Below are positions 1-64,000 of a DNA stretch of 64,000 nt, piece by piece. The translations under genes and the position numbers were made by a program. The notes beneath the pieces are model-generated. The model searched no databases, was not told the origin of the DNA, and was given only the letters and a program-made list of their open reading frames with translations. Location of the stretch: contig NZ_OZ257126.1 in the NCBI RefSeq assembly GCF_965278975.1, forward strand, positions 3,653,113 to 3,717,112, read 5' to 3'. The stretch's first letter is position 1. Each line of letters opens with the position of its first letter. Source of the DNA: Ferrovibrio sp. (GTDB lineage Bacteria > Pseudomonadota > Alphaproteobacteria > Ferrovibrionales > Ferrovibrionaceae).

Positions 1-43
1 AGCTGGGCCGGCGTTAGCCGCCCGGCCTAAAGCTTTACCGTTG

Positions 44-1285
44 TTACCCGGCAGTGGGCGAAACCACCGTGCAGGTGAGGTTCTTGCGCTTCAGGCTGGA
101 ACAGGCATTGCGCGCATCGGCTTCCGAGAGGCCGGTGAGGCGGGCGCGGTAGAGCATACCGCTGTCGGCGCGCAGCGTCTCGATGGTCGGCTCGCCAGCC
201 GGCACCTTGGCCTGCGCCTTGGCAACGGTGGCCTCGGCGGCATCCTGCTTCTTGAAGGCGCCAAGCTGCACCGCCCAGGAGCCATTGCCATTCTGCTTCT
301 TGCCCTTGGCTGCCGGTGCCTTGGCAACGGCGGGCTCGGCCTTGGCGGCCTTCTTCGGCTTGGCGGCGCGGGCGGCACTGCCGGTTTCGGCGGCCTGGGC
401 CGAACTGATCAGGCTGAAGGCCGGGGCCGGCTCCACGGAAGCCATCACCGGATCGTTGCCCGGCTTGCCGATACGCTCGAAGCCGGCATCCAGCAACTGA
501 ATCATGCGGTTGTCGCGGGAGACGATGCTCGGGCCGCCGAACACCACGGCCAGCACGCGGCGGCCATCGCGCTTCGCGGAGGCGACGAGGTTGAAGCCGG
601 AAGCGGCGATGAAGCCGGTCTTGATGCCGTCGGCGCCTTCATAGCGCGCCAGCACATGGTTGTGGTTGCGGATGGTGGCTTCCTTCCACTGGAATTCAGC
701 GGTGGAGAAGTAGTGATAGTATTTCGCGTGGTTCTTGATCAGCGCCATGCCCAGCGTCGCCATGTCGCGCGCCGTGGTCTGCTGCTGCTTGTTCGGCAGG
801 CCCGAGGAATTCTTGAAGGTGGTGCGGCTCATGCCGAGCTGATGCGCGCGGCGGGTCGCCATCTGAGCGAACTGCGCCTCGGTGCCGCCGATGGCTTCGG
901 CCAGCACGGCAGTGGCGTTGTTGGCCGACTTGGTGATGGCGGCGAGCACGGCGTCGCGCACGGTGATGGTCTGGCCGGCGCGCAGTTCGATGCCATAGGG
1001 CTGGGAAGCGGCATGGGCCGAGACCTTCAGCGGCTGGTTCATCTGCAGCTGGCCGCTGTTGAGCGCGTCGAAGGCCATGTAGAGGGTCATCATCTTGGTC
1101 AGCGATGCCGGGTAGCGCAGGGCATCGGCATCCTGTGCGTGCAGCACACGGCCAGAATCGGCATCGACCACGATGGCGGCATATTTACCCTGGGCGAGAG
1201 CAGGGCTGTGGCTGAGCAGGACAGAGAAACAAATCGTTACAACTAGGGTCGCAATACCCCGCACCAGAGCGACAACCTGCATCAT
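44..1285 (-). CDS. D-alanyl-D-alanine carboxypeptidase (peptidase S11) with C-terminal SPOR domain
   Basis: SxxK (ASLTKMM), SxN (KSANN) and KTG motifs; C-terminal WAVQLGAF SPOR-like segment; ATG at 1285 preceded by a G-rich RBS. Confidence 0.9.
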   Translation of the reverse strand: MMQVVALVRGIATLVVTICFSVLLSHSPALAQGKYAAIVVDADSGRVLHAQDADALRYPASLTKMMTLYMAFDALNSGQLQMNQPLKVSAHAASQPYGIELRAGQTITVRDAVLAAITKSANNATAVLAEAIGGTEAQFAQMATRRAHQLGMSRTTFKNSSGLPNKQQQTTARDMATLGMALIKNHAKYYHYFSTAEFQWKEATIRNHNHVLARYEGADGIKTGFIAASGFNLVASAKRDGRRVLAVVFGGPSIVSRDNRMIQLLDAGFERIGKPGNDPVMASVEPAPAFSLISSAQAAETGSAARAAKPKKAAKAEPAVAKAPAAKGKKQNGNGSWAVQLGAFKKQDAAEATVAKAQAKVPAGEPTIETLRADSGMLYRARLTGLSEADARNACSSLKRKNLTCTVVSPTAG

Positions 1286-1500
1286 TGATCCCCCGTAACG
1301 ATCCTGCTTGACTCGATACACTATTGCTTGACTCAGACGCTGAGCGAGATGGAACGCCATCAATTCGCCCGATTCGCTTGGCATGAGTGTATGAATCGCG
1401 ATTCGGCTTGTCCAGTGGAAAAGTCTGCCAAACTCTTGATTCAGCTATGATTCAGCATAGCGTTAACCATCAGGCAGAAGCACAACTTATGGAGTCTAAA

Positions 1501-2217
1501 ATGCGTCGGGTTAAGGAATGGTTTGGTCTGGCGGCCCTTCTGGCGCTGGGCGCCTGTGCCTCGGTCGGGCCGACGGACGACCCGGTGCGCCGCCATTTCT
1601 CCTGGGACCGCTATGTCGGAGGCGACGATCTGGCGGTGAGCTGCCAGTCCGGCCAGCCTGCGCGCTACCGTCTGGTGTATAATGGCCGCCACGACGAGCA
1701 GCGTCGTTCCTATGACTTTTCGGCCCAGCCCGATGGCGGCGTCATGCTGGAGGCACGGGTCATCGGCTCCGGCTCGCTGCTGCGTCTGACGGTGGAGGAT
1801 CCGCTCAAGCCGTGGCGCGGCGAGCAGGCGCTCTACCGTCTCAGCCAGGCCGAATTCGCCACTGTTACCAAGGCATTGACCGACGCCGGCTTCGAACAGA
1901 CGGCGAAGCGCGATATGGAACTGCGCGGCGACGACTTCTTCTGGACCGCCAGCGCCTGCCGCGATGGCAAGTTCCATTTCAACGCCTGGGCCGCCGAGGG
2001 CTACCCGGCCGAGACCGCCAGCTTCAAGGCACTGCGCTTCCTGGAAGTGCTGGCGCCGTTCGACCGTACCGGGGTGGCGGTGAATCCGCCGCGCAAGGTG
2101 CCGCTGCCGCCGTATTCGACCTTGTTCAACGAAACCAGCGAGAAGCCCAAGGTTGTACCGCCGCGCTATATCGTTGGCGACAACGGTTTGGTGTATACCC
2201 AGCGGGCGTTTAATTAG
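1501..2217 (+). CDS. Uncharacterised lipoprotein
   Basis: GGAG RBS at 1491; N-terminus MRRVKEWFGLAALLALGAC carries a lipobox (LGAC); no family recognised. Confidence 0.75.
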   Translation: MRRVKEWFGLAALLALGACASVGPTDDPVRRHFSWDRYVGGDDLAVSCQSGQPARYRLVYNGRHDEQRRSYDFSAQPDGGVMLEARVIGSGSLLRLTVEDPLKPWRGEQALYRLSQAEFATVTKALTDAGFEQTAKRDMELRGDDFFWTASACRDGKFHFNAWAAEGYPAETASFKALRFLEVLAPFDRTGVAVNPPRKVPLPPYSTLFNETSEKPKVVPPRYIVGDNGLVYTQRAFN

Positions 2218-2269
2218 GCAATAAGCTGTTGATCGCGCAAGGGAACGCTGCATTGCCGCATTTTTATAT

Positions 2270-2340
2270 TGCGGCGCACAAAAAATCCCTTGACGCAACC
2301 CAGGGCGTGCCCATATAAACATCAATGTTGCACCGCAGCA
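2270..2340 (+). promoter_or_regulatory. Phasin promoter (TTGACG-N18-TATAAA) flanked by two PhaR-like boxes
   Basis: TTGACG 2290-2295 and TATAAA 2314-2319; TGCGGCGCACAA 2270-2281 and TGCACCGCAGCA 2329-2340 both fit TGCRNYGCASMA (rhizobial PhaR consensus as I recall it). Confidence 0.65.
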
Positions 2341-2421
2341 TTTTTTCTGCCGCGCCGGTACGCCGGGGCGGCTTTTAGAGCACCCACCCCAGGATCAACA
2401 GTCGCTAGAAGGATTATTCCC

Positions 2422-2946
2422 ATGGCCAAGACCAAGACCGTCGCGCCGAAGATCGAAGCGCCGAAGCTCGATAGCGCGCCCTACGAAACCCTGATCTCTG
2501 CTTCCAAGGAGCAGATGGAGAAGGCGCTGAAGGCGACCACCGAAGCCACCGAGCGCGCCTTTGCCCAGGCCAAGGATCGCCTGGAAACCGCGGTGAAGAG
2601 CTACGATGACGCCGCCAAGTTCTCCAAGACCAACATCGACGCCTTCGTCGCCGCCGGCAACGTCGCCTCGAAGGGCGCCGAAACCATCAACGCCGAAGTG
2701 CTGGCTTTCGCGAAGACTCAGTACGAAGACAACCTGGCCGCTACGAAGGCCCTGTTTGGCGCCAAGACCCTGCAGGAACTGATCGAACTGCAGAACGATT
2801 TCGCCAAGACCGCCTTCGAAGCCTATGCCGCCCATGCCACCAAGCTGAGCGAAGTGTCGGCCAAGGTTGCTCAGGACACCTTTGCCCCGATCAACGCCCA
2901 GGTTCAGGCGGCGGTCGAGAAGTTCGTGAAGCCGCTGGCCGCCTGA
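2422..2946 (+). CDS. phaP: Phasin (PHA granule-associated protein)
   Basis: Ala/Lys-rich amphipathic helical protein with the phasin-like core (AKTLQELIELQNDFAKTAFE); PhaR-like boxes upstream; phaC elsewhere in the window. Confidence 0.85.
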   Translation: MAKTKTVAPKIEAPKLDSAPYETLISASKEQMEKALKATTEATERAFAQAKDRLETAVKSYDDAAKFSKTNIDAFVAAGNVASKGAETINAEVLAFAKTQYEDNLAATKALFGAKTLQELIELQNDFAKTAFEAYAAHATKLSEVSAKVAQDTFAPINAQVQAAVEKFVKPLAA

Positions 2947-2990
2947 TTGGGCGCCAAGCCGCACACGGCTTTGTGACAGTGCAAGAGTAG

Positions 2991-3020
2991 AGGCCCGGCG
3001 GCGACGCCGGGCCTTTTTTT
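2991..3020 (+). terminator. Intrinsic terminator after phasin
   Basis: 10-bp stem AGGCCCGGCG/CGCCGGGCCT, GCGA tetraloop, then a T-tract. Confidence 0.85.
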
Positions 3021-3073
3021 GTCCACAGGTCAAGTCAATGCGCTGTACACCATCTTTTTTTAACCGCCGGGTG

Positions 3074-3101
3074 CTGGTATTTTTTTACCATGTTCCCATA
3101 T
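3074..3101 (+). promoter_or_regulatory. Possible RpoH (sigma32) promoter for clpS-clpA
   Basis: CTGG-N17-CCCATAT resembles alphaproteobacterial CTTG-N17-CCTATNT; context is a protease operon. Confidence 0.3.
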
Positions 3102-3210
3102 CCTTAACCGATGCGGTGGCGCGGATGGCGCTTTTGCTTTTCGGGCGGAGCACAGGAATGAGCCGCGGCATCAGTGAGCAGGACAGAGTAGAGCCGATGA
3201 GTGGGCGGGC

Positions 3211-3540
3211 ATGAGCGAGCGGGATGGACGCGACGGACGCGGGCGTACCGAAATCGGCGTGGTCACCAAGACCAAGCCGAAGACGCAAAAGCCGCCGATG
3301 TACAAGGTGCTGTTGCTGAACGACGACTACACACCGATGGAGTTCGTCGTGCATGTGTTGGAGCGTTTCTTCAACAAGCCTCGCGAGGAAGCCACGCAGA
3401 TCATGCTGCATGTCCATCAGAAGGGCGTCGGCATATGCGGTGTGTTCACCTACGAGGTGGCTGAAACGAAAGTGACCCAGGTGGTCGATTTCGCCCGCCA
3501 GCATCAGCATCCTCTGCAATGCACCATGGAACGTGATTAA
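3211..3540 (+). CDS. clpS: ATP-dependent Clp protease adaptor ClpS
   Basis: [20 protein letters not shown] motif; directly upstream of clpA. Confidence 0.97.
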
Positions 3541-3577
3541 AGTTTAGTGGAACGTGGTTGATGGAGGCGTAGACCGA

Positions 3578-5953
3578 ATGGCAAGCTTCTCGCGCACATT
3601 AGAGCAATCCCTGCACCGGGCCCTGTCCCTGGCCGGCGCCAAGAAGCATGAATTCGCTACCCTTGAGCATCTGCTCTTCGCTCTTACCGAAGATTCCGAC
3701 GCCATCGCGGTGATGCGGGCGTGCAATGTCGATATCGAAAAGCTGCGCGAGCGGCTCGGCACCTTCATCGATGAAGAACTGCGCGGCCTGGTGGTTACCG
3801 GCTTACCGCAGGATGCCAAGCCGACCTTGAGCTTCCAGCGCGCCGTGCAGCGCGCGCTGTTCCATGTGCAATCCTCCGGCCGCGAGGAAGTGACCGGCGC
3901 CAATGTATTGGTGGCGATCTTCTCCGAACGCGAGAGCCATGCCGTGCATTTCCTGCAGGAGCAGGACATGACGCGTCTCGATGCCGTCAGCTATATCAGC
4001 CATGGCGTTGCCAAGGCGCCGGGCGCGCGCAACGAGCGCCGGCCGGTGCGCGGTGCCTCCGATGCGCCGTCGGGCGAGGAGGGCGCGCGCGAGCAGCGTG
4101 CCGAGCGCGAGAAGCCGGGCGCCAAGGATAAAGACAAGGACAAAGAGGCGCTCACCGCCTATTGCGTCAATCTCAACGACAAGGCCAAGGCCGGCAAGAT
4201 CGATCCGCTGATCGGCCGCGAACCCGAGATCGAGCGCACGATCCAGATTCTGTGCCGCCGCACCAAGAACAACCCGCTCTATGTCGGCGATCCCGGCGTT
4301 GGCAAGACCGCCATCGCGGAAGGTCTGGCGCGCCGCATCATCCATGGCGAAGTGCCGGGCATCCTGAAGGAAGCCGTGATCTACGCGCTGGACATGGGCA
4401 GCCTGCTTGCCGGCACGCGCTATCGCGGCGATTTCGAGGAACGCCTGAAGCAGGTGATGCAGGAGTTGGAAGCCCAGCCGAACGCCATCCTGTTCATCGA
4501 CGAGATGCACACCGTGATCGGCGCCGGTGCCACTTCCGGCGGCGCCATGGATGCGTCCAACCTGCTGAAGCCGGCGCTGGCTTCCGGCGCGCTGCGCTGC
4601 ATCGGCTCGACGACGTACAAGGAGTTTCGTTCCTACATCGAGAAGGACCGCGCACTGCTGCGCCGCTTCCAGAAGATCGATGTGAACGAGCCGACCCTGA
4701 CCGACGCGGTGAAGATCCTGCGCGGCATCAAGACCTATTACGAAGAGCATCATCACGTCCGCTATACCGACGATGCCATCAAGGCCGCCGTCGAGCTTTC
4801 GGCCAAGTATATCAACGACCGCAAGCTGCCGGACAAGGCCATCGATGTGATCGACGAAGTCGGCGCGGCTGAATTGCTGAAGCCGGAATCGCGCCGCCGC
4901 AAGGTGATCGGTGTGAAGGAGGTCGAGGCCATCGTTGCCAAGATCGCCCGCATTCCCCCGAAGTCGGTGAGCCGCGAGGACAAGGAATCCCTGCGCAACC
5001 TCAATGCCGAACTGAAGCGCGTGGTCTATGGCCAGGATGCCGCCATCGATGCGCTGTCCAGCGCCATCAAGCTGGCGCGTGCCGGCCTGCGCGAACCGGA
5101 AAAGCCGATCGGTTCCTATCTCTTCTCCGGCCCCACCGGCGTCGGCAAGACCGAGGTGGCGCGTCAGCTCGCCCATATCATGGGCGTGGAGCTGATCCGC
5201 TTCGATATGTCGGAATACATGGAGCGCCACAGCGTCTCGCGCCTGATCGGCGCACCGCCGGGCTATGTCGGCTTCGATCAGGGCGGCCTGCTCACCGATG
5301 CCGTGGACCAGCATCCGCATTGCGTGCTGCTGCTCGATGAAATCGAGAAGGCCCATGGCGACCTGTTCAACATTCTGTTGCAGGTGATGGACCACGGCAA
5401 GCTGACCGACAATAACGGCAAGAGCGTTGATTTCCGCAACGTGGTGCTGATCATGACCACGAATGCCGGTGCCTCCGAGATGTCGAAGCAGGCCATCGGC
5501 TTCGGCCGCGGTTTGAAGGAAGGCGAGGACGAAGAGGCGATCAAGAAGCTGTTCACGCCGGAATTCCGCAACCGCCTGGATGCCACCATCGGCTTCGCGC
5601 CGCTGGCGCAGGAAACCATCTCCCGCGTGGTCGACAAGTTCGTCGCCCAGCTCGAAGGCCAGCTTGCCGACCGCAATGTCACCATCGCGCTGACCGACGA
5701 GGCCCGCGCCTGGCTGGCCGAGCATGGCTACGACCCGCTCTATGGTGCCCGGCCGCTGGGCCGCGTGATCCAGGAAAACATCAAAAAGCCATTGGCGGAC
5801 GAATTGCTGTTCGGCCAGCTGGTCAAGGGTGGCCATATCCTGGTGACGGCGAAGGATGGCAAGCTCGGGTTTGAAATCACCGCCGAGAAGACGCCCGCGC
5901 CCAAGGGCAAGGGCGACGCCACGGAAAGCAAGGAGCCGGAATACGCGAATTGA
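3578..5953 (+). CDS. clpA: ATP-dependent Clp protease ATP-binding subunit ClpA
   Basis: Clp N-domain, two AAA+ modules (GDPGVGKT, GPTGVGKT), IGF loop; GGAGG RBS before ATG 3578. Confidence 0.97.
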   Translation: MASFSRTLEQSLHRALSLAGAKKHEFATLEHLLFALTEDSDAIAVMRACNVDIEKLRERLGTFIDEELRGLVVTGLPQDAKPTLSFQRAVQRALFHVQSSGREEVTGANVLVAIFSERESHAVHFLQEQDMTRLDAVSYISHGVAKAPGARNERRPVRGASDAPSGEEGAREQRAEREKPGAKDKDKDKEALTAYCVNLNDKAKAGKIDPLIGREPEIERTIQILCRRTKNNPLYVGDPGVGKTAIAEGLARRIIHGEVPGILKEAVIYALDMGSLLAGTRYRGDFEERLKQVMQELEAQPNAILFIDEMHTVIGAGATSGGAMDASNLLKPALASGALRCIGSTTYKEFRSYIEKDRALLRRFQKIDVNEPTLTDAVKILRGIKTYYEEHHHVRYTDDAIKAAVELSAKYINDRKLPDKAIDVIDEVGAAELLKPESRRRKVIGVKEVEAIVAKIARIPPKSVSREDKESLRNLNAELKRVVYGQDAAIDALSSAIKLARAGLREPEKPIGSYLFSGPTGVGKTEVARQLAHIMGVELIRFDMSEYMERHSVSRLIGAPPGYVGFDQGGLLTDAVDQHPHCVLLLDEIEKAHGDLFNILLQVMDHGKLTDNNGKSVDFRNVVLIMTTNAGASEMSKQAIGFGRGLKEGEDEEAIKKLFTPEFRNRLDATIGFAPLAQETISRVVDKFVAQLEGQLADRNVTIALTDEARAWLAEHGYDPLYGARPLGRVIQENIKKPLADELLFGQLVKGGHILVTAKDGKLGFEITAEKTPAPKGKGDATESKEPEYAN

Positions 5954-6071
5954 TATCGCGTATTCCGCTTGCCGGCGGCCTTCCTGGCATAATTTCTGCA
6001 CGCTTCTGAGGCTGTAACCCCACGCCGTCAAACTGCCGGCGTGGCACCCATCATGCTGTTTGAGTTAGGTC

Positions 6072-7136
6072 ATGGCCGATCAGAATCATCATTTGCAAGT
6101 CCATCAGGTAATCGATGGCATCGAGCGCGACGTTCAGGAATTCGGCGCGCAGAACGAAAACATCGCCTTCCAGACCACATTGCTAGCCTTGAATGCCTCG
6201 ATCGAAGCGGCGCGTGCCGGCGAGGTAGGCCGCAGTTTTGCGGTGGTGGCCCAGGAAGTGAAGGCATTGGCGAACCAGACCGCCGACAATTCCAAACGCT
6301 TCCGCGATGTCGTGCTGAAGCGGATCGGCGCCTCCAAGCAGGCCGCCGAGCAGATCGTCACCCAGATCGTGAAGGATCTGGAAGGCCCGCGCCTTGCCGA
6401 CATGGCCCAGACCATCGTGCAGCTGATCGTGCGGAACCTCTATGAGCGGACCTGCGATTGCCGCTGGTGGGCCACCGACGCGGCGATGTGGCAGGCCCTG
6501 GCCGAACCTTCCGAGGAATTATACGCGCTCGCCAGCGAACGCCTCGGCGTGATCAACCGTTTTTACACGGTGTATCTCAATCTGGTGCTGGCCGATGCCT
6601 CTGGCCGGGTGGTCGCCACGGCCAACCCGAAATTGTTTCCCCGCGCCGCGCGGGCTGATGTGTCGCGCACGCCCTGGTTCCAGAACGCCATGCGGTCGCG
6701 CAGCGGCGACGATTATTGCGTCGACGAGATCAGCCAGAGCAACAGCCATGAGCGCAAGGCGGTGGCGATCTATGCCGCGGCGGTCCGGGCTGGCGGCCAG
6801 ATCCATGGCGCGCCGCTTGGCGTGCTGGGTGTGATCTTCGATTGGGACAAGCAGGGCCGCAGCATCGTGCATGATGAACCCAGCCTGAGTGCCGAGGAAT
6901 GGCAGCGCAGCCGGGTGCTGCTGCTCGATGCCAGGCGCCGGGTCATTGCCGCTTCCGATGGTCAGGGCCTGTATCAGCCTTTCGATTTGCAGGCGGCGGA
7001 ACAGGAGCGGGGGTATTACTACGCCGCCGATGGCAGTCTGGTGGCCTTTGCCCGCACCATTGGCTACGAAACCTATGACGGCCTGGGCTGGTATGGTGTC
7101 GTCGTGCAGCAGCCCGGTTCGGGCCCCGGGCGCTGA
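6072..7136 (+). CDS. Soluble MCP-signal-domain protein with C-terminal Cache/PDC-like domain
   Basis: N-terminal chemoreceptor hairpin-tip motif ([31 protein letters not shown]), then a region resembling a PDC/Cache sensor; no TM helices seen. Confidence 0.75.
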
Positions 7137-7305
7137 CCTAGGGTAAACGTAAAGGGCAATGAAATTGCCTGATTATCCAAATGAATTTCCTGTGTGGTGC
7201 CCCCGGCACCACATGGACTTATATGTCGATTTTACATAAATTCTCCATCAATCGCCGGCCAGACGAAATCAGCCAGAGCCGGCATTGCATGGAGGCAAGA
7301 CACCA

Positions 7306-8898
7306 ATGGCAACCTTCCGTCTCAAGGCGGCTCTGCTGGCCAGCGCGCTCGCGCTGGCGGCGATCTCTCCCGCAGCTTATGCGCAGGGCAAGACCCTGCG
7401 CTGGGCCAGCCAGGGCGACTATCTCACCTTCGACCCGCATAGCCAGAACGAGGGCCTGACCCGCACCGGCTCATTCCAGGTCTATGAGGGCCTGCTCGGC
7501 TATTCCGCCGATCTGAAATTCGTGCCGGCGCTCGCCACCTCGTGGAAGGCGATCAACGACACCACCTGGGAATTCAAGCTGCGCCAGGGCGTCAAGTTCC
7601 ATGGCGGCGAGAGCTTCACCGCCGATGACGTGGTGTTCTCGGTCAAGCGCGCCCAGCATGCCAATTCGGATTTCAAGACCTACATCGCCTCCGTCAAGGA
7701 CGTGAAGAAGGTCGATGATTTCACCGTGCATGTGATCACCGACGGCGCCAACCCGATCCTGCCGAACCAGATCGCCAACATCTTCATCCTCTCCAAGGGC
7801 TGGGCCGAGAAGCACAATGTGCTGAACCCGCAGAGCTACAAGGACAAGGAAGAGACCTATGCCGTGCGCAATGCCAACGGCACCGGCCCGTTCTCGCTGA
7901 AGCTGCGCGAGCAGGATGTCCGCACCGTCACCGCCAAGAACCCGACCTGGTGGGGCCTCAAGGACGCGCCGCATAACATCGACGAGATCGTCTACACCCC
8001 GGTGACCACCGCCGCCACCCGCGTCGCCGCGCTGCTCTCGGGCCAGCTCGATTTCGTGCTCGACGTGCCGGTGCAGGACGTGGAACGCGTCCGCCGCACT
8101 GCCGGTATGCAGGTGAAGAAGACCAACGAAATCCGTTCGATCTTCCTCGGCCTCGATGTCGGCAGCCCGGAATTGAAGTATGCCGATGTGAAGGGCAAGA
8201 ACCCGCTGGCCGACAAGCGCGTGCGCCAGGCCATGTATCATGCCATCGACATGGAAGCGATCCGCGCCAAGGTGATGCGTGGCGATGCCGTGGTTGCCGG
8301 CATGATCACCTCGCCGGGCGTGCACGGGTATGATGCCGCGATCGACAAGCGCCTGCCGTATGATGTCGCCAAGGCCAAGAAGCTGCTGGCCGATGCCGGC
8401 TACCCGAATGGCTTCGGTATCACCCTGGATTGCTCGAACGACCGCTATGTGAATGACGAAGCGGTCTGCCAGGCTGTCGTCGGCATGCTGGCCCAGGCCG
8501 GCATCAAGGTGGATCTCGCGGCGCGCTCCAAGACGCTGCATTTCCCCAAACTGCAGAAGAAGGACAGCAGCTTCTTCCTGCTCGGCTGGGGCGTGCCGAC
8601 CTTCGACTCCCACTATGTGTTCTCGTATCTGGTGCAGACCCCGGACGGCAAGAACGGCTCCTGGAACTTCACCAACTACTCGAACCCGAAGCTGGACGGC
8701 ATGATCAACGGCATGCTCTCGGAGCTTGATGCCGGCAAGCGCGACAAGCTGATCCGCGACGTGTGGGATATTGTCAACGACGAGGTGATCTACCTGCCGC
8801 TGCATCATCAGGTGCTGAACTGGGCCATGGCCGACAAGCTGGACATGCCCATCATCGCCGACAATGTGCCGCGCTTCCACTTCGCCAAGCTGAAGTAA
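7306..8898 (+). CDS. Peptide/opine/nickel ABC transporter substrate-binding protein (family 5)
   Basis: Signal peptide; family-5 SBP motifs (YEGL, PALATSW, FKLRQGVKFHGG, GTGPF); GGAGG RBS. Confidence 0.92.
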   Translation: MATFRLKAALLASALALAAISPAAYAQGKTLRWASQGDYLTFDPHSQNEGLTRTGSFQVYEGLLGYSADLKFVPALATSWKAINDTTWEFKLRQGVKFHGGESFTADDVVFSVKRAQHANSDFKTYIASVKDVKKVDDFTVHVITDGANPILPNQIANIFILSKGWAEKHNVLNPQSYKDKEETYAVRNANGTGPFSLKLREQDVRTVTAKNPTWWGLKDAPHNIDEIVYTPVTTAATRVAALLSGQLDFVLDVPVQDVERVRRTAGMQVKKTNEIRSIFLGLDVGSPELKYADVKGKNPLADKRVRQAMYHAIDMEAIRAKVMRGDAVVAGMITSPGVHGYDAAIDKRLPYDVAKAKKLLADAGYPNGFGITLDCSNDRYVNDEAVCQAVVGMLAQAGIKVDLAARSKTLHFPKLQKKDSSFFLLGWGVPTFDSHYVFSYLVQTPDGKNGSWNFTNYSNPKLDGMINGMLSELDAGKRDKLIRDVWDIVNDEVIYLPLHHQVLNWAMADKLDMPIIADNVPRFHFAKLK

Positions 8899-8904
8899 CC
8901 AGCC

Positions 8905-8934
8905 AACGGGCCGCCCTTCGCAGGGCGGCCCGTT
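8905..8934 (+). terminator. Intra-operonic hairpin after the SBP gene
   Basis: 13-bp perfect stem AACGGGCCGCCCT/AGGGCGGCCCGTT with 4-nt loop, followed by TCCTTT. Confidence 0.6.
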
Positions 8935-8952
8935 TCCTTTAGAGTCCGCCCC

Positions 8953-9942
8953 ATGCTCGGCTATCTCATCGGCCGTTTGGGCCAGGCACTCGCCGTCATG
9001 CTGGCGGTGGCCCTGGTCGCTTTCGTGCTGTTCAACTATATCGGCGATCCGATCAACAACATGGTGGGGCAGGATGCCACCACCACGGACCGTGCTGCCT
9101 TGCGCGAGCAGCTTGGCATCGATGATCCGGCCCTGGTGCAGTTCGGCCGCTTCCTGGTCAACGCGGCGCAGGGCGAATTCGGCCTCAGCTACCGGCTCAA
9201 GCGCCCGGTCAGCATCCTGATCCGCGAGCGCCTGCCGGCGACGCTGGAACTCGTCGCGCTCTCCGCCATCATGGCGCTGATCCTCGGCCTGCCGCTTGGC
9301 GTCTATACCGCGCTCAGGCGCGATAGCTGGTTCACCCGTACCATCCTCACGGCGTCGCTGGTCGGCGTGTCGCTGCCCACTTTCGTCATCGGCATCGGCC
9401 TGATCTATCTGTTCTCGGTGCAGTTCGACCTGCTGCCCAGCTTCGGGCGCGGCCAAGTAGTGCAGCTTGGCTGGTGGAGCACCGGCTTCCTCACCAAATC
9501 CGGCTGGGCCGCCATCATCATGCCGTCGATCACGCTCTGCCTTTACCAGCTTACCCTGGTGCTGCGGCTGGTGCGGTCGGAAATGCTGGAAGTGCTGCGC
9601 ACCGACTATATCAAGTTCGCCCGCGCGCGCGGCCTTTCCGATAGCGTGGTGCATTTCCGCCATGCGCTGAAAAACACGCTGATGCCGGTGGTCACCATCA
9701 TCGGCCTCCAGGTCGGCGGCCTGATCGCCTTTTCCATCGTCACCGAAACCGTGTTCCAGTGGCCGGGCATGGGCCTGCTGTTCATCCAGGCCGTCACCTT
9801 CGCCGATATCCCGGTGATGTCGGCCTATCTGGTGATGGTCGGCCTGCTGTTCGTGATCCTGAACCTCACTGTCGATCTGGTGTATTTCCTGATCGATCCA
9901 CGCCTGAGTGCGCAGCAGGGGCAGGCGGCCAAGGACAAATGA
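8953..9942 (+). CDS. Peptide ABC transporter permease (DppB/OppB-like)
   Basis: Multiple TM segments; EAA-like loop (DYIKFARARGL); ETVFQWPGMG motif. Confidence 0.92.
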   Translation: MLGYLIGRLGQALAVMLAVALVAFVLFNYIGDPINNMVGQDATTTDRAALREQLGIDDPALVQFGRFLVNAAQGEFGLSYRLKRPVSILIRERLPATLELVALSAIMALILGLPLGVYTALRRDSWFTRTILTASLVGVSLPTFVIGIGLIYLFSVQFDLLPSFGRGQVVQLGWWSTGFLTKSGWAAIIMPSITLCLYQLTLVLRLVRSEMLEVLRTDYIKFARARGLSDSVVHFRHALKNTLMPVVTIIGLQVGGLIAFSIVTETVFQWPGMGLLFIQAVTFADIPVMSAYLVMVGLLFVILNLTVDLVYFLIDPRLSAQQGQAAKDK

Positions 9943-10853
9943 TCAAGACCTTCGCCCGCTGGTACGATAGCGACCTGGCCTACAGCTTCCGCCGCTCGCC
10001 GGTGGTGGTGGTGGCCGCCATCGTCGCCGCCGTGATGATCCTGTCCGCCGTGTTCGCGCCGCTGGTGGCACCGTTCAATCCTTTCGATCCGGCCTCGCTG
10101 AAACTGATGGATGCGCAGACGCCGCCGGCCTGGGTGGAAGGCGGCATGGGCAAGTATCTGCTCGGCACCGACGACCAGGGCCGCGACCTGCTGTCCACCA
10201 TTCTCTACGGTAGCCGGGTATCGCTGTTCGTTGGCTTCGCCGCCATCGGCTTCGCGGCGGTATTCGGCACGTTGATCGGCGTGCTCTGCGGCTATCGCGG
10301 CGGCTGGCTTGATACCGTGGTGATGCGCGCCGCCGACGTGCAGCTTACCATTCCCAGTATCCTGATCGCGCTCACCATCGATGGCATCGGCCGCGCTGCC
10401 CTGCCGCGTGAACTGCACGGCGAGATCGCGCTGTTCGTGCTGGTGTTTGCCATCGGCGTGGCGGAATGGCCACATTTCGCCCGCGTCGCGCGCTCCGCTG
10501 CCATGGTCGAGCGCAACAAGGATTATGTCGCGGCGGCGAAAGTCATCGGCCGCGCGCCGTGGTCCATCGTCTGGCGCCATGTGCTGCCCAACACGCTCGG
10601 CCCGGTGCTGGTGCTGGCCACGGTGGGCCTGGCGCTGGCAATCCTCTCGGAAGCTACGCTCAGTTTCCTCGGCGTCGGTGTGCCGCCGACCCAGCCTTCG
10701 CTAGGTACGCTGATCCGCGTCGGCCAGAGCTTCCTGTTCTCCGGAGAATGGTGGACCGTGTTCTTCCCGGCGCTCACCCTGGTGCTGCTGGTGCTCGCTG
10801 TGAATGTGCTTGGCGACTGGCTGCGCGACGCGCTGAATCCGAAGCTGCAGTAG
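9939..10853 (+). CDS. Peptide ABC transporter permease (DppC/OppC-like)
   Basis: LGTDDQGRDL motif, DYVAAAKVIG loop, LSFLGVG motif; ATGA overlap with the preceding stop. Confidence 0.92.
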   Translation: MIKTFARWYDSDLAYSFRRSPVVVVAAIVAAVMILSAVFAPLVAPFNPFDPASLKLMDAQTPPAWVEGGMGKYLLGTDDQGRDLLSTILYGSRVSLFVGFAAIGFAAVFGTLIGVLCGYRGGWLDTVVMRAADVQLTIPSILIALTIDGIGRAALPRELHGEIALFVLVFAIGVAEWPHFARVARSAAMVERNKDYVAAAKVIGRAPWSIVWRHVLPNTLGPVLVLATVGLALAILSEATLSFLGVGVPPTQPSLGTLIRVGQSFLFSGEWWTVFFPALTLVLLVLAVNVLGDWLRDALNPKLQ

Positions 10854-10868
10854 AGCTCTCATTCTTTC

Positions 10869-10898
10869 CGTCATGCCCCGCCTTAGCGGGGTATGACG
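10869..10898. repeat. CGTC-tagged REP-like palindrome
   Basis: CGTCATGCCCCGC-CTTA-GCGGGGTATGACG between convergent genes; resembles the hairpin at 57709-57735. Confidence 0.6.
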
Positions 10899-10907
10899 AT
10901 TTATCTT

Positions 10908-11573
10908 CTACCGCAATGCCGCCTCGGCGCGGCCATGCCAGTAGCGGCTTTTGACCATATCGGCGGGAATCCCCGGTCGCCCCTTGGCGAACAGATCAGC
11001 CAGTTCATCCATGGCGGCGACATGGCCGGCCAGGGCGGCGCGTTCCAGCCAGCGTGCTTCCTGTTTCGGGTCGCGCCGCAGCCCGTCGCTGCCATCGCCA
11101 TAGGCATGAGCCAGGGTATAGGCTTCCCGGCGATCACCCAGGGCAGCCGCGCGCTGTGTTGCTTTGATGGCCTGATCGGGCCGTTTCATCATGCGGTAGC
11201 AGGTGGCGAGCAAGGCCCAGGACAGGCGATGATCCGGCGCCAGCTTCACTGCGGTTTCAGCTTCGCGCACGCCTTCATGGTATTCATTCACCAGCACCAG
11301 CAGGCTGGCATATTCATAATGCAGTCCGGCATCGCCGGGTGCCGCGCGCAGGGCTGCCTGATAGGCGCGGTGGCTTTCCAGGAAGCGGTCGGCGTGGAAA
11401 TAGGCATTGCCAAGGCGGCGCAGGATTTCCGGATCATCCGGCTTCTGTTCCAGCGCACGCTCGCAGGCACTGGCATCGCCAGTTGTTATGCCGGCCTCGC
11501 AGCGTTCCAGCCAGTCGGCGGCTTGCGCCGCCTGACTCAGCAACAGCAGGGCGAGGGCGGCGAGATATTTCAC
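10908..11573 (-). CDS. Exported TPR/Sel1-repeat protein
   Basis: Signal peptide, TPR-like helices, Sel1-like motifs (EARWLERAALAGHVAAM, KSRYWHGRA); GTG start overlaps the HIT stop. Confidence 0.8.
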   Translation of the reverse strand: MKYLAALALLLLSQAAQAADWLERCEAGITTGDASACERALEQKPDDPEILRRLGNAYFHADRFLESHRAYQAALRAAPGDAGLHYEYASLLVLVNEYHEGVREAETAVKLAPDHRLSWALLATCYRMMKRPDQAIKATQRAAALGDRREAYTLAHAYGDGSDGLRRDPKQEARWLERAALAGHVAAMDELADLFAKGRPGIPADMVKSRYWHGRAEAALR

Positions 11574-11986
11574 AGGAAGCCTTTGATCTTCGCTGCCATA
11601 TCGATGATCGCTTCGCGGTCGCCGGGCGTCAGGCTCCAGTTCAGCTTGCCATTGTCGCCCTTGTAGCGCGGCAGCACATGCACATGGTAATGCAGCACCG
11701 ATTGCGCCGCACCCGGGCCGTTGGATTGCACGATATTGAGGCCGTCCGGTGTGGTGGCTTCCTGCACCGCTGTGGCGATGCGCTTCGCCATCCTGGCCAC
11801 GGCACCGACGGTTTCCGCCGGCGTGCTGAACAGGTCCGGGTGATGCTCATGGGCGATCACCAGGGCATGGCCGGGCGCGAAGGGATTGATGTCCATGATG
11901 GCGAGGCAATGCTTGTCCTCGGCCAGCTTGATGCTCGGCAACTGCCCGGCGACGATCTTGCAGAAAACGCAATCGGCTCCGCTCAT
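11570..11986 (-). CDS. HIT family hydrolase
   Basis: N-terminal CVFC and histidine triad HYHVHVLP. Confidence 0.93.
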   Translation of the reverse strand: MSGADCVFCKIVAGQLPSIKLAEDKHCLAIMDINPFAPGHALVIAHEHHPDLFSTPAETVGAVARMAKRIATAVQEATTPDGLNIVQSNGPGAAQSVLHYHVHVLPRYKGDNGKLNWSLTPGDREAIIDMAAKIKGFL

Positions 11987-12035
11987 GTTTCCCTCTCCCA
12001 GTTTGGCATCAGTCTAAGGCCAAGCCGGCGGGGTT

Positions 12036-13199
12036 TCACTCACTTTCCGGTGTGACTTCGGTCTGGCGGAAGGGGGAATGTTCGTCCAGTGCCGCGATCA
12101 GGCCCTGCATATGGGCGCGCTCTTCATCCAGGAAATTTGCCACGGCACGGCGGAAGCCGGGATCGGGAATGTAGTGCAGCGAATGGATCGGGCTGGGCAG
12201 GTAGCCGCGCGCCAGCTTGTGTTCGCCCTGGGCGCCGGCCTCCACGCGCTTCAGCCCATGGCGGATGGCGTAGTCGATGGCCTGGTAATAGCAGCATTCG
12301 AAATGCAGGAAATTATGCTGCTCGATGCAGCCCCAGTTGCGGCCATAGAGCGTGTCGCTGCCCAGCATGTTCCAGGCCCCGGCAATCCAGTTGCCCGCGC
12401 GCTTTGCCAGCACCAGCACCACGCGTTCCGGCATCGCCCGGTGCAGGCGGCGGAAGAAATCGCGGTTCAGATAGGGCTGGCCCCATTTGCGGCTGCCGGT
12501 ATCCATGTAGAAATCGAAGAAGGCATCCCAGTGTTCGTCGCGCAATGCGTCGCCTGAGAATGCCTCGATTTCGATACCGTTGTTTACCGCCTCGCGCCGC
12601 TCGCGCTTGATCGCCTTGCGCTTGCGTGAGGCCAGCGCGGCGAGAAAGGCATCGAAATCGGCATAGCCGTCATTCTGCCAGTGGAATTGCTCACCTAGGC
12701 GATGCAGCAGGCCGGTGCTTTCGCCCCAGGCGTTCTCGGCTTCGGTGACGAAGTTGACATGCAGCGAGGAAAGCTGGTGCCGCTTCACGATTTCCAGCGC
12801 GCCTTGCAGCAATGCGGTGCGTACAGCCCCGGCATCATTGCCGGGCGCCACCAGGAAACGCGGCCCGGTCACCGGCGTGAACGGCACGGCGGACAAGAGT
12901 TTGGGATAATACTGCCCGCCGGCGCGTTCATAGGCATTGGCCCAGCCCTGGTCGAAGATGTATTCGCCCTGGCTGTGGCCCTTGAAATAGAGCGGCATGG
13001 CGCCGACCGGCTTGCCGTCCTCCTCGACGATCAGATGCGTCGGCTGCCAGCCCTGGCGTGGCGCGACGCAGCCGGATTGCTCAAGTGCGAGCAGGAAGCC
13101 ATGCAGCAGGAAGGGATTGTCCGCGCCGGCGCAGGCATCCCACTCCACCGCCGGAATATTGGCGATGCCGCCAATCGACCGGACAGTTAGGCCGCTCAC
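12036..13199 (-). CDS. GNAT-like N-acetyltransferase (DUF482/FemAB-like)
   Basis: HSQGEYIFDQGWA, PFTPVTG, LHFECCYYQAI and GAQGEHKLARGY motifs. Confidence 0.9.
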   Translation of the reverse strand: MSGLTVRSIGGIANIPAVEWDACAGADNPFLLHGFLLALEQSGCVAPRQGWQPTHLIVEEDGKPVGAMPLYFKGHSQGEYIFDQGWANAYERAGGQYYPKLLSAVPFTPVTGPRFLVAPGNDAGAVRTALLQGALEIVKRHQLSSLHVNFVTEAENAWGESTGLLHRLGEQFHWQNDGYADFDAFLAALASRKRKAIKRERREAVNNGIEIEAFSGDALRDEHWDAFFDFYMDTGSRKWGQPYLNRDFFRRLHRAMPERVVLVLAKRAGNWIAGAWNMLGSDTLYGRNWGCIEQHNFLHFECCYYQAIDYAIRHGLKRVEAGAQGEHKLARGYLPSPIHSLHYIPDPGFRRAVANFLDEERAHMQGLIAALDEHSPFRQTEVTPESE

Positions 13200-13945
13200 T
13201 TCGTGGACAGCTCCTCGAAGATGACGTTATCGGCATGGGCGGCGGCGCGGGCGCGCTGCTCCTTGCTGCGCACCGTCCAGCTGATCACCGGCAGGTTATG
13301 GGCACGGTAGCGCGCAGTGAGCGGCGAGGGCAGGTCGTTCACGTCATAGGCCAGGAACATCGGCTCGCCATGGAAGCGGTTCAGCATCCAGCGCAGGCCC
13401 AGCTTCTGATACCAGTTCAGGTTCTTGCCCATCTCGGCCAGGGCGCAGGCGATCTGGCCGCGCACGAATTGCGGCGCATGCTCGCGGAACCAGGCCACCG
13501 TGCGTGGGCTGAAGGATTGTACGGCAACAGGGCCGGGATAATGCCGCAGCATGTTGGCGACCGCCTGCTCCAGCGGACCGGCGGGATCGGCATTGTCCTT
13601 CTTGATCTCGACCAGCAGCGGCACGCGGCCCTGCACCAGGTCGAGCACGTCATGGAAGCTCGGCACCGTCTCGGTGGTGCCGAGGATGGTTTCGCGCTTC
13701 AGCGCCGCCAGCGTCATCTCGGAAACGCGGCCGGGCTTGCCGCAGAGCCGGTCCAGCACGGCATCATGGAACACCACGGCCTGGCCGTCTCCGGTGATGC
13801 GCACGTCCAGTTCGATGGCATAGCCGTTGTCGATGGCCTGCTGGAAGGCGAGGCGGGAATTCTCCGGCACGCCCTTGGCGATGTCATGCAGGCCGCGATG
13901 CGCCACCGGCGTTTTCAGCAGCCATTTCGGGGTGGCTTCGTTCAT
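13196..13945 (-). CDS. Glycerophosphodiester phosphodiesterase
   Basis: AHRG, ENS, ELDV, HD and EIK motifs; start may instead be GTG 13954. Confidence 0.9.
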   Translation of the reverse strand: MNEATPKWLLKTPVAHRGLHDIAKGVPENSRLAFQQAIDNGYAIELDVRITGDGQAVVFHDAVLDRLCGKPGRVSEMTLAALKRETILGTTETVPSFHDVLDLVQGRVPLLVEIKKDNADPAGPLEQAVANMLRHYPGPVAVQSFSPRTVAWFREHAPQFVRGQIACALAEMGKNLNWYQKLGLRWMLNRFHGEPMFLAYDVNDLPSPLTARYRAHNLPVISWTVRSKEQRARAAAHADNVIFEELSTK

Positions 13946-13954
13946 AACGCTCAC

Positions 13955-14425
13955 CTACTCGCGGATAAGGAACACGGCATCGGCTTCCACCGTGATATCG
14001 AAGGGCAGGGACGGCGCCGAGATCGCGGTGCGCGCCGGCCGGCCGGGTTCGCCGAACACTTCCTGCAGCAGGTCGGTGATGCCGTTGGCGACGACCTGCG
14101 CCTGCTGGAAATCCGGTGTCGAATTGACCAGGGCGAAAACCTTGAGGCAGCGTTCGATGCGGTCGAGGTCGCCTTCCACGGCCTGGCTCACCTGGGCCAG
14201 CAGGTTGAGCGCCGTCAGCCGCGCCGCCGCCACGCCATCGGCCATCGAGGCGGAGCCGCCGAGCTTGCCCTGGTGGCGTACGCTCTGGCCCCAGGTGGGG
14301 CCGACGCCGGCGACCCAGACCTCGTTGCCGGCCTTGGTCCAGCCGACATAATTCGCCACCGGCATATGCGCCGGTGGCAGCACCAGGCCCAGCTCCTTGA
14401 GGCGCGCGGCGATGCGGCCAGCCAA
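13955..14425 (-). CDS. Rid (YjgF/YER057c/UK114) family protein, paralogue 2
   Basis: Rid fold motifs (ANYV, NGITDLLQEVFG, PARTA); TTG start next to the upstream paralogue's stop. Confidence 0.85.
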   Translation of the reverse strand: MAGRIAARLKELGLVLPPAHMPVANYVGWTKAGNEVWVAGVGPTWGQSVRHQGKLGGSASMADGVAAARLTALNLLAQVSQAVEGDLDRIERCLKVFALVNSTPDFQQAQVVANGITDLLQEVFGEPGRPARTAISAPSLPFDITVEADAVFLIRE

Positions 14426-14428
14426 GGC

Positions 14429-14896
14429 TCAGGCCAGTTCGAAGATGGCGTCGATCTCGACCGACACGCCGCGCGGCAGCGACACCGCGCCGACCGCATA
14501 GCGGGCATGTTTGCCAGCCTCGCCGAATACCTGCACGAACAGGTCGGAAGCACCGTTGACCACCTGCGGCTGCTGGATGAAATCCGGTGTCGAGTTGACG
14601 AAGGCACCGACCTTGAGCACGCGCTTGATGCCATCCAGCGAACCGCCGGCCGCCGCGCGCGCCTGGGCGATCAGGTTGAGGCCGCAGAGCCGCGCCGCTT
14701 CCACGCCCTGTTCCACGCTCATATCGGCGCCAAGGCGGCCGAGATAGCGCAGTTCGCCATTCCAGATGGTGATCTGGCCGGCGACATAGAGCGTCTTGCC
14801 GCTGATGGTGTAGGGGACGTAGTTGGCTGCCGGGGTGGAGGGATTGGGCAGTTCAATGCCCAGCGCCTTGAGGCGCGCTTCATGGCTCTCGGTCAT
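14429..14896 (-). CDS. Rid (YjgF/YER057c/UK114) family protein, paralogue 1
   Basis: PAANYVPY, NGASDLFVQVFGEAGKHARYAVG and LP-GVSVEID motifs. Confidence 0.92.
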   Translation of the reverse strand: MTESHEARLKALGIELPNPSTPAANYVPYTISGKTLYVAGQITIWNGELRYLGRLGADMSVEQGVEAARLCGLNLIAQARAAAGGSLDGIKRVLKVGAFVNSTPDFIQQPQVVNGASDLFVQVFGEAGKHARYAVGAVSLPRGVSVEIDAIFELA

Positions 14897-14932
14897 GGGA
14901 GGATACCTTTGTGCTTACTGGAGCCGGTATTT

Positions 14933-15194
14933 GGGGCCGGACTCATTGGGAATAGGCCTGTGATTGGTCTGGGAGGGTCGCCGGTTAGGAGCAAATCGTA
15001 GCGCGTAGTGGGACTACGGGCAAGATTTGCGACGACACCCGGCGGCCCTCCCAGACCAACCCTTCGGGCGATGTGCTTTTCTTGCCTGGCGTTGTCGAAA
15101 ACCCTCACCGATGCACCACATCGCTTTCGGGTTCTCTCCTAGCCAGGCAAGAAAATCACAACGTCACGGGCCTATTCCCAATGAGTCCGGCCCC
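14933..15194 (+). ncRNA. Candidate structured non-coding RNA/element (unassigned)
   Basis: 31-bp stem 14933-14963/15164-15194 (one U.G) encloses a 21-bp stem 14964-14984/15039-15059 (one U.G), a C(UUCG)G mini-hairpin 15061-15068 and a 14-bp stem 15077-15090/15142-15155. Structure is directly seen; strand and RNA status are inferred. Confidence 0.55.
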
Positions 15195-15244
15195 TGGCCC
15201 CAAGCCGCCTTTAATCGCAACCGATGGCGGGTTTACTCACAGGG

Positions 15245-15988
15245 TCAGCTGATGGGGCGCGTGCGCCGCGTTTCCTTGTGCATGTACATGGCGCGGTCGG
15301 AGGCTTTCAGCAGGTTGGCTAGGCTGGCGCGGCCATCATAGCGCACCAGGCCGTAGGAGAGGCCGACGGCGAGGCGGCCCTGGCCCCAGAGCAGCGGCTC
15401 GTTGCGGATCGCGGCGCAGAGCGCGCGCAGCCGTGCCTCGGCTTCCGGCACGCTGTTATCGGGCAGCACCAGGGCGAATTCATCGCCATGCAGGCGGGCG
15501 GCGAAATCCTCACTGCCGGTGGCCTGGCGCAGATGGCGCGCGGCATGGCGCAGGGCGGCATCGCCGGCGGCATGGCCATGCCCGTCGTTGATGCCCTTCA
15601 GGCCGTCCAGGTCGAGGAAGCCGAGCACGCCGCCGCCATTCTGGCGGCGGGCGCGGACCAGTTCTTGGTCCATGTGGCGCTCGAATCCCCGGCGGTTGGC
15701 CAGGCCGGTGAGTTCATCGGTAAGGCTGACGCGCTCGAGATCCTCGATACGCTGCTGCTGGTCGGCAAGCTTCTGCTCGCTTTCCGCCGCAACATCGAGG
15801 ATCTGGTCGAGCAGCGCCAATCGGGCGGGGTCGCTGTCACGGCGCAGTTGCAGCCGCAGGCGCAGCACCAGGCTGGCGAAGCCGGGGCGCGCTGACTCAG
15901 GCAGCGCGGCACCGAAGGCCGGGGCTTGGTCGGCACGCCAGTCGGCGAGATTGACCGGCAGATCATTGGCTGGCAGGGCGAAGCTCAT
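15245..15988 (-). CDS. GGDEF-domain protein (HGDEF variant) with N-terminal coiled coil
   Basis: TDELTGLANRR, DLDGLKGINDGHGHAAGD and ARLHGDEF motifs; no RxxD I-site. Confidence 0.9.
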   Translation of the reverse strand: MSFALPANDLPVNLADWRADQAPAFGAALPESARPGFASLVLRLRLQLRRDSDPARLALLDQILDVAAESEQKLADQQQRIEDLERVSLTDELTGLANRRGFERHMDQELVRARRQNGGGVLGFLDLDGLKGINDGHGHAAGDAALRHAARHLRQATGSEDFAARLHGDEFALVLPDNSVPEAEARLRALCAAIRNEPLLWGQGRLAVGLSYGLVRYDGRASLANLLKASDRAMYMHKETRRTRPIS

Positions 15989-16024
15989 GACGAAACCCGT
16001 GTGACTTTGTTCCGGGTCTTACTT

Positions 16025-16040
16025 AGCAATGGCCGTGCCA
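16025..16040 (-). promoter_or_regulatory. Sigma54 (-24/-12) promoter for the GGDEF gene
   Basis: Minus strand reads TGGCAC-GGCCA-TTGCT, an exact TGGCAC-N5-TTGCW match 37 nt upstream of the ATG. Confidence 0.8.
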
Positions 16041-16082
16041 GAGTATTTTTATTGGAATTCCGGTAAAAATACTCCAGAATCC

Positions 16083-16099
16083 CTCGGCAAATATTGCCG
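16083..16099. promoter_or_regulatory. Enhancer-like dyad resembling an FlbD ftr element
   Basis: CTCGGCAAATATTGCCG with perfect CGGCAA/TTGCCG arms, centred about 78 nt upstream of the predicted sigma54 start site. Confidence 0.5.
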
Positions 16100-16113
16100 G
16101 TTAAATCGGTCCG

Positions 16114-17079
16114 CTAGATCGGACTGGGCGGAACCCTGCCGGCCAGCACCGCGTCGATATTGTCCAGGGCGGCGAAACCCATGGCATCGCGGGTTTCCTC
16201 GGTGGCGCTGCCGATATGCGGCAGCAGGAATACGTTGTCGAGCGCGGCATAGCCCGGATGCAGGTTCGGCTCGCCGGCAAACACGTCCAGCCCGGCGGCG
16301 CGGATATGGCCGGACTTGAGCGCCGCCAGCAGGGCTTCGTCATTCACCATGTCGCCGCGCGCGGTATTCACGAAGATGGCGCCGGGCGGCAGCAGGGCCA
16401 GGCGTTCGGCATCGAACAGGCCGCGCGTTTCCGGCGTCGAGGGCGCGTTGATCGAGAAGAACTCGGAAACCGTGAGCAGGCTTTCCAGCGTGTCGTGATA
16501 CACCGCGCCCAGCGCCTGTTCCGGCGGCAGTGGGCGGCGGTTGTGATAATGGATCTGCATGCCGAAGGCGCGGGCGCGTTGCGCCACCGCCTGGCCGATG
16601 CGGCCCATGCCATAGATACCGAGCCGCTTGCGGTTGGGATCGCGGCCCAGCAGCATCGTGGTATGCCAGCCGCGCCATTCGCCGTCGCGTACCAGCTTGT
16701 TGCCTTCATGCGCCCGGCGCGCGGCAGCCAGCAGCAGCAACAGGGCTGTGTCGGCGGTCGCCTCGGTCAGCACATCCGGCGTGTTGGTAACGATGATGCC
16801 GCGCGCCTTGGCTGCCGCCACGTCGATATGTTCATAGCCGACCGAGAAGGTGGCGATCACCTTCACGCTGGGCGGCAGGTTCGCCACCGCCTCGGCGGTC
16901 ACGCGGTCGCCGGCGCAGACCAGGATACCATCGGCGCCATGGCTGTTGGCCCGCTCGGCGATGCCTTCCGGGCCGAGCAACGTGTCTTGTGGGTTCGGCA
17001 GGGCGTCGTAATCGCGCCGCGCGCGGGCTTCGACATTGGGCGGCAGGCGGCGGGTTAGCAGCAGGCGGAAGCGGCTCAT
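16114..17079 (-). CDS. D-glycerate/2-hydroxyacid dehydrogenase (glyoxylate reductase-like)
   Basis: GIYGMGRIG nucleotide-binding motif; NTARG, GLDVF-GEP and LPHIGSA catalytic motifs. Confidence 0.93.
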   Translation of the reverse strand: MSRFRLLLTRRLPPNVEARARRDYDALPNPQDTLLGPEGIAERANSHGADGILVCAGDRVTAEAVANLPPSVKVIATFSVGYEHIDVAAAKARGIIVTNTPDVLTEATADTALLLLLAAARRAHEGNKLVRDGEWRGWHTTMLLGRDPNRKRLGIYGMGRIGQAVAQRARAFGMQIHYHNRRPLPPEQALGAVYHDTLESLLTVSEFFSINAPSTPETRGLFDAERLALLPPGAIFVNTARGDMVNDEALLAALKSGHIRAAGLDVFAGEPNLHPGYAALDNVFLLPHIGSATEETRDAMGFAALDNIDAVLAGRVPPSPI

Positions 17080-17201
17080 GTCACCAGACGGGTATGTTGT
17101 TGGGGATTAGCGTTATTTTTCCATAAGATGCGCGGTGGCATGTTGCGCCGCCGCAGCGCCCCTATATTGTGAAGAGCGGACGTGCCGTGAGCAAGGATTC
17201 G

Positions 17202-18038
17202 ATGAAGCGCCTTTTTGCCTGGTTTGCTATTTTGCTGTTGCTGCTGGCTGCCGGCCAGTCGCCCAGGCCGGTTCACGCCCAGGATCAGGCCGATCCCAAG
17301 GCGTTACAGGCCATCGGCAAGGGCCTGGTTTCGCACCGCGCCACCTATGGCCTTTCCATCGCCCGGCATGATCCACGCAATTACCGCTCCGGCATCGGCG
17401 GCGGCCTCAGCCTGGAATTCCTCAATAGCTGCGATGGCTATGTGCTGAACCAGCGTTTCGTGATCGAAACCCAGACCGAGGATGGTCAGGTGTTGAGCGA
17501 CATGACGCTGGGTTCCTTCGAAAGCCTGAACGGTCAGCGTTTCCGCTTCCGCCTGCGCGAGCAGTTGAATGGCGAGGATGAGGAGGAGCTGGTCGGCGAA
17601 GGCCAGCTCGGGGCTGGCGGCGGCCGCATCACCTTCTCGCAGCCCGAGGATACCACGCTGGACCTGCCTGCCGGCGCGATGTTCCCGACCGATCACACCA
17701 TCCGCCTGATCGAAGCCGGCCGTGCCGCGCGCAACCTGCTGCGCGCCGATGTGTTCGATGGCTCGGCGGCAGATGGCTTCGCCAGCATCGGCGGCTTCAT
17801 CGGTCGTACCTTGCCGCCGAGCACGGAAGGCCGCTTCGATGGTTTGAAGCAGCAGCGTTCCTGGCGCGTGCGGCTGGCCTATTTCTCCACGGCGAAGAAA
17901 AGCGACACGCCGGATTACGAAATCGCCTTCCGGCTGTATGAAAACGGCATCAGCGATGAAATCGTTTTCGATTATGGCGATTACGCCATCCGCGCCACGC
18001 TGCAATCGCTGGAAATCCTGCCCAGGGATCGCTGCTAG
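17202..18038 (+). CDS. eipB: Envelope integrity protein EipB (DUF1849)
   Basis: Signal peptide; HRATY, SCDGY, FPTDHT and YENGISD motifs; terminal Cys typical of EipB. Confidence 0.8.
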   Translation: MKRLFAWFAILLLLLAAGQSPRPVHAQDQADPKALQAIGKGLVSHRATYGLSIARHDPRNYRSGIGGGLSLEFLNSCDGYVLNQRFVIETQTEDGQVLSDMTLGSFESLNGQRFRFRLREQLNGEDEEELVGEGQLGAGGGRITFSQPEDTTLDLPAGAMFPTDHTIRLIEAGRAARNLLRADVFDGSAADGFASIGGFIGRTLPPSTEGRFDGLKQQRSWRVRLAYFSTAKKSDTPDYEIAFRLYENGISDEIVFDYGDYAIRATLQSLEILPRDRC

Positions 18039-18050
18039 CTGCGACTGCTC

Positions 18051-18125
18051 CTAGCTGAACATGAACCAGATCAGCAGGATTACCGGGATCGGCACGCCGA
18101 CGAGCCAGAGCAGAATATAGCGCAT
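18051..18125 (-). CDS. 24-aa single-TM small protein
   Basis: MRYILLWLVGVPIPVILLIWFMFS: hydrophobic, with an LLW-x-GVPIP pattern I recall from small proteobacterial proteins; fills the gap between eipB and the ROK gene. Confidence 0.6.
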   Translation of the reverse strand: MRYILLWLVGVPIPVILLIWFMFS

Positions 18126-18175
18126 GGTAGCCCCATGGTTTGTGTCACCTGGGGAATAAACGTGGCAATCGCGAT

Positions 18176-19099
18176 TTAGTTCCGCTCGCCGATGCGCCAC
18201 AGCCAGGCGGCACCGCGCACGCCGGAACTGTCGCCATGCCGGTTGCGCAGCAGCGGCGTGGTGACGTGGTCGCTGAACGCCCAGCGCTGCCACAGCTTCG
18301 GCACATTGGCGTAGAGCCGCTCGATATTGGAGAGGCCGCCACCCAGCACGATGGCATCGGGATCGAGCAGGTTCATCACCCCGGCCAGCGCGCGGGCCAG
18401 GCGGCTTTCCAGCCGCTGCAATGCCGCCTCGGCCTGGGCATCGCCAAGCTCAGCCAGCGTTACGATGTCGGTTGCCTGGCGCGGCGTGCCGCTGGCGCGG
18501 GCATAATCGGCTTCGAAACCGGGGCCGGAGAGCCAGGTCTCGTTGCAGCCTTGCAGGCCACAATAGCAATCAGGGCCAGGCAATTCGCCAAGTTCGGGCC
18601 AGGGCAGCGGGTTGTGGCCCCATTCGCCGGCAATGGCATTGGGGCCGAGCAGGCATTGGCCGTTCACCACGATGCCGGCGCCGCAGCCGGTGCCGAGGAT
18701 GACGCCGAACACGGTGCGGTAGCCCTGGCCGGCACCGTCGGCGGCTTCCGACAGCGCGAAGCAATTGGCATCGTTGCCAAGCCGCACCGGCCGCTGCAAC
18801 GCCGCCTGCAGATCGTGATCCATGGCATGGCCGATCAGCCATACTGAATTGGCATTCTTCACCAGGCCGGTGGCGGGCGAGATGGTGCCGGGAATCCCGA
18901 CACCGACGGGTGCCGGTGGTCCGAAGCGGATGATATTGGCTTCGCTGTCCACCACCTGCACCAGGTCGCGGATGGCGCGGATGGTGGCGGTATAATCGTC
19001 GCGCGGTGCGGAGATACGCCGGCGGGCGCGGATCGCGCCATCATCGCCGAGTGCGATGGCCTCGATCTTGGTGCCGCCGAGATCCACGCCGATCCGCAT
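18176..19099 (-). CDS. ROK family sugar kinase (fructokinase/Mak-like)
   Basis: GVDLGGTK, NDANCFALSEA, ILGTGCGAG, GEWGH and CYCGLQGC motifs. Confidence 0.93.
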   Translation of the reverse strand: MRIGVDLGGTKIEAIALGDDGAIRARRRISAPRDDYTATIRAIRDLVQVVDSEANIIRFGPPAPVGVGIPGTISPATGLVKNANSVWLIGHAMDHDLQAALQRPVRLGNDANCFALSEAADGAGQGYRTVFGVILGTGCGAGIVVNGQCLLGPNAIAGEWGHNPLPWPELGELPGPDCYCGLQGCNETWLSGPGFEADYARASGTPRQATDIVTLAELGDAQAEAALQRLESRLARALAGVMNLLDPDAIVLGGGLSNIERLYANVPKLWQRWAFSDHVTTPLLRNRHGDSSGVRGAAWLWRIGERN

Positions 19100-19102
19100 G
19101 GA

Positions 19103-19789
19103 TCAGCTGCCCAGTTCGCGGGCCAGGTGCTGCGCCATCGCCGCCCAGGATTCGCCGCGATGCTGGCAATGCTCGCTGGGCGGTAGCAAGGCGGCCAGCC
19201 GATGATCGGCGATGAAATGCACCCGGTGCACCGCTGGTGCCAATTTCGCCACCGAGGCATGGTTATGCGGAATATCGTCGATAAAGGCGGCGCGCTTCGG
19301 GCCATGGTGCAGCAGGGCGGCCATGGCCGGCCCCTTGGGTCCGGTATTGGCAATGATGGGGTAGGGCATGCCGTGGCGGTGCAAAGCGGTGGCGCGGGCC
19401 TCGCGGGCATGCAGGGGCAAGTTGCTCAGCACAACGATATCGGCCAGGGGCGCCAGCGCGGCCAGGGCGTCGGCGGCGCCATCCACCGGCTCCAGCAGGT
19501 CGGTGGCGGTGGCGAAGAAGCCATCCAGCAGCGGCCCAAGCTCGGTCTGGGGCAGGACGGCATCATCGGCCCGGCGGCGCACATTCCCGTGCAGCGCGAA
19601 GGATTGCCAGTTGAAATAGAGGCCCTGATCCTGCAAATGGCGTTCAAATCCGCGCATGAAGTAGAAGAGTACTTCGTCGGCGTCGACCACCAGCAGCGGC
19701 CGGCCGGGGTTCAGGCGCAGCTCGGCCAGTTGCGCGGCAGTTGCCGGGGCTGGACTCGCCGGGGGCGGGAGGGGATTGTTCTCAGGCAT
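19103..19789 (-). CDS. HAD-superfamily-like protein
   Basis: LLVVDADEVL (DxD), LSN and FIDD motifs; start moved to ATG 19789 because the longer ORF overlaps divK. Confidence 0.7.
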   Translation of the reverse strand: MPENNPLPPPASPAPATAAQLAELRLNPGRPLLVVDADEVLFYFMRGFERHLQDQGLYFNWQSFALHGNVRRRADDAVLPQTELGPLLDGFFATATDLLEPVDGAADALAALAPLADIVVLSNLPLHAREARATALHRHGMPYPIIANTGPKGPAMAALLHHGPKRAAFIDDIPHNHASVAKLAPAVHRVHFIADHRLAALLPPSEHCQHRGESWAAMAQHLARELGS

Positions 19790-19918
19790 GACAGACACAT
19801 TATACATGATTCGCGGTCTTGAAACGGCTTGGCCCGGTTGCAGCCAAATGCTACATATCGTTGAGATAATATGGATACAAACTGCTCCGCGTGGCGGTGC
19901 TAGTCGGGGACAAGCCGG

Positions 19919-20293
19919 ATGAGCAAGACCGTTCTGATCGTCGAGGACAACGAACTTAATATGAAGTTGTTCCACGACCTGCTGGATGCTCATGGCTACC
20001 AGACTCTGCAAACCAAGGATGGTATGGAGGCGCTGGCCATGGTGCGCCAGCACCGGCCGGACCTGATCCTGATGGACATCCAGTTGCCGGAAGTGTCCGG
20101 CCTGGAAGTGATCAAGTGGATCAAGGAGGATGACAATCTCCGTTCCATACCGGTGGTGGCGGTGACGGCCTTTGCCATGAAGGGCGACGAAGAGAAGATG
20201 CGCGAGGGTGGCTGTGACGCCTATATCGCCAAGCCGATTTCGGTCGGCAAGTTCATCGAGACGGTGAAGCACTTCCTGGACGCCAAGAACTGA
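19919..20293 (+). CDS. divK: Single-domain response regulator DivK
   Basis: [28 protein letters not shown] and IAKPIS motifs; directly upstream of pleD. Confidence 0.96.
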
Positions 20294-20303
20294 CGCGGTC
20301 GGC

Positions 20304-21671
20304 ATGACTGCGCGCATCCTGGTGGTTGATGATATCCGCACCAATATCAAGGTGCTGGAAGCCAAGCTGACCAGCGAATATTACGAAGTCATCACGGCGG
20401 CCAATGGGCCGGAGGCACTGGATTCCGCGGTTCATGGCAACCCGGACCTGATCCTGCTGGATGTGATGATGCCCGGCATGGACGGCTTCGAGGTCTGCCG
20501 CCGGTTGAAGGCCGACCCGGCGACGGCGCATATTCCGGTGATCATGGTGACCGCGCTCGGCGACCCCGAGGACCGGGTGCAGGGCCTTTCCGCCGGCGCC
20601 GACGATTTCCTGACCAAGCCGGTGGATGACGTGGCGATGTTCGCCCGCGTGCGCTCGCTGCTGCGCGTCAAGCTGATGCTGGACGAGTTGCGCATGCGCG
20701 AACGCACTTCTGCCTCGCTCGGCGTGCTGTCGCCGCCGGTGCCGAGCCTGGATGAGGATTACGCCAACGCACGGCTGCTGCTGGTGGAAGATAATCCGCG
20801 CGATCAGGTGCGGCTGCAGCGCATGATCGAGGGCCAGTTCAAGCTCGACATGCAGTCCGATGGTGCCGGCGCGGTGGCCGAGGCGCGGCGCCAGGAATAC
20901 GATTCCATCGTGGTCAGCCTCAGCCTCAAGAACCCCGATGGCCTGCGGCTCTGCTCGCAGCTTCGTACCACGGAGGAGACGCGCAACGTGCCGATCCTGC
21001 TGCTGGTGGGGCCGGATGATCAGCGCGCCTTGGTGAAGGGCCTGGAAATCGGCGTCACCGATTATGTGGTGCGCCCGATCGACCGCAATGAATTCATTGC
21101 CCGCCTGCGCGCCCAGGTGCGCCGCAAGCGTTACCAGGAGCGGCTGCGCCAGCATTACCAGCAGAGCATCGAGATGGCGGTGACCGATCCGCTGACCGGG
21201 CTCTATAACCGCCGCTACATGGCCTCGCATCTCGGCACGCTGCTGAGCCAGAGCGCGTCGCAGCACGGCACGGCGGCCTTGATCCTCGATCTCGATCACT
21301 TCAAGCTGGTGAACGACACCTACGGCCATGGCGTCGGCGATGATGTGCTGCGCGAGATCGGCGCCCGCATCGTGCGCAATATCCGCGGCATGGACATGGC
21401 CTGCCGTTTCGGCGGCGAGGAATTCGTGGTGCTGATGCCCGATACGGCGCTGGAATCGGCCCAGGTGGTGTCCAGCCGCCTGCACCGCGCGATCAGCGAA
21501 GTGCCGATCAAGGTGAACGCGCCGGTGGGCCAGCTTATCGTCACCTGTTCCATTGGTCTGGGTTCGAGCCGCCCCGGCGAGCCCGCCGACACGCTGCTCA
21601 AGCGGATTGATGACGCCCTCTACAAGGCCAAGACCGCCGGGCGCAACCAAGTGCTCATCGCCACCGAATAG
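20304..21671 (+). CDS. pleD: Diguanylate cyclase response regulator PleD (REC-REC-GGDEF)
   Basis: Two REC domains, GGEEF active site, RxxD I-site (RGMD); divK synteny. Confidence 0.96.
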   Translation: MTARILVVDDIRTNIKVLEAKLTSEYYEVITAANGPEALDSAVHGNPDLILLDVMMPGMDGFEVCRRLKADPATAHIPVIMVTALGDPEDRVQGLSAGADDFLTKPVDDVAMFARVRSLLRVKLMLDELRMRERTSASLGVLSPPVPSLDEDYANARLLLVEDNPRDQVRLQRMIEGQFKLDMQSDGAGAVAEARRQEYDSIVVSLSLKNPDGLRLCSQLRTTEETRNVPILLLVGPDDQRALVKGLEIGVTDYVVRPIDRNEFIARLRAQVRRKRYQERLRQHYQQSIEMAVTDPLTGLYNRRYMASHLGTLLSQSASQHGTAALILDLDHFKLVNDTYGHGVGDDVLREIGARIVRNIRGMDMACRFGGEEFVVLMPDTALESAQVVSSRLHRAISEVPIKVNAPVGQLIVTCSIGLGSSRPGEPADTLLKRIDDALYKAKTAGRNQVLIATE

Positions 21672-21680
21672 GAGGGCGGG

Positions 21681-22190
21681 ATGCGGCGGGCCGTAGCCAA
21701 ACGCGAGAAGCCTCCCGAGCCGACGCCATCACTGGCAGAGGCCACGCCACCGCCTTTCGATATGCGCTTCGCCATCATCAACAAGATCGGCATGGTCGAT
21801 TCGCTGTCGGCCGGTGTGGCCACGCGGCTATTGGAAACCCTGTCGCTGCCGGCGCCGCTTTTCGGCCTGCTGCATCTGTTCGTCGAAAGCCCGGAAACGC
21901 CGCGCACCGTCACGGTACTGGCAAAGATGATGCGGGTGCCGCAGCCGGGCGTGACCAAGCGGGTGCAGAAGCTGCTGCAGCGTGGCCTGGTGCGGGAGGA
22001 GGCGAGCCCCTTCGATGCGCGCCAGAAGCTGCTGTTCATCACGCCCGCCGGGCAGGAACTGCACCGGCAGGCGATTCGGCTGCTGGTGCCGGCGGCCTGG
22101 GAACTTTTCGCTGGCTGGAGTGACGCCGAGCTGCAGCAGATGATGGCCAACCTGGAGCGGATCAAGGCCGCCCTGGAAGAGCGATTCTAG
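21681..22190 (+). CDS. MarR family transcriptional regulator
   Basis: Winged HTH (QPGVTKRVQKLLQRGLV) and D-R-x-L-ITPAG wing motif. Confidence 0.85.
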   Translation: MRRAVAKREKPPEPTPSLAEATPPPFDMRFAIINKIGMVDSLSAGVATRLLETLSLPAPLFGLLHLFVESPETPRTVTVLAKMMRVPQPGVTKRVQKLLQRGLVREEASPFDARQKLLFITPAGQELHRQAIRLLVPAAWELFAGWSDAELQQMMANLERIKAALEERF

Positions 22191-22274
22191 TCTAAGTTAT
22201 TATTGTGAAAAGGAATTTACTCGATTGGGCCATCGGGTGACGGCTTTTCACGCTCAATAACATTCCTAAGAATT

Positions 22275-22293
22275 ATAATTGCAAATCATTATT
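22275..22293. promoter_or_regulatory. Fur-box-like iron regulatory site
   Basis: ATAATTGCAAATCATTATT matches 12/19 of GATAATGATAATCATTATC, in an AT-rich island upstream of a siderophore receptor. Confidence 0.55.
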
Positions 22294-22336
22294 ACTAGTA
22301 CTAAATTCCAGCCCCAGCAAAAGTACATTCTGGGGA

Positions 22337-24502
22337 ATGATCACAATGAATCGGCACAGTAAGTTCTGGGTTGCGGCGGCGATTGGCGGGGGCCTGTCGG
22401 CTGTTGGCGTCGGGGTAGGCGGGGCGCCGGCACTGGCGCAGGAAAGCGGCAACACACCGACCCTGCTCGATACCGTGCTGGTCAGTGCCTCGCGCGTCGA
22501 GGAGCCGGTTTCCTCGATCCCCGGTTCGGTGATCGTGATCGGCCGCGAGGAAATCGAGCGCCAACTGCGCCTGACCAGCAACCCGTCCAAGGTGCTGCAG
22601 AAGCTGGTGCCGGGCTACAGCATCAGCAACGAGACGCTGAGCAATGCGTCGGAGAATTTCCGCGGCCGCAACACCCTGGTGCTGGTGGATGGCGTGCAGC
22701 GCAACACCCCGCTGCGCGATATCTCGCGCATGCTTTCGGGCGTCGATCTGAACAGTATCGAGCGCATCGAGGTGGTGAACGGCGCCAGCGCCATTTACGG
22801 CAACGGCGCCACCGGCGGCATCATCAACTTCATCACCAAGCAGGGCAGTGGCACGCCGGAGACCACGGCCTCCATCGGCCTGCGCGCCTTCACCGCCGAT
22901 ATCGGTGCATCCATCGCGCCGGAACTCTCGGCCGGTTTCCGGGGCGATGCCGGCCCGGTGGATGTGGTGGCGAATCTCACCGCCAAGTATAGCCGCGATG
23001 TGTTTGACGGCCATGGCAAGCTGGTGCCGTCCGACGGCATGCTGGGGCAGGGCGGCGCTGACAATGTCAGCGACTATAACGGCCTGTTCAAGGTCGGCAA
23101 AAGTTTCGATGCGCGCCGCCTGGAATTCTCGCTGAACGCGATCCATCTCGACCAGGAGCCGGATTACTTCACCAGCTATGCCACGCGCCCGGCCTCGGTG
23201 ATGACCAATTCGCCCTATAGCGGCCGCAGCGTTGCCGAGCGTTCGGAATTCTACCGCACCAGCTATACCGATGCGGGCTTCGCGCTTGGCTCGCTGCGTG
23301 TCGACCTGAGCTACAGCGATGTCGAGCGCCGCGCAGCACTAGCGCCGCTCTCCACCGCCAATCCCTTCGTCTATTACACCGGCGGCTCGTTCACGGTGCT
23401 GAACACCAACGGCCAGACCACGCTCTATAGCCAGCAGCTTGGTTTGCAGACGGCGGTGACCACGCCGCTCGATACGATAATGAAGGGTATGAAGCTGACC
23501 TGGGGCGCCGATATCGGCCAGGACAGGACCAAGCAGAAATTCCAGGATGGCGTGGATGCCATCGCACCGATGGAGCAGGTGAACTACGCCGCCTATGCCC
23601 AGGTCGATGCGCCGGTGCTGGACTGGATGCGCCTGCGCGGCGGTTTGCGCTACGACCGCTTCGAGCTTGACCTCTCCAATTTCCGCCGCCCGGCCTATAC
23701 CAATGGCGCGGCGCAGCTTGCGCCTGTGAATGTGATCGGCGGTTCCTTCGTCTACGATGCGCTGGTCTACAATGCCGGCATGGTGGTGGATGTGGCCAAG
23801 GGGCTGGAAGCCTTCGCCGGCTTCTCGCAGGGCTATTCGCTGCCCGATTACGGCGGCTTCACCCGCCGTTCCGGTTTCCAGGGTGTCGGCACCAACTTCA
23901 CCACGCTGGGCCCGAAGCCGCAGAAGGTCACCACCTACGAAGCCGGCCTGCGCGGCCAGAACGAGCAGGCCAGCGGCGGCATCAGTGCCTATTTCTCGCA
24001 ATCCGATCTCGGCACCACCTTCATCGCGGCGTCGAACCAGATTTCGCAGCAGAAGGAAGAAGTCTACGGCCTCGAACTCTACGGCGAATACAGCCTGACC
24101 AAGAATGTCACGCTCGGTGGCACGTTGGCCTGGATGGAAGGCCGCTACGACTCCAACCGCGATGGCAGCATCGACAATTACCTGCCGAACAACCGCATCG
24201 GCAGCCCGCTCAAGGCGATGATCTATGCCGATTGGGAGGTCGACCGCGACTGGTCGCTGCACGCCGAAACGGTGTACTTCTCCTCGCGCCTGCGCAACGA
24301 TGGCACCACCCGCTTTGAACTCGACGAGGGCTTCCTGGTCAACGCCATCGCAAGCTACCGGCTTGGCCATGGCACCTTCAGCTTCGGCGTCGAGAACCTG
24401 TTCGACAGCTACTATTACAACCCCAGCGCCAGCGCCACGCGCAACAGCTATGTTGCTGCCCTCGGCCGTACCGTGGCGATGCGCTACAGCCATAAATTCT
24501 AA
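22337..24502 (+). CDS. TonB-dependent siderophore receptor (IutA/RhtA-like)
   Basis: Signal peptide, TonB box (DTVLVSASR), plug motif (IERIEVVNGASAIYGNGATGGIIN), terminal Phe. Confidence 0.92.
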   Translation: MITMNRHSKFWVAAAIGGGLSAVGVGVGGAPALAQESGNTPTLLDTVLVSASRVEEPVSSIPGSVIVIGREEIERQLRLTSNPSKVLQKLVPGYSISNETLSNASENFRGRNTLVLVDGVQRNTPLRDISRMLSGVDLNSIERIEVVNGASAIYGNGATGGIINFITKQGSGTPETTASIGLRAFTADIGASIAPELSAGFRGDAGPVDVVANLTAKYSRDVFDGHGKLVPSDGMLGQGGADNVSDYNGLFKVGKSFDARRLEFSLNAIHLDQEPDYFTSYATRPASVMTNSPYSGRSVAERSEFYRTSYTDAGFALGSLRVDLSYSDVERRAALAPLSTANPFVYYTGGSFTVLNTNGQTTLYSQQLGLQTAVTTPLDTIMKGMKLTWGADIGQDRTKQKFQDGVDAIAPMEQVNYAAYAQVDAPVLDWMRLRGGLRYDRFELDLSNFRRPAYTNGAAQLAPVNVIGGSFVYDALVYNAGMVVDVAKGLEAFAGFSQGYSLPDYGGFTRRSGFQGVGTNFTTLGPKPQKVTTYEAGLRGQNEQASGGISAYFSQSDLGTTFIAASNQISQQKEEVYGLELYGEYSLTKNVTLGGTLAWMEGRYDSNRDGSIDNYLPNNRIGSPLKAMIYADWEVDRDWSLHAETVYFSSRLRNDGTTRFELDEGFLVNAIASYRLGHGTFSFGVENLFDSYYYNPSASATRNSYVAALGRTVAMRYSHKF

Positions 24503-24505
24503 GGC

Positions 24506-24889
24506 ATGTTTGCATACGAAACCGAGCGCGCGCCGCTCTATGTGCTTCGCTTCGTCGGCCGTTTCACAGCGGCCGACGAACGTGTTTATCTGGCCACCCT
24601 GGAGGATCTGCTGCACCGCCCGCCGGGCTTTGCCCTGGTGGTGGTGCTGCAGAACGAGAACCGCATGTCGGCGGATGGCAACAAGCAGCAGGCGCTGTGG
24701 TTCAAGCAGAACCGCAATTGGCTCGGCGAGATATGCCGGGGCATGGTGCGGGTGCGCGAGCACGAGCCTGACCATCACCACGACACCAGCAATTTCCGCA
24801 AGGCGATGCCGTTCCCGACCACTGAAGTGGAAACCGAGGCCGAAGGTATTGCCTGGGCGTTAGCCCGTTTAGAGGAAGCCGGGCGTTAG
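24506..24889 (+). CDS. Small hypothetical protein (possibly STAS/SpoIIAA-like alpha/beta fold)
   Basis: 127 aa, tightly packed between receptor and MFS; C-terminal ETEAEGIAWA resembles SpoIIAA-like ends (impression only). Confidence 0.6.
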   Translation: MFAYETERAPLYVLRFVGRFTAADERVYLATLEDLLHRPPGFALVVVLQNENRMSADGNKQQALWFKQNRNWLGEICRGMVRVREHEPDHHHDTSNFRKAMPFPTTEVETEAEGIAWALARLEEAGR

Positions 24890-24908
24890 CCCGTCTGGAG
24901 GAAGCCGC

Positions 24909-26192
24909 ATGACCATAGCCGATAGCAGCGTGCCCTCGGTGGCGGCGCCCGCCGTTGTGCAGAAGCGCATCCTGGTGGCACTGGTGGGGCTTTATGTCGC
25001 CCAGGGCATCCCGATGTATCTCTACGCGGCGGCTTTGCCGGCGATCCTGCGCGATGGCGGCGTGTCGCGCAGTGCTATCGGCCTGATCGGCCTGCTGATG
25101 GCGCCGATGATGCTGAAATTCCTCTGGGCGCCGATGGTGGACCGTATGCCGCTGCGGCTGTTCGGCCTCGCCAGGCTGGGCCACCGCCGCTCCTGGATCG
25201 TGCCGACCCAGATCGGCGTGGTGCTGCTGCTGGTGCTGTTCGCCTTCCTGCCGCCGACCAATATGTGGGTGGTGATCGGGCTCGGCTTCGTCATCACCAT
25301 GCTCAGTTCGACCCAGGATATCGCCACCGACGGCTTCGCCACCGAGCGGCTCAAGGCCAGCGAGCGGGCGCGCGGCAATGCCGTGCAGGGCGGCAGCGTG
25401 GCGATCGGCGTGGTGATCGGCTCCAGCCTGACACTCTATCTCTACAGCCAGTTCGGCTGGACCACGGCAATCCTGGTGCTGGCGGCATTGTCTGCCGGCA
25501 CACTGCTGTTCACCCTGCTGATGGATGAGCCGCCGGCCCAGGCGGTTCCCCAGGCTGCGGCAGTGGCTGGGGCGGCGGAAGGGAATGGCGCCTCGCTGCG
25601 GGCCGCGCTGCGCGATCCGATCACCTATTCGGTGCTCGGCTTCGCCCTGGTCTACCGGGCGTCCGAAGGCATCACCAAGGCGATGGAGAAGCCCTTCCTG
25701 GTCGATAACGGCCTGTCGCTGGAACTGATCGGCTATCTCTCAGGCGCCGCCGCCGTCACCGCCGGGCTGCTCGGCGCGGCGCTGGCGGCCTGGACCATCC
25801 GCCGCCTCGGCCTGTGGCAGACCATCCTGGCGCTCGGCCTGCTGCGCACGGCGGTATTCTTCGGCTGTTGGCTCTATGCCACGCTGCCGCTGGATTGGCA
25901 CCCGCTGCTGATCATCCTGGTGGCCTGCAACACCATCTCCCGCTACATGGAGATCGTGGCGCTGTATTCGCTGTTCATGGGGGCGGCGGCCAGGGAGCGC
26001 GCCGGCACCGACTTCTCGCTGCTCTCCTGCGCCCAGCTTTTCGTGTTCATGGCCGGCGCCCTGATCAGCGGCGTGCTCACCGATGCGTTGGGCTATCCCG
26101 GCCTGTTCGCCATTGCCACGGTGCTGTCGGTGCTCAGCCTGTGGGCGGCCCTGCGCAAGGTGCCGGCGGACCATCCGGCGATGCAGACCTGA
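24909..26192 (+). CDS. MFS transporter, RhtX/FptX/AmpG-like siderophore permease
   Basis: LYVAQGIP, KFLWAPMVD, RRSWI and TQDIATDG motifs; about 12 TM segments. Confidence 0.88.
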   Translation: MTIADSSVPSVAAPAVVQKRILVALVGLYVAQGIPMYLYAAALPAILRDGGVSRSAIGLIGLLMAPMMLKFLWAPMVDRMPLRLFGLARLGHRRSWIVPTQIGVVLLLVLFAFLPPTNMWVVIGLGFVITMLSSTQDIATDGFATERLKASERARGNAVQGGSVAIGVVIGSSLTLYLYSQFGWTTAILVLAALSAGTLLFTLLMDEPPAQAVPQAAAVAGAAEGNGASLRAALRDPITYSVLGFALVYRASEGITKAMEKPFLVDNGLSLELIGYLSGAAAVTAGLLGAALAAWTIRRLGLWQTILALGLLRTAVFFGCWLYATLPLDWHPLLIILVACNTISRYMEIVALYSLFMGAAARERAGTDFSLLSCAQLFVFMAGALISGVLTDALGYPGLFAIATVLSVLSLWAALRKVPADHPAMQT

Positions 26193-26241
26193 CCGGGATC
26201 ACGGTTAGCCAGCTAGAACGCTGGCAGCCAGGCAGAACGAA

Positions 26242-26265
26242 AAACGGCGCCGGAAGGCGCCGTTT
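26242..26265. terminator. Bidirectional terminator between MFS and rpmG
   Basis: AAACGGCGCC-GGAA-GGCGCCGTTT between convergent genes. Confidence 0.7.
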
Positions 26266-26294
26266 GCGTATCCAGATCAGAAGTAACTGGATGG

Positions 26295-26462
26295 TTACTT
26301 GATCTTGGCTTCCTTGAATTCGACATGCTTGCGCGCCACCGGATCATACTTCTTGAAGCTCAGCTTCTCGGTCTTGGTGCGCGGGTTCTTCTTGGTCACA
26401 TAGAAGAAGCCGGTGTCAGCGGTGCTGATCAGCTTGATCTTCAGGGTGGTCGGCTTTGCCAT
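26295..26462 (-). CDS. rpmG: 50S ribosomal protein L33 (zinc-free type)
   Basis: Hand translation [55 protein letters not shown] (55 aa); below the ORF-track cutoff. Confidence 0.97.
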
Positions 26463-26578
26463 GGCGGTGATTCCAACAGACGGGTGTTAAAAAGTTGGCG
26501 CAGCATAGGGATTCGCGGCGCTTTGTCAAGGTAAGGGTAGCTCCGCCGGGCGTGAAACCTGGGGCTTGGCGATTCCAG

Positions 26579-26594
26579 TGTTTCATGTGAAACA
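26579..26594. other. parS centromere-like site (ParB binding)
   Basis: TGTTTCATGTGAAACA is 15/16 to the consensus TGTTTCACGTGAAACA; intergenic. Confidence 0.75.
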
Positions 26595-26605
26595 GAGTCG
26601 GAACA

Positions 26606-27298
26606 TCAATCCTCCCAGGAAACCACCGGACGGCCTGAGCGATAGCGCCAGAAGGCGGTGCGGGCGGGCTGGGACAGGCTTTCCAGGTCTTTAAGCTGCC
26701 CCAGCACGAATTCGGTGATATCGGCCAGCGGCAGCGCCAGGGCCTCATCCAGCGGCCGGAAACCAAGATCGAGCAGTTCGCCGGAACCGCCCAGCTCGCC
26801 CGAGGCGGCCTCGGCATCAGCGACGAAGAAGCGGGCGTGGAAACGGATCGGGCTCTGCGCCGGGGTGATGGCACGGCAGAGATAGGCCAAGCCGGAGAGG
26901 TCCGGCCGCAGGCTGCCGGAGACCAGCGGCCCCAGCGCCAGGCCGGTTTCCTCCCAGGTTTCCCGTGCAGCGGCGATGCCCAGGGCCTGTGCCGCCTGAA
27001 GTGAGCAGCCGTGATTAAGTAGCCGAGTTTCCGTATTCTTATCCAATGGCTTGTGATGGGTATCTGACTTGTCGCTTAAATCAACCCGGCCACCCGGAAA
27101 GGCGTAGACATTGGGCAGGAAGCGGTGCTTGCCGGCGCGGCGGCCGAGCAACACTTCCCAGGTGCCGGAAGCACGGCGGCGCAGCAGCACCAGGCTGGCG
27201 GCATCGCGCGGACGTGCCGGGCGGGCGCCTTCGGGCAGTGGGGGAAAGCCCAATTCCGGTCGGGCAAAGGGCGGCAGCGGGTTTTCTGGATTGTTCAT
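26606..27298 (-). CDS. NUDIX hydrolase, paralogue 2
   Basis: PRDAASLVL, FPGGRVD, AAARETWEETG and RFHARFF motifs. Confidence 0.88.
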   Translation of the reverse strand: MNNPENPLPPFARPELGFPPLPEGARPARPRDAASLVLLRRRASGTWEVLLGRRAGKHRFLPNVYAFPGGRVDLSDKSDTHHKPLDKNTETRLLNHGCSLQAAQALGIAAARETWEETGLALGPLVSGSLRPDLSGLAYLCRAITPAQSPIRFHARFFVADAEAASGELGGSGELLDLGFRPLDEALALPLADITEFVLGQLKDLESLSQPARTAFWRYRSGRPVVSWED

Positions 27299-27339
27299 TC
27301 CAGAATCCCGGTCATTCCAGAACCTTGGTCATTCCAGAA
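27295..27339. repeat. Three 17-bp-period tandem repeats (core TCATTCCAGAA)
   Basis: Copies at 27295, 27312 and 27329, spanning the stop of one Nudix gene and the start of the next. Confidence 0.85.
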
Positions 27340-28039
27340 CCATCATGTCCTTGCCTGAATAACCCCGGCGGTAAAACGGCACGCCGAGATCGGGGTTATG
27401 CAGCGCCGGCTCGGCCAGCCAGTCGGGCAGGCGGTGCAGCACTTCCTGGGTGATCGGCGGCAGGTCCAGCCGGGCGGCATCGTCTGGCGTGATCCAGAGC
27501 AGGTTGCCGAGTTCCTCCGAGGGCCGCAGCTCGCCAGTTGCGGCGCTGGCCGGGGCGGCGAAGAAGCGGGCATCGAAGCGGCGCGGGCGCTGTGGCGGCG
27601 TCACCGCGCGGCAGACATAAGTCAAGGCCGAGGGGTCGGGTGCCAGCAGGCAATCATCCGCCGTGCAGAACTCGCCCCAGCCCTCCGGCGGCTCGCCCTT
27701 GAAAGCGCGGCTGGCCGGGCCGGCAAGGCGCAGGCCGGTTTCCTCGAAGGTCTCGCGGATGGCGGCCAGCGCCAGGGCCAGTGCCTTGCGCGGGCCGGTG
27801 ACGCGGGCGCGGGCGAAGCGGGCGGCGGTGGCGACATTCAGCGGGGCTGCGGGGCGAACGCGGTAATCGGCCAAGTCCAGCCTGCCGCCGGGGAACACAT
27901 AGGTCTTTGGCATGAAGGCGTTGGAAGCGGCGCGTTCGCCGAGCAGCACTTGCAGCCTGCCGGCGTCAAAGCGGTAGAGGATCAGGGTGGCGGCGTCGCG
28001 GATCGGCTGCGGGGGCTTTTTCGGTGCTTCAGTCATCAT
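27329..28039 (-). CDS. NUDIX hydrolase, paralogue 1
   Basis: IRDAATLIL, FPGGRLD, AAIRETFEETG and RRFDARFF motifs. Confidence 0.88.
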   Translation of the reverse strand: MMTEAPKKPPQPIRDAATLILYRFDAGRLQVLLGERAASNAFMPKTYVFPGGRLDLADYRVRPAAPLNVATAARFARARVTGPRKALALALAAIRETFEETGLRLAGPASRAFKGEPPEGWGEFCTADDCLLAPDPSALTYVCRAVTPPQRPRRFDARFFAAPASAATGELRPSEELGNLLWITPDDAARLDLPPITQEVLHRLPDWLAEPALHNPDLGVPFYRRGYSGKDMMVLE

Positions 28040-28081
28040 TCTAATCTAACGCCTGTTAGCCGAGTCGCGGCAACGGCTATG

Positions 28082-30364
28082 TCAGCGGTTCTTCTGCTTC
28101 TTGCCGGTGCGGATGCCCGTGGGGCGGCCAGGCTTCGGCTTCTTTGGCCTCGGCAGTTTCACGTTCGATTGCTTGCGCGGCGAGGCCACGGTCCTGCCAT
28201 AGGCATTGAGCAATTCAAAGCGCAGGCCGCCGGTCACCGGCGTCGCCTCCACCAGCTGCACCATCACCGCATCGCCGAGCCGGAAGCGTTTCTTGGTGCG
28301 GCGGCCGACCAGCGCATGGCGGGCCTCGTCATGGATATAGAAATCATCGCCCAAAGCCGACATCGGCACGAAGCCATCGGCGCCGGTCTCGTCCAGTTCC
28401 ACGAACAGGCCGAAGCGGTTGACGCTGGTGATATGGGCGGCGAAATCGGCGCCCTCATGTTCGGCCATGAAGGCGGCAACGAAGCGGTCGAGGCTGTCGC
28501 GCTCGGCCAGCATCGAGCGGCGCTCGGTGAACGAGATATGCTCGGCGATATTGGCGAAGCTGGTGCGGTCGTCGTCGGTCAGGCCATCCGGGCCGAGCCG
28601 CAGGGCGCTGACCAGGCCGCGATGCACCAGCACGTCGGAATAGCGCCGGATCGGCGAGGTGAAATGCGCATAGCGCGCCAGGTTCAGGCCGAAATGGCCC
28701 TGGTTCTCGCCCGAGTAATAGGCCTGCATCTGGGTCCGCAAAACCACGGTGTTGACCAGCCGCATATGCTCGCTTTCCTTCACCGCCTCCAGGATGCGGT
28801 TGAAGTGGTGCGGGCGCAGCACCTGGCCCTTGGCCAGCCGCAGGTCCAGCGTTTCAAGGAAGCGGCGCAAGGAATCGACCTTGTCGGGCGAGGGCGGTTC
28901 ATGCACGCGGTACATGCAGGGCGTGCGGTGCTTTTCCAGTTCCTCTGCCGCCGCGACATTGGCGGCGATCATGAAATCCTCGATCACCTGATGCGCCAGC
29001 AACGACTGGCGCGGGCGGATCGCGGCGATGGCGCCGTTCGGTGCCAGCACCACGCGGCGTTCATCGGACGTGATGCTCAACGGCTGGCGTGCTTCACGGG
29101 CGCGGTTCAACCCCGCATGGCAGGCATAGAGTGGCTTCAGCACGCTTTCCAGCCAGGGTGCTGCGCCTTCATCGGGCGTGCCGTCGATGGCTTGCTGCAC
29201 CTGGGCGTAATGCAGCCCGGCGGCAACGCGGATGATGGCGCGGGTGAATTTATGCCGGCGCTTGTTGCCCTCGGCATCGAACCACAGATGCACCGCCAGC
29301 GAGGCGCGGTCCTGGTTCTCGATCAGCGAGCAGAGATCGGCCGACAGCGCCTCGGGCAGCATCGGCACCACGCGGTCGGGGAAATAGGTGGAATTGCCGC
29401 GCGCCCGCGCTTCGCGGTCCAGCGCGCTGCCGGGCCGCACATAATGCGCCACATCGGCAATCGCCACGATGGCATGCCAGCCGCCGGGATTGTTCGGATC
29501 GTCATCGGGCGCGGCGAATACCGCGTCGTCATGGTCGCGGGCATCTTCGGGGTCGATGGTGATCAGCGGCACGGGCCGCAGATCCTCGCGGTCTTTCGGC
29601 GTCACCGGCTTGGCGGCTTCCGCCTCGCGCATGGCTTCGCCCGAGAAGGCGGTGGGGATGCCATGGGTATGGATGGCGATCAGGCTGAGCGCGCGCGGAT
29701 CCTCGGCATGGCCGATCACCTCGGTAACACGCGCCGAGCGCAGGCCAAAGCGGCGGCCCGGCAGCGGCTGCGCCACCACCAGTTCGCCGGGCTTGGCCTT
29801 GCCGGCATCTTCCGGCGCGATAAGGAATTCATGGCGGATCTTGCGGTCGGTCGGCTGCAAGCGGCCTTCGCCATCCTCGGTAACGGCATAGAGGCCCAGC
29901 ACCGGCTGCTCGCGCTGTTCCAGCACGCGCACAATGCGGCCCTGATAGCGGTGCGAGCCGGCCTCGCGCACCCGCACCAGCACGCGGTCGCCGACGCCTA
30001 CGGCGCCGAGTTCACGACTGCGCTTGCCATTGTTGGCCAGGTCGATCTGCGGCGGATCGCCTTCGCCGGTCCATTCCACCGGCCGGGCCACCAGATCGCC
30101 ATCGCGGGTCTGGCGCACGATATCGGCCATGCAGATTTCCGGCAGCGTGCCGGTGGGCAGCAGGCGCTTGGTGCCTGCCGCGGCGGGCTGCAATTCGCCC
30201 TCGCGCTTCATCTCGCGCAACAGGCCCTTGAGCGCCACGCGCTCCGCCGGCGGGATGTTGAACGCCTTGGCGATTTCGCGTTTCCCGACCATGCCGGGGT
30301 TATCGGCAATGAAGCGCAGGATTTCCTGTTTCGAGGGCAGGTTGCCGCGCGGTTTCTTCGCCAC
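28082..30364 (-). CDS. rnr: Ribonuclease R
   Basis: N-terminal HTH, TIDPEDARDHDDA RNB motif, YAHFTSPIRRYSD, C-terminal S1 domain and basic tail. Confidence 0.96.
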   Translation of the reverse strand: MAKKPRGNLPSKQEILRFIADNPGMVGKREIAKAFNIPPAERVALKGLLREMKREGELQPAAAGTKRLLPTGTLPEICMADIVRQTRDGDLVARPVEWTGEGDPPQIDLANNGKRSRELGAVGVGDRVLVRVREAGSHRYQGRIVRVLEQREQPVLGLYAVTEDGEGRLQPTDRKIRHEFLIAPEDAGKAKPGELVVAQPLPGRRFGLRSARVTEVIGHAEDPRALSLIAIHTHGIPTAFSGEAMREAEAAKPVTPKDREDLRPVPLITIDPEDARDHDDAVFAAPDDDPNNPGGWHAIVAIADVAHYVRPGSALDREARARGNSTYFPDRVVPMLPEALSADLCSLIENQDRASLAVHLWFDAEGNKRRHKFTRAIIRVAAGLHYAQVQQAIDGTPDEGAAPWLESVLKPLYACHAGLNRAREARQPLSITSDERRVVLAPNGAIAAIRPRQSLLAHQVIEDFMIAANVAAAEELEKHRTPCMYRVHEPPSPDKVDSLRRFLETLDLRLAKGQVLRPHHFNRILEAVKESEHMRLVNTVVLRTQMQAYYSGENQGHFGLNLARYAHFTSPIRRYSDVLVHRGLVSALRLGPDGLTDDDRTSFANIAEHISFTERRSMLAERDSLDRFVAAFMAEHEGADFAAHITSVNRFGLFVELDETGADGFVPMSALGDDFYIHDEARHALVGRRTKKRFRLGDAVMVQLVEATPVTGGLRFELLNAYGRTVASPRKQSNVKLPRPKKPKPGRPTGIRTGKKQKNR

Positions 30365-30366
30365 GA

Positions 30367-33120
<2,754 letters not shown>

Positions 33121-33235
33121 CGGGTCCGGGGTATCTCGAATGAGGGCCGGCGGGGAGTGCCAGCGGGTGTTAACGGCGGCCAGAACATGGGCAAAAGCCG
33201 GGCCGCTGTCAAATCAGATCGCTTTAAGGGCGCCG

Positions 33236-33724
33236 CTACTTGGCTACTTCTTCAATCGTTTCAATTGGATAAGCGCCAACCAGGAGCATGCGTACCGACT
33301 CAGCCCCGCCGGTCAGCGGCAGCACCAGACGTTCCCAGGTGCGTTCCACCTGCCAGGCCGAGCGTTTGTCGCGGGAGGTATAGTCGAAGGTGGCCGTATA
33401 CTGGCGCGAGAGCGGGATGCCGGCACGCACGGCGGCGGCGTATTCGGTGCGCAGCAGCAAAGCCTGCTGCGGCGGCAGCGCCGAGATCGACTGGCCGGTC
33501 ATGTCGACCTTGAACTGATCGACGAAAGCCGAGCCGTAGAGCCTATATATATAGTCATCCTCGCCGCTGCGCTCGACCAGCATCAGGTGGCCGAGCCAGG
33601 GCCGCATCTCGATCGGATCGATATCGGCGCGGTCAGGCAGGGGCCGGCCCTGCCGCTTGCCGTCCCAATAGGCGTAAAGCGAGCGGAGCAGGGGCAGGGT
33701 CAGGACAGGCGCCGGGTCGGCCAT
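33236..33724 (-). CDS. PAS-domain protein (PAS_5/DUF1457-like)
   Basis: LYAYWDGKR--RPLPDRADIDP, YRLYGS and ERLVLPL motifs. Confidence 0.8.
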   Translation of the reverse strand: MADPAPVLTLPLLRSLYAYWDGKRQGRPLPDRADIDPIEMRPWLGHLMLVERSGEDDYIYRLYGSAFVDQFKVDMTGQSISALPPQQALLLRTEYAAAVRAGIPLSRQYTATFDYTSRDKRSAWQVERTWERLVLPLTGGAESVRMLLVGAYPIETIEEVAK

Positions 33725-33858
33725 CGGCTATTCCGAATCCTCCAAGGGCCGGTGGCGGCGAGATGACCGCGAATCGGCTGATTCATACTTTATTAACTAT
33801 AACCCGATTGGGCAGATCAGGATACCGTGGGGGCCGTGATTGGAGACGGGGGCATCAC

Positions 33859-34845
33859 ATGGGCAGGCGGGTATGGCTGGGATTGCTGCTGCTACTTCTG
33901 GGGGCCTGCGCGCCGAGCCTGGAGAAGTATAGCGTGCTGCCGGTGGCCGAACCGCCGCAGGGCGAGGTCGGCGTCGCCTTCCTGGGCGTTTCGACACTGC
34001 TGATCGACGACGGCGACACCAGGATCATGGTGGATGGCTTCTTCACACGGCCGGGCAAGTTGAAAACCTTGTTCGGCCGCATCAAGCCGGATGAGCATGT
34101 CATCGCGCCGGCCCTGGACAAATATCGCGCCAGGCCGCTGGCGGCGGTGGTGACGCTGCATTCGCATCATGACCACGCCATGGATGCGCCGCTGGTGGCC
34201 AAACTGGGCGGCGGCGCCACGTTGATCGGCTCGGAATCCACCCGGATGATCCGCGATGGCCTGGGTATCGATGTGCCGTTCGAGGCGGCCGAGCCGGGCA
34301 AGGCCCGCGCCTTCGGGAAGTTCAAGCTGACATTGCTGAAAGCGAGCCATTCCAAACAATCGTCCTGGGTCTCGGCACCGGGCCATCTGACCGCGCCGCT
34401 GAAACCGCCGGTGCGCTTCAACGATTATCTCGAAGGCGGCGCCTATGCGCTGCTGGTCGAGCATGGCCCGCGCCGCCTGCTGGTGCTGGGCAGCGCCGGC
34501 CTTATCAAGGCAGAGCAGTCATACAAGGCCGATGTGGTGTTTCTCGCCATCGGCGGCCTTGGCCGGGAGAAGGGAGACGTGCCGCGTGATCTTTGGAATA
34601 ACGCGGTGGTCGGCTCGCAGGCGAAGCGCGTCATCCCGACCCATTGGGATGATTTCACCCGGCCCTTAAGCAAGCCGCTGCAACCTTTCCCCTGGCCGTT
34701 CGACGATGTGCCGAAGGCGCTGGACGATCTATGCGCGAGGGCGGGCGGCAAGATCGAAGTAGTGCTGCCGCCCGTGGGCATACGCTTCGATCCGTTTGTG
34801 CGGCTGCCGGACCCGGCGGCAGCCTGCGAAGCCGGAAAACCCTGA
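33859..34845 (+). CDS. Metallo-beta-lactamase-fold lipoprotein
   Basis: Lipobox LLGAC, HSHHDH metal motif, IPTHWDDF. Confidence 0.85.
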   Translation: MGRRVWLGLLLLLLGACAPSLEKYSVLPVAEPPQGEVGVAFLGVSTLLIDDGDTRIMVDGFFTRPGKLKTLFGRIKPDEHVIAPALDKYRARPLAAVVTLHSHHDHAMDAPLVAKLGGGATLIGSESTRMIRDGLGIDVPFEAAEPGKARAFGKFKLTLLKASHSKQSSWVSAPGHLTAPLKPPVRFNDYLEGGAYALLVEHGPRRLLVLGSAGLIKAEQSYKADVVFLAIGGLGREKGDVPRDLWNNAVVGSQAKRVIPTHWDDFTRPLSKPLQPFPWPFDDVPKALDDLCARAGGKIEVVLPPVGIRFDPFVRLPDPAAACEAGKP

Positions 34846-34932
34846 GAATAGTGGCGCATGCGGTGCATTTCGGACTGCACGACAACTGCTGTGCAGTAGG
34901 CGCGGACGATCAACAATAACTATTCCATAAAT

Positions 34933-34951
34933 GTATATAATAATCATTCTT
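34933..34951. promoter_or_regulatory. Fur-box-like site upstream of the second TonB receptor
   Basis: GTATATAATAATCATTCTT matches 13/19 of the Fur consensus, in a very AT-rich intergenic region. Confidence 0.5.
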
Positions 34952-35055
34952 AATTGCTGGATAAATATGACAATAACTATTAAAAGCAATTTGAATCAGG
35001 CGATGGTGCAAAAAATCGCTGTTAATTGAGAAAAATGAGTATTTGAGGGGAAGTC

Positions 35056-37248
35056 ATGCGCAAAGTCGCAACGTTTGGAATCTCGGTGGGTCTATTGGCG
35101 TTTTATGCAGCCGAGGCCTCGGCACAGCAGGCGGGCGGCGCAAGCAACCCGACGGTGCTGCCGGTGGTGACGGTGGAGGGCGAGGCGATCAACACCGCCG
35201 CCCAGCGCGCCATCGAGGACAAGCGGGCCGCGCCGAACGCGATCACCGTGATCGAGGCCGAGCAGCTCAATCAGTTCGGCGACCAGCCGCTGGGCGATGC
35301 GCTGCGCCGCCTGCCGGGTGTCAGCTTCCCGGGCGGCAACCGGGCCCGCGACGTGCAGATTCGTGGCGTCGGTGTGGAATATTCCCAGGTGCTGGTGAAT
35401 GGCCGCGCCCTGATCGATGGCAACTCCAAGCGCAGCGTGCAGGTCGACCGCATCCCGAGTTCGATGGTGGAGCGGGTGGAGATCATCCGCGCGCCGCTGG
35501 CCAGCATGGATGGCCAGGGCTCGGCGGGCACGGTGAACATCATCCTCAAGAACCAGAATTTCAACTCGCGCGGCGAAGTGGGCGCCGGCGCCGGCTATCT
35601 CGGTGAAAACGGCCCGCTTGGCGATGCCACTTTCCTCCAGGCTTTCGAGGCCGGTCCGCTGCGCGCGGTGCTGTCTGGCGGCGTGCAGCGCCAGCGCCGC
35701 AACGAGAGCAAGGATACCTACACCTATACCGGCGCCGGCGGCGCCAATGGCGGCACGCTGGAAAAGAACGAGCGCCGCTTCGACCAGATCAACCTGACGC
35801 CGTCCTTTGAACTGGATGCCGGCGACCAGAACACGCTGCGTTTCGAGCCGAGCTATCTGCGCACGCGTGAACTGCGCGATGATGTTTCCACCGCTTTGCT
35901 GGCCAACCAGGTGACGGTGAATAACCGCGAAGTGGAAAAGCGCACCCGCGAACGCGAGAATTACGGCTTGTTCGGCGCCTGGACCCATGACTTCAGCAGC
36001 GCCACCGACCTGACATTGAGCATGGATTACCAGCAGGCGACCGAGGACACGCTGCGCCGCGCGGTGCGCTACACCGCCGCCGGTGTGCCGAACCGGGTGC
36101 GCAACCGTACCGAAATCATCGAACTGGAACGCTACAATCCGGCCCTGGTGCTGAAGCACCAGGTGGATGGCCATGAACTGAAATTCGGCAGCGATTATTC
36201 CTTCTCCACCCGCGACGAGGATAACAGCTCGGTCACCAACGGCGTGGTCGATGCGCCGAACCAGGGCCGCCGCTACGGTATCGAGGAAACGCGCTGGAAC
36301 GCTTTCGCCCAGGACAGCCTGCGCATCGGCCCCAGCGACCGCGTCACCTATGGCCTGCGGCTGGAAGATACCACCACCAAGACCGCTAATTTCTTTGGTG
36401 TCAGCCGCGAGCGCGACAATTTCTTCGTGCTGCCGTCGCTGAACTATGTCCACAATTTCGCGGGCGACCTGGATTTCCGCACCGGCGTCGCGCGCACCCT
36501 GCGCCGGCCCGACCTGCGCGAATTGTCGCCGAGTGTCGTCACCGCCGGCGGCACTGCCGCAAGCCCGGATACCGGCGGCAATCCAGACCTGGAGCCGGAA
36601 TCGATCTGGGGCCTGGATTTCGGCCTGGATCAGTATTTCTGGGGCAATCGCGGCCTGCTCTCGGGCAACATCTTCGCCCGTCATTTCACCGACAAGATCG
36701 AGAATATCCAGGCCACTGAAGCCGGCCGTATCGTGTCGCGCGGGCAGAATGTCGGCACCGGTCATATGTATGGCCTCGAACTCGAAGGCCGCCTGCCGCT
36801 CGGCTTTGTCGGCCTGGAGAACCTGACGCTGTGGGCCAACGCGACGCGGGTGTTCACCGAAGTGGAGGCCAAGGCCACCGGCCAGACGCGGCGTTTCCTG
36901 GATCAGCCCGATTATGTCGGCAATCTCGGCGTCGACTGGTTCGTGCCGATGCTGTCCACCACCTTCGGCGCCAGCGTCAACCTGGCCAGCGGCTATGAGC
37001 AGAATAACCGCCTGGCCGATGGCACCTCGCAATCCGCCGATGTGCGCGCGGCCGCCCGCGTCGATTTGTCGGCGCGGATCGAATTGACGAAGGAGATGGC
37101 ACTGAATATCTCTGCGCTGAACGTGTTCTCTGCCACCGAGAAGCGCAACGACCGCACCTACAACGCGGCCGGCGCGATGACCGCGCAGTCGCGTACCGAC
37201 GAGCCGACCTACCGCTCGATCTACATGCGGCTGATCTCGACCTTCTGA
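35056..37248 (+). CDS. TonB-dependent receptor
   Basis: Signal peptide, TonB box (PVVTVEG), plug (DALRRLPGVS, VERVEIIR), LSRTLRRP-like motif, NPDLEPE, terminal Phe. Confidence 0.92.
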   Translation: MRKVATFGISVGLLAFYAAEASAQQAGGASNPTVLPVVTVEGEAINTAAQRAIEDKRAAPNAITVIEAEQLNQFGDQPLGDALRRLPGVSFPGGNRARDVQIRGVGVEYSQVLVNGRALIDGNSKRSVQVDRIPSSMVERVEIIRAPLASMDGQGSAGTVNIILKNQNFNSRGEVGAGAGYLGENGPLGDATFLQAFEAGPLRAVLSGGVQRQRRNESKDTYTYTGAGGANGGTLEKNERRFDQINLTPSFELDAGDQNTLRFEPSYLRTRELRDDVSTALLANQVTVNNREVEKRTRERENYGLFGAWTHDFSSATDLTLSMDYQQATEDTLRRAVRYTAAGVPNRVRNRTEIIELERYNPALVLKHQVDGHELKFGSDYSFSTRDEDNSSVTNGVVDAPNQGRRYGIEETRWNAFAQDSLRIGPSDRVTYGLRLEDTTTKTANFFGVSRERDNFFVLPSLNYVHNFAGDLDFRTGVARTLRRPDLRELSPSVVTAGGTAASPDTGGNPDLEPESIWGLDFGLDQYFWGNRGLLSGNIFARHFTDKIENIQATEAGRIVSRGQNVGTGHMYGLELEGRLPLGFVGLENLTLWANATRVFTEVEAKATGQTRRFLDQPDYVGNLGVDWFVPMLSTTFGASVNLASGYEQNNRLADGTSQSADVRAAARVDLSARIELTKEMALNISALNVFSATEKRNDRTYNAAGAMTAQSRTDEPTYRSIYMRLISTF

Positions 37249-37271
37249 TCGTCAAGCAAAGGCAGCCCCAC

Positions 37272-38075
37272 ATGCCCGCGACCCCGCCCAATCCGTTGAA
37301 GCCGCCGATGCAATGGCGCTGGTGGCATAAATGGCTCGGTATCATCCTGCTGTTGCCGCTGCTGATCGTGGCGGTGACGGCGATCCTGCTGGCGCATGAC
37401 CGCTCGCTCGGCCTGCGCCAGATGCTGGTGGCGGCGGACTGGCTGCCGGGTTATGGCGAGGCCATGGCGGGCGTGGAAATCCGCGCCGCGCAGCGTGTTG
37501 GCGACATGGATTATGTTGCCACGCGCCTTGGCCTGTTCACGGTGCGCAATGGCAGTGTGGAAACCATCGCGGCCCTGCGTGGCACGGAATTGCGCGACCT
37601 GGCGGTTGCCGGCGACCGGCTCTATGCCGCTGCCCGCACCGGCATCTGGACGGGCCAGGCGGGGCAGGCGGAATGGCGCCAGCTGCTGAAGGCGGAAGCC
37701 TGGTCGGTGAATATCCGTGCCGATGGCAGCGTGGCGGCGGCAACGCGCGAACGCGGCCTGGTGGTTTCGGAAGATGGTGGCGCCCATTGGCGCAGTGAGA
37801 GCGGCCTGGCGCGTATTGTCGCCGAGCAGAGCGGCGTCGATCCGGGCGCGATCACCCTCAACCGCCTGATCCTCGATCTGCATACCGGCAAGGCGCTGTT
37901 CGGCAAGGATTACGAATGGCTGTGGATCGACATCACCGGCGCGGCGATGGTGTTCCTCAGCGTTTCCGGTTTCATCATGTGGTGGCGCGCCCGCCGCCAG
38001 CGCCTGCGCCTGGAAGGGCTGCGGCAGCAAAAGCTCGCGGCGCAGGCAGCCGCGGGCGGTCTAGCCAGCCGGTAA
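37272..38075 (+). CDS. PepSY-associated TM-helix protein with periplasmic beta-repeat domain
   Basis: WHKWLG---L-LLIVAVTAILL first helix, LILDLHTG and SGFIMWW second helix, BNR-like SEDGGAHW between them. Confidence 0.75.
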   Translation: MPATPPNPLKPPMQWRWWHKWLGIILLLPLLIVAVTAILLAHDRSLGLRQMLVAADWLPGYGEAMAGVEIRAAQRVGDMDYVATRLGLFTVRNGSVETIAALRGTELRDLAVAGDRLYAAARTGIWTGQAGQAEWRQLLKAEAWSVNIRADGSVAAATRERGLVVSEDGGAHWRSESGLARIVAEQSGVDPGAITLNRLILDLHTGKALFGKDYEWLWIDITGAAMVFLSVSGFIMWWRARRQRLRLEGLRQQKLAAQAAAGGLASR

Positions 38076-38933
38076 CGCCGGGAACAGCGTGGTGACATGG
38101 CTGCCGTGTGGCCTGTACATGTCGAGCGCGAAATCCTGGCACATGAGCAGCCGCAACTGGCGTTGCTGGGCAAAGTTGATAAAGGACATCTGTGACGAGA
38201 TGGTCTGCACCACGCCGCGATCCGTCAGTCGCGGCCCCAGTGCCGCCAGTTGCCGCTCGGTATCTGCCCGGCTTGGGCCGGTTTCATGAAAATAGAGGTC
38301 GATGCCGCCGCTCATTTCCGCCAGCATGTCGGCGGCATCGCCGCGCATGATGGTGCCGCGCCCGCCGGGGTAATGCACAAACAGGCTGCAGCTCTGGGCG
38401 GGATTGCCTTCGATGCCGATGAAGCTGCCATTCACGCCCTCCTGTTCGTTGCGGGCGAGGGCGGCGCAGATGATGATGGCGCCCAGCCCGCTTTCCACCC
38501 CGGCTTCCACAACCAGTTTCGGCTTCAGCGCCCGCACGAGAATATAATTGAGCAGACGGTGACCGGGGCTGAAGCTGGCGTTGGTGATGCCGCGCCGTTC
38601 CGAGACGGCATGCCTGGCGGCGACATAATCAGCGAGTTCCTGATTGTTCAGCAACTCCTCCGCATACCTTCGCGCTGCCGCCAGACTGATCCCGGTGACG
38701 GCGCTGGCATGCGCCGCCAGCGCCCATTGGGCATAGCGCGTTGACGTGTAGGTGAAGTTGGTAATTTCGCGTGAACGCCACAGCCAGCGCAGGCCCAGTT
38801 TGGCCAGCTGGTAGTGATGGCGCAGCAGATGGGCAATGCGCAGCGGCAGGAAAAAGCCCCAGCCATATCTGGATGCGAGGAGAAATCTCCGTAGTTCTGA
38901 CTTGGAATACCTGGAGTATTTCACCACCCGCAT
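38061..38933 (-). CDS. Class I SAM-dependent methyltransferase (Methyltransf_24-like)
   Basis: VVEAGVESGLG motif I, IGIE and IDLYFHE; 3' end overlaps the PepSY gene by 15 nt. Confidence 0.65.
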   Translation of the reverse strand: MRVVKYSRYSKSELRRFLLASRYGWGFFLPLRIAHLLRHHYQLAKLGLRWLWRSREITNFTYTSTRYAQWALAAHASAVTGISLAAARRYAEELLNNQELADYVAARHAVSERRGITNASFSPGHRLLNYILVRALKPKLVVEAGVESGLGAIIICAALARNEQEGVNGSFIGIEGNPAQSCSLFVHYPGGRGTIMRGDAADMLAEMSGGIDLYFHETGPSRADTERQLAALGPRLTDRGVVQTISSQMSFINFAQQRQLRLLMCQDFALDMYRPHGSHVTTLFPALPAG

Positions 38934-38967
38934 CCTTGCCGCCAAATCTACATAAGCGGCGCTCGCC

Positions 38968-40785
38968 TTAATCGATGATGCGCTTCTTCACATAGGAGCC
39001 GGGTGCGTCCTCGATGGCCTTGGCTTTGCCTTCGCCCGGCACGCGCGCCTTCACCTTCGGGCCGGATTTGGCCGAGAGCCAGGCATCCCAGTCTTCCCAC
39101 CAGGAGCCGGGATGTTCGGTGGCGCCCTTGATCCAATCCTCGACCTTGGCCGGGTTGGTCTTGGTGTCGTTGGTCCAGTGCTGGTACTTCTTCGCCGCGG
39201 GCGGATTGATCACGCCGGCAATATGGCCCGAACCGGCGAGCAGGAAGCGCACCGGGCCGGAATAGAGCTGCGATGCCTTGTAGACCGAGCGGAACGGCGC
39301 GATGTGATCCTCGCGGCTGGCCTGCAGGTAGACCGGAATCTTGATCTTGCGCAGGTCGATCTTCTGGCCGCCCAGTTCCAGCCCGCCGGCCTGGGCCAGC
39401 AGATTGCGCTGATACATGTTGCGCAGATAGAAGCTGTGCATCTTCGCCGGCATGCGGGTGGCGTCGGCGTTCCAGTACAGCAGGTCGAACGGGAAGGGCT
39501 CTTTGCCCAGCAGGTAGTTGTTGACCACGAAGGACCAGATCAGGTCGTTGGCGCGCAGCATGTTGAAGGTATTCGCCATCTCGGTGCCTTCGAGATAGCC
39601 CTTCTGCGCCATCAGTTCCTCGAAATACTTGATCTGCTCCTCGTCGATGAACACCGAGAGTTCGCCGGCTTCGGAGAATTCCACCTGGGCGGCGAAGAAG
39701 GTGACCGCCTTGATACGCTCGTCGCCCTGCGCCGCCATCCAGGCCAGCGTGGAAGCCATCAGCGTGCCGCCGATGCAATAGCCGATGGCGGTGACTTCCT
39801 CCTCGCCGGTGGCCTGCTTCACGGCATCGAGGCCATCCAGGATGCCTTCGCGCATGTAGCTCTCGAAGGTCTTGTCGACATGGCGCTCGTCGGGCTGGTT
39901 CCACGACACCACGAACACCGTGTAGCCCTTGGCCACCATCCACTTGATGAAGGAATTCTCCGGCTTGAGATCCAGGATGTAGAATTTGTTGATCCAGGGC
40001 GGCACGATATAGAGCGGCCGTTTGTAGACTTCCTTGGTGGTGGGGCTGTACTGGATCAACTGCATCAGGTCGTTCTGGTACACCACCTTGCCCGGCGTGG
40101 TGGCGACATTGCCGCCGACATCGAAGGCCTTGGCATCGACCATCTTGATGTTGAGCTTGCCCTTGCCGCGCTCCAGATCCTCCAGCAGGTTGTGCAGGCC
40201 CTTGACCAGATTCTCGCCGTTGCTGTCGATGGTCGCCTTCAGCACTTCCGGGTTGGTCATCACGAAGTTGGACGGCGCCATCGCATCGACGAACTGGCGG
40301 GTATAGAAATCCACCTTCTTGCGCGTCTTGGTGTCGAGGCCATCGACATCATTCACCGTCTTTTGCAGCCAGCGGGCGGTGAGCAGGTAGGATTGCTTGA
40401 TGTAGTCGAACAGGTAGCTTTCGTTCCAGGCGGCATCCTTGAACCGCTTGTCGCCCTTTTCCGGCTGGGCGATCGGCTGCGCTTCCTGGCCCATGAAGCG
40501 CTGCGCCGAGGAGGTCCACAGCTCGGTATAGGCCCGCCACAATTCGACTTGGGCCTCCACCAGCTTTTCCGGGTTGGTCATCATCTTCGCCGTCATTTCC
40601 ATGAAGGCGGAACCGATATTGAGCGGGTCGGGAGTGATCGAGGTGGGGGCGGGCATCGGCTCGCTACCCTGGCGGGCAAGGAATTCGGAAACCAGCTTCT
40701 GGCTCTGCTCGGCGATCTCGTTCCAGTTCTTGGCCCATTCGGTCGGGTCGGGAAGCTTAACACCACTGTCCGGTTGCTTGTTCAT
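38968..40785 (-). CDS. phaC: Class I poly(3-hydroxyalkanoate) synthase
   Basis: PPWINKFYILDL, lipase box GYCIGG, FDLLYWN, EDHIAP and SGHIAG catalytic motifs. Confidence 0.97.
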   Translation of the reverse strand: MNKQPDSGVKLPDPTEWAKNWNEIAEQSQKLVSEFLARQGSEPMPAPTSITPDPLNIGSAFMEMTAKMMTNPEKLVEAQVELWRAYTELWTSSAQRFMGQEAQPIAQPEKGDKRFKDAAWNESYLFDYIKQSYLLTARWLQKTVNDVDGLDTKTRKKVDFYTRQFVDAMAPSNFVMTNPEVLKATIDSNGENLVKGLHNLLEDLERGKGKLNIKMVDAKAFDVGGNVATTPGKVVYQNDLMQLIQYSPTTKEVYKRPLYIVPPWINKFYILDLKPENSFIKWMVAKGYTVFVVSWNQPDERHVDKTFESYMREGILDGLDAVKQATGEEEVTAIGYCIGGTLMASTLAWMAAQGDERIKAVTFFAAQVEFSEAGELSVFIDEEQIKYFEELMAQKGYLEGTEMANTFNMLRANDLIWSFVVNNYLLGKEPFPFDLLYWNADATRMPAKMHSFYLRNMYQRNLLAQAGGLELGGQKIDLRKIKIPVYLQASREDHIAPFRSVYKASQLYSGPVRFLLAGSGHIAGVINPPAAKKYQHWTNDTKTNPAKVEDWIKGATEHPGSWWEDWDAWLSAKSGPKVKARVPGEGKAKAIEDAPGSYVKKRIID

Positions 40786-40956
40786 CCGACTATCCCTATT
40801 CTCTCAACCCGTTTCCTCCGGGCGGCTGGCCTTGTCCATGGCGCGCTCGCCCGCCGCCGCATGGCGCCGGAACATGAGGTTACGGGATTGTGGGTAATGC
40901 CCGCAAGCCATGATGCTAAAAGGCAGATTGGCGCGGGGTAGGTTTCTGGGAGTTCG

Positions 40957-42075
40957 GTGATGAGCAGCATGAGCCAGTTCAAGGCAGAGACGACCAAGCG
41001 CACGGCCAAGTGCACGGTCGGCGCCCGTACCGCCATGCTCGCCGCCGTTTTCGCCGCCCTGCTGGTCCTGCCTGGCTGCTCCACCGTGTCCGATGCGGTA
41101 AGCTGGGCCAACCCGATGAACTGGTTTGATGACCAGGATCCGGTTGCGGTCCAGCAGTCGACCAAGCCTGCCACCGCCGCAACCGATGAGCGGTTCCCGA
41201 ATCTCGGCCGCGTGCCGCCGCGCCCGGTGGAACAGTCCACCAGCGCCGAGCGCCGCCAGGCCATGGGGGCGCTGGCCGCCGACCGCTCCAATGCGCGGTA
41301 TACGGACGAAGAGCTGCGCGCCCGCCCGGCCACCGGCAACCAGGTGCCGCCGGCCCCGGTCGCACCGCAGACCCAGCTTCCCGGTGTTCCGGGCGGCCAG
41401 CAGGCCAGCCAGCTCCAGGGCGGTGCCGTGCCGGCGCAGCAGGTGCAGCGCATGGCTGCCGGCCAGAATGATCCGGTCGGCCAGCGGGCGGTGAATTCGC
41501 CCCCGCAGCCGGGCTATCAGGCGCCTGCGTATCAGGCCCCGGCCTATCAGGCGCCAGCAGCTGGTAACGCCGCCGCCATGGGCTCGGTCTACGCCGCCAA
41601 TCTACAGGCTTCCGCTGCTACCGTGCTGCCGCCGAATCTGGCCCAGGGACAGCCGCAGGTTGCTCAGGCCGTCCCGCCGCAGTTCGCCGCCGGTGCTGCC
41701 GCGCCGCCTTCGGCCAGCATGCAGGCTTTCGGCCAGCCGGGCCGCCAGCTTCTGGCGGTGGTCCGCTTCTCGGCCAATTCGGCCACTCTCGATGCCCGCG
41801 ACCGCACCTTGCTCAAGAATGTGGCTGACTACCAGAAGGGCGTCGGCGGCAAGGGCCGGCTGCGCGTGGTTGGCTATTCCTCGGCTACCGCCGAAGCCGC
41901 CGATACCGGCGGCAAGCGCGCCCAGACCGTGGCCGCCGAGTTGCAGAAGCATTATGTGGCAGCCAACATGATGGCCCTGGAGGCCAGGGCAGAGGGCGCA
42001 CCGGCCTATTACCAGGCCGCAGCAGGCGCTACCGCCGAGCAAAGCCGCCGCGTCGAAATCTATCTCGAAAATTAG
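40957..42075 (+). CDS. Lipoprotein with Gln/Pro/Ala-rich linker and OmpA-like C-terminal domain
   Basis: Lipobox LPGC; FPNLGRVP; QAPAY repeats; F---SA-L, VVGY, RA--V and RRVEI OmpA-like motifs. True start may be 41035. Confidence 0.75.
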   Translation: MMSSMSQFKAETTKRTAKCTVGARTAMLAAVFAALLVLPGCSTVSDAVSWANPMNWFDDQDPVAVQQSTKPATAATDERFPNLGRVPPRPVEQSTSAERRQAMGALAADRSNARYTDEELRARPATGNQVPPAPVAPQTQLPGVPGGQQASQLQGGAVPAQQVQRMAAGQNDPVGQRAVNSPPQPGYQAPAYQAPAYQAPAAGNAAAMGSVYAANLQASAATVLPPNLAQGQPQVAQAVPPQFAAGAAAPPSASMQAFGQPGRQLLAVVRFSANSATLDARDRTLLKNVADYQKGVGGKGRLRVVGYSSATAEAADTGGKRAQTVAAELQKHYVAANMMALEARAEGAPAYYQAAAGATAEQSRRVEIYLEN

Positions 42076-42104
42076 ACCATATTGAGCTAGATAGCAGCGG
42101 CGGC

Positions 42105-42130
42105 ACGGGGCTCCACCGAGTCCCGTTTTT
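42105..42130 (+). terminator. Intrinsic terminator
   Basis: ACGGGGCTC-CACC-GAGTCCCGT followed by TTTT. Confidence 0.6.
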
Positions 42131-42174
42131 GCCGTTTCTGGTGGCTCATTATCTCCCAGACTGGAACCGAAGCC

Positions 42175-43392
42175 ATGGATACCGAGTTCTACCGCATCAA
42201 GCGCCTGCCGCCCTATGTGTTCGAGGAAGTCAACCGGATGAAGGCCCAGGCGCGTGCCCAGGGCGAAGACATCATCGACTTCGGCATGGGCAACCCGGAT
42301 AACCCGACGCCGCCGCATATCGTCGCCAAGCTGGTGGAAGCCGCCCAGAACCCGCGCGCCCACCGCTATTCCTCCAGCCGTGGCGTGCCCGGCCTGCGCA
42401 AGGCGCTGGCGAACTATTACGGCCGGCGCTTCGGCGTGACGCTGGATGCCGACAAGGAGTGCATCGTCACGCTCGGCTCCAAGGAAGGTTTGGCCAATCT
42501 CGCCATGGCGATCTCGGCGCCGGGCGATACCGTGCTGGTGCCGAACCCGAGCTATCCGATGCATGCCTTCGGCTTCGTCATCGCCGGTGCCAATGTGCGC
42601 TCGGTGCCGATCGGCCCGGGCTTCGATTTCTTCGCCGGCCTGGATCGCGCCTACCGCCACAGCGTGCCGGCGCCGATTGCGCTGATCGTCAGCTTCCCGG
42701 CCAACCCGACTGCCATGACCGTGGATCTCGACTTCTACGCGGCGGTGGTGGATTTCGCCAAGAAGCGCAACATGTGGGTGATCTCCGATCTCGCTTACTC
42801 GGAGATTTATTTCAACGGCAATCCGCCGCCCTCGATCCTGCAGGTGCCGGGCGCGCGCGATGTCGCCATCGAATTCACCTCGCTGTCCAAGACCTACTCG
42901 ATGCCGGGCTGGCGCATCGGCTTCGGCGCCGGCAATGCCAAGCTGGTCGGCGCGCTGGCGCGGGTGAAGTCCTATCTCGATTACGGCGCCTTCACGCCGA
43001 TCCAGGTGGCGGCCACGGCGGCGCTGAACGGGCCGCAGGATTGCGTCGAGGAAATCCGCCAGGTCTACAAGTCGCGCCGCGACGTGCTGGTGCAGGGCCT
43101 GACCCAGGCCGGCTGGCCGATCCCGAACCCGGATGCCTCGATGTTCGCCTGGGCACCGATCCCGGAACGCTACGCCCATCTCGGCTCGGTGGAATTCTCC
43201 AAGCTGCTGCTGCGCGAAGCCAAGGTGGCGGTGGCGCCGGGCATCGGCTTTGGCGAATACGGCGACAATTTCGTGCGCCTCGCCTTCGTCGAGAATGAGC
43301 ATCGCACGCGCCAGGCGGTGAAGAGCATCAAGCGCCTGCTGGGGACGCCGTCCAATCTGGAAGAAGCCCCGTTGAAGAAGGCGGCAGGCTGA
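42175..43392 (+). CDS. PLP-dependent class I/II aminotransferase (AlaC/LL-DAP-AT-like)
   Basis: FGMGNPD, SDLAY and SLSKTYSMPGWRIG motifs; typical position upstream of hom. Confidence 0.9.
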   Translation: MDTEFYRIKRLPPYVFEEVNRMKAQARAQGEDIIDFGMGNPDNPTPPHIVAKLVEAAQNPRAHRYSSSRGVPGLRKALANYYGRRFGVTLDADKECIVTLGSKEGLANLAMAISAPGDTVLVPNPSYPMHAFGFVIAGANVRSVPIGPGFDFFAGLDRAYRHSVPAPIALIVSFPANPTAMTVDLDFYAAVVDFAKKRNMWVISDLAYSEIYFNGNPPPSILQVPGARDVAIEFTSLSKTYSMPGWRIGFGAGNAKLVGALARVKSYLDYGAFTPIQVAATAALNGPQDCVEEIRQVYKSRRDVLVQGLTQAGWPIPNPDASMFAWAPIPERYAHLGSVEFSKLLLREAKVAVAPGIGFGEYGDNFVRLAFVENEHRTRQAVKSIKRLLGTPSNLEEAPLKKAAG

Positions 43393-44720
43393 TGGCCCAG
43401 TCCAAGCTGATGGCCCAGGCCAAGCAGTCTCCGCTTCGCGTAGGTATCGCGGGCCTAGGCGTTGTTGGCGCTGGCGTTGTGCGTTTGCTGCATGAACAGG
43501 CCGGGTTGCTCGCCGCGCGTGGCGGCCGGCCGATCCAGGTGGTGGCGGTTTCGGCGCGCGACAAGCGCAAGAAGCGCGGCCTGCCGGCTGGCAAATGGCG
43601 CTGGTACAGCAATGCCGTCGATATCGCCAAGGATCCCGATGTGGATGTGGTGGTCGAACTGATCGGCGGCTCCAGTGGTGTTGCCAAGGAACTCTGCGAG
43701 ACCGCTTTGCGCAACGGCAAGGGCGTGGTCACCGCCAACAAGGCATTGCTGGCCATGCACGGCGACAAGCTCGCCCTGGCGGCTGAAAAGGCCGGTGTTC
43801 CGCTGGCGTTTGAAGCGGCGGTGGCAGGCGGCATCCCGATCCTGAAGGCGATGCGCGAGGGCCTGGCCGGCAACAACGTGAAGCGCGTGCATGGCATCCT
43901 GAACGGCACCTGCAACTACATCCTCACCGAAATGCGCGAGAAGGGCGGCGACTTCAAGGCCGTGCTCGCCGATGCGCAGAAGCTCGGCTATGCCGAAGCC
44001 GATCCGAGCTTCGACGTGGATGGCATCGACGCCGCGCATAAGCTCACCGTGCTGACCGCGCTGGCCTTCAACACCAAGGTCGATTTCAAGGCCGTGCATG
44101 TCGAGGGTATCCGCCATGTCTCGGCGGTGGATATCGCGTTTGCGCGTGAATTCGGCTACCGCATCAAGCTGCTGGCGATTGCGCGCCGCACGGCCCGCGG
44201 CATCGAGCAGCGCGTGCATCCCTGCATGGTGCCGGCCAATACGCCGATTGCCCATGTCGATGGCGTGTTCAATGCCGTGGCTGCCGAAGGCGATTTCGTC
44301 GGCCCGGTGATGTTCGAGGGCCGTGGCGCGGGCCAGAACCCGACCGCTTCGGCGGTGGTGGCCGATCTTGCCGATATCGCGGCGGGCCGCAGCGGCTTTG
44401 CCTTTGGCGTGCCGGCAATGAAACTCGGCAAGCTCAAGGCCGCCGCCATGGCCGATCATGTCGGGCGCTATTACATCCGCCTGCTGGTGAAGGATCAGCC
44501 GGGCGTGCTGGCTGATGTTTCCGCCGTGCTGCGCGACCACAAGATCTCCATCGAGAGCCTGGTGCAGCGTGGCCGTGCCGAGGGCGAGAATACCCCGGTG
44601 GCGGTGCTGCTGATCAGCCACGAGGCGCGCGAGGCCGACATGGTGCGGGCGCTGAAGCGGATCGCCAAGCTGCGCTCCATGCAGGAGACGCCGCGCCTGA
44701 TCCGCATCGAGACGCTGTGA
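43392..44720 (+). CDS. hom: Homoserine dehydrogenase with ACT domain
   Basis: GLGVVG, VTANKAL, FEAAVAGGIP, LGYAEADP and GRGAG motifs; C-terminal ACT domain. Confidence 0.97.
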   Translation: MAQSKLMAQAKQSPLRVGIAGLGVVGAGVVRLLHEQAGLLAARGGRPIQVVAVSARDKRKKRGLPAGKWRWYSNAVDIAKDPDVDVVVELIGGSSGVAKELCETALRNGKGVVTANKALLAMHGDKLALAAEKAGVPLAFEAAVAGGIPILKAMREGLAGNNVKRVHGILNGTCNYILTEMREKGGDFKAVLADAQKLGYAEADPSFDVDGIDAAHKLTVLTALAFNTKVDFKAVHVEGIRHVSAVDIAFAREFGYRIKLLAIARRTARGIEQRVHPCMVPANTPIAHVDGVFNAVAAEGDFVGPVMFEGRGAGQNPTASAVVADLADIAAGRSGFAFGVPAMKLGKLKAAAMADHVGRYYIRLLVKDQPGVLADVSAVLRDHKISIESLVQRGRAEGENTPVAVLLISHEAREADMVRALKRIAKLRSMQETPRLIRIETL

Positions 44721-44724
44721 GGCG

Positions 44725-45708
44725 ATGATGGCCAAGGCGAAGGCGGCGAAGAGCATTTCGGTGGAGCGCAATCTGACGCTGGAAGCGGTGCGCGTCACCG
44801 AGGCTGCCGCCATCGCCGCCGCCGGCCTGATCGGCCTGGGCGACGAGCAGGCGGCGGACGAAGCTGCCTCGGCGGCGATGCTGAAAGCGCTGGAAGCCGT
44901 GAATATCGCCGGCAAGGTGGTGATCGGCCTCGGCGAGCGCGATGACGTGCCGCGGCTTTTCGTCGGCCAGGAAGTCGGCAGCGGCAAGGGGCCGGCCATC
45001 GATATCGCGCTCGATCCGCTGGAAGGCACCTCCAATGCCGCCAAGGGTGCGCCCAATGCCATGGCGGTGCTGGCCTTCGCCAATGCCGGCTGCTTCCTGC
45101 ATGCGCCCGATATCTACATGGACAAGATCGCGGTTGGCGCCGGCCTGCCGGCTGGCGTGGTCGATCTCGACCGCAGCCCGGCGGAGAATCTGAAATCCCT
45201 GGCGGCGGCCAAGGGCGTGGCGGTATCCGATCTCACCGTCTGTATTCTTGATCGCCCACGCCATATGGAACTGATCAACGCCGTGCGCGCCACCGGTGCC
45301 CGCGTGGCGCTGATTTCCGATGGCGATATTGCCGGCGTGATCGCCACCACCGATACCGATACCGGCATCGATATCTACATGGGTTCGGGCGGTGCGCCGG
45401 AAGGCGTGCTGGCGGCGGCGGCCTTGCGCTGCATCGGCGGCCAGATGCAGGGGCGGCTGATCTTCCGCAACGAGGATGAGCGTTCGCGCGCCCGGCGCCT
45501 CGGCATCGAGAAGCTGGACCGCAAGTATGAGATCACCGACCTGGCATCGGGCGACGTGATCTTCGCCGCCACCGGCGTCACCGATGGCTCGCTGCTCTCC
45601 GGTGTGAAGCGCGCCGCCGTCGGCCACAAGGTGCATTCGGTTTCGATGCGCTCCGAAACCCGCACCATCCGCCGCATCGAGGCGGTGATCCTGCACGCGC
45701 TCGACTGA
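44725..45708 (+). CDS. glpX: Class II fructose-1,6-bisphosphatase
   Basis: RVTEAAA, DPLEGT, YMDKI, DGDIAG, GGAPEGV and ATGVTDG motifs. Confidence 0.96.
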   Translation: MMAKAKAAKSISVERNLTLEAVRVTEAAAIAAAGLIGLGDEQAADEAASAAMLKALEAVNIAGKVVIGLGERDDVPRLFVGQEVGSGKGPAIDIALDPLEGTSNAAKGAPNAMAVLAFANAGCFLHAPDIYMDKIAVGAGLPAGVVDLDRSPAENLKSLAAAKGVAVSDLTVCILDRPRHMELINAVRATGARVALISDGDIAGVIATTDTDTGIDIYMGSGGAPEGVLAAAALRCIGGQMQGRLIFRNEDERSRARRLGIEKLDRKYEITDLASGDVIFAATGVTDGSLLSGVKRAAVGHKVHSVSMRSETRTIRRIEAVILHALD

Positions 45709-45711
45709 GCG

Positions 45712-47523
45712 ATGCAGCCGCAGCCGGAAGCCTTCCTCGGCGTCAACAAATCCCTGCAAGGGCGGCGCTGGCGGCTGCGCAGCGGCGATGACCGCATTGG
45801 CTTGGCGCTGGCACAGCGCGCCGGCCTGCCGGAAATCCTGGGCCGTGTGCTGGCCGGACGCGGCGTCGATCCTGAAACGGTGGAGGATTTCCTCAAGCCC
45901 TCGCTGCGCCGCCTGTTGCCCGATCCGTCGCGTTTCCACGACATGGATACGGCAGCCGCGCGCATCGCCGATGCCATCCAGCGCAACGAGCGCGTTGCCG
46001 TGTTCGGCGATTACGATGTCGATGGCGCCACATCCTCGGCGCTGCTGAAGCGTTTCTTCTCGGCCATCGGCCGGCCGCTGCGGGTCTATATCCCGGATCG
46101 CCAGAAGGAGGGCTACGGCCCCAACGCGCCGGCGATGCGCAAGCTGGCCGATGAGGGCGTGCGCGTCGTCGTCACCGTCGATTGCGGCACGCTGTCCTTC
46201 GAGCCATTGGCGGAAGCAAAAAAGCTCGGCCTCGATGTGGTGGTGGTCGATCATCATCTGGCTGAACCGCATCTGCCGGCAGCGGTGGCGGTGGTCAATC
46301 CCAATCGCCTGGATGAAGCGCCCGGCCATGGTCAGCTTGCGGCTGTCGGCGTGGCGTTCCTGCTGCTGGTGGCGCTGAACCGCACGCTGCGCAGCCGTAG
46401 CTTCTATGCGCAAGGTGAGGAGCCGGACCTGCTCGGCTGGCTCGATCTGGTGGCGCTCGGCACGGTCTGCGATGTGGTGCCGCTCACCGGCCTCAACCGT
46501 GCGCTGGTGACGCAAGGCATCAAGGTGCTGCGCGGGCGTGGCAATGTAGGCCTCGCGGCCCTTGCCGATGTGGCCGGCCTGAACGAGCCGCCGGGCGCCT
46601 ATCACCTCGGCTTCCTGCTCGGGCCACGCGTCAATGCCGGCGGTCGTGTCGGCCTGTCCGATCTCGGCGCGCGCCTGCTGGCCTGCGACGATGCGCGCGA
46701 GGCGGCCAATCTGGCGCGCGAACTCGACCGCCTGAACAAGGAGCGCCAGGAGATCGAGCAGCTTGTGCTGGCCGATGCCATGCTGGCGTTGCAGGCCGTG
46801 CCCGAGACCGCGCCGCTGGCGCTGGTGGCGGGCGAGGGCTGGCATCCCGGCGTGATCGGCATTGTTGCCGCGCGCGTCCGCGAAGCCGCCGGACGGCCGA
46901 GCTTCGTACTGGCGATCGAGGATAACGGCCTGGCCAAGGGTTCGGGCCGCTCGGTGCCGGGTGTCGATCTCGGTGGCGCCGTGGTGGCGGCGAAGCAGGC
47001 CGGCCTGCTGGTGAATGGCGGCGGCCATGCCATGGCGGCGGGCCTTACCGTGGCGGCAGACGGTATCCAGGCATTGAATGAATTCCTCAGCGCACGTCTG
47101 GCGCCCCAGGTCGCCAAGGCCGGCGCCGATGCCAGTCTGGGCCTCGATGGCGCGCTGCATGTCGGCGGCTGCTCGACGGAGCTATACGAGAAGCTGGAAC
47201 TGCTCGGCCCCTATGGCTCGGGCAATGCCGAGCCGCGCTTTGTCATCACCCGCGCCCGCATCCTGCAGGCCGATGTGGTGGGCGAGCGCCATCTGCGCCT
47301 GCTGGCCTGTTCGGAAAGCGGCGAGGGGCCCCGGCTGCGCGGCATCGCCTTTCGCGTCATGGATGGCGGCGGCTCGGCCAAGGGCTCGGACATGGCCGAG
47401 GCGCTGATCGCGGCGCGCAGCACCGGCCGCCCGATGCACCTGGCCGGTCATCTGCGGGCCGATTACTGGCGCGGCGAGCGCCGCATCCAGCTCGTCGTCG
47501 AGGATGCCGCGCATGTGGCGTAA
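45712..47523 (+). CDS. recJ: Single-stranded DNA exonuclease RecJ
   Basis: GDYDVDG, TVDCG, DHH, GTVCDVVPL, PRVNAGGR and GGGHAMAAG motifs. Confidence 0.97.
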   Translation: MQPQPEAFLGVNKSLQGRRWRLRSGDDRIGLALAQRAGLPEILGRVLAGRGVDPETVEDFLKPSLRRLLPDPSRFHDMDTAAARIADAIQRNERVAVFGDYDVDGATSSALLKRFFSAIGRPLRVYIPDRQKEGYGPNAPAMRKLADEGVRVVVTVDCGTLSFEPLAEAKKLGLDVVVVDHHLAEPHLPAAVAVVNPNRLDEAPGHGQLAAVGVAFLLLVALNRTLRSRSFYAQGEEPDLLGWLDLVALGTVCDVVPLTGLNRALVTQGIKVLRGRGNVGLAALADVAGLNEPPGAYHLGFLLGPRVNAGGRVGLSDLGARLLACDDAREAANLARELDRLNKERQEIEQLVLADAMLALQAVPETAPLALVAGEGWHPGVIGIVAARVREAAGRPSFVLAIEDNGLAKGSGRSVPGVDLGGAVVAAKQAGLLVNGGGHAMAAGLTVAADGIQALNEFLSARLAPQVAKAGADASLGLDGALHVGGCSTELYEKLELLGPYGSGNAEPRFVITRARILQADVVGERHLRLLACSESGEGPRLRGIAFRVMDGGGSAKGSDMAEALIAARSTGRPMHLAGHLRADYWRGERRIQLVVEDAAHVA

Positions 47524-47547
47524 GGCTTTGGTTTTTCAGTAGAAAAG

Positions 47548-47623
47548 TGGCGACCCCTACGGGATTCGAACCCGTGTACCTACCGTGAAAGGGTAGTGTC
47601 CTAGGCCTCTAGACGAAGGGGCC
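47548..47623 (-). tRNA. tRNA-Glu (TTC)
   Basis: Reverse complement folds as a 76-nt cloverleaf: GGCCCCT/AGGGGTC acceptor stem, CT-TTC-AC anticodon loop, GTTCGAATC T-loop, encoded CCA. Confidence 0.97.
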
Positions 47624-47730
47624 GGTCCTGGGCCTGCCGCAGATACGGGAGGCGAGCCGGTGAGGCGGGGCAGGGTGTAGCCCGGTTCGGGCGCCAAATC
47701 AAGCCGGTGGCTTGGGCAAAATCACGGCAT

Positions 47731-47761
47731 AAAGAAAAAGGGCGCCCTGGCCGGGGCGCCC
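47731..47761 (-). terminator. Intrinsic terminator for the 48.5-kb minus-strand unit
   Basis: GGGCGCCC 8-bp stem with an A-tract on its left (U-tract on the minus strand). Confidence 0.65.
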
Positions 47762-47818
47762 CTTGGTTGCAATGGGCAGAGGGGTCGCAATGGGCAGAGG
47801 AAGCTCCGCCTGCCGGTT

Positions 47819-48526
47819 TCAGAGTTTGGTGTGGACCACGTTATAGCTGGAGTTTCTGAGCATGTTGTCGAAGGGGTCGGAGAGTCCCTGCACGCCAATG
47901 CCGTAGCCGACAATCAGCTGCGCGCCCTTGGGCAGGGTCTCCATCAGCTCGGTACTGATGGAGGATATCGAGCTGGGAGCATCGGACAGGTTGCCGGTGA
48001 AAACTGCCGGCGGTGCCTTGCCGGCCACATACGGCACCAGGCCGCCCTTGTCGGTGACGAAAAAGACCTGTCCGTTGGTGACAATGGCCTGAAAGACGGC
48101 GCCAGGCTTGCCGCTTTGATTGGGCGGGATCGTCACCGGGATGCTCTGCTGGGGGGCGGCCGTGGCTGTCGTGGTGTTGGCTGCCGTGGTGCCTGTCGCC
48201 GTGGCCGGCGGCGCAACGCAATTGCCGGATTTCTCGCAGGCATCGGCGGCATCGCGCAATTGCTGCGCGGCGAGCGTGTTGCCGTACTGCTTTTCCATCT
48301 CAGTGGCCATGATGCGGGCCTGCTCGATGGTGAGCTGGCCGCTGGTAATGCGCTGGATCAGGGTCTGGGCGCTGTTCTGCGCCGCCGTTACCGCCGGGCT
48401 GGCGCCAGCACCAGGGCAGGGCGGCGGGCAATAGGCGCGGGCATCGCCGCTGAAAAGGCCCACAGAGGCCAGCACCAAGCCGGCCAGGAACAGCGATGCG
48501 GCGAGTAGCGTGCGGAAGGACGTCAT
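47819..48526 (-). CDS. Secreted hypothetical protein (Cys pairs, Thr/Ala linker)
   Basis: GGAGG RBS, signal peptide ending ARA, YCPPPCP and CEKSGNC, T/A-rich linker. Confidence 0.65.
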   Translation of the reverse strand: MTSFRTLLAASLFLAGLVLASVGLFSGDARAYCPPPCPGAGASPAVTAAQNSAQTLIQRITSGQLTIEQARIMATEMEKQYGNTLAAQQLRDAADACEKSGNCVAPPATATGTTAANTTTATAAPQQSIPVTIPPNQSGKPGAVFQAIVTNGQVFFVTDKGGLVPYVAGKAPPAVFTGNLSDAPSSISSISTELMETLPKGAQLIVGYGIGVQGLSDPFDNMLRNSSYNVVHTKL

Positions 48527-48554
48527 GGCAGCCTCCAGGGTCAAAGCGTGGCGG

Positions 48555-49394
48555 TCAGAACTTGGTGGTGACGCTGAGCAGCAGCGAACGCTCGGAGGCT
48601 TCGCTCTTGCCCAGCACGCCGGCGAAACCGGCATTGATCGTGGTCGCCTTGGTCACGGCATAGCCGGTGCCGAAGCCGAAGGAGAAATAGTCGCGGTCAC
48701 TCACGCCGCTGGTGAAATCGCGGCTGCCCAGGTTCCAGCTCAGGTTGGCGTAGGGTTCCCACTGGCCATAGCGCCAGTTCAGGCCGCCGCCGGGGCTGAT
48801 ATAGTGCAGCTTGCTCGATTGCGCATTGACGCGATTGTTGGCGCTGTCGGTATAGCTGTCGGTGCGGCTGGCGACCAAGGTATAGCGCGCCGACAGGCTG
48901 GCGGTCAGGTTTGGCGAGACCGGGAACAGCTTGGTCAGCCCAAGGCCGGCGGACCAGAAGATCGTATCGGCATTATAGAGGATCGCTGCGCCGTTATTGT
49001 AGCGGTTGTCGAGCGCGACACTGCCAAAGCCCAACGCGCCATCAAGCAGCAAGGTCGGCTCCAGCGCACGCATGGCAAACACGCCGCCAGCATAGGCATC
49101 GGAATCGGTCTGGCCGTTATCGAGGCCGGCCTTCGTGTCCGAATTCGTGTAGGCGATGTTGCCGCCAAGGAAAGTGGCATCATCATACTGATACATCAGC
49201 GTGGCGGTGCCGGAGATCGAGTCCGTCTTCGATGGGCTGCCGGGCGCCGTCGATTTGGCATGGGTATCCTGCAGGCCGAAAGTGGCGGTCCATTTCGGCG
49301 GCGGCGGCGCGAAGGGATTCCAGGATTGGGCCAGGGCCGGCAGCGGGACGGTAACAAGCACCAGTATGAAAGTGCCGATCAGACTGCTGCGCAT
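48555..49394 (-). CDS. Autotransporter-like outer-membrane beta-barrel without passenger
   Basis: Signal peptide followed directly by alternating beta-strand patterns (TDSDAYAGGVF, LDGALGFG, WEPYANLSWN) and terminal Phe; about 280 aa. Confidence 0.75.
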   Translation of the reverse strand: MRSSLIGTFILVLVTVPLPALAQSWNPFAPPPPKWTATFGLQDTHAKSTAPGSPSKTDSISGTATLMYQYDDATFLGGNIAYTNSDTKAGLDNGQTDSDAYAGGVFAMRALEPTLLLDGALGFGSVALDNRYNNGAAILYNADTIFWSAGLGLTKLFPVSPNLTASLSARYTLVASRTDSYTDSANNRVNAQSSKLHYISPGGGLNWRYGQWEPYANLSWNLGSRDFTSGVSDRDYFSFGFGTGYAVTKATTINAGFAGVLGKSEASERSLLLSVTTKF

Positions 49395-49797
49395 ATGCCA
49401 CCTACCATCAAAATTGCCCAAGCCGTTCTGCTTGCCGCGCCAACTCGTCGCGAGCCTTGAAAAGGCAGCGAACCCGAACCAGTGCTACGCGAAACCATTA
49501 CACGTTCTGCGCGTATGCATCAAGGTGCGGGACTGCCCGAATCCAGAGGGCGTAGCGGTAGTGCAAAATGCCCGCAAAAAAGCCGGCGCAACCACAACGT
49601 TTTTCGCCTCGAAGCTGAATCGAACCCTGCCTGCCGTGATGCAAAAAGCTGTCATTTCCGCGACATGTTTTGAGTGATTTTACCCGTGTAAGGCAAGTCC
49701 GCCGCGCGCCAATTCTCACCAATAGTAACACCACTTGACGTTCGTTTTTGGCCGGTAAAAATGCGTCAAAACAGCCTCTCAGAAAGACGAGTCGACG

Positions 49798-50067
49798 ATG
49801 AAACTTTCACAATTACAGCGCGCTGCCCTGGTTGGAGTCCTGGTGCTCGGCGGCCTCGGCGCCACCGGCGTGATTGGCATGAAAGTGGTGGCTGCCGTGC
49901 AGGCGGAAGACAGCCTGCCGCTCGCTCCGGTCTCGCGCAACGAATGTATCAATGAAGGCCTGCGCAAGGTGCAGGGCGGCTTCTCGCGCCAGACCGCCTA
50001 CGATATCGAAGTGCGCTGCGAACAGCTGATTCAGTCGCACGAGGGACGCAAAGCGTCCCTGAAATAA
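49798..50067 (+). CDS. Small hypothetical protein with N-terminal hydrophobic helix
   Basis: 89 aa, GAG RBS, upstream TTGACG; one TM or signal segment and two Cys. Confidence 0.55.
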   Translation: MKLSQLQRAALVGVLVLGGLGATGVIGMKVVAAVQAEDSLPLAPVSRNECINEGLRKVQGGFSRQTAYDIEVRCEQLIQSHEGRKASLK

Positions 50068-50093
50068 AGGCGTGGACGCAAAGCGTCCCTGAA
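50044..50093. repeat. Two 20-bp direct repeats (period 30), each a hairpin
   Basis: GGACGCAAAGCGTCCCTGAA at 50044-50063 and 50074-50093; internal GGACGC/GCGTCC stem. Confidence 0.8.
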
Positions 50094-50178
50094 GTAAGGC
50101 TGCGGCACATCACCGCGCAATTGTAGCGGTACATCTCCGCTCTTGAATTTACACGGTCGCCGCCGCCATGCTGCGGCC

Positions 50179-50805
50179 ATGCTCGATACCATAAATCTGC
50201 CGCTGATCCTCATTGCCGCTTTGCTTGCCACCGGCAGCCCCGGCCCCGCCACGCTGAATATCGCCGGCACGGCGATGACCGCTGGCCGGCCCTATGCCCT
50301 GGCCGTGGCCGGTGGTGTCGCCACCGGATCGCTGATGTGGTCCACGGCCGCCGCTTTCGGGCTTGGCGCGGTGATGCTGGCCAATGCCTGGATGTTCGAG
50401 CTGCTGCGCTATGCCGGCGCCGGCTACCTGATCTTCCTGGCTTTCAAGTCGGCGCGCTCGGCGTTGAAGCCGGGCGACATGGCGCCGAAAACTGTTCAGT
50501 ACACGTCCTTGCGGCGGGCCTATGCCGGCGGCCTGGCGCTGCATCTCACCAACCCGAAGCCGATCCTGTTCTTCGGCTCGCTCTATGCCATCGGCGTGCC
50601 GCCGCAGGCTTCGCCGCAGACCCTGCTGATCATCATCGCCGCCATGGCGGTGCAGAGCACACTGGTGTTCAACGGCTATGCGCTGCTGTTCTCCAGCGCC
50701 CCGGCGGTGCGCGGGTATCTGCGCCTGCGCCGCTGGTTCGAAGGCGCCTTCGCGCTCGCCTTTGGCTATGCCGGCTTCAAGATACTGACCACGCGCCTGT
50801 CGTAG
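50179..50805 (+). CDS. LysE/RhtB family translocator
   Basis: SPGPA, AGAGYLIFL and LTNPKPILFF motifs. Confidence 0.92.
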   Translation: MLDTINLPLILIAALLATGSPGPATLNIAGTAMTAGRPYALAVAGGVATGSLMWSTAAAFGLGAVMLANAWMFELLRYAGAGYLIFLAFKSARSALKPGDMAPKTVQYTSLRRAYAGGLALHLTNPKPILFFGSLYAIGVPPQASPQTLLIIIAAMAVQSTLVFNGYALLFSSAPAVRGYLRLRRWFEGAFALAFGYAGFKILTTRLS

Positions 50806-50821
50806 GGCGGCGCTGACCGAA

Positions 50822-52468
50822 TCAGGCCAGGTTGATGGCGAATACCGCCTGCGGTGTCTGGAAGCCTTTCAGCGTGTAGTCACCCATGGCGATGAACACG
50901 ATGCCGGCATTGGCGCAGGCATCGTGAACCGTGGCCGAGGTAGTGATCTGCCCCGGTATCGCCAGGCCGCAGACCCGCGCGGCAAGCTGCACCGTTGAGC
51001 CGAACAGATCGTCGCCAGCCTTGATCGGCTTGCCGGCGGAAAGGCCGATGCGCAGCTTCAGGGGCAGGGCGGGCATGATCTCGTTATGCACGCGCACTTC
51101 ACCCTGGATCTGCAAGGCGGCGCGCACGGCTTCCAGTGCGCGGTCGAAGGCCACCATGGCACCATCGCCGGTATGCTTCACCCAGCGGCCGTTATGATCC
51201 TCCACCGACTGGCGCACGATGCGATCATGCGCCTGCACCAGTTCCATCTGCAGGCTGTCGCCATGCAGCTGGGTGAATTCGGTGGAGCCGACGATGTCGG
51301 TGAACATCACCACCACCTGTTCGACGGCGCGGCCATCGCTGCGGCTGATCCAGCGTTCAACCAGGGCAGGGCCGCCCGGCAGGCCCTGGTCCAGCCGGCC
51401 ATCCCAGGTCAGGCCGGCCTTGTACATCTCCATGTAGCGCGGCTCGGCCAGGTAATCGTCGATGATGCCGGCAAAGCGCCGGGCGCCGCCCGCGTCGCCA
51501 AACAATTCCGCCAGGCTGCTGGCCAGCACGAAACGCTGCTCATGTGGCTGCCATTGCTTCAGCTTGCCCGATTGCTCGCACAGGCCGGCCAGGAAGAGAT
51601 GCAGGCCGAAGCGCATATGGCCGGTGATCTGGCCATTCTCTGCGGCACCAGCCAAGCCGAGCAGCTTGGCCATCCAGGCCCTGGTCAGCACCACGAAGCC
51701 CTGCATCACCGCGGAAAGCGAGCGATGCCGTTCCGCCGTCACCAGGCTGCCGGCATCTTCGGGATCAAGCTGTACCAACGCTTCTGGCTCTGGTTCGGCG
51801 ATTACAGGCTCGGCCGCCGGCATGGCTTCCGGCTGAGTGAGCGGCACCGGCACAGGCACCATCCCGGCAGGCTGCGGCGCTGCCTCGCGTTCACTTAAGA
51901 ATCGGAAAAGCTGGCTCAGGATGCGGCCGCGCTCATCGGGCGCCGAGGCAAGCAGGCCAAGGCCAAGGGCAGTGGCAACGCTGAAGCCACCGGCCAGGCC
52001 GGTAAGCATGGTGGTGGAAACGAAGCCCGCCGCGCCGCTGGCTTTCAGCAGCAGCGCCAGGATCGCCAGGGCGCCGATCACCAGGGCAGCCAGCAGCACC
52101 GCCACTGCCTGGCGGCCGCGCGGCGAGAGCGGTTCGGGTTCTGCCATGGCCTCGGCCTGTGGGCCAGTGGCGCTTGCCGTGGCCCTGGCCTTGGACTGGT
52201 CGTTGGATGGGCTGCGCGTCGCGACACGGCTGGGTGGCGGCCGGGTCGGCAGCGTATCCACCTTTTTCTTGTTGGCGATCTTGCGCTCGCGCTGGCCGCC
52301 ATCGGCCTCGCGGGTTTCTTCCACCACGCGATAGGCCAGTACATGCTTCTCGCGATACATGAACTCGGCATACTCGATCGCCGCTTCGCGCTGCCGGCTG
52401 TTGAATTGCCGTACCAGTTGCCAGCGGTAATCGGCAAAAATGTAGACGTCGTGGACGGTCTCGCTCAT
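50822..52468 (-). CDS. Membrane-anchored class III adenylate/guanylate cyclase
   Basis: MFTDIVGST, VKHTGDGAM and DLFGSTVQLAARV motifs; K/D residues suggest ATP specificity; two TM helices after a short N-domain. Confidence 0.85.
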   Translation of the reverse strand: MSETVHDVYIFADYRWQLVRQFNSRQREAAIEYAEFMYREKHVLAYRVVEETREADGGQRERKIANKKKVDTLPTRPPPSRVATRSPSNDQSKARATASATGPQAEAMAEPEPLSPRGRQAVAVLLAALVIGALAILALLLKASGAAGFVSTTMLTGLAGGFSVATALGLGLLASAPDERGRILSQLFRFLSEREAAPQPAGMVPVPVPLTQPEAMPAAEPVIAEPEPEALVQLDPEDAGSLVTAERHRSLSAVMQGFVVLTRAWMAKLLGLAGAAENGQITGHMRFGLHLFLAGLCEQSGKLKQWQPHEQRFVLASSLAELFGDAGGARRFAGIIDDYLAEPRYMEMYKAGLTWDGRLDQGLPGGPALVERWISRSDGRAVEQVVVMFTDIVGSTEFTQLHGDSLQMELVQAHDRIVRQSVEDHNGRWVKHTGDGAMVAFDRALEAVRAALQIQGEVRVHNEIMPALPLKLRIGLSAGKPIKAGDDLFGSTVQLAARVCGLAIPGQITTSATVHDACANAGIVFIAMGDYTLKGFQTPQAVFAINLA

Positions 52469-52499
52469 GGTGCGGCAATCTAGCGCCTGAAGTTCCGCG

Positions 52500-54038
52500 C
52501 TACAATTGGTCGATTTTGTTCAGGTAATTTTGGGCCTGATCACGCAAAGCGGCCTGGCGCTCGGCACTGAAGCGGGCCCAGTTGCGATACGGCATGGCAA
52601 GCCGTGGATTGCCGGCCAGCTTACGCTGGTTGCGGGCAAGGAAATCCCAGTAAAGCGCGTTGAACGGGCACGCCCTCGGTCCGGTGGATTGGGCCACATC
52701 ATATGTGCAACCACGGCAATAGTCGGATTGACGCTGGATGTATTTGCCCGAAGCGGCATAAGGCTTTGAAGCCATGCGGCCACCATCGGCGAATAATGCC
52801 ATGCCATGGGTGTTGGGCAATTCCACCCATTCAAAGGCATCGGCGTAGACGGCCAGATACCATGCCTGCACCTGCTTTGGCGTCAGCCCGGCCAGCAGCG
52901 CGAAATTGCCGATCACCATCAGCCGCTGGATATGGTGTGCGTAAGCCTGGCGCAGCGTGTCACCGATGGCATGGCGCAGGCAGTTCATGCTGGTGTTGCC
53001 GGTCCAGAAGAATTCCGGCAACGGTCGGTCGGCATCCAGCGCGTTGCTGTTGCCGTAATCCGGCATCTCCAGCCAATAGAGGCCGTGGACATATTCGCGC
53101 CAGCCAAGGATCTGGCGGATAAAGCCCTCGGCCGCATTCAGCTTCACGCGGCCTTTGCGGTATTGCTTCTCCGCGGCCTGGATCACCTGCAATGGATCGA
53201 GCAGCCCGACATTGATGTAGGGCGATATCACGCTGTGAAACAGCAGCGGCTCATGCTCGGCCATGGCATCCTGGTAGTCGCCGAAATCAGGCAGGGCGTG
53301 GTTCATGAACCAGTCGAGTGCGGCTTCGGCATCCGCGCGCGTCACCGCCCAGCGGAAAGGTTCAAGCTGGCCGTAATGATGCGCGAAACGTTCGCGTACC
53401 AGGTCCAGCACCTCGCGCGTGATGGCATCGGGAGCCGGGGCAGGGCGTTGTGGGATGGCCAGGCCCTTGGGCAGCGCCTTGCGGTTTTCGGCGTCGAAAT
53501 TCCACTGGCCGCCCTCTGGTTCGCCGTCGGCATCCAGCAATACCTGGTGGCGCCGCCGCATGGCACGATAGAAGAATTCCATGCGTAGTTGCTGCTTGCC
53601 TTCGGCCCAGCGGGCAAAGGCGGCACGGCTGCACAGGAAGCGGTCGTCTTGCCGGATTTCCACCGGCAGGCTCAAGCTATCGCCCCACCGGCGCATGGCA
53701 TGATCGAGGCGCCATTCCGCCGGTTCGGTAAGGATCAGCCGGGGCGCTTCAAGCTGGGCGATGATTCTTTGCGCCTCGCCGAACAGGCTGCCGCTGTTGG
53801 CGGGATCATCGAGACGGCTGTAGTGGACGGTAAAGCCGCGTTTGCGCAGCTCTTCGGCGAAATGCCGCATGGCGGAGAAAATGAAGGCGATCTTCTGCGG
53901 ATGATGCGGCACATAGTTGGCCTCCTCCATCACCTCGGCCAGCAGGATATGGTCCCGCGCCGGATCGGCATCGCGCAGGCTGGATAACGTCGGGCTCAGT
54001 TGGTCGCCCAGCACCAGGCGCAGGCTGGCGGGTATCAT
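52500..54038 (-). CDS. FeS-cluster bacterial cryptochrome/(6-4) photolyase (PhrB/CryB-like)
   Basis: LVLGDQL, HHPQKI, LRMEFFYR and YAHHIQRLM motifs, plus four cluster Cys (NCL, YCRGC, ACPF). Confidence 0.93.
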   Translation of the reverse strand: MIPASLRLVLGDQLSPTLSSLRDADPARDHILLAEVMEEANYVPHHPQKIAFIFSAMRHFAEELRKRGFTVHYSRLDDPANSGSLFGEAQRIIAQLEAPRLILTEPAEWRLDHAMRRWGDSLSLPVEIRQDDRFLCSRAAFARWAEGKQQLRMEFFYRAMRRRHQVLLDADGEPEGGQWNFDAENRKALPKGLAIPQRPAPAPDAITREVLDLVRERFAHHYGQLEPFRWAVTRADAEAALDWFMNHALPDFGDYQDAMAEHEPLLFHSVISPYINVGLLDPLQVIQAAEKQYRKGRVKLNAAEGFIRQILGWREYVHGLYWLEMPDYGNSNALDADRPLPEFFWTGNTSMNCLRHAIGDTLRQAYAHHIQRLMVIGNFALLAGLTPKQVQAWYLAVYADAFEWVELPNTHGMALFADGGRMASKPYAASGKYIQRQSDYCRGCTYDVAQSTGPRACPFNALYWDFLARNQRKLAGNPRLAMPYRNWARFSAERQAALRDQAQNYLNKIDQL

Positions 54039-54267
54039 GGTGCTGCCTTGCGATTGCTGCCGGCGCGTTTGCGGCAGCCATCGGAGCAATAACGTACCTG
54101 GTCCCAGTCACGGGCCCATTTGCGCCGCCATGCAAAAGGGCGCTGGCAGGCTTGGCAGCTTTTGGTTGGCAGATGCGGTTTGCGGTGCACGTCACGCCCC
54201 GGTCATGGCCGGCCCCTTGCCGCCATGGAGCATCGGGCTATGATTTGCTGCTGCGGAGGAAATCGAC

Positions 54268-55206
54268 ATGCGTGCCATCCTGGTTCTCGTTCTTGCACTG
54301 ACTATCTGCTGCCTGGGCCGGCCGGTCTTTGCGCAAGGCAACTGGAGCTTCGTTGCGCTGGGCGACATGCCCTACCAGGACCGCGACATCCCCGACATGG
54401 AAACCCTGTTTGATGCCATCAACGCCGAGAAGCCGCGATTCTCGGTACATGTCGGCGATACCAAGGGCAGCCATGCCGCTTGCGGCGAAGCCTGGAACAA
54501 GCGGGTGCAGACCTGGTTCGCCCAGTTTCAGGCACCGTTGATATATACGCCGGGAGATAACGAGTGGACCGATTGCCATCGGGCAAATCCGCCGAGCGAC
54601 CCGAATGAGGAATTGAAGCTGTTGCGGCGCATGTTCTTCCAGCGTCCGGACAGCCTGGGTGCCAGGCCAATGCCGCTGGAGCGCCAGAGCAATACTTATC
54701 CTGAGAACCAGGCCTGGCGCGTCGATGGCATCCGCTTCGGCACCCTGCATGTAGTGGGCAGCTTCAACAACATGCGCCGCGACCGCGCCGAATATACTGC
54801 GCGCAACGACGCTAACCTGAGCTGGCTGCGGCAGCTTTTCTCATCGGCGCGCGGCGACCGCGCATTGGCGATCTTCATGCAGGCCGATCTCTGGTACACG
54901 ATCGACAACGGCAAGGGCTCGCGCGATGGCATGGATGATCTGATGAAGCTGCTGGAAGAGGAAACCCGGCGCTTCCAGAAGCCGGTGCTGCTGGTGCATG
55001 GCGACAGCCATGACTGCGTGATCCAGCCTTCTGCCCCCGGCTTTGGCCCGGACGCGGCACCGATCCCGAATCTACTGCGTGTGGAAGTGCCCGGCGACAG
55101 CATCATCGATGCGCTCAAGATCACCGTGAGCCAGGATGCTGCGCAGCCCTTCAGCGTCAAGCCGGTGCTGGGCGTGGCGCGCAACTGCACGCCGAAGAAG
55201 AAATGA
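54268..55206 (+). CDS. Exported calcineurin-like metallophosphoesterase
   Basis: Signal peptide; GDMPY, HVGD, PGDNEW and HGDSH motifs. Confidence 0.85.
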   Translation: MRAILVLVLALTICCLGRPVFAQGNWSFVALGDMPYQDRDIPDMETLFDAINAEKPRFSVHVGDTKGSHAACGEAWNKRVQTWFAQFQAPLIYTPGDNEWTDCHRANPPSDPNEELKLLRRMFFQRPDSLGARPMPLERQSNTYPENQAWRVDGIRFGTLHVVGSFNNMRRDRAEYTARNDANLSWLRQLFSSARGDRALAIFMQADLWYTIDNGKGSRDGMDDLMKLLEEETRRFQKPVLLVHGDSHDCVIQPSAPGFGPDAAPIPNLLRVEVPGDSIIDALKITVSQDAAQPFSVKPVLGVARNCTPKKK

Positions 55207-55217
55207 TCTGACGGGGA

Positions 55218-56072
55218 TCAGCCCCGGAAGATCACGGTCTTGCTGCCGTTGATGAAGATGCGGTGTTCGGCGTGGTAGCCGACCGCACGGGCCAGCACCA
55301 GGCTTTCGATATCGCGCCCCTGGGCCGCCAGCCGCTCCGGTGAATAGGCATGGTCGACGCGCGCCACTTCCTGCTCGATGATCGGGCCTTCATCCAGATC
55401 GCTGGTGACGTAATGCGCCGTAGCGCCGATCAGCTTGACGCCGCGCGCATGTGCCTGGCTGTAGGGCGCGGCGCCCTTGAAGCTCGGCAGGAAGGAATGG
55501 TGGATGTTGATGACGCGGCCCTGCAGGTCGGCGCAGAGTTCCGGCGACAGCACCTGCATGTAGCGCGCCAGCACCACGAGATCGATTTTCTCGTCGCGGA
55601 TGATGTCGCGCAGGCGCTGCTCCTGCGCCGCCTTGTTGTCGTGCGTCACCGGAATGTGGTGATAGGGAATATTGTGCACCGCCGCGCGCTGATACCATTC
55701 GCGATGGTTCGAGACGATGGCGGGAATCTCGATCGGCAGCGCGCCGATGGAGTAGCGGTACAGCAGGTCGTTCAGGCAATGACCGAATTTCGACACCATG
55801 ATCAGCACACGCTGGCGCGCACCTTCATCATGGATTGCCCAGGTCATGCCGAACGGGGCGGCGACATGGGCGAAGGCGGCGCGCACATCCTCCACCACGC
55901 GGCGGCTGCCGCTGATGTCGTCAAAGGTCACGCGCATGAAGAACAGGCCGGTCTCGGCGGCGCTGAACTGCCCGGACTCGCGGATATTGAATTGCTGCTC
56001 GGCGAGAAAGCCGGACACGGCGGCAACAATGCCGGGGCGGTCCAGGCAGGACAGGGTAAGGATCAGGCCCAT
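55218..56072 (-). CDS. purU: Formyltetrahydrofolate deformylase
   Basis: N-terminal ACT domain, HCLNDLL, LARYMQ, INIHHSFLPSFKGA and LDEGPII motifs. Confidence 0.97.
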   Translation of the reverse strand: MGLILTLSCLDRPGIVAAVSGFLAEQQFNIRESGQFSAAETGLFFMRVTFDDISGSRRVVEDVRAAFAHVAAPFGMTWAIHDEGARQRVLIMVSKFGHCLNDLLYRYSIGALPIEIPAIVSNHREWYQRAAVHNIPYHHIPVTHDNKAAQEQRLRDIIRDEKIDLVVLARYMQVLSPELCADLQGRVINIHHSFLPSFKGAAPYSQAHARGVKLIGATAHYVTSDLDEGPIIEQEVARVDHAYSPERLAAQGRDIESLVLARAVGYHAEHRIFINGSKTVIFRG

Positions 56073-56095
56073 GGATTTTTTTGCTGCTAGGAGGA

Positions 56096-56578
56096 TCAGG
56101 TCAGCTTGCGGACGGTGGGGTCGGTATTCGGCTTCGCCTTGGCGCTTTGCAGTGCCGCCACGATGCGCTCGAAGAAGTTGCGCGCCTGCGGCGGCTTGGC
56201 GACGAAGCCGTTGATACGCATCTTGCGTACCCGTTGCAAGGTTTCCGGATCGGTACGGCCCGACATGATGATGATCGGGATATTCGGATCGATGCCGCGC
56301 TCGCCGCTGCGGATACGCTCGATCAGGTCGAAGCCGTCCATGATCGGCATGATCAGGTCCACCAGCAGCAGGTCCATCGGGGTTTCCGAGGCCTTCAGCA
56401 GCGACAGGGCTTCCTCGCCATTGGTGGCTTCCAGCACCTGGCCGAAGGAGAATTGCTGCAGCAGCCGCAAAGCGATCTGGCGCGACACGTTGTCGTCGTC
56501 GACGATCATGATCCGCCGCACCCGCAGGTCTACCGGCAGTCGGGTCAGATTATCGAAGGCAGGCAGGCGGGTGTTCAC
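56096..56578 (-). CDS. Single-domain response regulator
   Basis: IVDDD, LVDLIMPIMDG, MSG and VAKP receiver motifs; start uncertain (GTG 56578 or TTG 56620). Confidence 0.8.
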   Translation of the reverse strand: MNTRLPAFDNLTRLPVDLRVRRIMIVDDDNVSRQIALRLLQQFSFGQVLEATNGEEALSLLKASETPMDLLLVDLIMPIMDGFDLIERIRSGERGIDPNIPIIIMSGRTDPETLQRVRKMRINGFVAKPPQARNFFERIVAALQSAKAKPNTDPTVRKLT

Positions 56579-56737
56579 GGTCGTTGCCGGCGGTTGCTTA
56601 GGTTCGGGCTGGGTTAACAATCCCAGAGTGTGTAAGACCCGGACGATAATTGCAAGATTTGCCTCGCATCTTCGGCGGTGGCTTCCTATGCTCAAAAAAG
56701 TTGCGAATCCCGAGGCCTCCAGGGGGTGGCCAGCCTG

Positions 56738-57508
56738 ATGTTCAATGCCGGTCCCGAGTATCTGCGCAAGATGTCCAACATGGTGCTGGATGCCTTGCTC
56801 CATGCCCTGGGCGAGAGTCTGGCAACACGGCCGCTCAACCTTGCCGATCTGCAGCGTATCGTTGAGGCAACCAAGGATTCACCCGATCTGGACCACTTCT
56901 ACCGCGCCAGCTACCAGCAGCTTGAGCGCCTGCAGGAAGAGGAAAAGCAGCGCAATATCCGCACCAACGCCTTTGGCCGGCTGGTGGTGCACCCGCTCTC
57001 GGATCATTTCGAGGCCGGTCGACTGGATCGCCGCGTGATCGGCAATTTCTTCTTTTTCATCCGCTCGCTGTTCGGCGACCAGGTGAGCGAATTTGCCGAG
57101 ACCTGTAGCCAGGTGGCGGAAGAACTGCGCGCCGGCGACAGCCAGGAGGGCTGGGACACGTTCTATGCCGATCCGCGCATGAAGGCGGTTTATTACACGG
57201 TGATCGCCCGCGTGGTGAAGGCGTTCCGCGCCTTTGATGTGCGGCGCGACTGGGTGTTGAAGATCATGCAGCATGACCCGACCTCGGTCGGGATTGCGAC
57301 CAATGTGTTCATCGAGAAGGAATTCGATGGCGAGCCGCTGCCCTTCGGCAACCGCGAATTCTATATCTTCTTCGACAGCCTGGTGCGCCCGCTGCGCGAC
57401 CTGCAAGGCGCCGACAAGCAGCTTTTCATCGACACCGTGGGCGAAGAGCCGGCCGAGGTGTTCGGCGAATTCATGATCAATCTGGCCCGTTACAAGCCGG
57501 CGGATTGA
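56738..57508 (+). CDS. Hypothetical cytoplasmic helical protein
   Basis: Long ORF with host-like codon bias, divergent from the response regulator; no family recognised. Confidence 0.7.
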   Translation: MFNAGPEYLRKMSNMVLDALLHALGESLATRPLNLADLQRIVEATKDSPDLDHFYRASYQQLERLQEEEKQRNIRTNAFGRLVVHPLSDHFEAGRLDRRVIGNFFFFIRSLFGDQVSEFAETCSQVAEELRAGDSQEGWDTFYADPRMKAVYYTVIARVVKAFRAFDVRRDWVLKIMQHDPTSVGIATNVFIEKEFDGEPLPFGNREFYIFFDSLVRPLRDLQGADKQLFIDTVGEEPAEVFGEFMINLARYKPAD

Positions 57509-57527
57509 GAGCCAATTCAGCGCTCAG

Positions 57528-57740
57528 CGTCATTCCCGCGAAGGCGGGAATCCCGTTTCACGTTGGTAAAAATGGGACCCTCTGTAAGCGCGCGAACGCC
57601 TAACGGGGTTCGTGGGCGCACAGGCCCGAAGGGCTGGCGCGAGGGTGACAAGTATGTGTAAACGCCATGCCCTGCCTGCGCAGGGCATGGCGTTTACACA
57701 TGATGAGCCGTCATGGCCCGCTTTAGGCGGGCCATCCACG
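57528..57740. repeat. REP-flanked hairpin cluster
   Basis: CGTCATTCCCGCGAAGGCGGGAATCC (57528-57553), a branched hairpin 57577-57646, a perfect 22-bp palindrome 57654-57701 and a CGTCATGG REP 57709-57735. Confidence 0.75.
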
Positions 57741-57762
57741 AGTTCGTTTTTAAACTTTTGGA

Positions 57763-58188
57763 TTAATTCGAATTCGCCGGTTCGCGGTGATCGAGCTTGG
57801 CGGCGAACTGCTCGAACAATTCGCTGACGCAGCGCGCCACGGTGCGCTGATGGTTGTCGTTGAGCTGGTCGGCGGCGCGCATGCAGAGATCGGCGAATTT
57901 GCGCGCCAGCTGAATCGCCTCGCGGTTCGAGTCCATGCGGATTTCGTCGAACACGGTAACGATGTAGTCGCGCGTCTGGTTGCTCTGGTGATGCGTCACC
58001 GGCCGCTCGCCCATCAGGCTGTCCAGCATGGCGTTGAAGGTCTGCGAGGTGTCGATGGCGATCGAGGCCAGGATTTTCTCGATCCGCTCGTTATCCTTGG
58101 CCGAGAGGGCGCGCGGCGCGGTGGCGGCAATACGTTCCTTCATCTCATGCTCGGGCAGGCTGGATTTGGAGGACGTGCGGTTCCACAT
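57763..58188 (-). CDS. Hypothetical helical protein
   Basis: AGGTGA RBS before ATG 58188; amphipathic helices; no family recognised. Confidence 0.6.
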   Translation of the reverse strand: MWNRTSSKSSLPEHEMKERIAATAPRALSAKDNERIEKILASIAIDTSQTFNAMLDSLMGERPVTHHQSNQTRDYIVTVFDEIRMDSNREAIQLARKFADLCMRAADQLNDNHQRTVARCVSELFEQFAAKLDHREPANSN

Positions 58189-58308
58189 GCAGATCACCTA
58201 AAACTGGGCCGGGCAGGCGCGTCACCGCGCTGCCCGCCGGGGCGGATTTCTTCGGCTCAATCCAGCATAGCACAAGACCGCCCGCCGCCTGCAAGCAGCG
58301 CGTGAATT

Positions 58309-59631
58309 TTAGGAAATGACTTCCTTGGCAGCCCGGATCAGGTTGTCGATATGCCAGCCCTGGAACAGGCGGATGCCGGCAGCCTGGCCGGCGCGCAGCG
58401 CCTCGTCGGTCTCGCAGCGCGCCATGATCACCCGGTTCGGGTCGGCATCGACGATCTTCTGCTGGATGTCCTTGGCCACCCAGTCGTCGTGATGATCCTT
58501 GAAATAGAACAGTTTGATGAAATCGGCGCGCAGTTCCTTGCGGCCGAACAGGCCGAGCAGATCGGGTGTGATGCCGTCGATCAGGATGCGGTAGCCGTTA
58601 TTCTGCAGGAATTCGCAGGCCAGCAGGTATTCGGCATAATCCCAGAACACGTCCCAACGCTGCAACTCGACAATAATCTGCTCTTTCTTGACGATATTGC
58701 CGATGCGGCTGTCGAAATCGCGGAACTGGTCGCTCAGCACCGTCGAGACATTGAGGTTGATCGAGAAGGGGCCGCTGTTGCGGGTGACGAAGCCATCCAG
58801 CAGCGAACGGAACACGCGGCTGTCCAGCGTGCGTGTCAGATACTGAAACAGGGCGCGCGAGCCGCGCAGGTTCACATTCGGCGCGATGGCTTGGCGCAAT
58901 TCGTTCACGCCGACATAGATTTCCTGGAAGATCGGCTTCGGCGGCTGATTGCCGAATACCACGGAAATCGGCTGACGGCGCATGAAGGTGGTAACATCCG
59001 CCTTCTTCAGGATGTCTTCGATCTGCTGCAACGCGCCGGGCGTGATCGGCACGCCATCGGTGGCGCCGGCGCCGGTGCCGGCCTTGGCCAGCAGGCGCTT
59101 GCGGCGCTCGGAATAGACGCGGAAACGCTGCGCCATCGCGTCCATCCATTCCTGGAGCTCATCCAGGTTATGGTCGAAGCGATACCAGCGCACGGCATTC
59201 TCGGCTTCCTCGGGCGTGAGGCCGATGGCGACGTTGTTGCGGGTCAGCACATCATCGATTTCGAGCACCATCTTCTCGAAGCTCTGCTCGAAGAAGCGCT
59301 CGGAGAGGCGGGCGAAAAGCACGATGGAATAGTCGTGCAGCGTGTAATAGCTGCCTTCGTATTTCGACATCAGCGAGCGGATCGCGTGCACTACAATGTT
59401 GTAGCTTTCGCGGTTACGCTCGAAATTCTTCGGATTGACGAACTGCATGATGGCGCAGATACGGCCGCCAAAGATTTTGCCGCGTACAATGCGGTCGAAG
59501 TCCGTGAACATCTTCTCGTCATCGGACGCCGGCGTCGTATTGTTGACCTCGCTCATCATCGACTCGGCCGCTTTCTCCCACCCCGGGGGCTGCACCGCGC
59601 CGCCTCCGGTCAAAAATACCGTCTGCGACAC
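58309..59631 (-). CDS. Degenerate EAL-domain protein
   Basis: QP, SINLN, VEL, IKL and FQGW landmarks present; EAL reads EIY, DDFG reads DGIT, EGVE reads RCE. Start is GTG 59631 or ATG 59559. Confidence 0.75.
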   Translation of the reverse strand: MSQTVFLTGGGAVQPPGWEKAAESMMSEVNNTTPASDDEKMFTDFDRIVRGKIFGGRICAIMQFVNPKNFERNRESYNIVVHAIRSLMSKYEGSYYTLHDYSIVLFARLSERFFEQSFEKMVLEIDDVLTRNNVAIGLTPEEAENAVRWYRFDHNLDELQEWMDAMAQRFRVYSERRKRLLAKAGTGAGATDGVPITPGALQQIEDILKKADVTTFMRRQPISVVFGNQPPKPIFQEIYVGVNELRQAIAPNVNLRGSRALFQYLTRTLDSRVFRSLLDGFVTRNSGPFSINLNVSTVLSDQFRDFDSRIGNIVKKEQIIVELQRWDVFWDYAEYLLACEFLQNNGYRILIDGITPDLLGLFGRKELRADFIKLFYFKDHHDDWVAKDIQQKIVDADPNRVIMARCETDEALRAGQAAGIRLFQGWHIDNLIRAAKEVIS

Positions 59632-59769
59632 TATGACAAATTATGTCCCAGCTAAAAAGCCGGATCATTGGTTAATAACCTTCGCGAGGATAATAAAGCA
59701 TTAATTTCTCGCCATCTGGCGGGATCACACTGGTGTGACGTAAGAATATTACGCCGCTGGGAGGGGCCG

Positions 59770-61425
59770 TCAGCGCAGGCGGCGGGCAGCCAGGGCTTCG
59801 GCGGTGTCGATGTCGTTCAGCACGGCATCCTCCCCGGCATCCACCTCGCAGACCCAGTCGGAAAGCTGCTCCAGCAGCCGCCGGGCGCCGCTATCTCCGT
59901 CCAAGCCTTTGAGTTGATTGAAGAACTGGGCGCCCCAGAGAATCGGGTTGCCACGTTTGGAGCCCACCACCGGTACGCAGATGGCGCGGCCTTCCACCGG
60001 GTTGAAGGCGGAAATCAGCTTGTCCAGCACGCGTGCCGACACGTCCGGCATGTCGCCGAGGCAGATCAGGGCGCCGTCCAGTCCTTCGGGCAGGGCGCGG
60101 ATGCCGGCCACCAGGGAGGTGGCGAGGCCCTCGGCAAACCGGGGGTTATGGGTGAAGCCGAGGCCGTCTGGGGCAGCCGCCCCGGCGAGGGCTGCTGCCT
60201 GCACCTCCTCGGCGCGGTGGCCGGTCACCACCAGCACGGGCCGGGCCGGGGAGGCCAGCACATGCTCCACCACATGGCGCAGGATCGGCTTGCCCTCCAG
60301 GTCGGCCAGCAGCTTGTTGCCGCCCTGCATACGGCTGGACAGGCCGCCGGCCAGGATCACGGCGGCGATGCGTGGCCGCCTGGGAGTATCGGGTGCCGGG
60401 GTCTCCTTGGCGCCGGCCGCCAGTCCTGATCGCGGCATCGGCCGGGTGGGGATTTCCTTCAGCAGGCCGCCGGCCCCCATGCGCATGATCTCGGCCCGGC
60501 CAACACCGAGGCCGGCGCAGAGGCGCTGCAACACCCAGTCGAAGCCATTCAGCTTCGGCGAGCGGGCGCAGCCCGGCACGCCGACCACCGGCACTTCGGC
60601 GATACGGCCGATCAGCAGCAGGTTGCCGGGATCCACCGGCATACCGAAATGCTCGACAATGCCGCCGGCCGCGACGATGCCGGCCGGCACCACATCCTGG
60701 CGGTCGACGATGGCGGTACCGCCGAACACCATGATCGGCGCGCAGCCCTGTTCGCGCAGCTGCGCCACGCAGATGCCGATGGCAGTGGCGTCATGCTCGC
60801 AGATCAGGCTGCCGCCGAGATCGCTGCCCAGGCGCAGCAGGCGTTCGCGCAGGGCGGCCTCGGTCTTGGCCAGCACGCTATCCTTGGTGCCGTCCACGCG
60901 GGTCATCACCAGACCGACGCGGCGTGCCTCGAACGGCGCCACGCGCACCAGCGGGCCGTCTTGCGCCGCGATTTCAGCCGCGCGCTCTACCACATCGCGC
61001 GGCGCGGCAAAGGGGATGATCTTCACGGTCGCCAGCATCTGGCCCGGTTCCACTACCTCGAAAGGCGCCACCGTGGCGATGGTAACGGCTTCATGCAGCA
61101 GGTTCAGTTCATCGACGCGGGCTGGCTCCAGCACGGCGATGCCGGCGGTCTCGGCGTAGATATTGGCGCGGCCGGTGAAAGCCGTGGCGGCGCGCGCCGC
61201 GCTGCCTGTCGCGGCCTCGGCGATCCGGCTTGCGGCCTGATCCTCGGGCACATCATCCGGCCCCAGCCGGGCGGCATAGACGCTGTCCAGCCCTTCCTGC
61301 AGCAAGGCTGCAACATCCTCCGCGCTCAGCACGCGGCCCTTGCGGAAGCGTTGTGTGCCGACGCTGATCGAATGGCCGAGGATGCAGCCCGCCGCCTCGC
61401 GTGCCGGAAGGGGACCGAAGAACAT
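59770..61425 (-). CDS. Molybdopterin-binding domain fused to MocA/MobA-like nucleotidyltransferase
   Basis: MPVDPGNLL, PGCARSPKLNG, ILAGGLSSRM-G-NKLL, LGDMP and GNPILW motifs. Confidence 0.9.
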   Translation of the reverse strand: MFFGPLPAREAAGCILGHSISVGTQRFRKGRVLSAEDVAALLQEGLDSVYAARLGPDDVPEDQAASRIAEAATGSAARAATAFTGRANIYAETAGIAVLEPARVDELNLLHEAVTIATVAPFEVVEPGQMLATVKIIPFAAPRDVVERAAEIAAQDGPLVRVAPFEARRVGLVMTRVDGTKDSVLAKTEAALRERLLRLGSDLGGSLICEHDATAIGICVAQLREQGCAPIMVFGGTAIVDRQDVVPAGIVAAGGIVEHFGMPVDPGNLLLIGRIAEVPVVGVPGCARSPKLNGFDWVLQRLCAGLGVGRAEIMRMGAGGLLKEIPTRPMPRSGLAAGAKETPAPDTPRRPRIAAVILAGGLSSRMQGGNKLLADLEGKPILRHVVEHVLASPARPVLVVTGHRAEEVQAAALAGAAAPDGLGFTHNPRFAEGLATSLVAGIRALPEGLDGALICLGDMPDVSARVLDKLISAFNPVEGRAICVPVVGSKRGNPILWGAQFFNQLKGLDGDSGARRLLEQLSDWVCEVDAGEDAVLNDIDTAEALAARRLR

Positions 61426-61428
61426 GCG

Positions 61429-62148
61429 TCAGGCCGCGGCGCTGGCGGTGGCCACGACCGGCTGGCGCAAAGCCTGGGTCATCTGACCGAGGATGGAGAT
61501 GGCGATTTCCGCCGGTGTCTTGGCGCCGATGGAAAGGCCGACGGGGCCATGGATACGGGCAAGGTCGTCCGGCCCGAAGCCGGCAGCCGTGAGGCGTTCG
61601 ATCCGCGCGGCATGGGTTTTCTTGCTGCCCAATGCGCCGATGTAGAACACATCCGATTTCAGCGCCGCGTGCAGCGCCGGATCATCCACCTTCGGATCAT
61701 GGGTCAGCGTCACCACGGCGGTGCGGATATCGGGCTTCAACTGCGCCATGGCTTCATCCGGCCAGTCATTCGACAGCCACACGCCGGGGAAGCGCGCTTC
61801 GCTGCCAAACGCGCTGCGCGGATCGATCACCGCCAGCTCATAGCCGGCGAATTGCGCCATCGGCACCAGGGCCTGGGCGATATGCACGGCGCCGACCAGG
61901 ATCAGCCGCAGCGGCGGATTGAACACGTTGAGGAAGAGGGGGCCCTGCTCGGTATCGATGGTGCGCGGCTTGTCTTCCAGCATGGCGGCGCGTGCCGCCT
62001 CGCCGATGCGTGGGTCGATATCCTTCAGGCCCTTCTTGCCATAGAGGTAGAGCAGGCGCTGTTCGCCGGTTTCAAGAAACGTCGCCAGCACCACCGGCGT
62101 CTTGGCGGCGCGGTCGGCCTGTAGCTGTTCGAGGATTGCCTGTTTCAT
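61429..62148 (-). CDS. XdhC family molybdenum-cofactor insertion chaperone (C-terminal part)
   Basis: GAVHIAQAL, THDPKVDD, YIGALGS and GPVGLSIGAKTPAEIA motifs. Confidence 0.92.
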   Translation of the reverse strand: MKQAILEQLQADRAAKTPVVLATFLETGEQRLLYLYGKKGLKDIDPRIGEAARAAMLEDKPRTIDTEQGPLFLNVFNPPLRLILVGAVHIAQALVPMAQFAGYELAVIDPRSAFGSEARFPGVWLSNDWPDEAMAQLKPDIRTAVVTLTHDPKVDDPALHAALKSDVFYIGALGSKKTHAARIERLTAAGFGPDDLARIHGPVGLSIGAKTPAEIAISILGQMTQALRQPVVATASAAA

Positions 62149-62489
62149 CCGTCCAGCCGCTCCACATAAACCTGAATCTTGCCGCCGCAGGCAAGGCCGA
62201 CTTCCCAGGCCTGGGCATCCGACACGCCGAAGCTCAACAGCCGCGGCTTGCCATCCTGAATCGCATCCAGGCCCTCGGTGACCACGGCGCCTTCGATGCA
62301 GCCGCCGGAAACCGAGCCGAGGAAGCGCCCTTCATCATCGATCACCAGTTGGCTGCCCACGGGACGCGGCGCCGAGCCCCAGGTGGTGACCACCGTGGCG
62401 ATGGCGACGCCCTTGCCGCCAGCCTTCCAGGCCAGGGCCTCGGCGAGCAGATCTTCGCGCGCCACATTATTCTCATGCGCAGGATTCAT
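62145..62489 (-). CDS. XdhC/CoxI N-terminal domain protein
   Basis: ATVVTTWGSAPRPVGS, GSVSGGCIE and VGLACGG motifs. Confidence 0.92.
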   Translation of the reverse strand: MNPAHENNVAREDLLAEALAWKAGGKGVAIATVVTTWGSAPRPVGSQLVIDDEGRFLGSVSGGCIEGAVVTEGLDAIQDGKPRLLSFGVSDAQAWEVGLACGGKIQVYVERLDG

Positions 62490-63721
62490 GCCGCCATCCT
62501 TCCCAGATTCTGTTTCAGCCGGTTGCCGATCTCGTTCTGGCCGCTCAAGGCGGCAGCGAGTTCGGCCACAGAGTTTAGATTGTGCACGGGACGGAAGTCG
62601 TCAACATGCGGCAGAATGGCGCGGATGCCCAGCGCCTTCGGCTCGAAGCCATCCCAGCGCAGCAGCGGGTTGAGCCAGATCAGCCGCTTGCATGACTTGT
62701 GCAGCCGTTCCATTTCGCGCGCCAATTGCGGCCCCGGTTCGCGGTCCAGGCCATCGGTGAGCAGCAGCACAATGGCGCCCTGGCCGAGCACGCGGCGCGA
62801 CCAGAAGCGGTTGAACTCGGCCAGGGTGGCGCCGATGCGGGTGCCGCCGGACCAGTCCGGCACACGCGAGCCGACATCGGCGAGCGCCTTATCGACATCC
62901 TTCTGGCGCAGCAGGCGCGAGACATTCGACAGCCGCGTGCCGAACAGGAAGCTGTGCACGCGATGGCGGTCGTTGCTCAAGGCATGCATGAAATGCAGGA
63001 ACATGCGGCTGTACTGGCTCATCGAGCCGGAGATGTCGCACAGGATAACCAGCGGCGGCTCACGCGTGACGGTGGATTTGCGCACCAGCGGGATGGCGCC
63101 GCCGCCAAGCCGCAGCGAGCGCCGCAGCGTGGCGCGCAGATCGATGCGCGGGCCGTTTGCGTCAAGCTGGAAGCGCCGTGTGCGGCGCGGCGGGAAGGGC
63201 CAGGCGATGCGCGCCAGGGCATTGCGCGCAGCAGTCACTTCCTCGGCGCTCATCTCGGCGAAATCCTTGGTTTGCAGCAGCTCGCTGGCCGAGAAGGTGA
63301 GCGTGGCGTCAAGCTCGATCTCGCGCTCGCCGTTATCGTCCTTCGGCTTGCCCTGGCGGTCCGGCATCAGTGCCTGCTGCACGCGGCGCGACATTTGATG
63401 CTTCTGCGGTTCGGCGCCGCCCTCGGCCTCGGGCAGCATCATGCGCATCAGGCGTTCGAGGATTTTCGGATCGCGCCAGAAGATATGGAACGCCTGGTCG
63501 AACAATTCGCGCTGGTCGCGGCGGTTCACCAGCACAGAGAACAGCGTCCAGTAGAGATCGTCGCGCCGCTTGATGCCGGCGGCTTCCACCGCACGCACCG
63601 CTTCCAGGGCCTTGCCGGGGCCAAGCCGCAGACCGGCGGCGCGCAGCATGCGCACGAAATGCACGATATTCTCGGCGAAGCGACCGCCTTCCGGGCTTTC
63701 GCTTGGCGCCATCAGGTTCAT
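62486..63721 (-). CDS. coxE: VWA-domain protein CoxE-like
   Basis: CDISGSM MIDAS, FLFGTRL, WSGGTRIG, LTDG and IWLNPLL motifs. Confidence 0.88.
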   Translation of the reverse strand: MNLMAPSESPEGGRFAENIVHFVRMLRAAGLRLGPGKALEAVRAVEAAGIKRRDDLYWTLFSVLVNRRDQRELFDQAFHIFWRDPKILERLMRMMLPEAEGGAEPQKHQMSRRVQQALMPDRQGKPKDDNGEREIELDATLTFSASELLQTKDFAEMSAEEVTAARNALARIAWPFPPRRTRRFQLDANGPRIDLRATLRRSLRLGGGAIPLVRKSTVTREPPLVILCDISGSMSQYSRMFLHFMHALSNDRHRVHSFLFGTRLSNVSRLLRQKDVDKALADVGSRVPDWSGGTRIGATLAEFNRFWSRRVLGQGAIVLLLTDGLDREPGPQLAREMERLHKSCKRLIWLNPLLRWDGFEPKALGIRAILPHVDDFRPVHNLNSVAELAAALSGQNEIGNRLKQNLGRMAA

Positions 63722-63723
63722 TG

Positions 63724-64000
63724 TTACAGCCCCGCCAGTTCCTGCTGCACCTGGCGCAGGATGGCGGCAGCTTCGCTGCCCTGCATTTTCGCTATATCAT
63801 CCTGATACTTGAGCAAGACGCCGAGCGTATTATCGATGGTCTCCGGGTCCAGCGCCACCTTGTCGAGGAAGGTCAGCGCCCGGGTCCAGTCGATGGTCTC
63901 GGCGACACCCGGCAGCTTGAACAATTCCTCATTGCGCAAAGCCTGCACGAAGCGGACGATCTCCTGGCTCAGCCGCTTCGGCGCACCTGGCACCTTGCGC
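63724..64000 (-). CDS. coxD: MoxR/CoxD-like AAA+ ATPase, 3' end (truncated by window edge)
   Basis: KLPGVAETIDW and TLGVLLKYQDD C-terminal motifs; frame stays open past 64000. Confidence 0.85.
   Translation of the reverse strand, partial: RKVPGAPKRLSQEIVRFVQALRNEELFKLPGVAETIDWTRALTFLDKVALDPETIDNTLGVLLKYQDDIAKMQGSEAAAILRQVQQELAGL

Follow-up and report, generated by a model that had tools for sequence, protein, structure and literature searches.

The 262-nt element at positions 14933–15194 of the window (the whole 64,000-nt stretch of Ferrovibrio sp. DNA that was analysed) is an insertion at CTAG between two genes, present in the window's strain only, and not a conserved RNA gene. We consider it probably a small non-coding mobile DNA, a MITE, with an unusually elaborate fold. 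Judged from its sequence, it would represent a new MITE family of a known kind, since it has no sequence relationship to the systems to which it is likened below and is absent from the large public collections scanned. The insertion, the dispersed copies with unrelated flanks, the inverted repeats, the TA flanks on most copies and the absence of coding capacity are all evidenced directly. The initial annotation had read the element as a novel structured ncRNA. That reading is not supported, given an orthologous site that is empty in relatives, dispersed TA-flanked copies and the lack of a consistent strand bias; its fallback, a non-autonomous element, is supported by the dispersed copies, the inverted repeats and the empty sites.

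The element lies between the first RidA/YjgF gene (14429–14896, − strand, Pfam PF14588 and PF01042), whose start codon is 36 nt away, and a GGDEF diguanylate cyclase gene (15245–15988, − strand, Pfam PF00990), whose stop codon is 50 nt away. The gap from RidA start (14896) to GGDEF stop (15245) measures 348 nt, the same length as had been reported for it initially. The best named homologues of the window RidA are from Ferrovibrio sp., and the window's 44 main ORFs encode ordinary chromosomal functions, for example Clp ATPase, topoisomerase I, RNase R, RecJ, homoserine dehydrogenase, TonB-dependent receptors and PhaC. On the other side of the GGDEF gene, between its start and the 2-hydroxyacid dehydrogenase stop, lies an AT-rich 17-bp palindrome (GAGTATTTTTATTGGAA / TTCCGGTAAAAATACTC, 16041–16074).

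The fold of the element is far beyond chance. The folding energy was −182.7 kcal/mol on the + strand (z −16.7) and −178.4 kcal/mol on the − strand (z −16.4), and none of 200 shuffles on either strand matched the native energy. In the minimum-free-energy fold, 79% of the bases are paired, and each helix of the initial annotation (the 31-bp closing stem, arms A and B and the mini hairpin) was reproduced. The closing stem (14933–14963/15164–15194, 31 bp with one T.G at 14959/15168) encloses arm A (14964–15059), a mini hairpin with a 3-bp stem (CCCTTCGGG, 15060–15068) and arm B (15069–15163). Arm A, probably a nested hairpin module, consists of a 21-bp stem (14964–14984/15039–15059, one T.G at 14978/15045), a 7-bp inner stem GCAAATC/GATTTGC (14991–14997/15024–15030) and an apical hairpin CGTAGT-GGG-ACTACG with a 6-bp stem (15004–15018). 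Arm B stacks directly on the closing stem; its stem of ~20 bp with two mismatches is made of 14 bp (15077–15090/15142–15155) extended by 4 + 2 pairs over the two mismatches, and is followed by the 5-bp stem AACCC/GGGTT (15100–15104/15129–15133) and the apical hairpin CGATG-CACCA-CATCG with a 5-bp stem (15109–15123).

The orthologous site was found both empty and filled, as expected of a MITE. Six contigs of relatives (L005–L010) have the same gene order as the window (2-hydroxyacid dehydrogenase, GGDEF, RidA, RidA, GDPD, FemAB-like), with RidA 94% or 86% identical to that of the window. The GGDEF–RidA gap in these contigs is only 92–96 nt and the element is missing; when aligned with the window, the whole element formed one clean missing block in each of the five loci aligned out of the six. 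A contig of organism C (flank divergence ~5%) joins 14930 directly to 15213, without the element. In a contig of organism F, 14930 is joined to 15197 with only CTA between them, giving TAT-CTAG-CCCCAAGC. The empty sites read TAT-CTAG-CCCC, with an intact CTAG at the element's position. Organisms A and B, with flanks identical to those of the window, carry the element at the same locus, which is also filled, again with identical flanks, in wastewater metagenome X2. The insertion between GGDEF and RidA is recent and strain-specific, and could be used as a strain marker. As a separate observation, L005, the closest relative (RidA 94% identical), carries Wzy_C (O-antigen ligase-like) and autotransporter genes between the dehydrogenase and GGDEF genes (its positions 5594–8871) that are missing from the window and from L007–L010.

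Diverged copies of the element are dispersed at unrelated sites within the same genome, in the related organism C and across at least eight wastewater or bioreactor metagenomes. Organism B is the same strain or species as the window. In its run X27 (single-copy depth ~200) contigs end inside the element at 15029 and resume at 15145; short-read assemblies of the organism break there because the element is a mobile repeat. Three organism B contigs match part of the element and then continue into unrelated sequence: one of 844 nt matches 14933–15010 with 11 differences, one of 2374 nt matches 15135–15195 with 4 differences, and one of 1086 nt matches 15140–15199 with 8 differences. An assembly branch in organism B also carries a diverged element end (AATGGGTCCAGACCC). 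At least 2–3 further copies are thus present in the same genome as the window, as counted from organism B contigs. The summed contig depth in organism B amounted to ~10 single-copy equivalents at 15145–15154, and to two to three single-copy equivalents for the left end and arm A. Organism C, lacking the element between GGDEF and RidA, has a copy at a different locus (matching 14981–15195, 9 differences). Seven metagenomes (X12, X13, X14, X15, X16, X18 and X20), from wastewater and in one case from a bioreactor, have one to several copies each, with different flanks again. The 30-nt flanks of the other copies had no match in the window or the fetched loci, and sensitive local blastn found no other copy within the window or these loci, so that the element is single-copy in the window. 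Dispersed copies of the MITE kind, which the initial annotation had itself named as the finding that would speak against an RNA, are present, the TA duplications being seen as a consensus only. In the X12 and X20 subfamily, 83 nt rather than the window's 30 nt separate positions 15034 and 15065, and the internal content of the element family is therefore variable.

The ends of the element are defined by 31-bp terminal inverted repeats, the left one (GGGGCCGGACTCATTGGGAATAGGCCTGTGA, 14933–14963) being complementary at 30 of 31 positions to the right one (15164–15194), which together with the adjoining arm B stem is the most repeated segment. The terminal sequence at the element ends is GGGGCCGGACTCATTGGGAATAGGCC. 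Matches of the other copies start exactly at 14933 and end at 15195 (the T after the repeat), beyond which the flanks are unrelated. Left flanks of other copies read ...TCTCTA|, ...GCATGCCTA|, ...CATGGTTA| and ...GTAGTCTA|, the bases just before GGGGCC being CTA, CTA, TTA and CTA; right flanks read |TAGCTGC, |TAGACCT, |TAGAAAA, |TAGCTAT, |TAGGGTA and |TACACTC, with |TAGGCCA on a diverged end, so that |TAG occurs on the right at five or more distinct sites. Nearly all other copies are TA-flanked on both sides, with the consensus YTA|GGGGCC...GGCCCC|TAG; for most copies the left and right ends come from different contigs, and the TA flanks are therefore a consensus, not paired per copy. Three copies have |TGGCC on the right (that of the window, one in organisms B and A, and one in metagenome X15), which is more frequent than chance allows. 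In the window's copy the dinucleotides at the positions of the TA duplication are degenerate on the left (TT, 14931–14932) and read TG on the right (15195–15196), and G 15197 completes the former CTAG. Compared with the expected TAT-CTA[element]TA-GCCCC, the window's TAT-TT[element]TG-GCCCC contains one deletion on the left and two substitutions, more changes than expected for so recent an insertion. The direct repeats of MITEs are known to degenerate over time (PMC10969869), and TA duplication can be imprecise even in vitro (PMC2170065).

Read from the sequence, the consensus would correspond to an element that entered the TA within (C/T)TAG and is bordered by TA left and right, as is characteristic of IS630/Tc1-mariner elements. 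TA is the target that IS630 and ISY100 duplicate on insertion (PMC2170065); the same source, with reference to Tenzen and Ohtsubo 1991, gives a preference of IS630 for CTAG. The identical junction sequence would also result from an IS5-like duplication of 4 bp (CTAG) with ends GGGCC...GGCCC or from insertion after CTA without duplication, and it is equally compatible with both. Tn3-type ends (GGGG start, 38 bp, 5-bp duplication) were dismissed because a 5-bp duplication is absent and the empty site has no such footprint; the structure of the ends led us to reject both an integron attC site and an IS200/IS605-type element. In the mechanism that we favour, a transposase acting in trans, most probably a DDE enzyme of the IS630/Tc1-mariner type, would bind the 31-bp terminal inverted repeats at the two ends. 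Such an enzyme would excise the element and reinsert it at a TA, preferably within CTAG, duplicating the TA; in the window's lineage, the element would have landed in the CTAG of the short GGDEF–RidA operon spacer. CTAG is ninefold under-represented in the window (23 observed versus 212 expected), and the scarcity of this target would keep the element rare, in agreement with its low copy number. One of the 23 lies within the element, in the internal loop of arm B (15139–15142), and is a potential target for further nested insertion. Over the whole window, GTAC was also scarce (57 versus 212 expected), and GATC, CATG and TCGA were approximately twofold over-represented.

The element is small (262 bp, well under ~500 bp) and non-coding, with 2–4 stop codons in each of the six frames. 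As the initial annotation had anticipated, there was no Rfam hit near threshold: with the covariance models of Rfam 15, the best score was 16 bits against thresholds of 34–100, with E-values of 2–6 (noise at permissive thresholds), and in the rest of the window only a tRNA elsewhere passed threshold. No transposase, reverse transcriptase or recombinase was detected among the window's 44 main ORFs, which extends to the window the earlier remark that none is nearby. A full-length insertion sequence should yield contigs that match only the terminal repeat, and organism B had none. An exact scan with a terminal-repeat 18-mer over GTDB representative genomes, JGI metagenome contigs and IMG/VR gave only chance matches of 18–23 nt, as did 18-mers of the arm A apex and the arm B stem over IMG/VR, and blastn of the whole element against PLSDB plasmids gave no match. 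A cognate autonomous insertion sequence with matching ends was therefore found neither in the window nor in organism B nor in the collections scanned, and for this reason we infer the mobilising enzyme. Many accepted bacterial MITEs are likewise without a known partner (PMC2229807).

The arms appear to be modular. Four helices meet without any unpaired base: 14963 pairs with 15164 and 15069 with 15163, so that arm A and the mini hairpin together interrupt, between neighbouring pairs, a helix that would otherwise be continuous. In silico removal of 14964–15068 left one continuous 157-nt hairpin with zero linker bases at the junction (−117 kcal/mol on +, −123 kcal/mol on −). In organism B, X12 and X14, the segment made up of the right end and the arm B stem exceeded arm A severalfold in abundance, an excess that is expected if a form lacking arm A exists, because both of its ends would align there. 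The three-arm form may thus have arisen by nested insertion of arm A plus the mini hairpin (14964–15068) into a 157-nt single-hairpin MITE. The arm A apex (~14993–15028) also recurs inside long palindromes with unrelated 20–23 bp stems; such apex-only palindromes, aligned to window 14982–15034, were found in an 8023-nt contig of organism B, a contig of organism A and an X12 contig. The stem around the apex is GGGTGAATTTGGCCTTCGGG in organisms A and B and CGAGGTAAAAAAGGTGA-CTACA in X12. Since the apex recurs within unrelated stems, arm A appears to be part of a separate hairpin family.

Changes in the stems between copies are compensated. In the X12, X13, X14 and X20 subfamily the 5′ strand of arm A is TTGGCCCAGGAAGGCTGCCGG, and in contigs of X13 and X14 the 3′ strand is CCGGCAGCCTTCCTGGGCCAA, which complements it exactly. 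Compared with the window, the arm A stem of the subfamily has five double transitions (14968/15055, 14970/15053, 14971/15052, 14975/15048 and 14979/15044) and a repaired T.G at 14978, with no uncompensated change. The copy of organisms B and C has T-A to A-T at 14970/15053 and G-C to A-T at 14975/15048. In arm B, C-G becomes T-A at 15102/15131 within single contigs, and C to T at 15134 in other copies repairs the A x C mismatch. Covariation of this sort is commonly sought as a sign of RNA structure, but DNA palindromes should show it just as much, whether because a folded single strand is under selection or because template switching corrects quasi-palindromes. One or the other of these processes would have kept the perfect stems of the element symmetric. 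It is doubtful, though worth considering, that arm A represents a separate, undescribed class of small hairpin modules, a mobile or functional unit that is read by its structure (as ssDNA or RNA). Such modules could have a conserved ~40–50 nt apex, AGGAG...GCAAATC...CGTAGTGGGACTACG...GATTTGC, on stems of 20–23 bp that are perfectly paired yet wholly different from site to site and that evolve by compensatory change only, and they could occur alone in the chromosome as well as nested in a TA-targeting MITE.

A cut-and-paste DDE enzyme needs no internal arms, yet the stems have stayed perfectly paired through five double substitutions. This might be taken as a hint that the element instead moves as a single strand and depends on its hairpins, with a HUH/Y1-type enzyme or another structure-reading recombinase acting on the folded ssDNA on the model of REPIN/RAYT or IS200/IS605; insertion would follow CTA in CTA|G and create no duplication, and the arms would be the recognition structures. 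Maintenance of the internal stems by compensatory changes and the recurrence of the arm A apex in palindromes with unrelated stems would both fit, and the junction YTA|...TA|G fits insertion without duplication equally well. The apical hairpin moreover reads GTAG...CTAC, and GTAG is the conserved REP tetranucleotide. However, the ends pair end to end as a 31-bp inverted repeat and not as separate subterminal hairpins, both flanks are symmetrically constrained with TA on each side, the copy number is low compared with the tens to hundreds typical of REPINs, and the window contains no RAYT, TnpA or Y1 transposase gene. We therefore regard transposition of this kind as unlikely. The shape of the element, a closing stem round two arms, also resembles a retron msr/msd template, in which a closing a1/a2 stem surrounds short hairpins and one long hairpin, but in overall shape only. 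The neighbours are GGDEF and RidA genes, no RT domain occurs in the window's 44 ORFs, copies are dispersed and TA-flanked and the site is empty in relatives; the retron-like reading is effectively refuted.

The copies were further compared for strand preference. The initial annotation had argued from two U.G wobbles, the single imperfect pairs of the two longest stems, that selection acted on a + strand RNA. Both wobbles are indeed present in the window's copy on the + strand, but two such events have p = 0.25, and they are private to that copy: other copies are perfectly paired there, with C at 14978. The C(UUCG)G loop to which the same argument appealed is likewise present, but it is not conserved, other copies having an extra G after 15064 or 15065. 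Over all copies, wobbles on + occur at 14959/15168 and 14978/15045, plus T.G at 15009/15013 in several copies, and wobbles on − occur at 15099/15134 (A x C) in the window and at 15098/15135 in some copies. Folding favours + for arm A (−69.6 versus −59.3 kcal/mol on −) and − for arm B (−52.6 versus −42.6 kcal/mol on +). With mixed wobbles and opposite arm energies there is no consistent strand preference, and selection for a + strand RNA is therefore unsupported. No sigma-70-like promoter or intrinsic terminator was found in or beside the element, and neither strand has a T-run after the hairpin. RNA-seq of organism F, a strain without the element, gave a single contig covering RidA to GGDEF, and the two genes are therefore probably co-transcribed; a single metatranscriptome showed no coverage of the element. 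The most likely RNA form of the element would thus be the − strand, produced by passive read-through within the GGDEF–RidA transcript, and its 21–31 bp duplexes may be RNase III substrates by analogy with Correia elements.

These data bear on two further explanations that assign the element a function as RNA. A stand-alone or trans-acting structured + strand ncRNA gene, carried on or evolved from a mobile element, would account for the extreme folding energy, the stem covariation, the U.G on + at both imperfect pairs of the window copy's long stems and the T.G at 15009/15013, a + strand wobble. It is highly unlikely in view of the orthologous site lacking the element in all relatives examined, the lack of a promoter or terminator, the greater stability of arm B and of the 157-nt core on −, where the A x C at 15099/15134 is a wobble, and the unconserved UUCG loop; furthermore, near-perfect duplexes of 21–31 bp with no unpaired junction bases are typical of DNA palindromes and not of functional RNAs. 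Alternatively, the element could be a selected cis-regulatory element of the − strand GGDEF–RidA transcript, acting as a leader, a processing site or a terminator/insulator. Its position in the transcript, with the GGDEF stop 50 nt upstream and the RidA start 36 nt downstream, the co-transcription suggested by the relative's RNA-seq contig over the gap, and the fact that other MITEs act in this way (PMC10969869) are consistent with such a role, which we nevertheless find very improbable. Relatives manage without the element, other copies are in unrelated contexts and the hairpin is not followed by a T-run on either strand; any regulatory effect would therefore be a by-product of insertion.

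Among known systems, the MITE that we propose appears by analogy to be functionally closest to Correia/NEMIS and to IS630-derived MITEs (RUP), and closest to bcr1 in the evolution of its fold. Correia/NEMIS elements of Neisseria are likewise non-coding (100–200 bp), with ~25 bp inverted repeats and TA at both termini, with filled and empty sites between strains and with intergenic insertion near gene starts (PMC2229807, PMC10969869); their transcripts form long hairpins that are cut by RNase III (PMC10969869). Unlike the present element, they occur in >100 copies per genome as a single hairpin with promoters and an IHF site, whereas the present element has few copies, 262 bp, a branched fold and no promoter-like site, and no sequence similarity to them. 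RUP of Streptococcus pneumoniae and the IS630/Tc1-mariner MITEs share the TA target with its duplication, an IS630-family transposase in trans and the lack of coding capacity (PMC2229807, PMC2170065). RUP repeats, however, match the known IS630-Spn1; since no partner of the present element was found, its putative assignment to IS630 is based solely on the target site. The bcr1 element of the Bacillus cereus group is a MITE-like repeat of ~155 bp with a non-conserved genomic distribution, in which compensatory base changes keep a cruciform-like RNA fold (PMC3184786), but it differs in its 5-bp direct repeats, Firmicute host, unrelated sequence and demonstrated transcription. REPIN/REP-BIME elements with RAYT are also hairpin-forming intergenic mobile DNA whose halves evolve symmetrically (PMC3116915). 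They are shorter, very numerous, tied to a RAYT gene and without long inverted repeats or TA flanks; the copies of the present element in organism B are few, and the window has no Y1 transposase.

For annotation, these results mean that the stretch should be labelled a mobile repeat and not an RNA gene. The insertion 36 nt upstream of the RidA operon and right after the GGDEF gene may alter coupling or mRNA stability. The element adds a MITE family that would target TA in CTAG in wastewater Rhodospirillales (Ferrovibrio-like), and offers a clear-cut case of a branched MITE, which nested insertion probably produced and in which stem evolution is fully compensated. It also cautions that strong covariation and extreme folding energy alone do not indicate an RNA gene.

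Two other repeats of the window were noted. A perfect 22-bp palindrome with a 4-nt loop (ATGTGTAAACGCCATGCCCTGC / GCAGGGCATGGCGTTTACACAT, 57654–57701) is directly followed by a second, GC-rich hairpin (57705–57737), and the two together (57654–57737) might act as a bidirectional terminator or represent a further small palindromic element. A 131-nt direct repeat with 70% identity occurs at 26775–26905 and 27510–27640 (spacing 735 nt), the second copy inside a NUDIX-domain ORF (27329–28039). Because relatives carry two adjacent NUDIX genes, these repeats are probably tandem NUDIX paralogues.
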